DNA of 63,936 bases, filler included, from Folioceros fuciformis (lineage: Eukaryota), in the NCBI GenBank assembly GCA_049999805.1. It is 8 parts of 8 records of this genome, joined end to end, with 100 filler letters (N's around TTAATTAATTAA, not from the genome) between each part and the next. Parts side by side here need not be neighbours in the genome. Positions count along the whole stretch, not along the records: positions 50,595 to 60,347 come from JBNGIO010005322.1; 7 more parts are not named here. One strand, 5' to 3'. The first letter of the stretch is position 1, and every line of letters begins with the position of its first letter. Positions 1 to 63,936 of this stretch are shown piece by piece. Below the pieces are notes generated by a model. The model saw only the letters and a program-made list of their open reading frames with translations, did not search any database and was not told the DNA's origin. The translations under genes were made by a program, and so were the position numbers.

Positions 1-1530
1 ATGGATGAGGAGATGAGGTCCCTTGAAGGTAATGATACGTGGATGTTGACAACATTGCCCGTAGGAAGGAATGCCATTGGGTGTAAATGGGTGTTCAGAA
101 TCAAGAGAAATGCAAGTGGGAAAATTGATAGATTCAAGGCTAGGTTGGTGGTGAAGGGATACTCCCAAGAGGAGGGCATTGACTACAATGAGACATTTGC
201 ACCAGTTGCCAAGTTTGCATCCATCAGAACCTTACTTGCAGTGGGAGCAATATATGATTTGGAGATTCATCAAATGGATGTGAAAACAGCATTTCTAAAT
301 GGGGACTTGGAGGAAGACATTTACATGGAGCAACCCCAAGGCTATGTAGTTGTGGGCAAGGAGAACATGGTTTGCAAATTGAAGAAAGCTCTTTATGGAT
401 TGAAGCAGGCTCCAAGAGCTTGGTATCAAAAGATTAACTCATATCTTTTGGAGCAGGGTTTTCGGCAATGCACATCAGATGAGAGCATCTACATTTTTGA
501 GGTCTCCCAAAGTAAGGTAATCTTAGCCATATATGTGGATGATCTTATCTTGTTGAGTCCATCTTTAAGCAGTATTGATAAAGTGAAGGAGATGTTGTCA
601 AAGAAGTTTGAAATGAAGGACTTAGGGAACATCAACTATTGTCTTGGAATTGAAGTGCAGAGAGATAGGGCAGCACGTATCATCAGGCTTGGTCAGCAAG
701 GGTATGTTGAGGGATTATTGGAGCGATTTGGAATGATGGATTGCAAGCCTATTGGGACCCCTCAAGACTTAGGCGTGAAGTTGTGTAAGGTTGACTACTC
801 ATCAAATGATGGGGAGGAGCATGAGATGAGTAACATCCCATATAGGGCAGCAGTTGGAAGTTTGATGTATGCCATGGTAGGAACACGTCCAGACATTGCA
901 AAGGCAGTGGGAGTAGTGAGCCAATTTATGCAAAGCCCTGGAAAGCAACATTGGATTGCGGTGAAAAGGATCATGCGATACTTGAGAGGTACAAGTGATA
1001 TGTGGTTGGAATTCTCGGGTGGAATCAAATGCCATAATATTATTGGGTATTGTGACTCCGATTGGGGAAGTGATCTTGATGATAGAAGATCAACTACAGG
1101 ATATACTTTTATTTTAGGAGGAGGTGCCATTACCTGGAATAGTAAGAAGCAACCCACGGTGGCCATATCGACAGTTGAAGCTGAGTACATGGCATCCACA
1201 CAAGCCACCAAGGAGGCCGTATGGTTGAGAAAGCTCATGGAGGAGATTGATTATGAACAATTGCATCCGACCACTCTTAGGAGCGATAGTCAAGGAAGTA
1301 TGGCCTTGATCAAGAATCCAGTGCATCATGCAAGGACAAAGCATATTGACATTCAACATCACTTTGTACGTGAGAAGGTGAAGTTATTGGAGGTTACCTT
1401 TGAATATTGCAACACTGAGGAAATGGCTGCAGATTTCTTAACCAAGGCAGTGAGCAAGTTCAAGTTTGAGAAATGCAGGGGACTACTTGCAAACTCAAGT
1501 GCGCTGAGTGGGAGTGTTAAGCATGATTAA
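1..1530 (+). CDS. Ty1/copia pol, RT and RNase H (5' truncated by window)
   Basis: Open 509-aa frame with KARLV, QMDVKTAFLNG, YVDD, YCDSDW, HARTKHIDI and MAADFLTK; the stop lies just inside the 3' LTR. Confidence 0.97.
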   Translation: MDEEMRSLEGNDTWMLTTLPVGRNAIGCKWVFRIKRNASGKIDRFKARLVVKGYSQEEGIDYNETFAPVAKFASIRTLLAVGAIYDLEIHQMDVKTAFLNGDLEEDIYMEQPQGYVVVGKENMVCKLKKALYGLKQAPRAWYQKINSYLLEQGFRQCTSDESIYIFEVSQSKVILAIYVDDLILLSPSLSSIDKVKEMLSKKFEMKDLGNINYCLGIEVQRDRAARIIRLGQQGYVEGLLERFGMMDCKPIGTPQDLGVKLCKVDYSSNDGEEHEMSNIPYRAAVGSLMYAMVGTRPDIAKAVGVVSQFMQSPGKQHWIAVKRIMRYLRGTSDMWLEFSGGIKCHNIIGYCDSDWGSDLDDRRSTTGYTFILGGGAITWNSKKQPTVAISTVEAEYMASTQATKEAVWLRKLMEEIDYEQLHPTTLRSDSQGSMALIKNPVHHARTKHIDIQHHFVREKVKLLEVTFEYCNTEEMAADFLTKAVSKFKFEKCRGLLANSSALSGSVKHD

Positions 1531-1833
1531 TGTTGATATTAATTAGTGCTAATCCAGCTTATTGAGTTTGTACTAATTAGTGGTAAGAGTGATTAAGGTT
1601 ATGATTAATATATATATATAGCTTATTAGACTTTGCTATGTTAGGCAAAGGGATGAACCCACTTAGTATTAGTAGTCTAACTCCCTCTTCATTTGTATTG
1701 TGTTGTTTTTGTAATTCTCCTTTATTTGAGTTTAAGAGCCTTGTTATAGTGCTCTTAGTTTTGGGATTCTGCATCTTGCTTCAACTAACTTGTTTTAACC
1801 TCCTTTGAGCATGGCGGGGGTGACATCTCAACA
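1515..1833 (+). mobile_element. Copia 3' LTR (family A)
   Basis: TGTT...AACA termini after the purine tract GAGTGGGAG; near-identical to 13268-13665. Confidence 0.92.
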
Positions 1834-2838
1834 AGTGTTAAGGCCTTGAGAACACAGATATAAAGAGATAGAGAGAGGTAGACAGTGAGAAGTCTAGCAT
1901 TGAGACATAGTTGAGAAGGGCTTGAAGAGCAAGCTTATCAGATTGAATTAAGGGCAATAGCTAGTGGGGCGTACATCGCCAGACTCTTTTGTAAGTACCT
2001 TGAATAAAGAGCAGCACCTATAGGATCTGCAAGTGTCAGTGGACGGTGGGCTACTTGGAGCCTAGTGTTGAGTCATGTTAGAGGGAGTTGAGTGATTTGT
2101 AAGCGGAGCATTGTAGAGTGAATAGATGAGATTCGAGGTCGTTGCTTTCTTTTATGTTGCGTAAGGAAGGGGGTGTTACTTAGTTGGTATCTAAGCAAGG
2201 TCTATTCCTCCAAGATGGCTAAGCGCTAGAGGATGTAGATAAGGGAGGTTTCTCATGATCCCCCGCCTGAACAACTTGAAGAGAATCAAGGCAAGGAGAT
2301 GCTGCCTACCGACTCAGTAGGACCATCCAGAGAAAAATCCAAAGATTGGAAGACACAGATGATGGTCCCTTTGTGACAAATTCTTCGCGAAGTATTGCCT
2401 GAAGTTCTCCAAGATTTGATATCATCTAGGAAAAAGGCAAGGAAGAATCCACAGCCTATAGCTCTACGGAATGAGGAAGCGGAAGACAATCAAGATCCTT
2501 TTCATATCTTCGAAACAATTTCGAGGGCAAACCTGAAGTTGGCCATGCCAGATAAGTATGAGGGAGTAAGGGATCTACAAGCTCTTGATTCTTGGATTTA
2601 CTCTATTGAAAGATATCTTGCCTCATCTGGCCTTGAACCTAAGCATTACTCAAGTAATGTGGGCAACTTTCTGATAGGGTATGCTTTGATGTGGTGACTA
2701 AGTTTTTGTGCTAATATAGCCTAGGGTAATCGAGCACATACTATCACAGATTAGGCGTCTTTAAAGAGGCCTTGAAGAAGCAGTTCTAACCTACAAATAC
2801 TTCGCATTTGAGCTGGCAGCTGCTGGATAATACAAAGC
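1834..2838 (+). mobile_element. Ty3/gypsy 5' end remnant: partial LTR, PBS and decayed gag
   Basis: LTR part 1834-2184 matches the inverted copy at 2839-3195; TGGTATCTAAGC (tRNA-iMet PBS, one mismatch) at 2185-2196; gag-like KLAMPDKYEG..LDSWIYSIERYL at 2395-2697 with stops. Confidence 0.75.
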
Positions 2839-3440
2839 ACTAAGTAATGCCCCCTTCCTTACGCAGTGTAAAAGGAAGCAACGGCCTCGAATCTCGTCTA
2901 TTCACTCTGCAACGCTCCACATACAAATCACTCACTCCCTCTCACAAAACTCAGCACTAGGCTCCAAGTAGCCCGCCATCCACTGACGACTCGCAGACCA
3001 CCTCCTCTAGGTGGTTCTCTTTATTCAAGATACTTACAAAAGAGTTTGGTGATCTACGCGCCATTGGCTACTACTCTAGACTCAATCTGACAAGCTTGCT
3101 CTCAAGCCCTCCACCGCTATGTCTCAAGGCTAGACTTCTCACTGTCTGCCTCTCTCTCTTTGTCTCCCTATGTATGTCCTTAAGACCTTAACACTGGCCT
3201 ATTTATACTCCATAGCTAAGCCATTGCTAAAGCTGGAAATGATACACACCACTCATCTCAGAATACTAGTGGTCATTACAACTCCATCCTTCTTAGGAGG
3301 TTTTGCTTGGAACGTACATCTTGTTTCCAAAGGCAGCAAGAAGCATACTTGCTTCTTCATCAAGACAGCTCTAGATTTAGCTTTCACCTTTTCATTTTTA
3401 ACTTTCACCTTATTTCACTTGTACCATTACTCTCTCCCCC
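2839..3440 (-). mobile_element. Gypsy 3' LTR with PPT, same family, inverted orientation
   Basis: Reverse-complement match to 1834-2184; minus-strand TATAAATA; PPT GGGGGAGAG at 3432-3440, preceded by TTGAGGACAA. Confidence 0.7.
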
Positions 3441-3693
3441 ACTAGGAAGATGTCATTGTCCTCAATGACTTGCAATATACCATGAGATCATCCATGATCC
3501 TTGTTGCACATCTTGAAGTGAAACCCAGACAAAGCCTTACTAGATACCCAGGAACAAAATCACGAAGCCTTACTAGATACCCTGGAAGATTACCATGGGC
3601 AAAAAGCACTTCTCTTTCTGCTAGGAATTCAACATGTACTGCACGGGAATATTTGCTACTTGATAATACAAAGCAAATATTGTACAGGCTTGG

Positions 3694-3843
3694 GTGAAGC
3701 TATTATGCATTATACTTCAATAAATGAGGCTATTATGCATTGTACTTCAATACATTGTACTTCAATGAGTGAGGTTATTATGCATTGTACTTTAATACAT
3801 TGTACTTCAATGAGTGAGGCTATTATGCATTGTACTTCAATGA
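3694..3843. repeat. Minisatellite (TGAGGCTATTATGCATTGTACTTCAA-based)
   Basis: About four full units plus shorter CATTGTACTTCAAT subunits. Confidence 0.8.
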
Positions 3844-4285
3844 AAAAGGTTGACAAACAAGGTTTGAAGGACCGGGTTGCTTCCTTTTACACTGCATAAG
3901 CAAGGGGGGTGTTAACCACAAAATTCTATTTTTTTACTCTTCTCCCTTGGGGAGGTATACACTCTGGTGGGGTATGGCAAGAAAGTTTTCGGTATACACT
4001 CTGGTGGGGTATGGCAAGAAAGTTTTCTAAACCTGACCACGACATAACAGGCACAACCGAGACTAGAATCCCTGTGAAGTCTGGAAGCGTGAAATCTGAA
4101 AGTGTTAAGCTGCGCGTTTTGTCATGACCACGCAACAGGCTGCGCTAACTCCCTGATCGCAAACTGGACGCTAGATTAAGCTGTTCCTAATCCACTTATA
4201 TCCTGACAGTAGTAGTATGGACAACGTCACTTTACAACTCCACGTTAAGAAAGATCGCACATCGCTGCAATCTAAAACCGCTTGA

Positions 4286-6437
4286 TCAGTCTGATCCTGG
4301 TGAATTGAAGTACGACCCCGGAAGACGTTGATTGCAAACCATGCTGGGTATCTAGGGAAACACGAAACATCACTTGTTATGATCCGCAGACTAGCTTGTC
4401 AAAGCTCGATTACGTCAAGCACACGGTTAAGCTGTACCTTATCCCCAAAAAATATTTTCGTGTTGTTAGCAATAGATTCGAAAAACTTGAGCTCTAAGAA
4501 CTGCGGTGTCAACTTCAACTTGTTCACATCAGCTTCCTTCGATGCCCTGTGAAGAACGCCAAACAATCTCTCAAGGTAAAATGATAGAAAACGAGCTCCA
4601 AGACCTAGGGTGCCTACTTGAACTTGTTCACTTCAGCTTCCTCAAAGCAAAAAGAGTCCTTTTACTTATCTGTCAAGTACCTGTAAAAATTCGAGTCCGC
4701 AAGACTCTTCTGCGTTGATGTGTAGATCTCGTTTTCGATGAACTGCTGTCTCTTAGCACTCTCTTTTTCCATCAATCGCTGCTCCATAAGGATCTTACTA
4801 ACTTGCGCAGCTTGCTCTGCTTCTGTAACAGCCCTTTTCATTGCAGTTTCTGCTTCTTTCTCAATAACCTTTTGCTTTTCAACTGCTATCAGAACCTTCC
4901 AGGAGGCGCACATTCAGTGTAGATTTTGAGATTGAGAAAAAGCTGAGTAGGACATTGCAGGCCTGAACTTTACCTTGGTTCTTTCTTCTTCCATTGTTTG
5001 ATAATTTCGGGCAATAGATTCTGGAATGGTTGGCTTAGTAACCCGGACACTGATAATCTCCAGACCCTGTGCATATCGAGTACAGTCCCGTTGAATTGCC
5101 TCTTTCACCTTGTCATCTATCTGGGAAGTATATCAGAACACGACAGTTTACTGAGACTGTCTGTATCCCTCCACATTGATTGGCCCGAACAAAACACTCA
5201 CACAACGACGATACCTCACCTGATCGAACATATCGATGTAGACTTCTTGGAGGGAATGAGAACTGCAAAACTGGTTAATTTCATGATGAATTTTATCGTA
5301 TATCCAGATTTTGTCATATGTAACACCATAGTTTAGAATAGTCTCGTGGACAAAGTCCTTATTTAGACGGTTGACAACCTGCAGAGGAATGATTAAAATG
5401 CCCCCTCGCAGGACACAACTTGGCTGTCTTGTCCCATAAGGCAAAATCAGATTTGCTACCAGACATGCTACAGAGACCAAGTTACCTCGATCTTGTCAAA
5501 GTAGATCATTACTTTTGTACCACAGGGGATGTTCCTAACCTTGTAGGACATGATTGGAATGATGTGAACACAAACGTGTACTGGAATGATCAAATAGCTT
5601 ATCTCACAAAATGTGGAAGACTCCGATCCACACAGCAAAGTACCTACACTTCAGTCACCACATGCATCAATTTTTCAAGTACCCACGGTCTTCAAGTTTA
5701 CCTCATCGGTTTGAATAGTTACTTGAATAGGATCCACGCGGGTGACGAAAGGTAGCATGAAATGAAAACCTACGCGAATGGTCAAAAAGCACAGCAAACA
5801 AGTCTTTCATCACATGAAACTACCAGTTCCAAAAACTGAACTTCAAACCGGTGATAAATTTTCTGGAATTTCGCCCCAACAACATTGGACGCACCAGGTG
5901 AAGTTGTCTGCCGTAACAAGGCACCCCCTCTCCAGTACACGCCCACATGACCTTCCGGAATCTGATGCAGGACTCCCAGATGACTGCCGCTCACTGAAAA
6001 CCCTGCTAAAACCTGCAAATCCATGGCAAAACACCGGTCATCGAGATTGTTATATTTCGGAGATCTTGTGGTACTGACGGCGGCCATCTCGACGCGTAGC
6101 TTGAACGTCAATAGCTTTGACCTCTGCCTCTGCTTGGCCACTGCATGTACACAGTCACTTCTGGTTTGCGCCAACTGCTTGTACACCACTGCGGTAAACT
6201 GGCTTGACATACACAATGATCATCCTCGTAGCCGACAGGGTCTACGACTCAAAAGATAGAAATGTGATTGGCATTGCCAGACAAAGCTCCTCATGAGCCA
6301 TCACACCAACAAAAGCTATGTGGAGGGTAACTTACCGCAATGCCCACTAATACAGCAGTCAGTAGAACATCGAGTGATTTAAAGGACGATGCTTGAGCGG
6401 GAGCTCCTCGAACTGGCAATCTACTGGAAGTGTCCAT
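4286..6437 (-). CDS. Erlin-like SPFH/band-7 membrane protein, multi-exon
   Basis: Exons encode [67 protein letters not shown] and [16 protein letters not shown] introns; ATG at 6437, TGA at 4286-4288. Confidence 0.9.
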
Positions 6438-6521
6438 AGTTGGACGGGTGCCACGCGTAATACATAGGGGCTGGAAGCGTCCTAGCACGCTAAGCACCAA
6501 GAGAGGTATTCAGCGCCAACC

Positions 6522-9500
6522 ATGTCCAGCAAGAAGCGCAAGGTGTTGGGGCAAAAGGATATGCATGACCTGGACTTCGTCAACAGTTATCAGCAATATC
6601 TGGATGATTATCATAAGAATGACCTCCAAGACATTCTGTGTGCTGAAAACGGAGACGACCGCTATTTTATCTCCATTGAGTAAGTGCCTCGCGATACTTA
6701 ACTGCGCCTGGGTCCTTGTCAAGGACAGCTTTGCCGCTCATTTTTGTCCTGAGGATTTCGTTCACAATTTCTTGTTTGACAGCCTCGCGGACCTGCTACA
6801 GGCCAGTGACCAATTGGTTCACAGCCTGTTCAAAAATCCTCTACATCAGTTGAGGCTATTCGATCAAGCAGCAGCGAGGGCTCAGGTGGGGACTAACAGT
6901 CTTCGAGGTTTTTGGGCTGCAAAGGTTTCCAGTTCTGAGAAATTTCGCTCTTGTACATTGTGCACACAGCAAGCCATTTCGGAAGCATGCGAGGAACGGA
7001 AGACTATGTCGGTCAAGCCGGTTGTTCGCATCAGACTTTCTGTTGAGGGGTCACCCTTGGATTGCCCAGGTGAATTTTGGGTGGAGGTTAACCATTGTAG
7101 TACATGAGTGGAGCTGAAAGTCAGTCTGTGCACGCCATTCTGACAAAAATAGCTGTCTGCATCAGAAGGACTTTTAGATCCGCATCTCGTTCTGATGTTA
7201 TCGCCTCCTGTGTGGCTGTTAACTCCTAACAACTTGACCTCAGAAACACATCCAGGCATTGGGCATATACGGGTCAAGCATGTTGGACAATTGCTCATGG
7301 TCTCTGGAACTGTTAGTCGCTGTGGTGCTATGAAGCTGTTTCAAGGGGAGAGGATCTATGAATGTGCCAACTGCAAATACAGGTGGCGCGCATTGACACC
7401 CTGCCTCCCTGTTTTTAGTAAGGTTTGCACACAGACAAACTATCTAAGACATTTTTCTGGCAGATTCTTGGTGTACGCAGGGCTGGAATTGGGCAATTCT
7501 ACACCGATACCATCTTCTTGTCCCTCTGGAGTACGTCCGATACTTTTGTTACAGTCAAGGCTGCTGTAAACTGACGCTTTCCAGGCTGCATATTATACTA
7601 AGCAAGGCATGCAGCTGACCACAGTTTGTCACGCTCCCTGACGTTGGTGCAGCGCAATCGCCGTTGTAAGGGAGTTACATTCCAGCTAGTGGAGAAGAGT
7701 ATTATTTGCCACGACTATCAGGAGATCAGAATTCAGGAGAATATGGAAACACTTGTTGTGGGCTCCATCCCTCGTTCCATCACAGTTGCTCTGGAGGATG
7801 ATCTTGTGGATACTGTAGTAGCGGGTGGTAGGTCATCGTTCTCGTCAGTCAGGGCCTTGTATTTTGTTTAGTTTTTTAGAAATGTACCCAACGAGAGAGG
7901 CAGGCATGTTTCCACTGGAAATTCCTAACAATTATAATCCAGGTGCAGGTTTTGTATGTAGTCAGGAGCACAAGTCAACAGAGTAAGGACTAGCCTGACC
8001 TATTCTTGCTTACAGATCATGTCACTGTCACTGGTATCCTTTACCCTAAATGGCGCACATCAGTTACAGATGGACGCTGTGACCTGGAGCTGACGTTGCG
8101 GGCAAACTGTATCAGGCAGGCGTTGTTGAATCACATGCAAACATGTCATTGGTTATAGTCCCATGCAGCTGGATAACCCAGGTGAATGTGATCTGTTCAT
8201 GAGCGTCTGCATATTGCAACCTTACTTGAGTCTGCCTGGTACGCAGAAAGTCCAATGACGTCAGACCGACCAATTATCTGTCCAGCCAGATAATACAAGA
8301 GTTCGAGGGATTCTGGAAACAGTTCAAAGAAGCACCTCTTGAAGGTTGAACTCCTGCTCCAATTGTTAGTCAGGGGAGTGGGATGTGTATCACCATACGG
8401 CAATTCCTGAAGAGAGGTACCCTGTTTTCTGCGCAGGCAGGAATATTATTCTACAACAGATATGCCCTCAGGTTTATGGCCGTGCTAGTGCCAAACTTGC
8501 AGGTATACTCAATCCTAGTTGTTCTCCTTGAACTTATGAACCAGCTTGTGTAAAACAGCCCTACGAGATATGCACCACTATCTTTTTGGTCCTGAGCTTG
8601 TCGCTTATGGCCTGTTGTTTCGCACTTGGCAGTTGCCTTGACCCTGATAGGTGGTGTACAGCACATCGATGCCTCTGGCTCTAGAGTTCGCGGCGAGTCC
8701 CACCTTCTGCTTGTTGGTGACCCAGGTTGTTCCTGCACTGTTGATCTATCCTTTTAGAATGAGCTGTCATTGCTTACCGATCTCTGTGCATCACTCAGGG
8801 ACTGGCAAATCTCAGTTTCTTAAGTACGCAGCCAAGCTCAGTACTCGAGCAGTGATGACATCTGGTGTGGGAAGTAGCAGCGCAGGTTTGAGTGTAACAG
8901 CTATGAAGGATAGAGGTAAACAGGTTGTATGTGAGCTCATGGTCACCTGAACCCAAGAATTTTATAGCATTGGAGGCGTTGGCCATGGCGCTGACCAACC
9001 CACGTTCGTGCATGTCAACGGACAGGAGAGTGGATGCTGGAAGCTGGAGCCCTTGTTCTTGCAGATGGCGGTCTGTGCTGTATAGATGAATTTGAAAGGT
9101 TTGTTGTTCCATCTGATTTTTATGTGATAGGTCCCTATTTTAACGTCAATATACATCTCTTAGTAAGACTTGTGGCACTCATCTGTTGACATCTGTACAT
9201 GGCGTCTGTTTCTTTGACCTTGTTTAGCATGAGGGAATCTGATCGAGCTACTATACACGAAGCAATGGAACAGCAGACAATCAGTGTTGCCAAGGTCTGT
9301 TCTGCTGGCCGTTGTAGTCAGCGTGCTGCCGATGGGCCAGATTGTACCCTTAATTCAAGGCTGGGCAGTGCAGGCAGGTCTGATAACAACAGTCAGCACA
9401 AGGACAACAATATTTGGTGTCACAAATATCAAGGGAACATATGATCCGTACCGACGTATCCACCCATGTTGGGGGTGGTTATAGTATTCTGGTGAGTATC

Positions 9501-10589
9501 GATCTCAGCTGTCCTGTGTAGCCTTACATTCCGTGTCCCCTTGACCAGGCTATTTCAGCTCTCACCGAAAACACCAGTTTTTCGAGTCCTCTATTGAGCC
9601 GATTTGATATGGTTCTCGCGCTTCTTGACACCAAGAATGCAGAGTGGGACAACACTGTTTCATCACATATTCTTCATGAGGTAGAAATCTGACAGGTCAG
9701 CAACTGTGTATCACTTTTATGCTAATTTCAATTAGCCTAAGCAGTCTATGGCAACTTCCAGCACTGCCCGGACAAGATAAAGAGGGGTGGCACCACATGG
9801 ACGCTGGCTGCGTTACGAAGGTACCATTCATAGGGTTGAGGCAACTGCTGCTGGAGTCTTTGCACTTCATGAAAGGGTGACACGTTCCGTTTGTGACAGT
9901 TACATCGAATACGTGAAGGAGATGTTCCAGCCTAGATTAACAAAAGAGTCTGAGAAGGTTCTGGTGACCTACTACCAGCTGCAGCGGAGGAACGGGCAAG
10001 AACGTGCAGGTGTGTACGAGAGAACACAAGACCACAGAGTGTTAACTTTAGACTACTTTAAGTACTTGTGATTGTGTCTTCAATTTCTAAAGCGGATGAA
10101 CATGTGCAGGTAGGACAACACTCCGCATGCTGCAAAGCTTGATCCGGCTGGCACAAGGTGAACGTCTTGTTGAAACTCATGGTTAAATTGTGGTCCTGCG
10201 CTTTCAACAGCCGTAGCCAACACTGTTGTTGAGATTTAAAGGTCGGTGTTGCTGGTGTGGAGATTTCTTAATCTGCTTTTTCGTATTTGTCTCTCAGCAC
10301 ATGCAAGGCTTATGTTCAGGCAACAAGTGTTGGAAGTAGATGCAGTAGCAGCAGTTGCTTGTGTGGAGCTGTCCATGACTTCATGTAGTTTATTTGATGG
10401 AGCACCACTTACAATGAATGCATTCTTCACCAACACACCTGATGAAGATTGTATCCTTTGCTTGGAGAAGAGTAAGGTTTGTTTTTATTTCGGCATATGA
10501 CGCCAATAATTCTTGCAAGTTATCTCTTGACTGGGATGGCAGATCTCAAGGACAGGCACTTAGTGCTTTCGCAGCTCCAATTAGCGTGA
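6522..10589 (+). CDS. MCM9: MCM9 DNA helicase, multi-exon
   Basis: [18 protein letters not shown] (Walker A), [18 protein letters not shown] (Walker B), [20 protein letters not shown] and [19 protein letters not shown]; zinc finger CANC; N-terminal KKRKV. Confidence 0.92.
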
Positions 10590-11939
10590 TCATGGTTGTT
10601 CGTAGGCGGAGAAAACGGGTTGAGAACGGGAGCCAGTAAGTTGGTTAGCTGTGCAAGCCCATGTACACTGTCTGCCATTTGGGAAGTGGGACAAAACTTC
10701 AATTAAGGAAGAGTCACGTTTGGGGCCGAGCTGCTGAGTGAGTTAATACGAGGGGTTGGGGAGACTTTTCCTCTGGCCAAGATAGTTTATGTAGTGAACA
10801 ACGAGAACAGTTATTTATCTACGTGTGGTAGAGATGATGCAAGTCATCAATGACGTGAGATTTTGTGGGAGTTTTCAGGATACTAGCGAAAAGGCTTGGA
10901 TGCCATCTCCAGTTCTTTGATCCATTGTGAAATGAATTGTGTTCATGCTCCTCATTTTTCTAGAAGGACATTTACAATGGATTATGTCAAGATGTGCTTT
11001 TTGTCAACAGGATAAGATAGAATAAGTGAAACCACGAGGGTTGTCATAGTCCCTACCTATTCTAGGAAGACCTAGGAAAAGCTATGAACTTTGTCATGCC
11101 CTTGTACACCCCTAGGGCTGAAGCTTGCATGCGGGGACTTAGTTATGCCCTTGCCTTCCAATGATCCAAGCCTCATTGGCCTTGTCTCTTATATATCCTC
11201 TCTTCTCAACCCCATATGGTGTGCCAAAGTGAATTAAAGTAGGTTGTGCTTCCAAATTAATCAACACCTTCCTTGTGCAAAACCATTTATCAAAAACTCA
11301 TGCTTGCTATTATCCAAAGATGCAATTCATGACTTAACTTCACCACTCTCTTCACAACTCCGCTAATTACTATTCACACAAAATACCACATATATCTTCA
11401 TGTCATTAACTAAGAAAAATCTTATTTCCAAGTGATTGGAAATTTCCTTTCCATGCTTTGCGTGCTTATTGGTTACTATCAAACCCATACAACTTCTCAA
11501 ATAAAATTTGTAAGCATACCACACAACAGGTTTCCAACCACGGTAAATTCATAGCTAGGACCCAACTCTATGTCCTCACCCCTACACTCCCGTAACTTGA
11601 TCATATAAAACATGCACATTACTTGATTAATGGAGACTGATGACTTTGGGTGTCCCGAATACATCTCACTTTTCGCAAGCAACACAACCCCACCCTTGCT
11701 TCTTCTCCACCCTAGAAACTCTTTCAATTGGTAAACTTAACATTTGACTATCCTGTATATCCACCAACTTCATCCCTTTATCTATACCTCTTGGCTGTAG
11801 TTGTGCTTCAGTAGACTCCACTGACCAAATTTGAACANNNNNNNNNNNNNNNNNNNNNNNNNNNNNNNNNNNNNNNNNNNNNNNNNNNNNNNNNNNNNNN
11901 NNNNNNNNNNNNNNNNNNNNNNNNNNNNNNNNNNNNNCC

Positions 11940-12480
11940 AATTTTGACTCCTTTCGAAGCTCCTTTGTTGGAAACGGCTCGCGCTCACGTACGCTCCCTT
12001 TCCTGCTGCCTCCTCCGCTCTTTCTTGATCCTATCCTTTGGTAAGATGCCTGCCATCTCTCCCTCACATGGATATCCTCCTATCAGCTTGCCCGCGCCCG
12101 CTCCCTCATGTACTAGCTAATCCGCTACTCTTGGTTCCTATCCTCTCAGCGATTGTTTTACCTTGACCTTCGTCTTGCCCTCTTCCACCCCTTTGGTCAC
12201 TTGCGCATCCACCCCCTCCTCAAAGCTTTCTTGGCTTGAATTGCTTCCTGCTCCCTAACCTTACAAGTGACCAAGCCCCGAATGTGGAGGAAGAACGAGC
12301 GCCCCACAAACATGAGTCATGGCGTCCTTCAACTGCTCCAAGCCTGGGTTGGTGAGCTCCTTGAGCCATTCCAACTCAGCAACTTGCTCTTGGTATTGCT
12401 ATAAAAGCTAGGCCTTAGTAAGTCTACACGTTGACGAAATCTCGGAGCTGTCTTTGACGAGCCCACCAGCTCAAGCCCTA
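11940..12480 (+). pseudogene. Possible decayed LINE ORF2 C-terminal remnant
   Basis: HLRIHPLLKAFLA..IASCSL resembles the zf-RVT region; many stops. Confidence 0.3.
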
Positions 12481-13267
12481 GAAGACCATATAGAACCTGC
12501 CTTCTCCTTCCTCTTTCCTCCCATAGCCACATTCCTAAATTTAGGTCGCTCGTTTCCTCTTAAGTTTTTCCAATTTTTGCCGTTGTTACTTCCCTGCCTG
12601 CTCCTTTATGATTCCCCAAAAGCCCTGACTGAAGTTCTCTTTGATTTCCAAGAAATCAAAGTGTCACACCATTGTTGAATCTCCCTTCTTCCACCATTTT
12701 GAACTTTCAAGACACAATTGACACTTTCAAACAAACCCTCTTAAAGAACAGACCTTAAGAAAAACCCTTGTTCATTTCCTTGCCTATGTAAGCTTCACTC
12801 CACCCATAATCTTCCCAACCAAAAGATCATTTTTGCAAAAACTTTAGTGCATCATAGCTTTCAAAATAAAACCAGAACTCACCACAAAATCCCTCAACCA
12901 ACTCCTAGTTACTTTGGCTAGTACTTGAAAACTTTGTATCTAAACCTTTAACACTCATTCCTAAGTTCCTTAAGAGCATCACTTGTAATGACCTCTTAGC
13001 TACCAAACTAGGCTAAGTTAGCATATCTAGTCATTTACCCCATGAACTTCAGTCCTAAGTCAACATTTTTTGTCCAAAGCTATGCCCACCAATGTTTCCA
13101 ACAACCTTGAATCAATGAACCTTTATGGCGCAGTGATGAAAACATTCATCACCCAAGGATAGCACACTTTTCAACAACACTTTTGCCACCTAGGAACATT
13201 ACATACTCACTCTCGTGCACACTTTCTCTTTAATCCTCACGAACAAATAAAGCATTCTTGTGATAGT

Positions 13268-13972
13268 TGTTAAGCATGATTAATGTTGAGATTAATTAGT
13301 GCTAATCCAGCTTATTGAGTTTGTACTAATTAGTGATAAGAGTGATTAAGGTTATGATTAATATATATATATAGCTTATTAGACTTTGTTATGTTTGGCA
13401 AAAAGGTATTGTAGGGTTTGGGGTCATTTATCCCATATTGGGCACGACATGAGAGTGCCACCCATAGGTCCATAAAAAAAGGGATGAACCCACCTAGTAT
13501 TAGTAGTCTAACTCCCTCTTCACTTGTATTGTGTTGTTTTTGTAATTCTCCTTTTATTTGAGTTTAAGAGCCTTGTTATAGTGCTCTTATTTTTGGGATT
13601 CTGCATCTTGCTTCAACTAACTTGTTTTAACCTCTTTTGAGCATGGCGGGGGTGACATCTCAACAGGTTATGGGCCCACACACCCAAGGGACCAGTCACT
13701 CTACAAGTTATCTCAAAGTTTAGAGGTGACAACTTCAACTTGTGTGGAAGTTCAAATGCAAATGTTGTTGGCTGAAAGAGGCCTTTGGGGAATTGTGTCA
13801 GGGACCGAGGAGCGTCCAAGTGAAGTGGAGAGACAACCTAAGTGGGATGAGCTTGCAGGCAAGGCCTTTGCAAATATTTGTTTCAACTTAGAAGATGCAC
13901 AATTGATGCATGTGACCACTTGCAAATCAGCAAGAGAGGCTTGGCTGAAATTAGAGGCTTTGTATGAGAACA
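13268..13972 (+). mobile_element. Copia family A 5' end: LTR, PBS and gag start
   Basis: LTR 13268-13665; PBS GGTTATGGGCCCA at 13666-13678; gag-like KFRGDNF..MLLAERGLWGIVSG..AREAWLKLEALYE. Confidence 0.9.
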
Positions 13973-14072
13973 NNNNNNNNNNNNNNNNNNNNNNNNNNNN
14001 NNNNNNNNNNNNNNNNTTAATTAATTAANNNNNNNNNNNNNNNNNNNNNNNNNNNNNNNNNNNNNNNNNNNN

Positions 14073-14205
14073 CCTCTCCTCCTCTCCTCCTCTCCTCCTC
14101 TCCTCCTCTCCTCCTCTCCTCCTCTCCTCCTCTCCTCCTCTCCTCCTCTCCTCCTCTCCTCCTCTCCTCCTCTCCTCCTCTCCTCCTCTCCTCCTGTCCT
14201 CCTCC
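14073..14205. repeat. (CCTCTCCT)n polypyrimidine microsatellite
   Basis: Near-perfect 8-bp tandem repeat at the contig edge. Confidence 0.95.
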
Positions 14206-14274
14206 TAAATTGCACGCAACTAGTTGGCCTCTTCTTTTCCTTCGGAAATCTTTAGGTCTTCCAATGTTCTCCTT

Positions 14275-17200
14275 TGAAGGATCGCTAGAGGAGCATGGTG
14301 AAGGAGAGGAGAAAGAGAGGTCACACTCTCACAAAAGGTCTCAATATGCAAGGGAGCTCAAGGGGGTATTTATACCCTCTAGAAGAGCTCCCTAGGAAGC
14401 TTCACAAGAAGCGCACAGGAAGCTGCGCAAGAAGCTTCCTAAAGATTAGCTTAAGCTAATATAAACTAATGATACTTAACTAAATACTAATCTTAGACTA
14501 AACACATTAGTCTAAGCACATTGGGCTTTAATAACCCTACAACCTCCCACTGAAAGGCCAATTTATCTTTATAGGAGAGTGGTCTACCTCATGCCCATGA
14601 GTATCCGAGCTTGTGCGAATTGCTTCGAAGAGAGCCCCTTGATAAGAACATCTACAGGGTTCTGACTGGTGTGAACTTTGACAAGTTGTACCCTCTTGTC
14701 TTCCAACACCTCTCGAATGAAGTGATACTTCACTTCCACATGTTTGGTCTTCACATGAAACACTGGATTCTTCGCCAATTGGATGGCACTCTGGCTATCA
14801 CACACAATGCAACATTGGCAGCTTAACCTTGATTCCCAAATCTCCGACTAGACGAACAAGCCACATGGCTTCCTTGCATGCCTCAGTCGCTGCAACATAC
14901 TCAGCCTCTGTGGTAGATAGTGTTATGCACGATTGCAAACGCGATCGCCATGAGACTGCCCCTCTAGTGCACATGAAGACATAACCTGATGTAGACCTCC
15001 TTTTGTCCATATACCCTACATAATCAGCATCCGTGTATCTCACGACAGATGCATCTTCACCACCAAAACATATACACAAAGTTTTTGTACCATTCAAGTA
15101 CCTCATAACTCCTTTCACTGCCTCCCAATGCTTCTTGCCACGGTTTGACATAAACCTGCTAACCACTCCCACTGCAAATGCAATGTCAAGACTCTTAGCA
15201 ATCATTGCATACATCAAACTCCCCACAGCTGATGAGTATGGAACCTTCTCCATTTCAGCTTTGTCCTCCGCAGAGCTTGGGCAATCTTTGCTCGAAAGTT
15301 TCATATATGGAGGCAATGGAGTACTCAATACCTTCCCCTTCTCCATATTGAAACGTTGAAGCACCTTGTTAATGTATTCAGTCTGAGATAAGTAAAGCAA
15401 ATGCTTCTATCTGTCTCGACAAATACGCATGCCAAGAATATGGCTGGCCTCTGCCAAGTCTGTCATGTCAAAGCGACCATTCAACATTGACTTCAACGCT
15501 GAAATCTCATCACTGTTAGTCCCAGCAATTAGCATATCATCCACATAGAGGACCAGAATGAGCAAGCTTCCATCCTTAGCTTGCTTCGTATAGAGGCAAT
15601 GATCCTCATCATTACGTTTGTAGCCTTGAGAAAGCATAAACGAGTGGAATTTGAAATACCACTCCCTGGGTGCCCGCTTCAAACCATAAAGGCTCTTCTT
15701 TAACCTGCACACCAGACTCTCTTTGCCCTTCTCAATGAACCCTCTGGTTGCTGCGTGTATACCTCTTCCTGCAGATCACCATGCAGAAATGCCGACTTCA
15801 CATCCATCTGGATAAGTTCCATGTCATGCCTTGCAACCAGACCAAGGACACATCGCAAGGTGGTCATTTTGACAACTGGCAAGAAAATCTCATCAAAGTC
15901 AATACCTTGCTGTTGCTTAAAACCCTTAGCAACCAATCATGCCTTGTACTTGGGTTTGCCATAATGGGGTATGTCCTTCATCTTATACACCCATTGCATG
16001 GCAACGCCTTCTTGCCCTTAGGCAACCGAACCAACTCCCAAGTTTGGTTCTTGTGGAGCGAATCCATCTGCGACTGCATCGCCTTCTCCCACTTGTCCTT
16101 GCTAGTCACTGACATGGCCTCTTGGTAACAAGAGGGCTCCCTACAATCCATCAGCAGGACATAATTAAGAGATGCAACATACCTGTCAGGAGGACGTGAG
16201 ATCCAACCTGACCTACGAAGCACTGGCGCCTCGACCGGAGCTGGTTGCACTCTCTCCTCTTGTACAAGTGGAGGAACTTGTTCCTGCACATCACGACGTT
16301 CAACCTGCACATGACGGTTAAATCCATCTTCTTGAAAGACCACCCGTCGCACCTCCACAGTTGGAGTAGGCTTCTTGTGCATCTTGGTCTCATTGAAGAA
16401 CACGTCATTGCTGCGAACCATCTTCTTGGCCTCTGGATCCCACAGACGGTATCCCTTCTCACCAGATTCACCATAGCTAAGAAAAATACATTTTCTTGTC
16501 TTGGGAGCCAACTTGTCCCGAAACTCCTTCGGAACGTGGTAGTATGCCTCGCAGCCAAACACTTGTAGATGCTTGTATGACGGCTTCTTTCCAGACCACA
16601 TCTCCTCTGGAACCTGTTCATCCACAGCCCTATTAGGAGATCTGTTAATAAGATGCACCGCAGTAGCCACTGGTTCTGCCCAAAATCCGTTAGGCAATCC
16701 AGAGTTTGACAACAAACTACACATCCTCTCCTAGATGGTCCTGTTCATCGTTCAGCCACACCATTCTGGGGAGGAGTATACGGCGTAGTCAATTCTCTCT
16801 TGATTCCCTTAGAATCACAGAATGACTGGAAAGCCTTCAAGACATACTCTCCCCCATTTTCTGTCCTTAGACACTTCAGTCGAAGGCCAAACTGATTCTC
16901 CACAAGGGTGACGAACTTCTGAAACATTGTCAGAACATCATCCTTTTTCCTCAAAGGATAAACCCACACCTTGCGTGAGAAGTCATCAATGAAAGTGACA
17001 AAATAAGATGCACCGCCTAACGATGCAGTGGGCATAGGATCACAAACATCACTGTGAACCAACTCAAGAGGTTTACTTTTGTGTTTACCTCTTGCTCCAT
17101 GTGGTGACTTCGTCTGTTTTCCATACAAACAGTGCTCACACACGGAGAAATCGGAGAAGTCAAAAGCAGGGACATAACCAAAACGAGATAGTATCTTCAT

Positions 17201-19568
17201 TCATTTTTGAGACATATGTCCTAACCAACTATGCCACAAGGAAACACTTGGCTGTTCCGTTACACAAATCACATGATCCTTGGTAGTGGTTACCTGAAGT
17301 GAGTACAAAGTGCCACACTTCGATCCACGAGCTAACACAAGAGAACCTTTGGAGATCTTTCAAGAACGATCTCCAAACCAACAATGGTAGCCAACGTCAT
17401 CCAACTGCCCTGCGCTAATCATGCTTTTGGCCAACTTCGAGACATGCCTAACATTCTTCAGTATGAATGAAGATCCATTGTCAAACTTCAGCTGTACATC
17501 ACCAACGCCTACAATCTCACATGCATAGTTATTTCCAAGCCAAACACATCCTTTCCTACTAGCATCATAACTGCTAAACCACTCCCTATGCGGAGTAACA
17601 TGGATAGATGCTCCAGAGTCAATTATCCAATTAGAGAATAAGTGACTCTCCCCAGCTGTCAGTTGTGCAGAATCGAAGGAAGAAGAGATAAGAACATCTC
17701 CATCGTCAACAGAGTTCATCTCATCATGCTTGTTACTCGAACTTGCCTTGTTGTCACTCTGCTTCTTCTCCTTGCCTTTGTCCTTCTTGAACTTCTCGCA
17801 GTCCCTTCTGATGTGTCCCTTTTTGTGACAATGGTAACACTCAACATTGTTACGACTACGAGACTTACTACGGGAACGACTTCGCTCCTTGTACTTCCCC
17901 TTTGAAGTGGACCTTCCTCTCACCATGAGGGCATTGGAACCTTTCGAAGGTTCCATATTCTTCCTATTTACCTCCTCTGTTAACAGGCTACCTTCTACAT
18001 TTACAACGGCAAGACCACTGGCAGGAGTAGAATTACTCAGAGCTATACGAAAGGTGTCCCAGCTCTCTGGTAATGTGACCAACAAAAACATAGCTCTCAC
18101 GGAATCTCGAAACGAGATACCTTGAGATGAGAGCTGGCTGAAAATGGTATTGAACTCGTTCAGATGATCGGACATCCTCGTCTCTTCCTTCATCTTCAAG
18201 TCCACCAGCTGTTTCAACCAGTACACCTGAGAAGCCGCACTTTGCTTCTCGTACAAGTCACACAACTTCTGCCCTAGCTTGTAGCTTGTGGTCTTGTCTT
18301 TCACGTTGAAGTAGACCGACTTCGACAATGTTAGTATGATCGTAGACTTAGCAAGCTCATCTAGGTCCTACCACTCATCCTGAGTCATGCTAATGGGTTT
18401 CACTCCTAGCAACTTTATCGGCTTGATCTGCTTCTTCTGTACTAGAACATTATACACTTGTTCTTTCCAGAACGGGAAGTTAGTACCATCTAACTTCTCG
18501 ATATTGAACATGACATTTTCTGAGAACGCCATGTTTCAAAATCAATTCAAATCAAGCAAAATGCTAGTTAGAAATTGTTGAAAATGTAGATTTTGTTATC
18601 CTCGTTTCGATTCTTCTGTCCACAATTTAGGATGACACGTCGAGCCTAAATCCTCCTGAGATCCGATTCCACCTTGTGGCTGGGATCCCAACTAGCTCCC
18701 TTCTTTGCCCTTGACGTCGATGCTCAGACACTTGCAATCCAGTGCCCGGCGTTAGCGACTCCCACATGCGACGATAGCCCGTAATTCGGCTTGGTAGCCT
18801 CGCTCGTCCGCAGGACTAGCGTCCGCTGGCCGCGATTGGCACTTGTCGGCGCTGCTGCCGTTCGCCGACCGGGACTGACGCCCGCTGGTCGATCCACGTC
18901 CGGCGGCCTGCCTGGCCATGCCCTGCGCCACGCAGTCCGGCTTCGGAGTCGTCGGCCGGGCCAGCGTCCCCGCACCCCGTGAGCCGGGCTGGCGCTCTGG
19001 AGCTCCGAGCGGGGGCGCCCCCGGGGCCTNNNNNNNNNNNNNNNNNNNNNNNNNNNNNNNNNNNNNNNNNNNNNNNNNNNNNNNNNNNNNNNNNNNNNNN
19101 NNNNNNNNNNNNNNNNNNNNNNNNNNNNNCCCGTGTGGGATGGTAGCCCCTTCTATCCTCGGCAGCGGGTTGCTGCTCACAGCTCCCACTCACTTCGATG
19201 CCTTCCTCGCGGAGCACTTGCAATCATCACCTATCCAGCTTCACACCCAAGCTCCACAACCTTGCTCTGATACCACTTGAAGGATCGCTAGAGGAGCATG
19301 GTGAAGGAGAGGAGAGGAGGAGGCAAGGAGGAGAGGAGAAAGAGAGGTCACACTCTCACAAAAGGTCTCAATATGCAAGGGAGCTCAAGAGGGTATTTAT
19401 ACCCTCTAGAAGAGCTCCCTAGGAAGCTTCACAAGAAGCCTACAGGAAGCTGTGCAAGAAGCTTCCTAGAGATTAGCTTAAGCTAATTTAAACTAATGAT
19501 ACTTAACTAGACACTAATCTTAGACTAAAGACATTAGTCTATGTACATTGGGCTTTAATAACCCTACA
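14275..19568 (-). mobile_element. Full-length Ty1/copia element (family B), decayed
   Basis: LTRs at 14275-14541 and 19278-19568 (TG..CA); TCCTT target-site duplication on both flanks; PBS TGGTATCAGAGC at 19264-19275; PPT next to 14542. Confidence 0.96.
14584..18532 (-). pseudogene. gag-PR-IN-RT-RNase H polyprotein with stops and frameshifts
   Basis: CYHCHKKGHIRRDC knuckle, [47 protein letters not shown] and TKHVEVKYHFIRE spread over several frames. Confidence 0.93.
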
Positions 19569-20000
19569 TCCTTGCTTCCTGCCAGTTGATCCTATTGATT
19601 TGTGCATCACATTTCAACATCTCATATAGGGGGTCTCTCTTCTCTTGCTCTTTGCCCTTCTCCTGTGATTGGTGCACCTCAAGAGATAGAATTTCCTGTA
19701 GTGGAGTCAATGTTTCTTCTAGATCTGCTTATGAAGGGGCTACTTCTTCTCCTGTCATGGCAATGAGTGGAATCTTGATGACACGCTCCCTTCTTAACAT
19801 TAGGGACTTCTTCCTCCTTCTGCTCATAAGGGGCAGTGCTCCTACGTTTCCTTCCCTACCTGCTTTGTAGGGTGGGTTCGGTATTGGCATGTGTGGAGGC
19901 AAAACCCCGGGCACTGATTGCCGACGGGTCCCACCTTTAGTGGCCACACTTATCCCACTGTCGTTGAGACATTGGGTTTCGTTCCCACGAAGGAGCGATG
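19569..20000 (-). pseudogene. Decayed retroelement accessory ORF, interrupted by the family B copia
   Basis: Reads across the TSD into 14269-14210 as CDAQINRINWQEARRTLEDL..EEAN*LR, an ungapped match to the ORF at 32648-35095. Confidence 0.6.
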
Positions 20001-22609
20001 GGGTTCCTTGCTGCTGTGGATGGAGGGTCGGACTTGATCGGCTCGATGATGGATTCGAGGGCTCCCCTCCAGCTCCGATCAGGCGTAGGACAGGCCTCGC
20101 TGTCCGGCGGTCAGCTGCACCTCTCTCGGTGCCCACAAACTCACTCCAGTCATACAACGACTCTAACCTCTCAGATCTGCGTCTTCCCTCACACACCTCA
20201 CTCACTCTCTCACTCCAGCACCACACCAGCAACTACCAGCAACCAGCAACGACACCACTACCTTCTACACTTCCCTGCTAACTCCTCCTACCCGGCAAGA
20301 GTCGCTAGACTACTCCCAAAGAAATGAAAGGAGGGAACACACTCTCCTCTTAGATATCTCCTCCCCACAACCTTACCAGACGCCATGAAACATGGNNNNN
20401 NNNNNNNNNNNNNNNNNNNNNNNNNNNNNNNNNNNNNNNTTAATTAATTAANNNNNNNNNNNNNNNNNNNNNNNNNNNNNNNNNNNNNNNNNNNNACAAT
20501 GAGATCCTTGCACGCAACACTGCCCTCCCTCCCAATCTGCACAGAGAGGACGGAGCAGTTACCACACCGATCCACCACCCCAAAGCCAACAGCACCCCCA
20601 AATCCAACCCACCGGCACACGCAGTCCGGGTCGCCGACTCCCCCGGCGAATGCCTTACACCCAACGCGCTCCAGGCCACAGCTCAGAAGCGGAGGTCGCA
20701 AAGGCACTGTGGCGAGCGAAGCCAGAAAGGGCTATTACTCGTCTGTGAGCTAAAGCGAGAAGAGTCAGAGAAGGTGAGACAAGAGCGAGGGGAACGCGGA
20801 TCGGCTCGGAAACGCGTTTCAATACCAGTGGCGTCGTGCCACCACACTCCTCATCGGAGGAGTGAGCCCGAAGGCGAAGCAATCAAAACGCTCTAACAGG
20901 GCGGAATTGCCCCGTCCCTTCCCCCTCGAGACACCGCATTCAACGCGCCCATTTCCTGTTTTAATACCTGGCCAAGAGCGGCCCACTTCTAAAATTGACC
21001 ACACCCACACCCCGCCAAGTTCGTCCAGGTACATATTCGCCCGGCCGCTACTCTCTCTCCCACCTCCTCCAGTCATCAACACCAACCAAAGTCCGTCCGT
21101 CGAAGTACATACATCCCAAGTTCCCAACCCACATGCTGCCCGGAAACCTCCACTACCAGTCTACCAACCTAACCTCCTCAATCAAAGAACCACAAACTTC
21201 AAGGCACAAACCCCGCGACTCACCTACATTTAAAGAACCCTGAAACTCGAACCAAAACAATTAACTCACCGTCCCAGCGTACTAAGGACGACGCCGGGCT
21301 CCCTCGTGCCAGCTCCTTGCCGGTACGAGCCATCACGTCTCGTACACTCCGACTCCGACTTCAACCACCTCTACCAACAAACAACAAGATTAAACAAAAC
21401 ATCAAGCAACACGAACGGCGTCGAAGCCGAAACCCTGTGGTCACAGCTTCCGAGGTTGCTCCGACTTACAGTCTACATGGCGCCACCACGTGGCGCCACC
21501 TGGAGCGAGGCCACGTCAGAGCGTACCCTAGAGATGCAGCCGGCCTGGAAACCACCGCAAGCAGGAACAGAAAGGGCAAGATGCTGTGTCCTCCGCCTCC
21601 ACTGCCCCTACCTGTGCTCCGATCGACTCGCACGAACCCCTGCTGACCAGACTGCGAAACCCCACGCCCTTGGCCTCCCGGAATTCGCAGCCGGCGAGCA
21701 GATCGATCCTCCATTGCAGCTGTCGCCAGCACGCCAGAATCTCTAACTCTCCGAAACCCTAGCTCACTTTGCCGCCTGACTTTACCGCGCTCGCAGAACG
21801 TTTTGATTTGCTCTGCTTCGGGAATGCGTCCTCTCTGCAGTCGTCAGCGCATCCGATTCCTCAGCACAGCAATTCCCTGCCACCCAGGCCCTGGCACAGA
21901 CTCTGGTCTGACGTCCATACGAACGCCAAGGACTCGTACTTCGGGTCGAGGCGCTCTCTTCGGCATTCGCGTTACGCGGACGGAAGTTTAGGGTTAGGGT
22001 TTAGAGTCGTGCATTTGGTTCCCTCATGTGACCGGAGTCAAGCTTTCTCTCTCCTATCCCACTCCACTACAGTACATCTGTGAGTGTGCTGCCCTCCGTA
22101 CCCGAGTGGTGTTCTCCTCGTTAGTAACGACCTTGGTTCGTACACATCTTGGTATGGATTATTCATATTTTTTTAAGGCTACAAAAATTGTTTTTAAACC
22201 AGGCACTTTATGACAGGGCCATCAGGATATGGTACAATACTTGAATTTATCGTGATGAGCGGAATAAATTAATGAATGGAGAGGAGGGTATTCGAGTGTG
22301 CATAGGATTCCCAATCATGAGCACACCCTGAGCAAGGAATAATTATTGGTTAAATTTATGAATGTGATTAGGTCAGTCATTGGAATGATTAGTTAATTTT
22401 AGACTTCACGTGTTTTTGTAATCCTTGCTTGTGTAGTGATATGAATTCATTTATCTAAACTTGTATGAATGAGTAACTCAACCTAGGACTAGCAAGCCAT
22501 AGGATCCCTTTTGTGAACAATATGCCTTCAACAAGGTTCTAAACCCTAAACCCAGGCACTTATTTTATTTGAAAAGGGCTTAGGGTTTGTAGTTACTAAG
22601 TTATTAAGT

Positions 22610-22970
22610 CTTAGGGTTTAGATTTCTCGGGTTTAGGTTCTACGGTCATAGGGTTTAGGTTCTACGGCCATAGGGTTTAGGTTCTACGGGTGTAGGGTTT
22701 AGGGTTTAGGTTCTACGGGCATAGGGTTTAGGGTTTAGGTTCTACGGGCATAGGGTTTAGGGTTTAGGNNNNNNNNNNNNNNNNNNNNNNNNNNNNNNNN
22801 NNNNNNNNNNNNNNNNNNNNNNNNNNNNNNNNNNNNNNNNNNNNNNNNNNNNNNNNNNNNNNNNNNNNGGGTTTAGGGTTTAGGTTCTACGGGCATAGGG
22901 TTTATGGTTTAGGTTCTACGGGTGTAGGGTTTAGGTTCTACGGGCATAGGGTTTAAGGTTTAGGTTCTAC
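22610..22970 (+). repeat. Telomere-derived minisatellite (TTTAGGG plus TTCTACGGGCA spacer)
   Basis: Tandem TAGGGTTTAGGGTTTAGGTTCTACGGGCA units spanning an N gap. Confidence 0.9.
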
Positions 22971-23199
22971 AGCTTCAAAACGCTAGCCCTCGAGTCCAGT
23001 CATCTTAGGTGATTTGCCTCACCTCTCTTTTGGGTCATCTTTTGTAATTTGTCTTACCTTTTTAGGGGTAGATGGGCTTTCATTTTTTTTCTAAAATTAA
23101 ATTAACATATTTTTTATATGAAATGTTATGCCTAAGGTTTGACCTAAACTTGTGGAATTCCTTCTTGTTTATGATAGACCATATCTAATGCTTGGGCAA

Positions 23200-25920
23200 T
23201 CCTAAACCTACCCATAGTTCTAAGCATTCCTAAACTCACCTATCAAGTGCTTGGAAAACATCTTCCATGTTTGTTGCACACTACTAGATCCTCACCATCT
23301 ACTTCTCTAGCCCTCTTTCTCAGATCATTGTTTCGAGTTGGCTTTGGACCTTCGTCAAATGACATCCCTTCTCTAGAAGCAAGGTCAGTGACTGCCTAGG
23401 CTTGAGCTCTCTCATGCCTTGGAATTTGCAGACGCTTAGTGATCTAAACAATTTTGCGATCCTCTTGCTCTTCCTGCGCCAATCCTTGCACTCAAAAAAT
23501 TTTCAATGTTATTGGAAGAATCGTGTTGATGATGGGAGTCCCAGCTGGTGTGGGCAGCTCGTTTGTAGAAGCGAGCCTTCCATCTCTATTGTCATTTTGT
23601 GCACGAACAGTCTCTAGTATACTATCTTGTCCAGAAGCGGGTCTCTATCTGACTTGTGCTAGAATGCTTCTCCAACTTTGCTCCTTCTCTTCATTTTGTG
23701 CAAGCAAATTTGCTACCAACTTCTCATGCTGTTCCTATTGTTCTTGCAATGATTGATGTAGAACAGCTTGAGCTTCGGCTTCCATACATGCTTTGAATTC
23801 AGACCAGCTTGGACCATCGTCTTCGTTCACCTCATCTCTTGGCACATGCAACTCTTCTTGGACTAAGCTAGCGGCATGTCCAGGAAGCATCTCACGTAAG
23901 GCTTCTCCCTCTTTGCATTTTGAGCTAGAATATCAGCTAAAAAAAATTTGTGCTTCTCTTGTCAAGCTTGCAAGGTTTGCTGGATCATAGCCATAACCTC
24001 GAACTCAACACGGGATCTGAATTCTACTTCTCGTTTTGAGCCCACATCCAAATTCGTAGCAGGCTCAACCTCTATTGCTCCACGTATGAGCGTATGCACG
24101 GGATTGGGTACAACGTCCTCCTCCTCAACTACTTCTTTCCTTGCAGCTTGGCCTCGTTTTTGACGAGCTACCTTCCCATTTTCTACTACAAGCCCAAAGA
24201 GGGATTTGCGAGGACGGAAAATTTTCTTCTTAACGCCCCTCTAGCTACCAATCCATCTCGCAATGTCACACTTTGTCGGACTGCAGGCTCAATCCAAGCT
24301 CCAATATGCAACTCATATGACCCTTCGTTGGAAAATTGCCAGCCCCTGCTCTCACGCGTGCACTTGCTGCCGGATGCCGAACCCAGTTGTCTCTTCTCCT
24401 ACCAACGCTCAATGTGACCCTTGCCACCGTTGTGGTCATTGGTGATCCACACTTTGGCTGCAATCGAATGATCCAAGTGGTGACAATGGGGATTTTGTCA
24501 CTAACGTGCTCGGAGGACTTGAACAACTAGAAGTCGAGCTCCGATGGCCGACTAAGTAGCTCGCCTTGTTCTAGCTTTTTGCTTTTGCTAAGACTAGCAC
24601 ATGACAACGCAATGACTTCTAAACTTTGACTGTGAGATTGATTCCGCTTGTAGCTATGCAGCTTTAGACCTTCCAGCTTCAAGACTCCTCTGGTCTGTTA
24701 GTTCTATCCGTGCTCCCTCCACACTCAACTCATGAGAACGTTCTTCATAACGAGAGCACAATTCTCACTTTGTCCAAGATTGTTGAATCTCTCGACTATG
24801 CATTAAAAACCACAAGAGCCTAAAGCGTCAAAATGCCTCTTGCATCGTATTGGGTCCAAGACCTCGCGACTGCAAGGCGACAGGAGCCTGAAGCCTCAAA
24901 ATGCCTCTTGCATCGTCTTGGGTCCAAGACCTCACGACTGCAAGGTGACAAGAACCTGAAGCATCAAAATGCCTCTTGCATTCTCTTGAGTCCAAGACCT
25001 CATGACTGCAAGGTGACAAGAGCCTAAAGCATCAAAATGCCTCTTGCATCGAATTGGGTCCAAGACCTCACGACTGCAAGGTGACAAGAACCTGCAGCAT
25101 CAAAATGCCTCTTGCATCATCTTGAGTCCAAGACCTCATGACTGCAAGGTGACAAGAGCCTGAAGCATTAAAATGCCTCTTGCATCGTCTTGGGTCTAAG
25201 ACCTCACGACTGCAAGGTGACGGATCTCTTTGAGCTCAAATCCTCTGGCCTTTGCACACTTGCACTTTCTCATTCGCAGCTAGCATACATTTTCGCACCA
25301 AGATGGGAGCATTTGCTTGCTCAAACATCATTGCTCGGTTCAGCTCCACGTTCTTGATCCTTCTTTCTCCATGCCAATTATTTCGCTTCTCACCTTCTTT
25401 TTTCTTGCACCTTCCGCACGCACTCCCCATCCTTCCTAAATGACCATGCTCCCACTCCCATGAGCGCTCCTCCTCCTGGACCGTCCGTCATGAGCTTTCA
25501 TACCAAGAGGCACAAATCCAATCAAAGATTGGGCTATTTTTTGGAGTCATGTCTCCTACATGATCAACTGGGCTCTGATACCAGATGTAAGCGGAGATGT
25601 GCCGAGACATCTCGCGATTTTGGGATCGGACTACCAGAAGCGAGGAGGCCCCTGTATAGGAATCCAGAGAGTATGATTAGAGGAGCCCTTAGTTCTTTGT
25701 ACCCCCGCGTTCCGAGTCTGACCGTTTCTTTTCTTGAGCTAACTTAACTACTGGATTGGTTAGCAACTAATTGCGGTTAGCTTAATCCTGCTCGGTCTAA
25801 CCTCTAATTCTAACCTTGTTTCCTTCGTCTAGCTCTAGCGGCTATGTCCTAGGCATGCCCTACGCGTACTCTGCTACGACCATTCCCCGTATGCCAACAA
25901 CACCATTTGGACGCTGATCA
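23200..25920 (-). mobile_element. LTR retroelement 5' portion, probably non-autonomous
   Basis: LTR end (...TTACA) at 25586 followed by PBS TGGTATCAGAGCCC at 25570-25583; decayed coiled-coil-rich ORF at about 23300-24100; boundaries approximate. Confidence 0.55.
24815..25221. repeat. 68-bp tandem array, six copies
   Basis: Units AAGAGCCTGAAGCATCAAAATGCCTCTTGCATCG...CAAGGTGAC at 68-bp spacing. Confidence 0.95.
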
Positions 25921-26083
25921 GGTGTCCAGTCCTTCTCGTTGAGCTGGTCTTCAACTCGCTACAATCGCTGCCCAGAGCAGATGGCGGACTTACCGCCATG
26001 TTGGTGGAGGAGGTAGGTGCTGAGAGTTCAAGGGACAATGTGCAAGCTACAAATGTAGATCTTCCCATAGATGGAGACCTAAA

Positions 26084-27250
26084 TGTTTAGTTTGCGAGGA
26101 GCGAAAAAGAAAAATTGCATTGTAAAAATGAAATTAAATTATGAGTTCACATTTGGCTCACTATATATGTGACTCTAGGTGACGATTCATGTTTCAAACC
26201 CTAACTTGCCTTATCCTTTTATATTTAACACTCCCTCTAAAGGTAAGCTAAGTTAGATTAAACACGTTCACACCACTACGAATTGGTTACGCTCGATTTC
26301 GTGCTGTCAATGTACTAGTGTTCTCGGGTCATCCTTGGTCTCTCGCCGCCACAAACCTTTCCTGGACCATTGTCTTCACAATCTCTGTTTTCGGCCTTGC
26401 TAGCGCGGTCGTCCTGGAACATCACTCTGCGTAAGCAGCTGGGAGCATGAAGACGTGAGGGGGAGCGAGCTACGAATGCCTTTTAATGTATCAGAGAAGG
26501 AAAAGGGGAAGGAGTATCCACGGGGGAGATGCGACTGCTGACTTGCAGTCACCGCCAGGGATGCCATGTCCCACACTAGAACAATTGGCGGCCAGTATAA
26601 ATAGCTTCGCCATCTCCAACCATGGGCCCTTTTCAGGGACTAGGAGGGCAGAGAGGATAGGGGAACCAGAGCATCCAGCGAGGATGCACTACTCCCTGTA
26701 TGCAGCCCTAGTCCTTGCTGCCAAGCTCAAAGCTACCATGGAGAGGATAACGGAGCTGGAGCTTATGCTAGCTAGTGGCAGGGTACCGCCGCCAGGTGAC
26801 GTAGAGCAGGAGGAGAAACCTGCTTCATACGAGAAGCATCATGTTGCTAGGAGATTAGGTCTTAAGGTTAGCTTCATCCTCCTTTGCAAGGCTATCCATC
26901 TCCCTCTGTTGTTTTAGTGACTGGAAATGTGTGTGGCGTTTGCAGCTCCTGTGCACCTTTAACAAAGACTGAAGGCACAACACCATTTCCTACGGAACCT
27001 CCGGGCTCCCGCCCACCCCAACAACCCCAGATAAGTCATCCGAAGTACTTCGTATAGCCCTAACCCTGAAAGGTGCTGGTAGTGTTTGTGCTTTGCTAGT
27101 CCTTTGGTTAGCACATCTGCGACATTAGAATTTGTGTCCACATGACCCACTTTCACAACCCCGCGCTCCACCACGTCTCTAATATAGTGATGCTGTATTT
27201 CTATGTGTTTAGTGTGGGCGTGGAAGCGTGGGTTGGCAACAAGGGCTAAG
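26084..27250 (-). mobile_element. Copia 3' end (family C): RNase H tail, long 3' region, PPT and short LTR
   Basis: NPRFHAHTKHIEIQHHYIRD..NVADVLTKGL at about 27060-27250; PPT TAGAGGGAG then TGTTAAA at 26230; left LTR boundary approximate. Confidence 0.7.
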
Positions 27251-27347
27251 TGTAAGGTTATTAAAGCCCAATGTGCTTAGAATAATGTGTTTAGTCTAAG
27301 ATTAATGTCTAGTTAAGTATCATTAGTTTAGATTAGCTTAAGCTAAT
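27251..27347 (+). mobile_element. Partial family B LTR inserted in RNase H
   Basis: Reverse complement of the family B LTR end (TGTAAGGTTATTAAAGCCCAATG...). Confidence 0.85.
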
Positions 27348-30300
27348 TGTTGAAATAGCACCACAGGCCTAGAAGGACTCCACAGTTCCTTTCTCAACTA
27401 ATGCTGAGTATTCTTCATCCATGGCTTGACACCACTTATCATCTGTCACTGCCTCAGCAAACTTGGTTGGCTCCTTACAAGCTGTGACCCTTGTCATATA
27501 CACATAATGTTGCGCATTGTAGCTTGTATAGGTGTACTTGTCAATGGGTTTCCTAACCCTCTCAGATCTCCTTGGGCTTGGTTAGTTTTGAACCTACCTT
27601 GCATGTTGTTGCTCCTTAGCACCTGGCGTTTCCACAGACGGAATGTCAAACTCACTGTCAATGCTCTCACTACTTGAGGATTCATATCCCTCATTTTCAG
27701 TTTTGCTGCTTTCTACTCTCCCCCTCATTGACATATCCGGGTCAATGGTCTTCGGTTTACCATTCCGCAGTCTTCCAGACCATGGATTCACCATTGGTCA
27801 CATCCTCACTCTTTGCTGGAGTACTCTTAATAGTACTCTCCCCTGTGGGTTCGTCATAGGGTAGTGCATCTGAGTTGCTATACCAGGAGGCTAACTCATC
27901 AAATACCACATCCCTGCTTATCAGGAACTCATGTGTGGATGACACATAACACTTATATGCCTTCCTATTTCGTGCATACCCCAGAAAAACACTCTTCACT
28001 ACTTTAGGATCCAGCTTTCTACGCTTCTCATCAGGTACATGCACATATGCAATGCACCCAAACACTTTCAAGTGCCTAATATCCGGCTTATAGTCATACA
28101 GTCTCTCAATTGGTGTAGCATCATGAATTCCTGCCGTAGGAGTTCGATTCAATACATACACTGCTGCCATCACTGCTTCTGCCCAATAATCGTTAGGTAA
28201 GCACTTCTCATCCAACATTGCCCTTGCTGTTTCCATGACTACCCTATTCTTCCTCTCTGCAACACCATTCTGCTGTGGTGTGTATCTGCAAGTCAGCTAG
28301 CTGCCTTCATATACCATGATCTGCAAGATACCTGTCAAACTCATTTGAGACATATTCTCCCCCTCCATTTGATCTTAGACTAGAGATGGAGCAGCTGAAT
28401 TCATTTCCAGCATGCTTTTTGAAGTCCTTAAAAGACTCGAACACTTCATCCTTATGCTTTAGTATGTACAGCCACGTGTACCTGCGGAAATCATCAATGA
28501 AGGAGACATAGTAGTGGGCTCGTCCAAACGATGCATTCTGTGAAGGACCCCATACATCAGAGTGTATCAATTGCAAAGGTCTCGAGCTGTTCTGCACGTG
28601 TCGCACAAATGGAAACCTTGACTGTTTTCCAAATTGACATGCAGAACACACATAACCAAGATCAGCATACTTGAACTTGGGCAATCCTTCCACCACGCTT
28701 TTCTATTGCATAGATTTCAGCTTCTTTATGTTCACATGCCCAATCCTCTTATGCCATATTTCAACATCACGTATGGCACCTGCATCATTTGCAAACATTG
28801 CTGCATTTAGCTCTAGAATGGATGCATCTAGAGTGAACATCCGTCCATTCCTACTACCTTTAGCAATCAGTTTGCGCCCTCTGTCATATTCTTCAATAAA
28901 GCATCCATCTTTATTGAATCGAACCTGCAGATTTTGTTCAGCCTTCTACCCAATAGACAACAGGTTCTTCGTAATGGTTGGAACATGCAACACATCTTGC
29001 AGACTCTTCTGCTGACCATTCGGCATCCTAAGAGGAACAATTCCTCTGTGCTTTATGTCATGTTGTGTGTCATCTCCTATACACACATGGCCATGGGGAC
29101 CTGCACCCATCTTGTTAAACCACTCACCATGCGGAGTCATGTGGTTTGATGCTCCTGAATCAATGTACCATCTCTCATCATTCTGCCCATCCTGTTCAGA
29201 GAGATGTTGCATGGCAAACAACCTATCCTGGTCATTTCCAGCATTACTAGAGGAGGCATAGTTCCCATGCTGCCTTCCTTTTCCTCTCATGTATGCTTGC
29301 TGCTTATAGCAATCCTTAGCAATATGACCAACCTTACCACATTAGTAACACTCCTTGTCTCTATTGGAATGGTCATGAGATTGAAAAGAACCATCTCTTC
29401 CTCTTGTGGCTCTACCTGCGCCTCTAAAACTTCCAGATTCTCTCTGGCCTTACGCATTTCCTCCACGCTAATTGTCTTGCTGATTTTGCGTGTTCCAAGC
29501 ATTACCCCGTCCTCGGAATGAACCACGACCTCTGTGGCCTCTCCCACGCTGGTTAGAAAACAAAATAGTGTCTCTCCCTTGAGATATACCTGAACCTGTG
29601 TTCAGACCAAGCTTAACTTCCTCATGCAGCAACAAAGCAACCAATTCATCCCAACTTGGGAACTCAACTCTCACAGAGATTGATGTGTCAAAGGACTTGT
29701 ACTCCTTGCCAAGTCCGTTCAGAGTAACTGCAACCATGTCATCTTCCATCACACTTGCACCGATTGTAGCAAGTTGATCAGCTATGGTCTTCACCTATGT
29801 TGTATACACGAGTATGGATCTGCTACCTCGTGACAAGTTGTTGAACTGCTGCTTCAACTGGATTTTCCTAGCATGTGTGACATTTCCATAGTTCGTCATG
29901 AGTATGTCCAATGCATCCTTCGGAGACTCACATCTCGTGATTTGTATGACCATAGCATCTGAAATGCTTAAGGAGAGCCAGTGTAACACTTTACATGCTC
30001 TCTCAGTCCAATGCTTGTGAGCAGTCGTTTGCTCCTGTGATGGAGTACGATCCATCTCTGGTTCACTCTCATCACCTGTGTAGAGGTCCCAATAGCCTCT
30101 ACCTACCAAGAAGTTCTTCATCCTGAACTTCCACAAAGCAAAACTCTTGTTATCCAACTTCTCTCCCACGACCTGAGAGATATTGTCTAATCCCTGCACA
30201 TTAGCCATGATTTAGGCTCCTTTACGTTGCTCCTGAGTCTCTCTCCCTCTTGCGCTCTCTTGCGCCTGTAGCGCCTGTTGCGCCTTCCTACGCCGCCTAC

Positions 30301-30471
30301 GCCGCTGTGCCTCCTACGCCTCTCAATGGCTTGCGTTGCCAGCCACCTTCACGCTCACGGCCATAGCCTCAAACCCCCACCATAGCCACCATGGCTGCCG
30401 GCGCTCTCTCTGGCTCTGACACCATGTTGAAATAGCACCACAGGCCTAGAAGGACTCCACAGTTCCTTTCT
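27348..30471 (-). mobile_element. Copia element (family D) lacking RT and RNase H
   Basis: Identical LTR-end sequence at 27348 and 30425; PBS TGGTGTCAGAGCCA at 30411-30424; gag from 30208, WYIDSGAS protease and integrase (LIHSDVWGP, QQNGVAER); sequence jumps from AMDEEYSALVE into the LTR. Confidence 0.88.
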
Positions 30472-30695
30472 NNNNNNNNNNNNNNNNNNNNNNNNNNNNN
30501 NNNNNNNNNNNNNNNTTAATTAATTAANNNNNNNNNNNNNNNNNNNNNNNNNNNNNNNNNNNNNNNNNNNNTGGAGTTCTCATTTTGTTGAGGCTAGGGT
30601 TGGTGTTGTGGTAGGAGCCGAAGACAGGACCGAGAGTTCTGATCTATTGCTGTAGCACTTGGTATATGCTAATAGATAGGGTGAGATTAGGGAGA

Positions 30696-32620
30696 TGTAG
30701 GTAACCTTGACATTAGTTCACTCCCTTGGGAGCGAATCATAAGACTGCAATGATAATAAGGGGAAGTGTGGCCCCTTGGTGGTTCTTGGGTGTGCAGGAA
30801 ATCACTCCACAGCTGCCCCACGCCCGGAAGCAGAGGTCGCTTTCTTGCGAGCGGCAGGGAGGTAAGCCACCGATCTCACCTTCCCACCCCGTGAGTCCCC
30901 TACCTGGCAAACTCCACCGTTGGAAACCACCTTCTCACTCGTCTCCCCCTGACCTACCCAACTACACTCAGCAACACAATCCGCCCACCTTTCGCCATCC
31001 TCCCTAGCATCAGCTTCTGCCTCAAGGCTTGCCAGAATTCACTCGCGATGCGTGTCGCAAGGCAACAGGCAGCCCGCCTCCCGAGCTCGAAACTCGTCCA
31101 GGGGTGTGGAAGACTTGACCTACATGCTTGCCTTTGGGGGATCTAGAGCCGCCTTGTGGCCTCGGGATCCGTCGACACGCTAGATCCCTAGCACGACAGC
31201 ACCATTCTCCACAGACACCTCGTCCTTCCACTTCAGCATAGTAGGAGGTACCTGCAGCACCTCCCCACACCTCAAATCCCCGGCCTTCGGAGAACTCCGA
31301 CTGACTCGATCTTGGGGATTGCAGTTATCAGATGTCCCAGGAGCAAAATACTGCTGCCGCACACCTGGAACGTTCACCAAGCTACCTCAACCTTCCTCAG
31401 TGTTAGGATCCCACTCAGGCGGCACCAACGACACTTCTTCCTCCTCCCCACCAAGATGTAGGAATGGGAAACCAGATTCCACTACCAGGGGAAACCAATA
31501 TGTTGAGTCTTCCCATCCTGAGCCAAGACATTCTCATGGGACAAAAGTCCCAGCCTGTTCCCCACATCCGGCGACGCCCTTCTGCCCTTTGCCTGAGCGT
31601 CCCACCTCTTGTGGGCAAGCAGGCATGGTATCCCTACCAGGCACCCGCTCACATGTATCGTGGCCACATCAATCCCACGGTCGTTGTAGGTTTCCTTGGA
31701 ATCGCTCCCCTCTGAGCTTGGTCAGCTACGTCTATTGCTCCCCTACACTAGTCAACTCTCCCAACCACGTACCTACCAATCTGGCCACATGTCCCATCAA
31801 TAGGTAGGCACCATTCCTTCACTTGGGAGGGCCCCAGTACCTCCCCTACCGATTTCTACCTTCCAATCACGTTCCTACCAATCGTGCAACACGTCCTGTC
31901 AGTAGGTAGGCACCATTCCTTCACTTGGAACGGCCCCAGTACCTCCCCTACTGATTTCTACCTCCCTACACTCGATACCTTTTCCTCACAAGGCTCCCTA
32001 CAACACCTTCCTCTACCCACAATCTAGCTGCTCGTCTCCCTACACCCAGCAACCAACAAGTTTCCTCCGAGCCTACTCCGCTCCCTCCAACTCTGTTTAT
32101 CGTTCGCCTACGACATTCAACCTTTCCCAGCGCGTACCTTTAACACGTCCAGCCGGTAGGAAGGCACCATTCCTTCACTTGGAAGGGCCCTAGTACCTCC
32201 CCTACCAACTTCCAACTACCTACACCCAGCACCTTTCCCCACAAGTCTCCTCACAACACCTTCTACACGATCCAACTCCACATTTCCCTACGTTCAAGAC
32301 TCCCAACTAGACATCACAAGAACCTTTGCGATCGGCAACAGAAAGGGCACTCGCAGCTCCCCCTTCCGCCAGGATGTCCACGCAGGCTTACGAAAATTGG
32401 TTCTCTATTCGTCACAAAACACTTACAATCAAAGAACGGGGGCCTCTAGATCAAGTTCTTCGTTCTACTTATATAGGATGGCAAACGACTTCCTACCTAC
32501 CACTAGCCGCAGCCAGCTTTAACTACGCACATCTACCAAGAGGCTAAGACCTACCAATAGTTGCTAAGGCAGTGCGCACCGATGAAGATTAGGATTGTCA
32601 ATGCCGCCATAGAAGATTCA
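30696..32620 (-). mobile_element. Putative long 3' LTR of a non-chromoviral gypsy-like element
   Basis: PPT GAAAAAGGGGG at 32625-32635 followed by TG at 32620; three internal copies of a repeat near 31801, 31903 and 32157; left end uncertain. Confidence 0.45.
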
Positions 32621-32647
32621 TTGACCCCCTTTTTCAAAAAGGTATGG

Positions 32648-35095
32648 CTAGGATGGCTCTTGAAGGGAGGCAGAGTCTGAAGGTTGAGCCACTGGGCCCC
32701 CCTCCATTATTGGGATTCGTCTTCTTTTGGATCCACAAGCTTCCACCGTACCTTCCTCTGTGTGGATCTCTTGGGCTATCCCTTCACCACCACCTACAAG
32801 TTTGGTAGGGGAGGGTTCCCCTTGTTCCTCAACTTGAGGCTCCTTCCCTGCGTAGGGTGGGAATGTTCCCTCCGTAGGTAGGGTACCTACCATTCCTACC
32901 CCTCCTCTCGTAGGTAGGTTCCCTACCCCTCCTGGTACCCCTTGTTGCGCGCCCTTCCTAGCCCATAGCAGCTCCTCAGGTTCCCATTGCGAGCTCTCCA
33001 GTTCCATACTGCTGTCCTCTTGAAAGTCTATTGGTAGAGGCACTGTCTCCAGGGCCTCACGGTCGTCATCATGTGGCCCAAGATACCTTCGCCTTGCCAA
33101 TGCTGCCAGTTCCTTGTGATGAACGAGTAGACATTGGTGTAGGTGGAGGTTGCGATTCTGTTGAGCTAGATCTATGGTATCTATATCAACAACCCAATCC
33201 CCACCCTCGCATCTACTCTTGTAGATATCCCGTTCAGCCTCCATCGCCCCTACCTTCAACTGTAGGTCAAGGTTTTCTTGATGAGTTGCATGAAGCTTGG
33301 TCATGCACCTCGTCAAGTAGGCATAGTCAGCACGAAGCCTACGAGCTCGAACCACTAGCATCCTGTGAATCTTGGTCTGATGCTCAGCTTCTTATTGTGC
33401 TTTCTCCTGCTGAAGGTCTTCTAATTGGATGGTCAATTGTTCCCTCTCCACTCGCTCTCGTTGCCTTGCTTCAAGTCGTTGTTGGAGTTCCTGGTTCGCT
33501 TTAGCATTCTGTGCCTCCAACTCATCTAGCTTGCCTTGTAAATCCTTTGCAACGTAGACTTGTTCTCGTGGCTGTTCCTCCACCACCTTCCTAGTTTTCT
33601 CAGACTGGGCGAGGTCCCTTTGACATGCAATAATCTCATGTGATAAACCTTGTTGGGAAGTTTGCAACGTGGCCACCTGTTGGGTCAACTTCTTCAGTCC
33701 TTGCCCTTGCTCACCATCCTTGAGGAGATACTGTTCTCGCTCCTTTTCCAATTCCTGCACTTTGGATTCTAGTCGTGCCTGGTTTGCATCTCGACTTATG
33801 TCCTCTTGTAGTAGGGTTGCAATCATTGCACGGGCCTCTCCCCAATTGATGTGTTGTAGCTGTTGGCCACACTGAATGATGTTGCTCCACACTCCCAACA
33901 AAGTATCGTTACCTTGGCTTGTGGCGTGTGCTCCTCGGGCTGCTTCCCAATTCACTGGGCTCCTTCTCCGCAAATCTGGTGCTCCACTGTGTGCTTGCAC
34001 TACTGGTGTCATCGCCAAATCCCCTACCTGGTACCCTACCTCAACTATTGGCTGGCTTGGTCCAGGATCCCTCATTGTCTCCATCTCAGTTGGGGCGGAA
34101 TTTAGGGCTGCAGGGGTGGTGACTAATGATAGCCTTCGGTCCCTTTGCTGCTCCCTAGGTCTCCGTATCAATGGCGTGTCATCTTCATCAGACTCATCAT
34201 AGGCTGCCATGGCTGATTCGGAATCAAGTGGGGACTCCTCATCCGTAAGAGGGGTCGACACTCCACCGGAAATAAAAGCCTCCCCCTACAACGGGACAAC
34301 TACAAAAGGTTGTTCCGCCTCCTCCAACTCCTCTTGTGTTAACAACCCTTCAGTCTTCCATAAGTGCACCAAGTAAGTCGGGAGGTAGCAAGGACGTGCA
34401 CTCCCCCCCTCCCTACCGTTCGGCTTGAGCAACTTCTCCCTGTGGTAGGTATATGCCTCACACATAATTAACCCCCAGTCTGGCTTGGCTCCTTGAGTCA
34501 CTCTCCAAAGGAAGTGGAGGAAAGCATTGCTGAAATATGAGGTACGTTGATAGTTCACTAATCGAAGAGCCACCTTGGTGAACAACCGCCATTTGAGCTC
34601 CTTGATCCTCTCAGTCCTCCACCCGTTCTTGGTTCTTGCTGGCTCTCCTCCCAACAGCAATTCTAGTGCCCCAGATGGTAGGGTGGTGCTGGGTGACCTC
34701 CGCCCATCTATGGTTTTATCCAGGATCCCAATACCATCGCTCTCCTCTTCCGACCTACCATACACCTGTCGGATGCTCCGGACAGTCCAACACCGAGGGT
34801 CAGTCCTCGCGTTTCGTTCAGGTAGGGCTTCCAACTCCTCCTTCAATTGCTGTAGGTTGGTATAGCACTCCTTCACCAAGCCTTCATGAACATACGACGA
34901 GTGTTTGCCATATATCCAGTCAAGCTGGATGTTTGCGTCACATGCCCAAGTCTGTAGGTCTATCAAATCCCTTGAGTTCAGTTGGCCCCCAAAGCAAGAA
35001 AAGGACGGAACATTGGTTTGGGGGGAGCTGGCTGCCCTCGTGGGTCGTCCCCTACTACTGGAACCCACCTCAGTATTGTTGGAGGTCCGCGCCAT
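32648..35095 (-). pseudogene. About 815-codon retroelement accessory ORF (env position) with coiled coil and two in-frame stops
   Basis: ORFs 34286-35095, 33392-34261 and 32648-33361 share one frame, separated by single TAG and TAA stops; ends just before the PPT. Confidence 0.7.
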
Positions 35096-35836
35096 AGTTG
35101 ATAGAAGAAAACCCCAAGAATGTCGGTTGCCCTCCTTTACGCAAGGTTATACCCCTACCTCCGTAGGCAACTGCTCTCACTTCTGTGCAGCTGATTTCAC
35201 GTCCCTTGCACGTTTCTCCCTATAGCTCTCACCACAGCCAAGCCCTTTCTCTCTCTTTGAGTCCGCTTGGTCACAACAAGTAGGTCCCCGGCGAAGGTGT
35301 CTTGTCGCACAACTACTTCCTTATTTCCCGCTATGTAGGTAGATGTAGTTCCCTACGTGGAGGTGAGCACCCTTCGTTGATGGGACACCTTAGGTAGGGA
35401 CCCCTTTAAATACCCTCTTGTCGTAGGTATACTTCTATATGTAGTAACTGCCCTTAATAGATACCCTACATAGGTGTCCCCTTTTCTGTAGGTAGCTTGC
35501 CCTTCACAACTATATTTTTTATTTGGGTACTACCTCCCACAGAGATATCCTCCCTACGTGGGCATACCTTCTTATAGGTAGCCATCCCAAAGAAGGTAAC
35601 TTCTTTATAATACTACCCCTTATTATCGCCACTCATCTAACCTACCAAACCAAGACCAAACAAAACTAAAAATGTTATTAGTCGCTCCCTACCTACTGCG
35701 GGTATTTGCCAAAAACCCGCATTCCACACCTCTTTGCTGTCGGCTCACCCCAACAACCTTCAGACTACCTGCCCATCACCTTGGAACCTACCGTGAGCAC
35801 ATCTGCTGAATTCTCCTCTTGACAGACCACGACAGC

Positions 35837-38800
35837 TTACCCAGGAGCTGACATAGAAGGTGTCTTCTGGTAGGTAGTGGGCACCCAAGCATCCGAGTTC
35901 GCTTCGCCCTCTTCGACAAACTTTGCCTGGACACTTCCATCACTGAGAGCTGGCTGCGCGCTCGCCTGTCCCGGGTCTAACTGATGAAGATCTGCCACAC
36001 CACACGGCCGCCTCACTGGATCAACTCTACCTTCAACAGCCACCCCAAAAATCTCGTGATCACCCAACATGTGGTTGCTGCCAGCCATCGGGACGCCCTC
36101 CTCCCTCTCTCAGCCTGCACCTGAGGCCGAGATGGAGTTGTCCTTCTGAACCATGAGAGAGAGCAGCAACGGTTTTGGCTGATCCGACTTCAGGACCCCC
36201 CCGGTAGACTGGATCACCGCTTCGACTAAATTTCTTGCCTCCGAGACTTTGTCCTCCCAAACCATTGCGGTACGAGATGCATGCAACACTTCCCCACATC
36301 TCCCTTCCTCCGTTTCTGGAGGAGACACGCTAGATCGTGCCCGAAAACAACATTCGCCTAGAGCCCTAGGGGGAGCTTGTTGAGGCCGCCTACTTAAACG
36401 GCTCTCCAGACCGCCCTCCCCTGCCTCACGATTGGATCCCCGCTCCGGTGGCTCCTGGAGTGCTCCTCCCTCGTCTCCCTTTGCCGGCAGGGAGAGGAGC
36501 CCAGAGCTCGCTGCTGAAAAGCCAGGGGAATGATCAACCAAAGCCCTCTAGAGCCAAGGATCCCTCCTGGGCTAAATTGCCGGCTCTGCTTTTAGCACCT
36601 AGTAGCTCTCTAGAGTCACTGTCCTGTGCTGCCCTTGGCTTTGCAAGCCTTTCGACCGATTCAGGCTTCTCCTCTCCTTGTTCGGTCAAAAAAATAGCGC
36701 TAACCTTCAGCCCTTTGCAATGATCAAGGTCACTGCCTGGCCCTGGATCCTGTTGCCGAAACAGGGTGGTTTGGCGGTCCTCAACTTCTCCCTGGTTTGC
36801 CACCGAATCCCCCGATTCCCACCTACTCACAGGTCCAGCGGGCGCACCTACCATAGCTCTTGGATCCTCCCGTGCAAAATTCCCATGAAAACCTGTCCCA
36901 ACTGTTTTTCCCGGGCTCAGGACTTCAGGTTTGCGCACCTGTCTCCAAACTCGCTAACCTGCACCCTTACTAGCTGCCAGAAGATTTCCTTCACCCACAA
37001 GCTTACCGGAAGGCACAGACCGGTCTTCCACCCCCTCAGGGATAGTGTCCAAGGAAACTCCAAAGAAAGTCAACGGAGTGGGAAGCTCATTGCGAACATC
37101 CAGTAACACCTCTGAGGCGTTGTGTGGCTTGTTGGCATCAAATATTAGCTTCAAGTCCCTCCTAGCCAGAACACTTGTGGGGCATGCAAGTTGATTCCCG
37201 TGCAACAACTTGTATGAGCTTCCGCTTGCATCATGGCTCTCTTTGAGAGGGTTGCTGAACGTACTTGCTGATGCCGACCCTGTTCTCCGGGTGTACTCTT
37301 CATTGTCAAGATCCACCTCCATAGGCATAGCGCCCTCTGCAACCATGTCTTCTTCCCATCTGAGTTCCCACGTGCCTGGCAATTTTATTGAGATCGGGGC
37401 CGTGAGCAAACCCAAAAAACCTAGATGAGCCTTGAAGACCACCCTAGATGCCAGTGTAACCCTGCCTTTGCCAAACTTTGCGTCTTTGATGTAGGCCAAC
37501 GTCTGTGATTCCCCCATCTACTGTGACACACTATTGTCTCGAAGTTTGCACTCCTCACCCAACTCAATCAGTGTGATTGTAAACAGGATGGAAGAGCAAT
37601 CTTCCAATATGTGACACACCATATTGCGCCTAGCCCCTTGAAGATACCGGTTCCCCGCTTATTCGTCTAATCCCAGACCCGCCTGCAACATATTCCGAGT
37701 TCTCAGCTTAACAGTATCCCAGAAAGCAAGAAGCAAATGCCCCGTCGCGGCCCCTAGCTGGAGGGAGCGCGTAGGCAGGGCTCTGAGATCGCCCACCTTT
37801 GGCATCCAATAATAGAAATCTTTATCCACCTTCTTCCTCATGAGCACACAAATTTTGATGTGCGTGTTGGTTGCATCCGCACTTCCTGAGAATAAGATTT
37901 TCTGAATTCGACTTGCCCACTGCTGCGTTCCGGGGTTGAACCTCCAAGATTTCTTGAGCACTCCTTTAACTCTTGGCAGTGGACCTGGATGGGCCTTCTC
38001 CGATTTGTCACCTCCACTGCCAACACAAGCTCCGAGAGGACAAGCCTGCTTAAGGTGACTTTTCAAACCACAAACACCTCACCTGACAGGCAGATCAGGG
38101 TAGTCGAAGAGCTGGGTATAGCATCTAGATGGGTCTTCCGGATCGCAAACGATGACTCCTTCAGGTAGGGCAAGGAGGCTATCAACCCTAATGCCAAAAC
38201 AAGGGGGCTTGCAACTGTCAAAGAAGTGCTAATCCACCTTGGGAACCTCCACCACTCGGCCTATAGTCCCCAGGATCTTGCGTATCATCGGGATGAGCTG
38301 CACGGGTAGAGCAGGAAGTCCCACCTAGAGAAACTGCCGTTTGATTTTCAACTGCATAATTGTGTTCCCATGAGACCAGGCCTCCACAAGCACCGCGATG
38401 GAGCCCCAAAATGGCAGGGTTGTGTGTAAGATTGCTTGCGCACCCGCTGCCTCGTCACACTGGATCTGAAAAGAACCATCGGCCTTCAGGAAAACATATG
38501 CTGGAGGGTACCCGGTTACTTGAGTCGCCCAATTCTCCAGCTCCTCCACNNNNNNNNNNNNNNNNNNNNNNNNNNNNNNNNNNNNNNNNNNNNNNNNNNN
38601 NNNNNNNNNNNNNNNNNNNNNNNNNNNNNNNNNNNNNNNNNNNNNNNNNCCTCTGGACAGCAGCCGCCCCACAACAGAGCTGGCAACGAGTTTGTCTTCC
38701 TCCTGCTAAAAGTACCGCGCTTCCATGAGAACATCCGCTAGAGGGCCCAACTGAAAACCTGGACCTTCTTTTGCCAAAACCAAGGCATATTCTTGAGAAG

Positions 38801-38990
38801 CGTCCGCCTGTGCCTATTCACGAGCATAATCCACCTTAGGCGTCCGTACCTGAGTATCTGTCTCTGCCTCAACTTTTGTCCGGCTAGCATCAGATGGATT
38901 AGGAACCCTCCCCACCACGTTAAGCCCCCTTGCATTCTGTTTACTTGCACACTTACCGACCACAGCCGCCCATGTGCCAACTATTGAGCC
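35837..38990 (-). mobile_element. Decayed L1-type LINE ORF1
   Basis: DUF4283-like segment (LPFWGSIAVLVEAWS..VGLPALPVQL..KILGTIGRVV) followed by the knuckle *GVCGLKSHLKQAC and a long disordered tail. Confidence 0.65.
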
Positions 38991-39590
38991 CCCTCGTTGG
39001 GGGCTCATCGCCTCCATTGAGGCCCCAAGCTAGGCCCTTGGCATCACCACCTTCATCGCTCGTCCGCCAAGCATGGAGCATCTGAGAGGATACGAGTTGC
39101 TGAAAGGCTAGATTGAGCTTGGAAGTGGCAACTCTGCAAGCTTGTTGAAATACACAAGTTGTTGAAGATCTAAAATGTTGGAGCTTTTGAAGCCACAACG
39201 AAGAGCTTCAGCAAGTTGGAAGAGAGAGAAGCAACCTGATCGCCAAGAAGGAGCTGCTCGCAGCTTAGTTGTGGGGCACGGGAGTAGCCTGCCCATAGCA
39301 CAGTTATGAGAGTTGTGGGCGCAGGCACTGCGCGCTCGCAGCCCGGGTGCGAGAGCCTGGTGCACAGGCGTGGGCGTAGCCCTGCTGCGAGAGTGAGAGT
39401 AGGAGGCGGGGTGCCAGCCCGGCATTCCAGCCCTGACAATAGAGTAGGGCACGAGGCGGTAGCCCACATCCCATCGCGAGGGCAGGCCACAGGCGTGAGG
39501 TGCTAGCAGCCCAGCCGTGGGTGCAGGCCACGGGCGGGAGGTGCCAGCAGCCCGGCCACGGGCGCAAGGCGCCAGCAGCCCAGCCTCGGT

Positions 39591-40059
39591 TGAAGGAACG
39601 CTCTAGGAGCTACATGGTGAAGGAGAAGAGAGGAGGAGGCAAGGAGGAGAGGAGAAAGAGAGGTCACACATACAAGAGAGCTCAAGTGGGTATTTATACC
39701 CTCTAGAAGAGCTCCCTAGGAAGCTTCACAAGAAGCCCACAGGAAGCTGAACAAGAAGCTTCCTTGAGATTAGCTTAAGCTAATCTAAACTAATGATACT
39801 TAACTAGACACTAATCTTAGACTAAACACATTAGTCTAGGCACATTGGGCTTTAATAACCCTACAACCGCCCCCTTAAAGGCTAATTACCTTGATAGGAG
39901 AGTGATCTACTTCATACCCATGAGTGTCCGAGCTTGTGCGAATTGCTCCGAAGAGAGCCCCTTGGTGAGAACATCTGCAGGGTTCTGACTGGTGTGAACT
40001 TTGACAAGTTGTACCCTCTTGTCTTCCAACACCTCTCGAATGAAGTGATACTTCACTTC
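39591..40059 (-). mobile_element. Family B 3' LTR, PPT and RNase H end
   Basis: LTR 39591-39865 matches 19278-19568; 39900-40059 is nearly identical to 14580-14740. Confidence 0.93.
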
Positions 40060-40159
40060 NNNNNNNNNNNNNNNNNNNNNNNNNNNNNNNNNNNNNNNNN
40101 NNNTTAATTAATTAANNNNNNNNNNNNNNNNNNNNNNNNNNNNNNNNNNNNNNNNNNNN

Positions 40160-40722
40160 AGCAAGTGGTCAACCTTCTACACTCAATCTGAATGAGATAG
40201 TTGGGGCCCTCTTGCAAGAGGAGCAGAGCCGCCAACGTTCTCACTCTGGTTCACGGCTGCGTGGTGAGAAAGTCCTGTTTGCTGAAAAAGGCAAGAACCA
40301 ATGGAAAGGAAAAGACAAAAGTAAGAAGAATTCTTCAAACACTTCTGGTACCTCTTCCTCCACCACTAAGCGCACAGGTAGTTGCAATTGGTGCCAGATA
40401 CCTAGGCATTGGGAACGTGACTGTAGAAAGAAGAGAGCTAGAGAGCCCAAAAAGATTATTAGGTCATAGGCTCATGTTTCATCTAAGGAAGCCAAATCAC
40501 AGAATGGCCAACAACAACCTCGAAGCAGCAGTTCTGTACTCACAGTTTGCCTGACCTCGACTACAGAGAATACCCAACATTGGTTTGCTGATTCGGGAGC
40601 GACAGTCACTCACGTCTGCAACAACCGACAAATGTTCTCCTCCTTCCACAAACAGCAAACCCCTCAATCAGTCTTTGTGGGTGATGCACGGGGGCATTGA
40701 GGTCAAAGGGACAAGTGAAGTA
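40160..40722 (+). pseudogene. Copia gag knuckle and protease fragment
   Basis: CNWCQIPRHWERDC and WFADSGAT. Confidence 0.85.
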
Positions 40723-41351
40723 GACATACCAAGATTGCAAGAACATGAATTCGATGAATAGTTTAGTAGCGAAGAGTTAGACAAGGTGATTTGTGGATTC
40801 AACGAATGCACCAATAGCAATGTTTTCAAGGTGGTTTTGATGCACAAGGTAGATCTTATTACGCAGCAAGGGAAGCTCTTTGGCCATGGTGCAAAACCAA
40901 CAGCATTCAACTGCTTTTTGGGAGAAAACTAACATTCCACCAAACGCAAAGTTGTGAAGACCTTGGAACACTAAACTATTGGAACTTCAATACCGAATGA
41001 AGCAAACAAGGCGAAATCATCCTTATTCGCAAATCAAGGCTACCTTCTACCTAGAGTGATTAGGCATGAAGCTCTTGTCAAGAAGCATTTGTTTCATTTT
41101 GCAAATTCACCCGTAAATCTCTGTATAAGAAGCCCTTGGGTTTAATGGGCATGTTGGTTAACATGTTTTCTTTTGAGGGTGGCTGGGTTGTAGACGCATG
41201 TGCAGGATCAGGTTCCTTTCTACAGTTTGTAATTCGTAGGGGTAGACATGTAGTCGGAATTTACATCAACGTTAGGTGCACTACTTACATTATGCAGCGA
41301 GTAAATGGGTTAGGGACTTTACTCAACTCAAAGAAAGAGGTCAGCACCTAG
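40723..41351 (+). pseudogene. Beta-class amino (N4C/N6A) DNA methyltransferase relic
   Basis: DIP (motif IV-like) at 40723, WEKTN at 40919, PVN..KKPLGLM..MFSFEGGWVVDACAGSGS..GRHVVGI at 41110-41265; frameshifts and stops present. Confidence 0.7.
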
Positions 41352-42424
41352 TCGTTCTCACGAGGACCTTGAAAATTCTAGGCCAAGGAAGTTTGCTCAG
41401 TTCTCGAATTTGATACCATATTGAAATGCTTAGCATTTCATCCCCAAAATAGCCCTAGCGTTATATTCGTATGGACGAAGATTAAATGACAACCCCCAGT
41501 TGCTATTGAAAATCAAGAGGCAGCGATTCAATAAAAAACATGTTTTCCGTTACATTGAATTTTGTTTTTATTAAAGTCCTATTACTAGGCTTGAATTATG
41601 CTGTTTGGTCAATGTGCCAAACGAGCTTTGTGGAATACGACCGATAGGTGCAAACTTTGTTTGCAACATCAATGTGAACAGTTTGCTAGCTCCAAATGTG
41701 CGCATGTGCTTCAAAAAGTTGTGGAAGTTTGTGGCATACAAACTTATGTGTAGAGTAAGCATAAAGTTGCAGTTTGCATTATGCACATCAATTATGATTG
41801 GAGTCTATGCCACTGGACGTCCTATGGCTCGACTTATAGCAAAGCGGTTGCATGTGTGAGTTTTGAGGTATAAGAAACTCAGGATGAGGAACGGGATGTG
41901 CAAAATGTGAAAATTCCTTGTTTTTGCCTTGTGGAAAGTCTCTACCTTCTCTCTAACCTTTCCAACCCATAAATCAAGCATTTTTTCTAGAGAAATGTCA
42001 CATACAATGTACTTTTTTGGCTGCTCCTAACACTTTCAACCACATGTATGTGAAGTTTGACACCTAAGACCATGTCCTAACTTCTACATAATTTACTACT
42101 CAGTATCTTACAAAAAGATTCCTTATGCCCTTTCTCAAAAACAAAAAAGCAAGAGCTCTTGCCTTAAATGAGCTTAGTCTCTAAAAAGTGGAGTTTGTCT
42201 CCGCTCTTTAGGAGGCTTTGTTTGAAGCCTAAGGGAAAGGGGCCCCAAATTTGCAACTTTCGAGTTTGAGAAGTGTTTAGTTCTGGGGTGGTAAGATTGG
42301 CGAAGCCACGATGATGTATGGGGGNNNNNNNNNNNNNNNNNNNNNNNNNNNNNNNNNNNNNNNNNNNNTTAATTAATTAANNNNNNNNNNNNNNNNNNNN
42401 NNNNNNNNNNNNNNNNNNNNNNNN

Positions 42425-43954
42425 ATCATCGACAAAGATGAGCATGTAGCGATTCCCACCTTGGGTAGAGTTCCGCATGGGCCCACTCACGTCATTGTGG
42501 ACTAATTCCAGCACCTTCTACGCACGATGTGTCGCAGCTTTAGGAAACTTTGTGTGATTTAGCTTCCCCATCTGACATCTTGGGCACAACTATGTTGCAG
42601 TAATCTCCGTCAAATCCAATCCTGTCACGATGTCATGAATCATCATCAGCTTGAGTTTGTCCACTCCAATGTGGCCCACACGCTGATGCCATAAATCGAC
42701 AGACCCATTGTGGTTGTGTGAACTGGCCAGGAACGTACAAGCTTGCTTTCTCATTGAAGCACAAACTTTGTACAGATTTCCCACCACGTGTGACGGCTCA
42801 GGTTGTACAGGTTGAATGCGATAGCCTGCTAAGGTGTAGACGATTTCATGACCTACATCTGCAATCCGCGCAACATAAAGAAGATTCCTCACGAGATTAG
42901 GTGCGTGATGCACATTCTCAATACATGCGGGGTTACCGCCCTGCAACTGAACATGTAAGACTCCTTTCCCCTCGATATCATGTGACGTATTGTCACCGAG
43001 TGCCACTGTATGGTACTTCAGGAGTCTAGTGTAGCCAGTGAACACTTGAAGGTTGTAACTAAAGTGCTGAGATGCATCAGAGTCAAGATAAAGACCCTCA
43101 TCCTTCGTCGATCAAGTAGCTCAATCGCTAGTCACGAAAGATTGTTCCTGATGAGGTTACTTACTCACTTGAATGGCTTAAGAGGATTTCTCCTTCTTCG
43201 ACTTGTTTGCCAACCTGGTTTTACACTCTTTGGCATGATGACCTGACTTCCTGCAATAATAGCAAGATCCTTTCATTGTACAGCTTGTACCATCCTTCTT
43301 CATCTCGTATGTAGACTTGGACTTCGCCTTTGCTTTGCCTTTCTTGGCGAAAAGGATGGCGTCATCAGTCTTCTCTTTGTTGGTTGAAATCTCCAATTCT
43401 TCCTGCAAAAGCAATCCGACCACCTCATACAACGATGGCGGTTTGTCGCTTGAATGCATCGCGACCATTGTCCTGAAGGCCTGCACAAATGGCTTGTAGG
43501 TTGATGGTAAGCTACACGACAACACCATGAGGATCCTTTCGTCGGTCGGTTTGATGGCCTTCATCAGGTCCACTAAGGTCTTTAACTTGTTGACGTGTTG
43601 CTCGATGGTGTCGCCTGCAGCCATCGTGAAGTTTGCAAGTTGTTGTTCCAACAGCATCGAACTTACCATGTTTTTCTTTTCGTATGTATTGCAGAGAGTG
43701 ATCCAAGCTTCTTGTGATGTTGCGCATTCGCTCAATTGAGAGAGAACGTCGTCTAAGACATTCAACAAGATTGTTGCCAGCGCTCGCCCATCTTTGTCGA
43801 GGTCTTTCTCTGTGGGTGCAACATCGAGACCCTTGTCAACGAACTTCCACACTCCCTCCTTAATAAGAAGCATCTTCATCTTCAACTTCCATGAGGTGAA
43901 GTTTTTCCCTCCAAACTTCTCCACCACATGAGTTTCGAGAAGACGTGTCTCCAT
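42425..43954 (-). pseudogene. Copia gag-PR-integrase start (family E)
   Basis: VEKFGGKNFTSWKLKMKMLL, CYYCRKSGHHAKEC, ILTLMH/DSDAS protease region, LWHQRVGHIG and LELVHNDVSGPM. Confidence 0.88.
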
Positions 43955-43959
43955 GTTCT

Positions 43960-45000
43960 CGTCCTTTGCGACCGAATAGGATGACTTCTCTGCACTGTCG
44001 CCGCTGAAAAGGTTGACTTCCCTGCACTGTTGCTGCCAAACACGATGACTTCCCTGGATGACTTCCTTGCCCTGTCGTCGCCGAATAGGATGACTTCCCT
44101 GCCCTGTCGCCGCCGAACACGATGACTTCCCTGCCCTATCACCGCCGAANNNNNNNNNNNNNNNNNNNNNNNNNNNNNNNNNNNNNNNNNNNNNNNNNNN
44201 NNNNNNNNNNNNNNNNNNNNNNNNNNNNNNNNNNNNNNNNNNNNNNNNNTGCACTGTCGCCGCTGAAAAGGTTGACTTCCCTGCACTGTTGCTGCCGAAC
44301 ACGATGACTTCCCTGCCCTATCACCGCCGAACATGATGACTTCCTTGCCCTGTCATCGCCGAACAGGATGACTTCCCTACCCTGTCGTCGCCGAACAGGA
44401 TGACTTCCCTGCCCTGTCGTCGCCAAACAGGATAACTTCCCTGGATGACTTCCCTGCCCTATCGCCGCCGAACAGGATGACTTCCCTGCCCTATCGTCGC
44501 TAAACAGGATGACTTCCCTGCCCTATCGCCGCCGAACAGGATGACTTCCCTGCCCTATCGTCGCCAAACAGGATGACTTCCCTAGATGACTTCCCTGCCC
44601 TATCGCCGCCAAACAGGATGACTTCCTAGCCATGTCGTCACCAAACAAGATGACTTCCATGCCCTGTCGCCACCGAACAAGATGACTTCCCTACCCTGTC
44701 ACCGCCAAATAGGATGACTTTCCTGCCCTGTCACCGCCGAATAGAATGACTTGCCTGAATGACTTTTGTCGCCGCCAAACAAGATGACTTGCCTGAATGA
44801 CTTCTGTCGCCGCCGAACAAGATGACTTGCCTATATGACTTCTGTCGCCGCCAAACAGGATGACTTGCCTAAATTGCCTAAATGACTTCTGTTGCTGCCG
44901 AACAAGATGTCTTCCCTGCACTATCACCAAACTTCACTAACTTGCACAAGGATGACTTCCCTGCACTATCACCAAGCTGCACTAACTTGCAGAAGGTCTT
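43960..45000. repeat. About 32-bp tandem array in the copia 5' leader
   Basis: Many GATGACTTCCCTGCCCTRTCGCCGCCGAACAG units with N gaps. Confidence 0.9.
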
Positions 45001-45249
45001 ACAACTTTCCTGCATTATCACCNNNNNNNNNNNNNNNNNNNNNNNNNNNNNNNNNNNNNNNNNNNNNNNNNNNNNNNNNNNNNNNNNNNNNNNNNNNNNN
45101 NNNNNNNNNNNNNNNNNNNNNNGCACTAACTTGCAGAAGGTCTTACAACTTTCCTGCATTATCACCAAACTATTGCACAAGGTCACCAAACTTCACTAAC
45201 TTGCACAAGGTCTTACAACAGACACATAGTATGTGTCTGCGTAGCCCTA

Positions 45250-45390
45250 TAGCCCTATACACATGCACAACACAATGCAAAGGATGTGGCCCTATACACA
45301 ACACAATGCAAAGGATGTGGCCCTATACACAACANNNNNNNNNNATACACAACACAATGCAAAGGCCCTATACACAACACAATGCAAAGG
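45250..45390. repeat. About 31-bp tandem repeat
   Basis: CCCTATACACAACACAATGCAAAGGATGTGG units. Confidence 0.8.
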
Positions 45391-45659
45391 AAGCGAAGAT
45401 AGTTCTGTGTTCACTGAAGATAGTCCTTGTCCTGCCAGTGAAGATAGTCCTTGTCCTGCATAAGTCAGTGTTGGTGTTTATTGAAGATGTGAAGATAGTC
45501 CTAATTGAAGATGTGAAGATGTGAAGATAGTCCTAGTCCTAGTCCTGCATAAGTCTGTTGGTGTTTACTGACTTATGCAGGACTAGGACTGTCTTCACAT
45601 CTTCAGTGGTGTTCTTTGCAAGCTCTCACGTGCTCCTCTGGCTTATGGAATGTCATCTC

Positions 45660-46494
45660 AGGCAGACCATGGCTGTAAACCCCGTCCACCGTCATGTCTT
45701 GGAGCTCTAGTGTTCTTCCAATTACGGTAGCAGCCTCATCGCCAGTGCTTTTCCTCCCTAACGTCGTGACAGGTGTCTTTGCTGGCGAGTCTCGGGCAAA
45801 CGTGAGTTCAAGAAACGGCGAACATCCAGAATTCCTGCATTGGGGAGCTCGTGCGTGGTGAGGAATCCGTCACATTGCCTAGCAGTCACACCTTTTCTGT
45901 TCAAATATGCAGCGAAAATCCTGGCCGACATCTTCTCACCGAAGGACACCAGCTTCACCTGCGACCTGGGAGAAAGCTCTCTCACTAACTCGATCCCCAT
46001 GAGAAGTTTATGCAACTTGGTGAGCAGCGGGTTTACAACCGATGCATCCACCCTCAGCTCTCACAATTCTCCTTGTGCACGCGCGACACGGACTGAAACA
46101 GATGAGCGAAACCGCGCTCTCCGTGCTCCAACGCATTTTGGCCCGCCTCCATTAACTTTGGCCCTTAAGAGTCTTGCCGATTCATGGATCAGGGCCCGCT
46201 CCTCCGCGAGTTCAAGCAAATCCATTATCATGACCTTCTCTGCGGTACTCGCAGTGCGTACTGGGAGCTGATGCAAACTCCTCGGCGACAGGGTTAAAGT
46301 TTTCTGCTACGATCCTGCACAACCGCGACGGTGAGCAACCGCGGCCTCCTCCCATTGGCCACTCCAGAAGCAGCAAACGCGAGATGTGCGCCATGGTCTG
46401 TTTTTAATTCTGTATTAAAAACAGAATCGAGTGGGCGGCAGACTCGCGACTCGAGAGGGGCTGGTGCGACTAAAAAAGGCGTAGCCGATGCCAC
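45660..46494 (-). pseudogene. Aspartate kinase pseudogene, N-terminal part, intronless
   Basis: ELSPRSQVKLVSFGEKMSARIFAAYLNRKGVTARQ; upstream ASTAEK..LAEER..SA segment; transit-peptide-like start; frameshifts. Confidence 0.8.
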
Positions 46495-47229
46495 CGTTCT
46501 GTAACGACATCCGCCTAGATGCGGACATGTCAGATACGGGCATTCGGCCCGACGTCTGGCGCCTTATATCCAGAATGCACATCAAACAGCATGGTTTTAC
46601 TGCTGCGGCGGGCGCTGTGCTTCCATCTGCGCTTTTGCCGATAGGATACTTCCGTCGGTTGCAACGACAGATTGCCAGGCATCGCAGCGTACAGCTCATG
46701 AGCTACGACNNNNNNNNNNNNNNNNNNNNNNNNNNNNNNNNNNNNNNNNNNNNNNNNNNNNNNNNNNNNNNNNNNNNNNNNNNNNNNNNNNNNNNNNNNN
46801 NNNNNNNNNCTACGACTCGGGAGGCTGATGGCGGCCGAGTCCGGACGCGAGGGCATTCCGTCGACGAGGAGGAAACAAGATCCTCATCTGAAAGAGAGGG
46901 AGGCTGGACCTTGTTTATTCTCTGAGGGGAGGGGAGTCTACAGGCCGGCTGGGCCCGAGGACAGTCTGTCGATCACCCTTCACCTCGAAAAAGGGGCAGG
47001 GCATATAACTCTGATTTTCTGGTACTCTCGGGTCGGCTTCCCTTCTTTCTTGTCCTTGCAACCGAGCTGTACTCCAAGCTGCCCAGGGCTGCCCTCCTGT
47101 GCCCGCAGGGCCGGTTCTCGGTTTCTGCACCATGCCATGCCGGGGATGCCTATGCACTCGTGCACCCCATCCTGAGCCACGCGCGGTGCACTGCCTTGGG
47201 GGCGCGGGCGAAAATCTCATGTGTATGTA

Positions 47230-48483
47230 CAGTCAGACCCATCTAATTGGGACCCTATAAATGGAACCCCTTAAATGGGAGACATGTGTTACATGTCTTC
47301 CAAACATTCAATCTAAATACACTTCTGTAAAGGGAAAATATATATATTAAAAAATAATTGAAGAAATAATTTTATCAAAATTAAATAATAAGTTATTGAG
47401 ATTATGTCAAGTTAAAGGTTATCGAGATTATATCATAAAAAATATAGACAGTCATCGAGATTGAGATTATATATGTAGTAGTTTTGTACACTATGCTTTG
47501 TGATCAGAAGCATTATTCCTAGTACATAAATTGTTTCCTAGTACATAAGTTGTTTCATTATACAAGTTGTCTTATGGTGTTCTAAGTTGTGTTAAGGTGT
47601 TGTAAGTTGTTATTTTGTTGTGAGATATTTTGTATGTGTTCCTTACCCATTCTCTTTAACGTGTAGGAACAATGCTGCCCAAGCCGCCGTGCAAGCATGC
47701 TACTAGATTCCTAAAGATGAGAGACCAAAAATGACATACCATAGAGGTTGGGTTGCTCGCTGGAAGAAAAGATATAATTTTAAACTAATTGTCAGACATA
47801 GAGAGGCAGGAAGTGTTGACAATACAGAAGCAGTGAAGGCAACTATCAAAGAGCTGCAACTTCAAGATCTTGATTATGGAGCTGCAAATATTTTTTTAAT
47901 ATGGATGAGATTGGTCTTTTCTTCAGAGCACCGTTGAATAGGACACTTGCAATAACGTGTATTGCAGGACGAAAGTAGTTCAAGGACCATTTGACAATTG
48001 GACTGACAACAAATGTTGATGGATCTTGCAAGTTGCCACCTTTTGTGATTAACAGATATCTTAGGCCTCATGCTTTTTCTATTATGAATGTTCAAAATCC
48101 CGAGAATTTGAATCTGTAGATAATGCTAGAGGATAGCCAAAATGTTTTTGGAAGAGATGCCGCATAACATAACATGATGCTTTGAAATTACATTCTCATT
48201 TGGAAAAACATATTGCTAGTCATTGGATGAAAGCAACTCATCATCAATTAAGGATTGATGATTATTTTAACCCGGCAAACTAGAATTAGGTTGGCAGCTA
48301 TATAGTATGAGGGAGCATTTTGGATTTTTTGAAAATTTTTAAGCTCTTTCAAATTTTTGATTAAAAAGTTTTTTATTTTTAAATATTTTTATTTAAAAAA
48401 AAGGATGAAAATACCTAAACGGGAACCTCTAAATGGGAGGATTTTTCTACTCCCAATTGTTCCCAATTAGAGGGGTCTGACTG
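47230..48483 (+). mobile_element. pogo/Tigger-type Tc1-mariner DNA transposon, internally deleted
   Basis: 23-bp TIRs CAGTCAGACCC(A/C)TCTAATTGGGA; TA on both flanks; transposase remnants GWVARWKKRY..EAGSVD and NMDETGLFFR. Confidence 0.92.
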
Positions 48484-49342
48484 TACCTGGGCTGCCATCA
48501 ATCGATGTAGGGTATGGGCAGGGTGCTGGTTGATAGCCTTTCATCCTTGCACTGAAGACTGCTTTAAAGCATGGGATCCAAGGTTATCGCTCACTGCCCG
48601 TGAGACTACCGCATGAATGCGTCGGCCGTAGCCTCACATGGGAGACCACCCCGTGATCCAGCATTCAATTCCTTCGAGGATCGATTCGCGACCGAGAATA
48701 GTACTTGGAGGCCTGTCGTTTGCCAGGTAAAGATAGGATCGTAGGACGAGGTTGCGATAACGGCACCCGTTGGTTTTGTGCAGTACATACGCTCAGGCAA
48801 GGATCCAAATCTCTGACCTGTTTGTTCTTGCTTATCGTCATCTGTCACAGACAGAGTAGGCGCTGCAATTGGGATTTCTGTGACCTCGGATTGCTCCGTT
48901 TCAGGGTAACTAGACGACGTTATTACTTCGGTCACAATGAAAGGAGTACGTCCACAAACTGCGTAGTCGTGACGGAGCAACGCAAAATTTTCTTGATATA
49001 GCCAGTATACGATGCTGTAAAATTTGCTTAAACTACAGCTGAGCTGTAGCATTAACAACAGTCCAGCGGGGACTCTGCTCCAGTCAGGCATGCAAGCCAA
49101 GCAATAAGCATTGAGTTAGTCGGTGCTGAAACTCAATGGGAAGACAGTTTTCAACCCATGAGCACGATTCCCTACGCGTACACACTTTTCTGCCCGGGAA
49201 GCTGTGCCTGCTGAGTCAAATCCTCAAGGACCGAGTTCGCCAGACAACTGGCTTCAACATGTCCAGTCTGATATAGGCGCCCCACAACTCCCACAGTATC
49301 GGAGTGAACACTGGGAATCTAGGGCACCACCAGTCTTCAAAC

Positions 49343-50411
49343 TTATGCAGCAGCCTTGGCCGCCGCACGTTTCTTGGCCTCCTCCACAATCGAGAGCTTG
49401 ATACCCTTACCCCTGGGCAAGGTCACCCAAGGCTTGGTTCCCTGCCCGATCGTGAACACGTTACCCATTCTGGTGGCAAACTCGTGACCAGCAGCATCCA
49501 CCACGTGAATGATGTCAAAGCTGCCCTTATGCTTCTCCCGGTGCTTGATGATGCCCACTCTGCCCCTGTTGCGCCCACCAGTCACCATCACTATGTTCCC
49601 GATATCAAACTTGATGAACTCCACCACCTTGCCGGTTTCCAGATTGATCTTAATCGTGTCGTGCACCTTGATCAAGGGATCAGGGTATCTGATAGTGCGC
49701 CCATCAAAAGTGGAGACGTAGGGCACACCCTTGTCACCAAACTGAGCTGCGCGGACCTTGCACAGCTTGTACTGTGATGGCACACAGTCACTTCGTCAGT
49801 TGAACACAACCAAACCACCAAAATGACAGGTGAGCCCTGGCACACCGAGCTGCATACCTTCGCCTCCTCAAGGCTGATCGAGTGGAGAGTGAAGCGACCC
49901 TTGCTGTCGTACAGCAGCCTGAAATTCTCACCAGTCTTGGCGATAGAAATAACATCTGCAGAGGAATCCAAGTAACATCGTCATGGGTCGTCGCCCTGCG
50001 ATTTTAACAGGGCCTACGACATTGTGTACGAGACTGACACCCTCACTTACCCATGAATCCAGCTGGATAACACTTGTCTGTCCGCACCTTGCCATCGATA
50101 GAAATAAGCCGTTGCATAACAATTGCCACGACTTCCCTGTAAGTAAGGGCATACTTCAACCTGTTTCGCAACATCACAACCAGGGGCAAACATTCCCTCT
50201 CCTTGTGCGGCCCAGATGATGGCTTGGGGGCCTGAGGGACAGCAGCAGCAGTCAATAACCTAACATAGCGGGTATTTTCGAACAAGCCACATCCGAGCTC
50301 AACAACAAAAAGAGAAAGCCAGGAAGAACTTACAAAGGCGCCCCCAAGCTTGTCGAGCATCCAGTGCTTCGGTGCATTCAGCCGCTTCAGATGCTTCTTC
50401 AAACCACGAGC
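49343..50411 (-). CDS. RPS4: 40S ribosomal protein S4 (eS4); ATG exon beyond the contig end
   Basis: [49 protein letters not shown] and [11 protein letters not shown] over four GT-AG exons. Confidence 0.96.
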
Positions 50412-51817
50412 CTGCAATAAAGAAAATCAAGCCATTCAGCGCATCGCAGGGTGGAAGACTGGATGTAAACAACGTCAACCACACGGCCGAGGTCNNNNNN
50501 NNNNNNNNNNNNNNNNNNNNNNNNNNNNNNNNNNNNNNTTAATTAATTAANNNNNNNNNNNNNNNNNNNNNNNNNNNNNNNNNNNNNNNNNNNNCATCGA
50601 CCCCGCTCGCTTGCAAGCATTCCGCCATGTTGACGCCCGCGCCGGTCTCCCCATGCGCTCGCCCGCTTCCACCTGGCGACCAAACCCGCAAGTCACAGTG
50701 TCACCAGAGATGCCCAGCCTGCCCGCAGCTGCGGCTGTAGCTGCTTTGCAAGCACGATGCGCAGATGGCAGGATTGACAAGAGCCTGAGCCTCGAGCACG
50801 AAGCGCAAACAGGCCTAGGATAGACAGAGATGAGAGATTTGTGTGCCCAGACGTGTCAAGGCAAGAAGCAGGCAGGGAAAGGGGATGAAACGCACAGTAG
50901 TCCGCACATGTAGATTCACAGCAGCAGTCGGAGAGGAGGAGCAGGCCACATGGCAGCCGAACTGGCAGTGGGGCACTGGAACAGGGACTGGCCGGCAGCA
51001 CCTCGACCTGCAGGCGCACGGGGGGGTGTATCGCACCGCATCTAAACGCCTCCGCCTCCGCGTCCGCCGCCACCCTTGTACCCCTGGACTGGCCCCCTGC
51101 GGCTCTTCCCCTCAGGCTGCCAGAAGACAAAATCTAATCCGGACCGAAGCCAAGCCAAGCCAAGCCAAGGCGACTGACAGAATCCCGATTTCGGATGAGC
51201 ACACAATCACGCGCAACGTAGCCTTCCTCCCAAATTTACACGCTCGCTACCGGTAGCCCATAACCTCGCAGCCGCAGCACACCAAATTGCGGTGGCGGGA
51301 CCGGCCATCCTTTTTTTGGGCCTCCGGAGTTAAACCAGTTATGTTATGTTAAGTTATGTATATCGCGTCCGCACGAGCTACACGGCATGGCATCGAGCCT
51401 TAAAAGCCCAGCTGCGACGTGCAACCTGCGACCCGCGCTGCCCAAGCGAAACCCACGGGATTTGCACATGCCTTTGGCATGCTCTACCACTGTGTCATCC
51501 AGTTGTGACTACACTACGTTTGCTCATGCCCCGAATCCAGCCGCCGCTAGCCTCTCTTTCCCTTTCCCTCTCCCTCGCCTGGGACTGCACTTCGCCTCAT
51601 ACATGGTGGAATCCAGGAGGCTGGACGCTGGAGTGGACTCCATATAGTGCAGTCACCCCATCAAACATTTGTAATCGGCCCGCGGGAGAAGGTTCCGTGT
51701 GCTCCATCATCAGACACGTTCACTACCTGCAACGCAGGTTGAGGCCGAGACTGTCACGACTCCCTAGTCCTCTAGCAGTGGCACCTCTAGGAAGGAAGGG
51801 CCAAGGGCTCCCGAGTT

Positions 51818-51905
51818 CGAGTGCGAGTGCGAGTGCGAGTGCGAGTGCGAGTCCGAGTGCGAGTGCGAGTGCGAGTGCGAGTGCGAGTCCGAGTCCGAGT
51901 CCGAG
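51818..51905. repeat. (GAGTGC/GAGTCC)n microsatellite
   Basis: Hexamer tandem run. Confidence 0.95.
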
Positions 51906-53858
51906 GCCCAGCCTTGCCGAGCTACTCTAAAAGTGGTGATAATTCAGCACTCGTTCCCTTTCGTTCCTCTGCAAGTTGCGCCGCCAGAACGCATACGTAT
52001 GGCCCACCTCCGATTCGGTCTCCGACTCTATCGCCCGTATTTTGTCACCCAATCCTCTGCCTCCATAAGCGCAGGCGCTACGCCCGCCGCTCCCACTGTG
52101 CTTCACACCATGCTTGGTCGCTCGCTTGTGGCAGAGAAGAAAGCCTCCGTGGTTGGTTGGAGGAGAGTGCGCTCAAACGTTTCCTGGCCGCAAAGTGTTA
52201 TTTTCTTAGACTTCTGGAAACTTCGTGCCAATACGGGGCTTAAAAACTAGGTTTGGAATCTAGGACCCACTCTTTCCGGATATGCACACCATCTGGCTCT
52301 TGGCTCAATGCCGCACTTGTCATTAATAAAACGAATCAAGGAGGCTCATGCGTGTCTGCCAATACCGCGCGCAGACGTTTGAAGGGGCCACGCCTTTACT
52401 CCCATCTTCCCCGCAAGTAACCCAAGTGTGCAGTGTGGCTACCCACCTTGCTCCCTCCTGGAGTCAGGACCTGGCCATTTACTTGCAGCCTCGCCTCACC
52501 CAAGCTCTCCACCCTGAGGCAATGAAACAGGCCTGGGATGATGCTGCTGTCAGTAACCAAGTCATGTGTCTGTCACCCTAGTACCACAGTTGCTTTCGGA
52601 TTTTCTCTACCCTGCTCACGTTCAGCCCGGAACGAAAAGACACAGACAAGCAGGCGCTTGTTACAGTCTACTGCTCTTCCAACATTCCACAGCTTGCGCG
52701 GCAACCCCATCTGCATCTGCACACACGTGCAGTACACACATATCTTCAGCGCAATGAGCCTTCGCAGTGCACGGCACGGTGGAACTTCCTGCCCAAATCC
52801 AGCACAACCAGGCATAGCATCTTCCTAGCCCTCATCACCCTCTCCACCACATCACAACGCATTCCTGCGCCTCCCAATTCGGTGACTTCCAAGCCCTAAA
52901 ACTCGGCATTGAAACGGTGCCACCCTGCAACGCTCCCCCACATTTCCTCCTGCTCTTTCTCCCACCCCCACCCCAACCCCGGACAAGCAATTCACCTCCT
53001 ACTCCCCTCTAGGGCTCCTCTCTCTCTGGCACAGCCGGGATGCAAACTCCCACACCACGCTTGGGCGAGGAGGGAAACTGCAAGCCTGCTGTTCATGTGC
53101 CCGCGCCAACTCCCATCCCTGCCGATCCCATGCTTTGTTTGGCCCTGCCGTCAGCCGATAGCCACTTCAGAATCGTCCCATGGGCAACATATCCAAGTAC
53201 AGTACTTGGCCTTCGCACTCCCAAGTTTTTCATCGATGAAAAAGCCACACACCTAAAATTCCTTACTGAGTCACCTCTCATTATGGCTGATCGCATAACT
53301 ATATAATCACCTACCTTCCTAGGGCGCTAGTTACATCTGTCGAAACGAGGCCGAGCCAGCGAGGGTTCTTCTCCCCGGGCCAAGCGCTCCTCTAACGGGC
53401 CTACGAGCTGCTGCCGTCGCATGTGCTGCAATGTGGGCTGCGGTCCCCATGCACTAGCAATGGAACATAGGCCCGGATCTTGCTCGCATGCCGGAGATCG
53501 GAATGAGCATGGCTTCGGCGGCTACCTTGCTTTCATGTCTCAGCTTCCAGCACCTTTGATCCTTCCTGCAACCGGGAGCCTTCAGCTCGGAAGCAGCACT
53601 AGGTGCGTGTTGGAGTTTGGTGCTTCGGGATCTGAACAATGCGGCAGCTTCAGGGAAGGGACAGGAGGAGGAAAGTGGATCATTCCACAGGGTTGCTTTG
53701 ACGGCAGTTTTTTGTGCGTGAAGCCTGAAGTGTGAAGGGTGTGTTTTGTGAGAGGAAACCGGAACAGCGTGATGCCTGCGGATACTGCCGGCTAACCGGA
53801 TTGTGGATTTTGTGTGCGTTTCAGTTCATGTTAGCTGTTAGCAACCGGAAGGTCGTCC

Positions 53859-54296
53859 ATGGCAGCAGCAGCAGCAGCGAGCTTTTTCAGAGGGAGGAAG
53901 GAGGAGCCGCCTGTCGAGGTGGAGTTCTGGCATAGTGCGGATCGTGAAGGCTGGCTCACCAAGCAGGGTGAGTACATTAAGACGTGGCGCAGGCGCTGGT
54001 TTGTTTTGAAGGGGGGTAAGGTTTTCTGGTTCAAAGACAGAATTCTGTCCAGGAACTCCAAGCCCAGGGGTGTGATCAACATGGGCAGCTGCCTCACCAT
54101 TAAGGGTGCTGAAGATGTGTTGAACAAGCAGAACGCTTTTGAGCTTTCTACAAATAAGGAGACCATGTACTTCATAGCCGACACGGAAAAGGAGAAGGAA
54201 GATTGGATTAACTCCATGGGTCGGGCTATCGTACGCTTCTCCAGGTCTATTACCGAGACAGAAGTTCTAGACTATGACAGCCAGCCTGTCCGATAG
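53859..54296 (+). CDS. Small pleckstrin-homology domain protein (plant PH1-like)
   Basis: EGWLTKQGEYIKTWRRRWFVLK...YFIADTEKEKEDWINSMGR; intronless 145 aa. Confidence 0.93.
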   Translation: MAAAAAASFFRGRKEEPPVEVEFWHSADREGWLTKQGEYIKTWRRRWFVLKGGKVFWFKDRILSRNSKPRGVINMGSCLTIKGAEDVLNKQNAFELSTNKETMYFIADTEKEKEDWINSMGRAIVRFSRSITETEVLDYDSQPVR

Positions 54297-54956
54297 GGCG
54301 GGCGGGTCGGCTCTTGGCGTGATCGAAATTTTTGATCTGACGTGATAGCCATTTTTCTTCACCACCCTACCAATATTCTACTTGTGTTAGCCTTCCATGT
54401 TGTCAAAGATTGGAGCGGTTGCTGGCTTTCATCGTCTGGGGTCATGTGAAGTGCTTGGTTGGGTCATCGTCAGTCGTTGTAATAACCTCATGGTGGTCCA
54501 TCTAGCCACTCGCTACCTGTCTTGTCAACATTGGGCAGTCTTGTACATGTGACTCTTAACATGTGCCCTCTTTGACGACCTGGCAGCTCCTATCTATCTC
54601 CAGCAACCCCTGGAGAGCCTTATGTACCTTGTTTCTGTACAGAAACTACTTGTGCTCCTTTCGTGTGAACTCTTACGTCCTTTGACCTCCACTGTGTTCT
54701 CAACAGTCAGGCCACCAATGACAAGGGCCCTCCCATCCATTGTGATGTTGATGTTGTGCACAGCACTTGCATGTGGCAGCTGAACTCGCAACAGCTTGCC
54801 TGGTAGTCCCTCTGTTGGCTCACCCGGTGCCTCGTGGGTTACGAAGTTCACGCAGAAGGTTCCAGGTACTTGATTCGGACGTGCCTGGTAACGAGCCGTG
54901 AATTTCAGTCTCACCAGTCAGATTTCTTAGTGCAACCATCTGTCTTTCGGGACCTC

Positions 54957-56523
54957 ATGGCAGCGTTAAGATTGCTGAGCCAACCTGTGCTTCCTGTTGC
55001 TGTGGCCGCCTTCTCCTGTTGCACTGCAGATACCCGCTCCTCAGTGCACCTCCAGTAAGTTTTTCCTTCTCGCTCTCTGGCCCTTTCGACGTGTCTGGCA
55101 TCTCTCCCAATGTTAATCCGGCCTGAGGCGCTGAATGTGCTGTGAGATGGCAAGGGGATTCACCACGCACAGGTGGCTGCAGGCGTGGGCTAGGATTGGG
55201 TTGGCCCAGCTTGAGGTTGGGTGGCAGTAGGGGTTCGAGAGCGTGCTCGCTGTGGCCAGCGCTGCGTTGCGCCTTGGCGGAAGACATGGCCGTGGAGACG
55301 CAAGGGCACACATCCACCTCGCAGGTATTGAAAACCAGGCTACAGTGCCTACCCTGGGTTCACTGTAGGTCATGGGTTTCTAGGCGCTGCTGGGAATCGC
55401 AAAGGCTGACTATGATGTGCTGGACAGCAGGGCAATGGTGCGTTTTTGCCGGAGCTTCTGGTGAGCATTTTCTGGTCTGCACGCTTTCGTGGCCCACGAA
55501 CGTGGCATGGAATTAACTTGTGCCCCGTGCCTTTGTTCCGTTTCTTGCAGACTGAGTTCATGGTCGACATGAAATGCGAAGGGTGTGTGAAATCAGTCAG
55601 AAGCAAGCTGGAGCCATTAGAGGGTACGTGTCCACGCGGCCCAGTCCTGGACATGCCTTTTCTTTACCCGGAGAACCAGCACTGCACTGACACAGTTCGC
55701 TACGATGTTGCTGCTGTACCAGGGGTGAAGTCAGTGGATGTGGATCTTCCCAATCAGGTAGTCAAGGTGTTGGGCTCAACATCCTTGAGGGAGTTAGCAA
55801 CAGCTCTTGAGCAGTCAGGTCGTAAAGCCAGACTGATAGGCCAAGGCTCCCCAGAGAGTAAGTAGGCATTGGCCCTTAACAGGCCCTGATGTCACTTTAC
55901 AGGGTCTTGCACGTCCCGTCAGCTGATAGCAGATGCTGCATGGCTGCTTCAGAGTTTGCACTATCTGCAGCAGTGTCTGAGTTCAAGGGCCCAGTCATCT
56001 ATGGGGTAGTGAGGTTCGCTCAGGTGAGTATGGAACTTGCAAGGATTGAGGCCTCCTTCACAGGCCTGCGGCCCGGCCTCCATGCTTGGTCCATCAACTG
56101 TTACGGTGACTTGAGGAAAGGAGCTGCCTCTACCGGTCCTGTTTACAATCCTCCGGGGAGTAGTGAGGTATGCTTTCCTGCGATCCACAGTTGCCATATA
56201 CGGTTAGTGACACACCCACGTCTCTGGCCTTTCTGAGCATGTCTTGGCTGCAGCCACTGGGCGATTTAGGTGTTTTGGAGGCGAAGGCGAGTGGAGAAGC
56301 TGAATTCTTGGGGACCAAACCACAGCTGATTGTAGGGGATTTGATCGGAAGGGCCTTGGTCCTTTACGATGACCAACTGAAGAGTAAAGATGGTATAGCT
56401 GCCGCGGTTATTGCTAGAAGTGCAGGCGTAGGGGAAAACTACAAGAAGCTGTGTACTTGTGACGGGACTGTGATCTGGGAGTCCACTAGCGCGGATTATG
56501 TTCCAGGTGTCAGTGTACTGTAA
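54957..56523 (+). CDS. CCS: Copper chaperone for superoxide dismutase, with likely transit peptide
   Basis: HMA domain TEFMVDMKCEGCV, SOD-like domain (HAWSINCYGDL, DLIGRA) and C-terminal KKLCTCDGTVIWES; GT-AG introns; start codon inferred. Confidence 0.93.
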
Positions 56524-57233
56524 GTGTAAGATACTGAAAGTGGGTGTTCGCAACACTCTGGATGTCCAATGACAACCCGTAGATATCGCGTTGTCTGTCG
56601 GCACCTTCACAATCCATAGCGTCCATGAATCTACACATCTCACCTTAATCGGTAACCGCGTACTGGCTGTTCAGATGTTTTCGCGGGGCTTCGAATAGGA
56701 AGCGTTTTAGTCAAAGCAAAGAGATGCAGTTAACGTACTCTCTGACCAAGCCCGTGAGAGTCAGATCTTGACCTGTCCAATGAAGTAACCGTGCCAATTT
56801 GGGAAGCGTGGGGAGGAACCTCGGATATCAATTCCAGGATCTTATTCTCGATGGAACGGCCTTCGCTCTTGAGGGGTTCCTCATGCTGGTGCAATCCTCC
56901 GGCGTTCAGCTGGCAGGTTGTTCAGTGTTAGATTGGAAGCCTTGTGATTGGTGACTTTCAACATATTGCGATCTAGGTCTTTTGAGTCATCCTTCTATTT
57001 GTCGTTGGACTCCTCCGCCCTTCAGGTGGCAAGCTATTACTGTATGTTGCCACTCCGGTCTCGGATGGGACCTTGAGTGTCTGTGCCCTAAAGGTCTTTA
57101 AGTTTTTCTCCTCCGTCTTGATTTTCAAGTTGTCCTTCTGCTACTGTAATATTGTGGACGATCAGTAAAGATCAACAACACCAACGGTGATTGCAACTCC
57201 AGAGCTAGCAGGTGGTCCGGAGTNNNNNNNNNN

Positions 57234-58948
57234 ATTAGTGCCGTCCATGTCACCACATCCTTCGTGGCCAAGCTTTCAAAAACCCTTCGTGCATCTTCCA
57301 GCTCATCGCATTTTGAGTACATATCCACCAGGCAGTTACCCAGCACAACGTTACCCAGCAGTCCCCTTTCAACAATCTGCGTGTGCAACTGCTTGCCCTT
57401 CTGTAATGCACCACTGCTTGCACAGGCCTTTAGCAGGCAAGCAAAAGTAACACGGTCAGCCAAAATGAGGCCCTCCTGCTCCATTTGTTCGTAGACAACA
57501 AGCGCCTCCTGCCCTAGTCCTTGCTCTGCATACCCAGAAATCAGCACCGTCCATGTCACCACACTCTTTGTGGCCATGCTGTCGAAAACCTGGCGTGCAT
57601 CCTTTAGTTCACCACATTTTGCATACATGTCCACCAGGCATGTGCTCAACACTACGTCATCCAGCAGTCCCATTTTGACGATCTGTGAGTGCAGCTGCCT
57701 GCCCTTGTGTAGAGCACCCGTGCTTGCACAGGCCTTGAGAACGCACGCAAGAGTAACATGATTAGCCAAAATTAGACCCTCCTCCTCCATTTGTCCATAG
57801 AGGACGATCGCCTCAGCTCCAAGCCCTTGCTGGGCATGCCCAGCTATTAGGGCATTCCATGTCACCACATTCTTCGTGGGCATGATTTCAAAAACCTGGA
57901 GTGCTTCTTTCAGTTCCCCACATTTTGAATACATGTCCACCAGACAGGTACCAAGAAAAACGTTAAGTGGAATGCCACTCTGCAATAGATCACGATGTAC
58001 TTCTCTGCCAGATTCCAAGTCGCCGGCAAATGCACAAGCTTGAAGGGCAGCTACAAAGACGTGGGCATCCGCCTTCACTCCTGACCTACGCATCTCATGG
58101 TACAAATGGACGGCCTCATGAGGTTTCCCATGCTTAGCGTATGCGGAGATGATAGAAACCCACATGAAGGCATCTGGTTTGTCAACCCTGGTGAGCACAT
58201 CCATCGCCTCCTCTAGCCTCCCTCCACTCGCATACATGCGCAATATATGGTTCCCCAGGTATGCATTCGACTCGAATCCAAGTTTCACGGTGAGGTCATG
58301 AACTCGTCGTCCCAAAACCAAGTCCTTCTTTGCTGTACACAGTTTTAGGACAGTGTAAAACAGAGACTGAGTAGTCGCAGAGTCTGTCTGTGCCAGAGAT
58401 TCCAGGGCTCCCACGGCCCCAACAAGATTCCCTTGCTGACAAAACATGCTCACGGTTGCAGCCGTTACGACGCCCTTTTCCGATCCTGCACGCCTGCAAG
58501 GTTCAGGCTTGTCAGGAGAGCTCGACTGGAGAAGAGGGGCACTGAGACCCATCTGAATATCCAAGGAAACTAGCTGCCCATCAACCCAAGCTGGCTTGAA
58601 CATGCTGTTTAACCACAGGACCTCGCCGGACCCCTTGCGCCGGAAGTCAGGCGAGCGGGAGCTCTTCTTATCTCGTCTGTTGTCCCACCACATGGAAGGG
58701 TCCAGAAAAAATTGTTGCCACAAGTGTTCCTGCTCCTGACGGCGACCAACGGTGGACAGCCCGTCCCCGCCCACTGGTTTCCTTGGAAGTGGAAGTACCG
58801 GGCTGGTAACACTGCTGCACCTGGGGCATTCGTCGTTTGCCAGCGGTTGACTCCTTGAGGTGAGGTGGGCGGGGGCCATTCCCACAATCCGCGGAGACAC
58901 ACCAATGTATTCGGTCCACGACAGGTCCGGTTGCCATACTGTGGCCAT
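57234..58948 (-). CDS. PLS-class PPR protein with N-terminal OSB-type PDF motif; C-terminus lost at the N gap
   Basis: Repeated LVDMYxKCGEL and VVTWxALI..YA P-L-S triplets; LWQQFFLDPSMWWDNR..SPDFRRK..VLWL at about 58575-58725. Confidence 0.9.
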
Positions 58949-59257
58949 CGTTCAGGGACCGCTGTTGGATGATAAGTCTGGTAGCGGACTTCAGGAAGAG
59001 GCCAAGGTCCTTTCAGTGCATCACCACAGAACTAGGAAGCCAAGGGAGGAGATTTTCTTCATTGGATCGAGCTCAAAAAATTCATTTCTTGTTACATCGA
59101 TTGCACTCTGATAAGTAAGAGTACTGTAAAAGTGAATCTACAGAATGGTTCACACGTCTTGTACGGGAGACGTCGGCAGTTAAGCACATTGAACTCTCCC
59201 AGGAAAAGCGACATATTCTGAGGGCTACACATTTCAGTACGTCCGTTTACATTAGTT

Positions 59258-60320
59258 TCAAGGTCGACCCTTACAACTGCAAGAACCAGCGGCGAATCGA
59301 TGCACGCGGTACCCATCCCTTACAACAATATCTCTTTGTTCAAGCCTTGACATAATCTTTGTGGAACGGTGGTAGTCATTGCACATGCGTAGATTTTTGG
59401 TGACCACAAGAGATGTACCACTGGGAGTGTTCAAGAGGCCAAAAGCAAGAGCTAGTTTCTCAGCATGCCCACAAGCAACTCCTCCTTCTCCTGCTCACAC
59501 AAGCCTTGACATAATCTTTGTGGAACTGTGGTAGTCATTGCACATGCGTAGATTTTTGGTGACCACAAGAGATGTACCACTGGGAGTGTTCAAGAGGCCA
59601 AGAGCAAGAGCTAGTTTCTCAGCATGCCCACGAAGCAACTCCTCCTTCTCCTGCTCACACAGTGGCTTCAACACCAAATTTGTCTGAGGTACATGGCCTC
59701 CTTCATGCTTCACTCATGCATTTGTACTCTCTACCTTGAGCATGATACCCTCCCTCCTTTCTCCAACCAGGAATCTATGCACGTGCTTGTTCACCTCAAT
59801 GGTTGCCACTACAGGCTTCTTGTTAGCTTCTGCTACCATTCTCTATTTTCAATCCTGTCCACATCGGTCCACCTGCCTGCATCTGCACAAGCATTGGCCA
59901 TGAGCACATGCGCAGACGCCCTTTCAAGGTCAAGTCTCACAATACTTTCAAAACACTGCACCGCCCTCTCCACGTCCCCATGACTTTTGCAGGAGTTCAA
60001 CAAAGACGTCAACCCCACAACATTACTTCGGCTCTCGCATGATAGTAGCATCCGCTCTGCCTCATCTAAATGGCCAGCACGACCAAGGAGGTCAACCATG
60101 CAATCGTAATGCTCAATAGTAGGTTTGATGCCATGCTCTTCAACCATTGAATCAAAGTGATTGAGACCCTCCTGAACCAGTCCCTGGTGGTTGCATGCCG
60201 CTAGAAGGCAGGGTAAACGTAGCACCATCAGGCTGGATACCGACAACTAGCATCTCCTTAAAACAACCTAACGCGCTGCAAGCCTCATCACAACTATAAT
60301 ACCCCGATATCATGGTGTGA
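59258..60320 (-). pseudogene. PPR E-DYW:KP (GRP-ending) pseudogene with internal duplication
   Basis: HYDCMVDLLGRAG E motifs, KKPVVATIEV, HAEKLA, KNLRMCNDYH and terminal GSCSCKGRP* at 59258; frameshifts, an in-frame TGA and a roughly 160-bp tandem duplication. Confidence 0.9.
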
Positions 60321-61097
60321 TGAGGGTCGCAGTGCGTTAGCTTGTTTNNNNNNNNNNNNNNNNNNNNNNNNNNNNNNNNNNNNNNNNNNNNTTAATTAAT
60401 TAANNNNNNNNNNNNNNNNNNNNNNNNNNNNNNNNNNNNNNNNNNNNTGGGACCAAACCTATACTCACTCTTATAACCAAACCAACTATTTCCTGATCAA
60501 TTAACCTAATTAGCACAAAGAAAAATAGGAAAAATGACAAGAAAATCAAGGAAAATGAGGGAAAATAAGTTGAAAAAGAAAACCAAACCATACCACTATT
60601 AACCCTTTTTCAACCAAAACAGACTACTACCCCAAACTTTGAAGGTTCACACCAGATCAACTAACACTCTTTGAATAGGGATGAAGATTGGAAAGTGCAC
60701 TACAGGAATAAAGATATTGTTATTTCTTCTAGTCTTATTGTGGAATAGAAAATTTTGGTAATCGGTCTAGGAAAGTCTAACTTGGTTTCTTTTTGTTCAA
60801 AATAGTTAGAAGGGAGGCATATGGAAGGTAGGTTTCTGGGCAAGTGCCCATAGTAGGTAGTGAGCAGCTGGTGAAGGTTTTTATGGATTTTTTTAGTTCT
60901 ATTTTGGTAGGTTAGGATAAGAAGATACCTACGTAGCAGGATGTCTACCTACATACGTAGAGAGAGTACCTACGTGGGGAAAATGGAAGATACCTACGTA
61001 GGTAGGGAAGGTACTTATACATAGACACCCCACCTACGGCAATGGTGTAGGCAGTCTATCTACGACAATGGGTGGGAATGGTAGGGAACCTACCTAT

Positions 61098-61205
61098 TGA
61101 AGGATCGCTAGAGGAGCCACATGGTGGAGGAGGAGAGGAGGAAGCAAGGAGAAGAGGAGAAAGAGAGGTCACACTCTCACACAATCTTAATTGCAAGGGA
61201 GCTTG
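61098..61205 (-). mobile_element. Truncated family B-like LTR end
   Basis: TGAAGGATCGCTAGAGGAGC...GAGAGGTCACACTCTCAC matches 19278 onward, then diverges. Confidence 0.7.
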
Positions 61206-61540
61206 TGGGGGAAAATATTGCACCCAAGGTGCTGCGAGGCCCACACAAACTCTCTTTGTCGTTATAGCACTAGGATTCGATCCCAAGGGAATGATTTGTG
61301 CCAAGTAACACAGGTTTCTTCTAAAAGTCAGTTACTACCTAGGTCAAACTTTATCCCAGCTTCACTACCTACTGGTTCAACTACCCCTACCCCTCAGCTA
61401 GCCTAGCTACTACAGTCCCTACTCTACAGCTCCAGGCCTCACTCGGCTACCTCGACCCTAGGCTACCCTACTAACTCACTCGACTACTGGGGGGGGGAAG
61501 TCTCTACAACTACTAACCCTTCAACTACCGAGGTAGGGTC

Positions 61541-61700
61541 TCAATTACCGGTAGCCACTTCGGCTACCTCCATCGTCTTTCAACTACCGGTAGCCGCTTC
61601 GGCTTCCTCCGTCGTCTTTCAACTACCGGTAGCCGCTTCGGCTACCTATGTCGTCTTTCAACTACCGGTAGCCGAATCTCCGTCGTCCTTCCACTACCGT
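61541..61700. repeat. 39-bp palindromic tandem repeat, about four units
   Basis: TCAACTACCGGTAGCCGCTTCGGCTACCTCCGTCGTCTT at 61541, 61580, 61619 and 61658. Confidence 0.9.
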
Positions 61701-62639
61701 GGTGGGTCCCACCCCAAACCCTAACTAATTATTTTTGGCACAGGCGCCGCCGCGAGTTTCCACCCACGGGTTTCTGCCCTGGACCTCCCAGACTCACAGA
61801 GCTAGCTTATTTCATGCTCCTCACGCATGCAAGGGCTGATCCATGGGGAACAAAGCCTTGCGGATCAGCCACACCTCCCCACACACTCATGCAACACTCC
61901 ATACACATGCAAATCACACACAAGAGCTCTAGTTCACAGTTATTCTTACAGGCCTGCCCCCAAGGGTCTCAATCTCCAGCAATGTCCAAAATCTTCCAGC
62001 AAATCCTTCACCACTCCTCACAATCCCTCACNNNNNNNNNNNNNNNNNNNNNNNNNNNNNNNNNNNNNNNNNNNNNNNNNNNNNNNNNNNNNNNNNNNNN
62101 NNNNNNNNNNNNNNNNNNNNNNNNNNNNNNNCACTCATGCAACACTCCACACACATGCAAATCACACACAAGAGCTCTGGTTTACAATTATTTTCACAGG
62201 CCTGCCCCAAAGGGTCTCAATCTCCAACACTGTCCACCAATCTTCAGCAATCTCTCACAATCCCTCATGAGCTTTAACAAGCTCTCACAGCCACTAATAG
62301 ACACCTCGAAATCTCGCAGAAACTCTCTTGATTTTGCATCCAATCTTCAGCATTCTTCCTCCATTCTCCAGCAATCTTCTCAGCCATTTTCTCTTTAGGT
62401 CTTCAGCAACGTTCCAACTCTTCCAGCAATGTTTCAGCAACTCTAGCAACCTCTCTCAGTCCTCCACAAACGTCTAGGGATTCCTAAGAAATTCCCCAGC
62501 AATCTCGTCCAAACCTCAACAAACAATCACCTAGCAATTTCTCAACGATTTCTTAGCAAATCTCCTCTTGCAATCTTCCACGGTTCTCTTCAATCTTCCA
62601 GCTCTCTCTTCTCACCAGATTCAACACGCAGCTGATGGT

Positions 62640-63410
62640 TCAGGGAATAAGGGAAGGAGGAAATCTCCCTCCACTCCAGCAGCGGTGGATTTGTCCCCCT
62701 CTCCTCAGCTACGGACCAAAATCAGTCCTCACTCTCTTCTTCTCAACTCACTCCAGCTCCTCATCCTCCTTCTTCTCCTCCTCTCAATCACTCTCAACCT
62801 TCTCCTTCTCCTCAACTCGACACACTCTCTTCTCTCACACTCTCCTTCTCCTTCTCAACTCACACTCTCTTCAACTCCAGATTAAAAATGCAGTCAACCA
62901 GCTCAGGGAATAAGGGAAGGAGAAGCTCTCCCTCCACTCCAGCAACAGTGGATTCGTCCCCCTCACTTTCCACTGCAAAACACAACTGGTCGTTTAGGGA
63001 ATAAGGGAAGGAGGCGCTCCTTCCACTCCAGCAACGGTGGATTCGTCCCCCTCACTTTCAGCTGTGGAGCAAAAATCCTCAACTACCCCTAGGAGCATCT
63101 CGCACTCACTGCCTCACCCAGACCTCTCTAGTCTCGCCATGGACAGTGCAGGGGATCTCAACCGGGAGGAGTCTCAAACATTTGTTGATCGGAACACAGC
63201 TGGCCATTCGAGGAATAAGGGAAGGAGGTGCTCCTTCCACTCTACACAACTTGCAGATTCGTCTGCCTCACTTTCAGCTGTGGAGCAAAGGTTTTCAATC
63301 CCCCCTAGGAGCGTCTCGCACTCACTGCCTCACCCAAACATCTCCAGTCCAGCCATGGGCAGCGCAGGGGATCTCAACCGGGAGGAGTCTCAAACATTTG
63401 CTAATCAGAG
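62640..63410. repeat. Dispersed and tandem modules, probably retroelement non-coding DNA
   Basis: GGAATAAGGGAAGGAG...CTCCAGCAACGGTGGATT four times, plus a roughly 200-bp duplication (63040-63190 vs 63260-63405). Confidence 0.75.
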
Positions 63411-63936
63411 AGGCACCAATAGGCCCCTTTTGTACAGAGTTTCCAAGAGCAGGAGCCACGGCCCATCATAAAGTCTAGCTCTAAAATAGTTAACTTTAAA
63501 AAGGTGCTCTTAATTGCAGGCGGCACCAGGTCAAAATAGCATCTTACCAAATCTTATCTAAATAGCATCTTACCAAATCTGATCTAAATACTATTTCTAA
63601 ATGCAACCACTCCTCGCTTACCTTGGCGCCACTCTCTCTCCTCCTATTTATTCTTTCCCTTGCCACACAAAATCTTCAGGCTCTCCTTCCATGCTGCTGA
63701 TTGGGCAAATCCTTCCAAAAATATCCACCTCACTCTTGCTGTTGGCTGACTCATCCTAGTTGTCCACTCTCTCTCCTCCCAGGATGCTGATTGCCTCCTG
63801 TCACTCTGGCTGCAATTATTGCTATTCCAGGCCTCCTAGTGCAGGTAGAGGTTTCAGCAACCTTGGGTTGCTGATTCCGCAACCGTCGTCTCCCTTCGGC
63901 AACCGGCGTTGTTCCTTTGGCTACCGGTGTTGTTGC

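Follow-up and report, generated by a model that had tools for sequence, protein, structure and literature searches.

[quoted passage not shown] This fusion is a recurrent family in ferns, lycophytes and Sphagnum, where it is widespread and expanded. It seems to have gone undescribed as such, that of a PLS PPR protein bearing an extra module that had not been linked to the PPR family before. In plant organelles, the specificity of RNA editing is provided by PLS-class PPR proteins. The reading preferred here, to which about even credence is given, is that the gene is nuclear and encodes a PLS-class PPR protein of the RNA-editing type that is targeted to an organelle, and that its PDF motif would serve as a sequence-independent clamp on single-stranded parts of the RNA that the array binds.

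The window, that is the whole stretch of 63,936 nucleotides that was analyzed, is a chain of separate scaffolds. The joints consist of seven pairs of 44-N runs, each pair placed around the 12 bases TTAATTAATTAA, a six-frame stop linker. The scaffold that carries the gene extends from 50595 to 60347, and true neighbours can be sought only within these limits. The gene lies on the minus strand, which the initial sequence-only reading had left unstated, and consists of a single uninterrupted, intronless frame of 571 codons, from the ATG at 58946–58948 down to 57236 (Table 1). An in-frame stop is found directly 5′ of this ATG, and the stop-to-stop frame runs from 58951 to 57125. The union of the PDF and PPR segments in one frame, as originally proposed, is borne out by these 571 open codons. 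Past the gap at 57224–57233, the same frame reads non-PPR-like. As the end of the PPR-coding frame coincides exactly with this run of N, the truncation is a limit of the assembly and not a mutation. The span given at first, 57234–58948, was correct at 58948, which is the start of the ATG, and has to be amended at 57234, which is the edge of the N gap and not the end of the gene; neither this truncation nor the expansion of the family had been seen at that stage. A 3950-base contig of the X1 run matches positions 56800–57223 exactly, and none of its listed pieces reaches 57234 or beyond. Because these pieces do not resume there, the gap probably hides more than 10 bases.

Table 1. Features of the PDF–PPR gene and its surroundings, with positions counted along the whole window.
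Feature	Positions	Strand	Residues	Basis or remark
N-terminal presequence, presumed organelle-targeting peptide	58754–58948	-	1–65	First ATG after in-frame stop
PDF module	58550–58753	-	66–133 (folded unit); 67–128 (profile envelope)	Homology and AF2 model
Peptide quoted in the sequence-only reading	58583–58723	-	76–122	
Flexible linker	58472–58549	-	134–159	pLDDT <50 at residues 134–155
PLS-class PPR array	57236–58471	-	160–571	Pfam, triplet period, AF2 helices
Assembly gap (10 N)	57224–57233	.		Cuts off the gene's 3′ part, with further PPR motifs and any E/DYW domain
Spacer, presumed promoter/5′UTR	58949–59257	-		309 bases, from the stop of the upstream PPR-DYW remnant to the ATG
Tandem neighbour, decayed PPR-E-DYW 3′ remnant	59258–60346	-		Pfam PPR_2, E_motif, DYW_deaminase

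The N-terminal 187 residues were searched with phmmer against 1.84 billion representative proteins. This returned 608 matches at E ≤ 0.001, of which 168 reach E ≤ 1e-10 and 15 reach E ≤ 1e-30. In all of the best 150 of these 608 matches, the best-matching stretch overlaps the PDF motif, and these stretches lie within query residues 21–179. The matches include proteins named by their source as OSB3, chloroplastic/mitochondrial-like (Chenopodium quinoa) and OSB1, mitochondrial-like (Populus). With BLASTP, the PDF of the gene is 49% identical to that of the Populus OSB1-like protein (E 2e-20) and 40–48% identical to the four PDFs of the Chenopodium protein (E 2e-15 to 2e-17). Translation of the window in all six frames yields a single PDF, at 58571–58741. 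In 318 OB-linked PDFs, conservation reaches 80% or more at 16 columns; the PDF of the gene keeps 15 of them, the exception being a conservative K to R replacement in "PDFK". The resemblance to OSB PDF motifs that had been noticed by eye withstands these comparisons, and the segment is confirmed on alignment, far beyond chance, as a true OSB-type PDF motif. Further searches were made with the PDF region (residues 60–135) in a word index, giving 14 candidates, none scored, and with residues 1–300, giving only ordinary angiosperm PPR proteins at 29–37% identity. Thus no close orthologue or full-length copy of the gene was recovered by the word-index search, and a search of the ESM Atlas gave no usable match.

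The conservation of the motif was compared between the two protein contexts. The other PPR-linked PDFs (n = 94) share 14 of these 16 columns with OB-linked PDFs at a conservation of 80% or more, and the per-column information in OB-linked and PPR-linked PDFs is correlated (r = 0.80). Judged from these alignments, the PDF is under the same constraints in OSB and PPR contexts, from a moss to ferns. Sharing of column constraints argues that PPR-linked PDFs have kept their biochemical role and are no mere remnants.

An AF2 model of the PDF alone (77 residues, 38-row alignment) was obtained with a pLDDT of 91.3. It consists of a helix (6–22), three short strands (27–29, 42–44 and 50–51) and a second helix (61–72). 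A Foldseek search of the PDB with this model found no solved relative (best E 4.4), and VIA-align in its wide setting reached Z 4.2 at most, every chain staying below 5. This is no proof of a new fold, and the model offers no clue to the mode of binding, which weighs against the clamp reading.

OSB proteins and the protein encoded by the gene have in common the PDF motif (about 50–60 residues), with the same W, P, W, D, R, K, PDF, K, LW, P and W positions, and a presumed organellar destination. Their arrangement differs: the PDF is C-terminal to an OB fold in OSB proteins, as described in excerpts of the OSB literature, whereas it is N-terminal to an RNA-binding PPR solenoid in the PDF–PPR protein. 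No SSB match was found in Pfam at E ≤ 10, with either the N-terminal 187 residues or the whole protein. An iterated search seeded with the OB region of OSB proteins located an OB-like region in 132 PDF proteins and in none of 57 PDF and PPR proteins, that of the gene included. A true OSB gene was ruled out on the absence of an OB-like domain in both Pfam and the iterated OB search. The protein is a non-member of the OSB family with one module in common and no OB/SSB-like domain.

When the whole protein is submitted to Pfam, PPR families alone are found, from about residue 190 (PPR, 1.7e-54; PPR_2, 1.2e-49; PPR_1, 1.7e-33; and also PPR_3), all well above their cut-offs; residues 1–187 match no family, even at E ≤ 10. 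The array consists of a degenerate first motif, an L–S pair, three full P-L-S triplets (35/36+35+31 residues) and the start of another P motif. The P motifs begin at residues 262, 363, 465 and 567, giving a period of 101–102 residues. The full 571 residues were modelled by AF2 from a 34-row alignment of fusion proteins, with a pLDDT of 85.5. In this model, the PDF (66–133) is predicted as confidently as on its own and 26 helices with pLDDT above 90 occupy residues 163–570, while residues 1–63 are below 50. The leader would target the protein to an organelle. The predicted layout begins with a disordered leader and a small folded PDF, from which a disordered tether (about 22 residues) leads to a PPR solenoid. 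The PLS class assigned at the outset is supported by the Pfam families, the period of 101–102 residues and the AF2 helices. Fewer contigs of other runs cover the linker than its flanks, an observation that is descriptive only.

The distribution of the fusion was examined in two steps. An iterated OB-seeded search, together with one for PPR, divided the best 150 of the 608 phmmer matches into 81 with an OB-like region, 57 with PDFs only and 12 with a PPR tract. The PDF-only matches comprise many short fragments and some arrays of up to 11 motifs. The PPR-bearing matches comprise, from ferns, two proteins of Adiantum capillus-veneris, two loci of Ceratopteris richardii and two transcriptome ORFs of Pteridium aquilinum; the others are from Diphasiastrum complanatum, Selaginella moellendorffii, Sphagnum compactum and three further assemblies. 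As the Pteridium fusions (P0062 and P0128) are ORFs of transcriptome contigs, the PDF and PPR segments are found on one transcript in a fern.

A profile built from 13 PPR-linked PDFs was then searched against longer proteins and gave 730 matches at E ≤ 0.001. Of the best 120 of these, 44 carry PPR Pfam families, and 42 of the 44 are separate 90%-identity clusters of Diphasiastrum complanatum. Altogether at least 56 other proteins with both PDF and PPR were retrieved from ferns, lycophytes and Sphagnum, with one to four PDF copies; since the matches considered were the best by score, single-PDF fusions are under-sampled and these counts of members are lower bounds. Of the 56 retrieved fusions, 55 have every PDF, in one to three copies, N-terminal of the PPR tract. 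P0193 deviates in carrying another PDF pair at 631–734, and looks like two merged gene models. An OB-like region is found in none of the 56. The protein encoded by the gene has the same composition, with its PDF N-terminal to the PPR tract in one polypeptide and no OB domain. An artefact of gene prediction or assembly was ruled out, the PDF and PPR being encoded in one N-free stretch and one frame and the fusion being found in 56 other proteins. In the databases, the PDF–PPR proteins are labelled "hypothetical" or "PPR-containing", and the Selaginella RefSeq models are named for PPR only; the PDF module is therefore invisible to current annotation.

A tree was computed with FastTree, over 60 columns, from 658 near-full-length PDFs, among which 95 are PPR-linked. 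The label "PPR-linked" changes 13 times on this tree, compared with 84–94 times in 200 shuffles of the labels, and 79 of the 95 PPR-linked PDFs fall in one clade of 87 tips; this clustering is partly trivial, as it comes in part from the expansion in one species. Since deep branching is unresolved on 60 columns, no single origin of the fusion is claimed. The PDF of the gene belongs to a 12-tip clade with a local support of 96, ten tips of which are PPR-linked, from Ceratopteris, Adiantum, Pteridium and two further assemblies. On this placement alone, the source plant would probably be a fern or stand near the ferns. Its sister in the tree is the PDF of P0108, which is also the closest full-length homologue among the matches listed. 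The two proteins are 46% identical over 542 residues and colinear from the leader through the PDF to the PLS array. P0108 has a 75-residue leader before its PDF and, after the PLS array, an E motif and a DYW-family domain; the array of the gene is longer by at least one P-L-S triplet. Because P0108 continues into an E and a DYW-family domain, the missing C-terminus most likely adds more PLS motifs and then an E domain, which a DYW-type domain may or may not follow, as far as can be predicted from the homologue. The copy in the window is cut before its C-terminus and the status of editing factor rests on homologues, which counts against the editing-type reading.

The C-termini of the retrieved fusions vary. 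Six Diphasiastrum proteins end in ...CGDYW, the Sphagnum protein in ...CRDYW and P0108 in ...GGRP, while many others end within the E region or directly behind it. Of the 44 PPR-bearing proteins among the best 120 of the 730 profile matches, 38 have the E motif (PF20431) and six the DYW_deaminase (PF14432), so that many members would need a deaminase in trans. This proportion would suit a PDF that serves as a protein–protein or regulatory module, by self-association, by recruiting a DYW deaminase in trans, or by docking OSB or recombination proteins. The variation of the copy number from one to four would fit such a module too, as would a model that has no solved relative to fix its function. 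Nevertheless, the conserved aromatic and basic positions are the same as in OSB PDFs, the reported function of which is ssDNA binding, and a protein-interaction role is considered improbable.

The clamp reading, preferred here, is based on the polarity of RNA recognition. A PPR tract binds single-stranded RNA with the N-terminus of the protein toward the 5′ end of the RNA, and the C-terminal E/DYW part of editing factors lies over the edited base. The PPR tract of the gene would read a specific organellar RNA with its N-terminus toward the 5′ side, and this orientation would place the PDF just upstream of the PPR footprint. The tethered PDF could thereby reach the single-stranded nucleic acid just 5′ of the footprint. 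It is presumed that it would clamp the single strand whatever its sequence, which would raise the affinity and keep the target unfolded. The PDF would then be a built-in helper, comparable to the N-terminal RRM of maize PPR4.

The comparison with known systems helps to delineate what is particular to the PDF–PPR proteins. The P-L-S array is common to them and to the PLS-E and PLS-DYW editing factors, and the PDF–PPR homologues end in E motifs, ...DYW or ...GRP domains. In described PLS editing factors, a targeting peptide alone precedes the PPR tract, whereas the protein encoded by the gene adds a PDF. Intron RNA is bound by maize PPR4, a protein with an RRM at its N-terminus, according to an excerpt of PMC9459714; in the same excerpt, this protein, which acts in chloroplast rps12 trans-splicing, likewise carries a single-strand-binding module N-terminal to its PPR tract. 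It differs in having an RRM and not a PDF, in being a P-class splicing factor and not a PLS protein, and in being a single conserved gene and not an expanded family. The MORF/RIP proteins of flowering-plant editosomes are stated to enhance the RNA binding of PLS PPR proteins in an excerpt of PMC11897456. A functional analogy between them and a built-in helper is possible and speculative; MORF/RIP are separate proteins of unrelated fold, and they bind the PPR tract and not the nucleic acid. To our knowledge, MORF/RIP are restricted to seed plants. As excerpts of the editing literature have it, helpers are needed for editing by PLS PPR proteins in flowering plants, and early-diverging plants are thought to be largely helper-free.

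The nature of the strand that is held by the PDF has to be considered. The PDF motif of OSB1 is sufficient for ssDNA binding in an excerpt of PMC6963530, which reports the motif as the ssDNA-binding element of OSBs, and OSB1 and OSB2 prefer ssDNA to dsDNA or RNA in an excerpt of PMC4166229. The latter preference counts against a clamp on RNA. The PDF might instead bind ssDNA in the nucleoid, on the non-template strand of a transcription bubble, in an R-loop or in a replication intermediate, and so anchor an editing factor at the organellar genome, where RNA would be encountered co-transcriptionally. The residues conserved in OB-linked PDFs are kept in PPR-linked PDFs, and the long flexible linker would allow the PDF to hold one molecule while the PPR part holds another, both of which suit a DNA anchor. 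On the other hand, the present evidence fits DNA or RNA alike, the preference was established with whole OSB proteins and is known here through excerpts of reviews, and a PDF tethered to an RNA-bound PPR tract would be surrounded by RNA at very high local concentration. Anchoring to ssDNA is rated as unlikely, while being a reading that deserves attention.

The architecture was not recognized as a characterized one when first noticed, and the literature agrees with this, since no report joining a PDF motif or domain to PPR proteins was found. The full-text search returned no link between the two, although a mention in a large PPR survey of 2020 or in supplements is possible. In the literature searched, "PDF motif" and "pentatricopeptide" co-occur only in a review on replication, and "PDF domain" and "PPR" co-occur nowhere. 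OSB, ssDNA and RRM do not occur in a PPR review of 2024, and PPR does not occur in a 2026 survey of 182 OSB genes. The excerpt of a review table on the accessory domains of moss PPR proteins gives RRM, LAGLIDADG, SMR, NYN, CBS and SAP, with no PDF in that excerpt.

A broader proposal is that PDF–PPR proteins form a large overlooked class of organellar editing factors in seed-free plants (moss, lycophyte and fern), the PDF being either a cis helper of the MORF/RIP/ORRM type or a coupler to ssDNA nucleoids; this generalization is regarded as rather doubtful. With a recurrent accessory module on the 5′-facing side of the PPR tract, the editing machinery would gain a new component. The PDF was apparently borrowed from organellar ssDNA-binding proteins and is conserved from Sphagnum to ferns, and the fusions widen the known context of the motif beyond OSB proteins. 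Should coupling to nucleoids be true, the OSB genome-maintenance toolkit and the editing machinery would for the first time be joined directly by a protein. PLS PPR proteins are being engineered as programmable RNA editors, and the PDF is a candidate add-on for synthetic PPR tools with a role that is directly testable; an E. coli editing assay exists for moss DYW-type PPRs (PMC6397227).

The vicinity of the gene bears on the state of this particular copy. The upstream neighbour is a decayed paralogue, the 5′ part of which is lost at the scaffold end (60347). It contains frame breaks and a tandem duplication of about 150–160 bases inside the DYW domain; its DYW_deaminase is accordingly matched by Pfam in two overlapping pieces, covering profile positions 1–66 and 22–91. 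Its E region is 64% identical to that of P0108. As a decayed paralogue adjoins the gene, members of the local cluster can be dead, and the copy under study could be a dead or incomplete member of a tandem cluster in which the PDF–PPR frame has merely not yet decayed. Its 3′ end is missing at the gap, the frameshifted and internally duplicated PPR-DYW remnant lies 309 bases upstream, and the stretch was found in no run on record as RNA. Against this, 571 codons are open, the PDF retains 15 of its 16 conserved columns, the PPR motifs keep a regular pattern and are modelled with confidence, and a truncation falling exactly at the N run is a limit of the assembly. A dead copy is considered improbable. 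Between the gene and its neighbour, positions 58984–59235 have no contig cover, which is uninformative. X1, the one run with a strong match to the stretch, is an RNA run only by conjecture and may be the very sample from which the window derives. Exact contigs of X1 are found at 57248–57464, 57682–57870 and 58229–58608; they show only the presence of the sequence in X1, and the last of them spans the end of the PDF and the first PPR motifs.

Upstream of the PDF-PPR gene, which joins an OSB-type PDF motif to a PLS-class PPR array, lies another PPR gene on the same strand, a 3' remnant of PPR-E-DYW type, separated from the PDF-PPR start by 309 bases. The scaffold end removes its 5' part. In the E region it shares 64% identity with P0108, the closest full-length PDF-PPR homologue. 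Frame breaks and a tandem duplication of roughly 150-160 bases interrupt the DYW domain of the remnant. DYW domains usually carry CxDCH at the position where the remnant has CNDYH. The domain has a GRP ending; such an ending and the 'KKP...' box are marks of the DYW-KP (U-to-C) variant. The remnant looks like a decayed tandem paralogue.

Among the PDF-profile matches listed, many PDF-PPR genes of Diphasiastrum complanatum have closely adjacent locus tags (for example O6H91_16G079600, 079700 and 079900; 16G085100 and 085400; 16G069400 and 069500; 06G018500 and 018700). Because the tags are adjacent, it is suggested that these genes stand in tandem clusters, like the two adjoining PPR genes of the window. 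In one matched protein of 1362 aa, P0193, PDFs lie at both 94-196 and 631-734, and the model seems to merge two tandem genes. Contig cover was counted in runs X1, X2, X8 and X16, which come from four differently coded organisms. At a likeness of at least 85%, single positions of the PDF-coding segment 58564-58731 were covered by 52-89 contigs. Cover of the PPR repeats at 57434 was about equal (67-108 contigs), and that of the leader, 58816-58899, was only 2-5 contigs. The cover is a hint that these plants have dozens of PDF-coding paralogues; the shortness of the contigs hides what the PDFs are joined to.

Some matched proteins contain 9 to 13 PDF motifs, namely P0003 (Kingdonia uniflora, 1160 aa), P0017, P0002 and P0018, and several proteins with such numbers have no detectable OB domain. 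They far exceed the maximum of five PDF motifs given in an OSB survey of 2026 (PMC13393729). In angiosperms, PDF motifs were also found joined to unrelated domains, ROP-interactor and kinesin, in P0039 (Striga, 1063 aa) and P0042 (Coptis, 1526 aa, with a kinesin motor), respectively. These two may be merged gene models and not real fusions.

In the dinoflagellate Effrenium voratum, annotated PDF-only proteins carry as many as nine repeats of the motif, and others originate from EukProt and MMETSP transcriptomes, among the matches listed. Proteins from one or other of these sources include P0006 and its cluster members, P0008 and P0191. According to a review (PMC4166229), PDF motifs are restricted to green plants. 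Either this range is too narrow, or these PDF-only proteins are contaminants or transferred genes.

The window contains seven paired runs of 44 N, each pair surrounding the identical 12 bases TTAATTAATTAA, which form a six-frame stop linker; of the remaining N runs, eight are 100 N long and two are 10 N long. The window is a chain of unplaced scaffolds, and features on opposite sides of a TTAATTAATTAA linker are therefore not real neighbours.

Features of the window outside the PDF-PPR gene
Feature	Position	Strand	Location
PPR-E-DYW gene, 3' remnant	59258-60346	minus	
PH-domain exon	53835-54296	plus	scaffold of the PDF-PPR gene
HMA-domain gene (copper-chaperone-like)	55416-56523	plus	scaffold of the PDF-PPR gene
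Ribosomal protein S4e exon	49343-49795	minus	other scaffold
Copia-type retroelement pieces (several; RVT_2, gag, Pol_BBD)	1-1530	plus	other scaffold
Copia-type retroelement pieces, continued	14798-18367	minus	other scaffold
44-N pair with TTAATTAATTAA, examples	13973-14072; 50495-50594; 60348-60447
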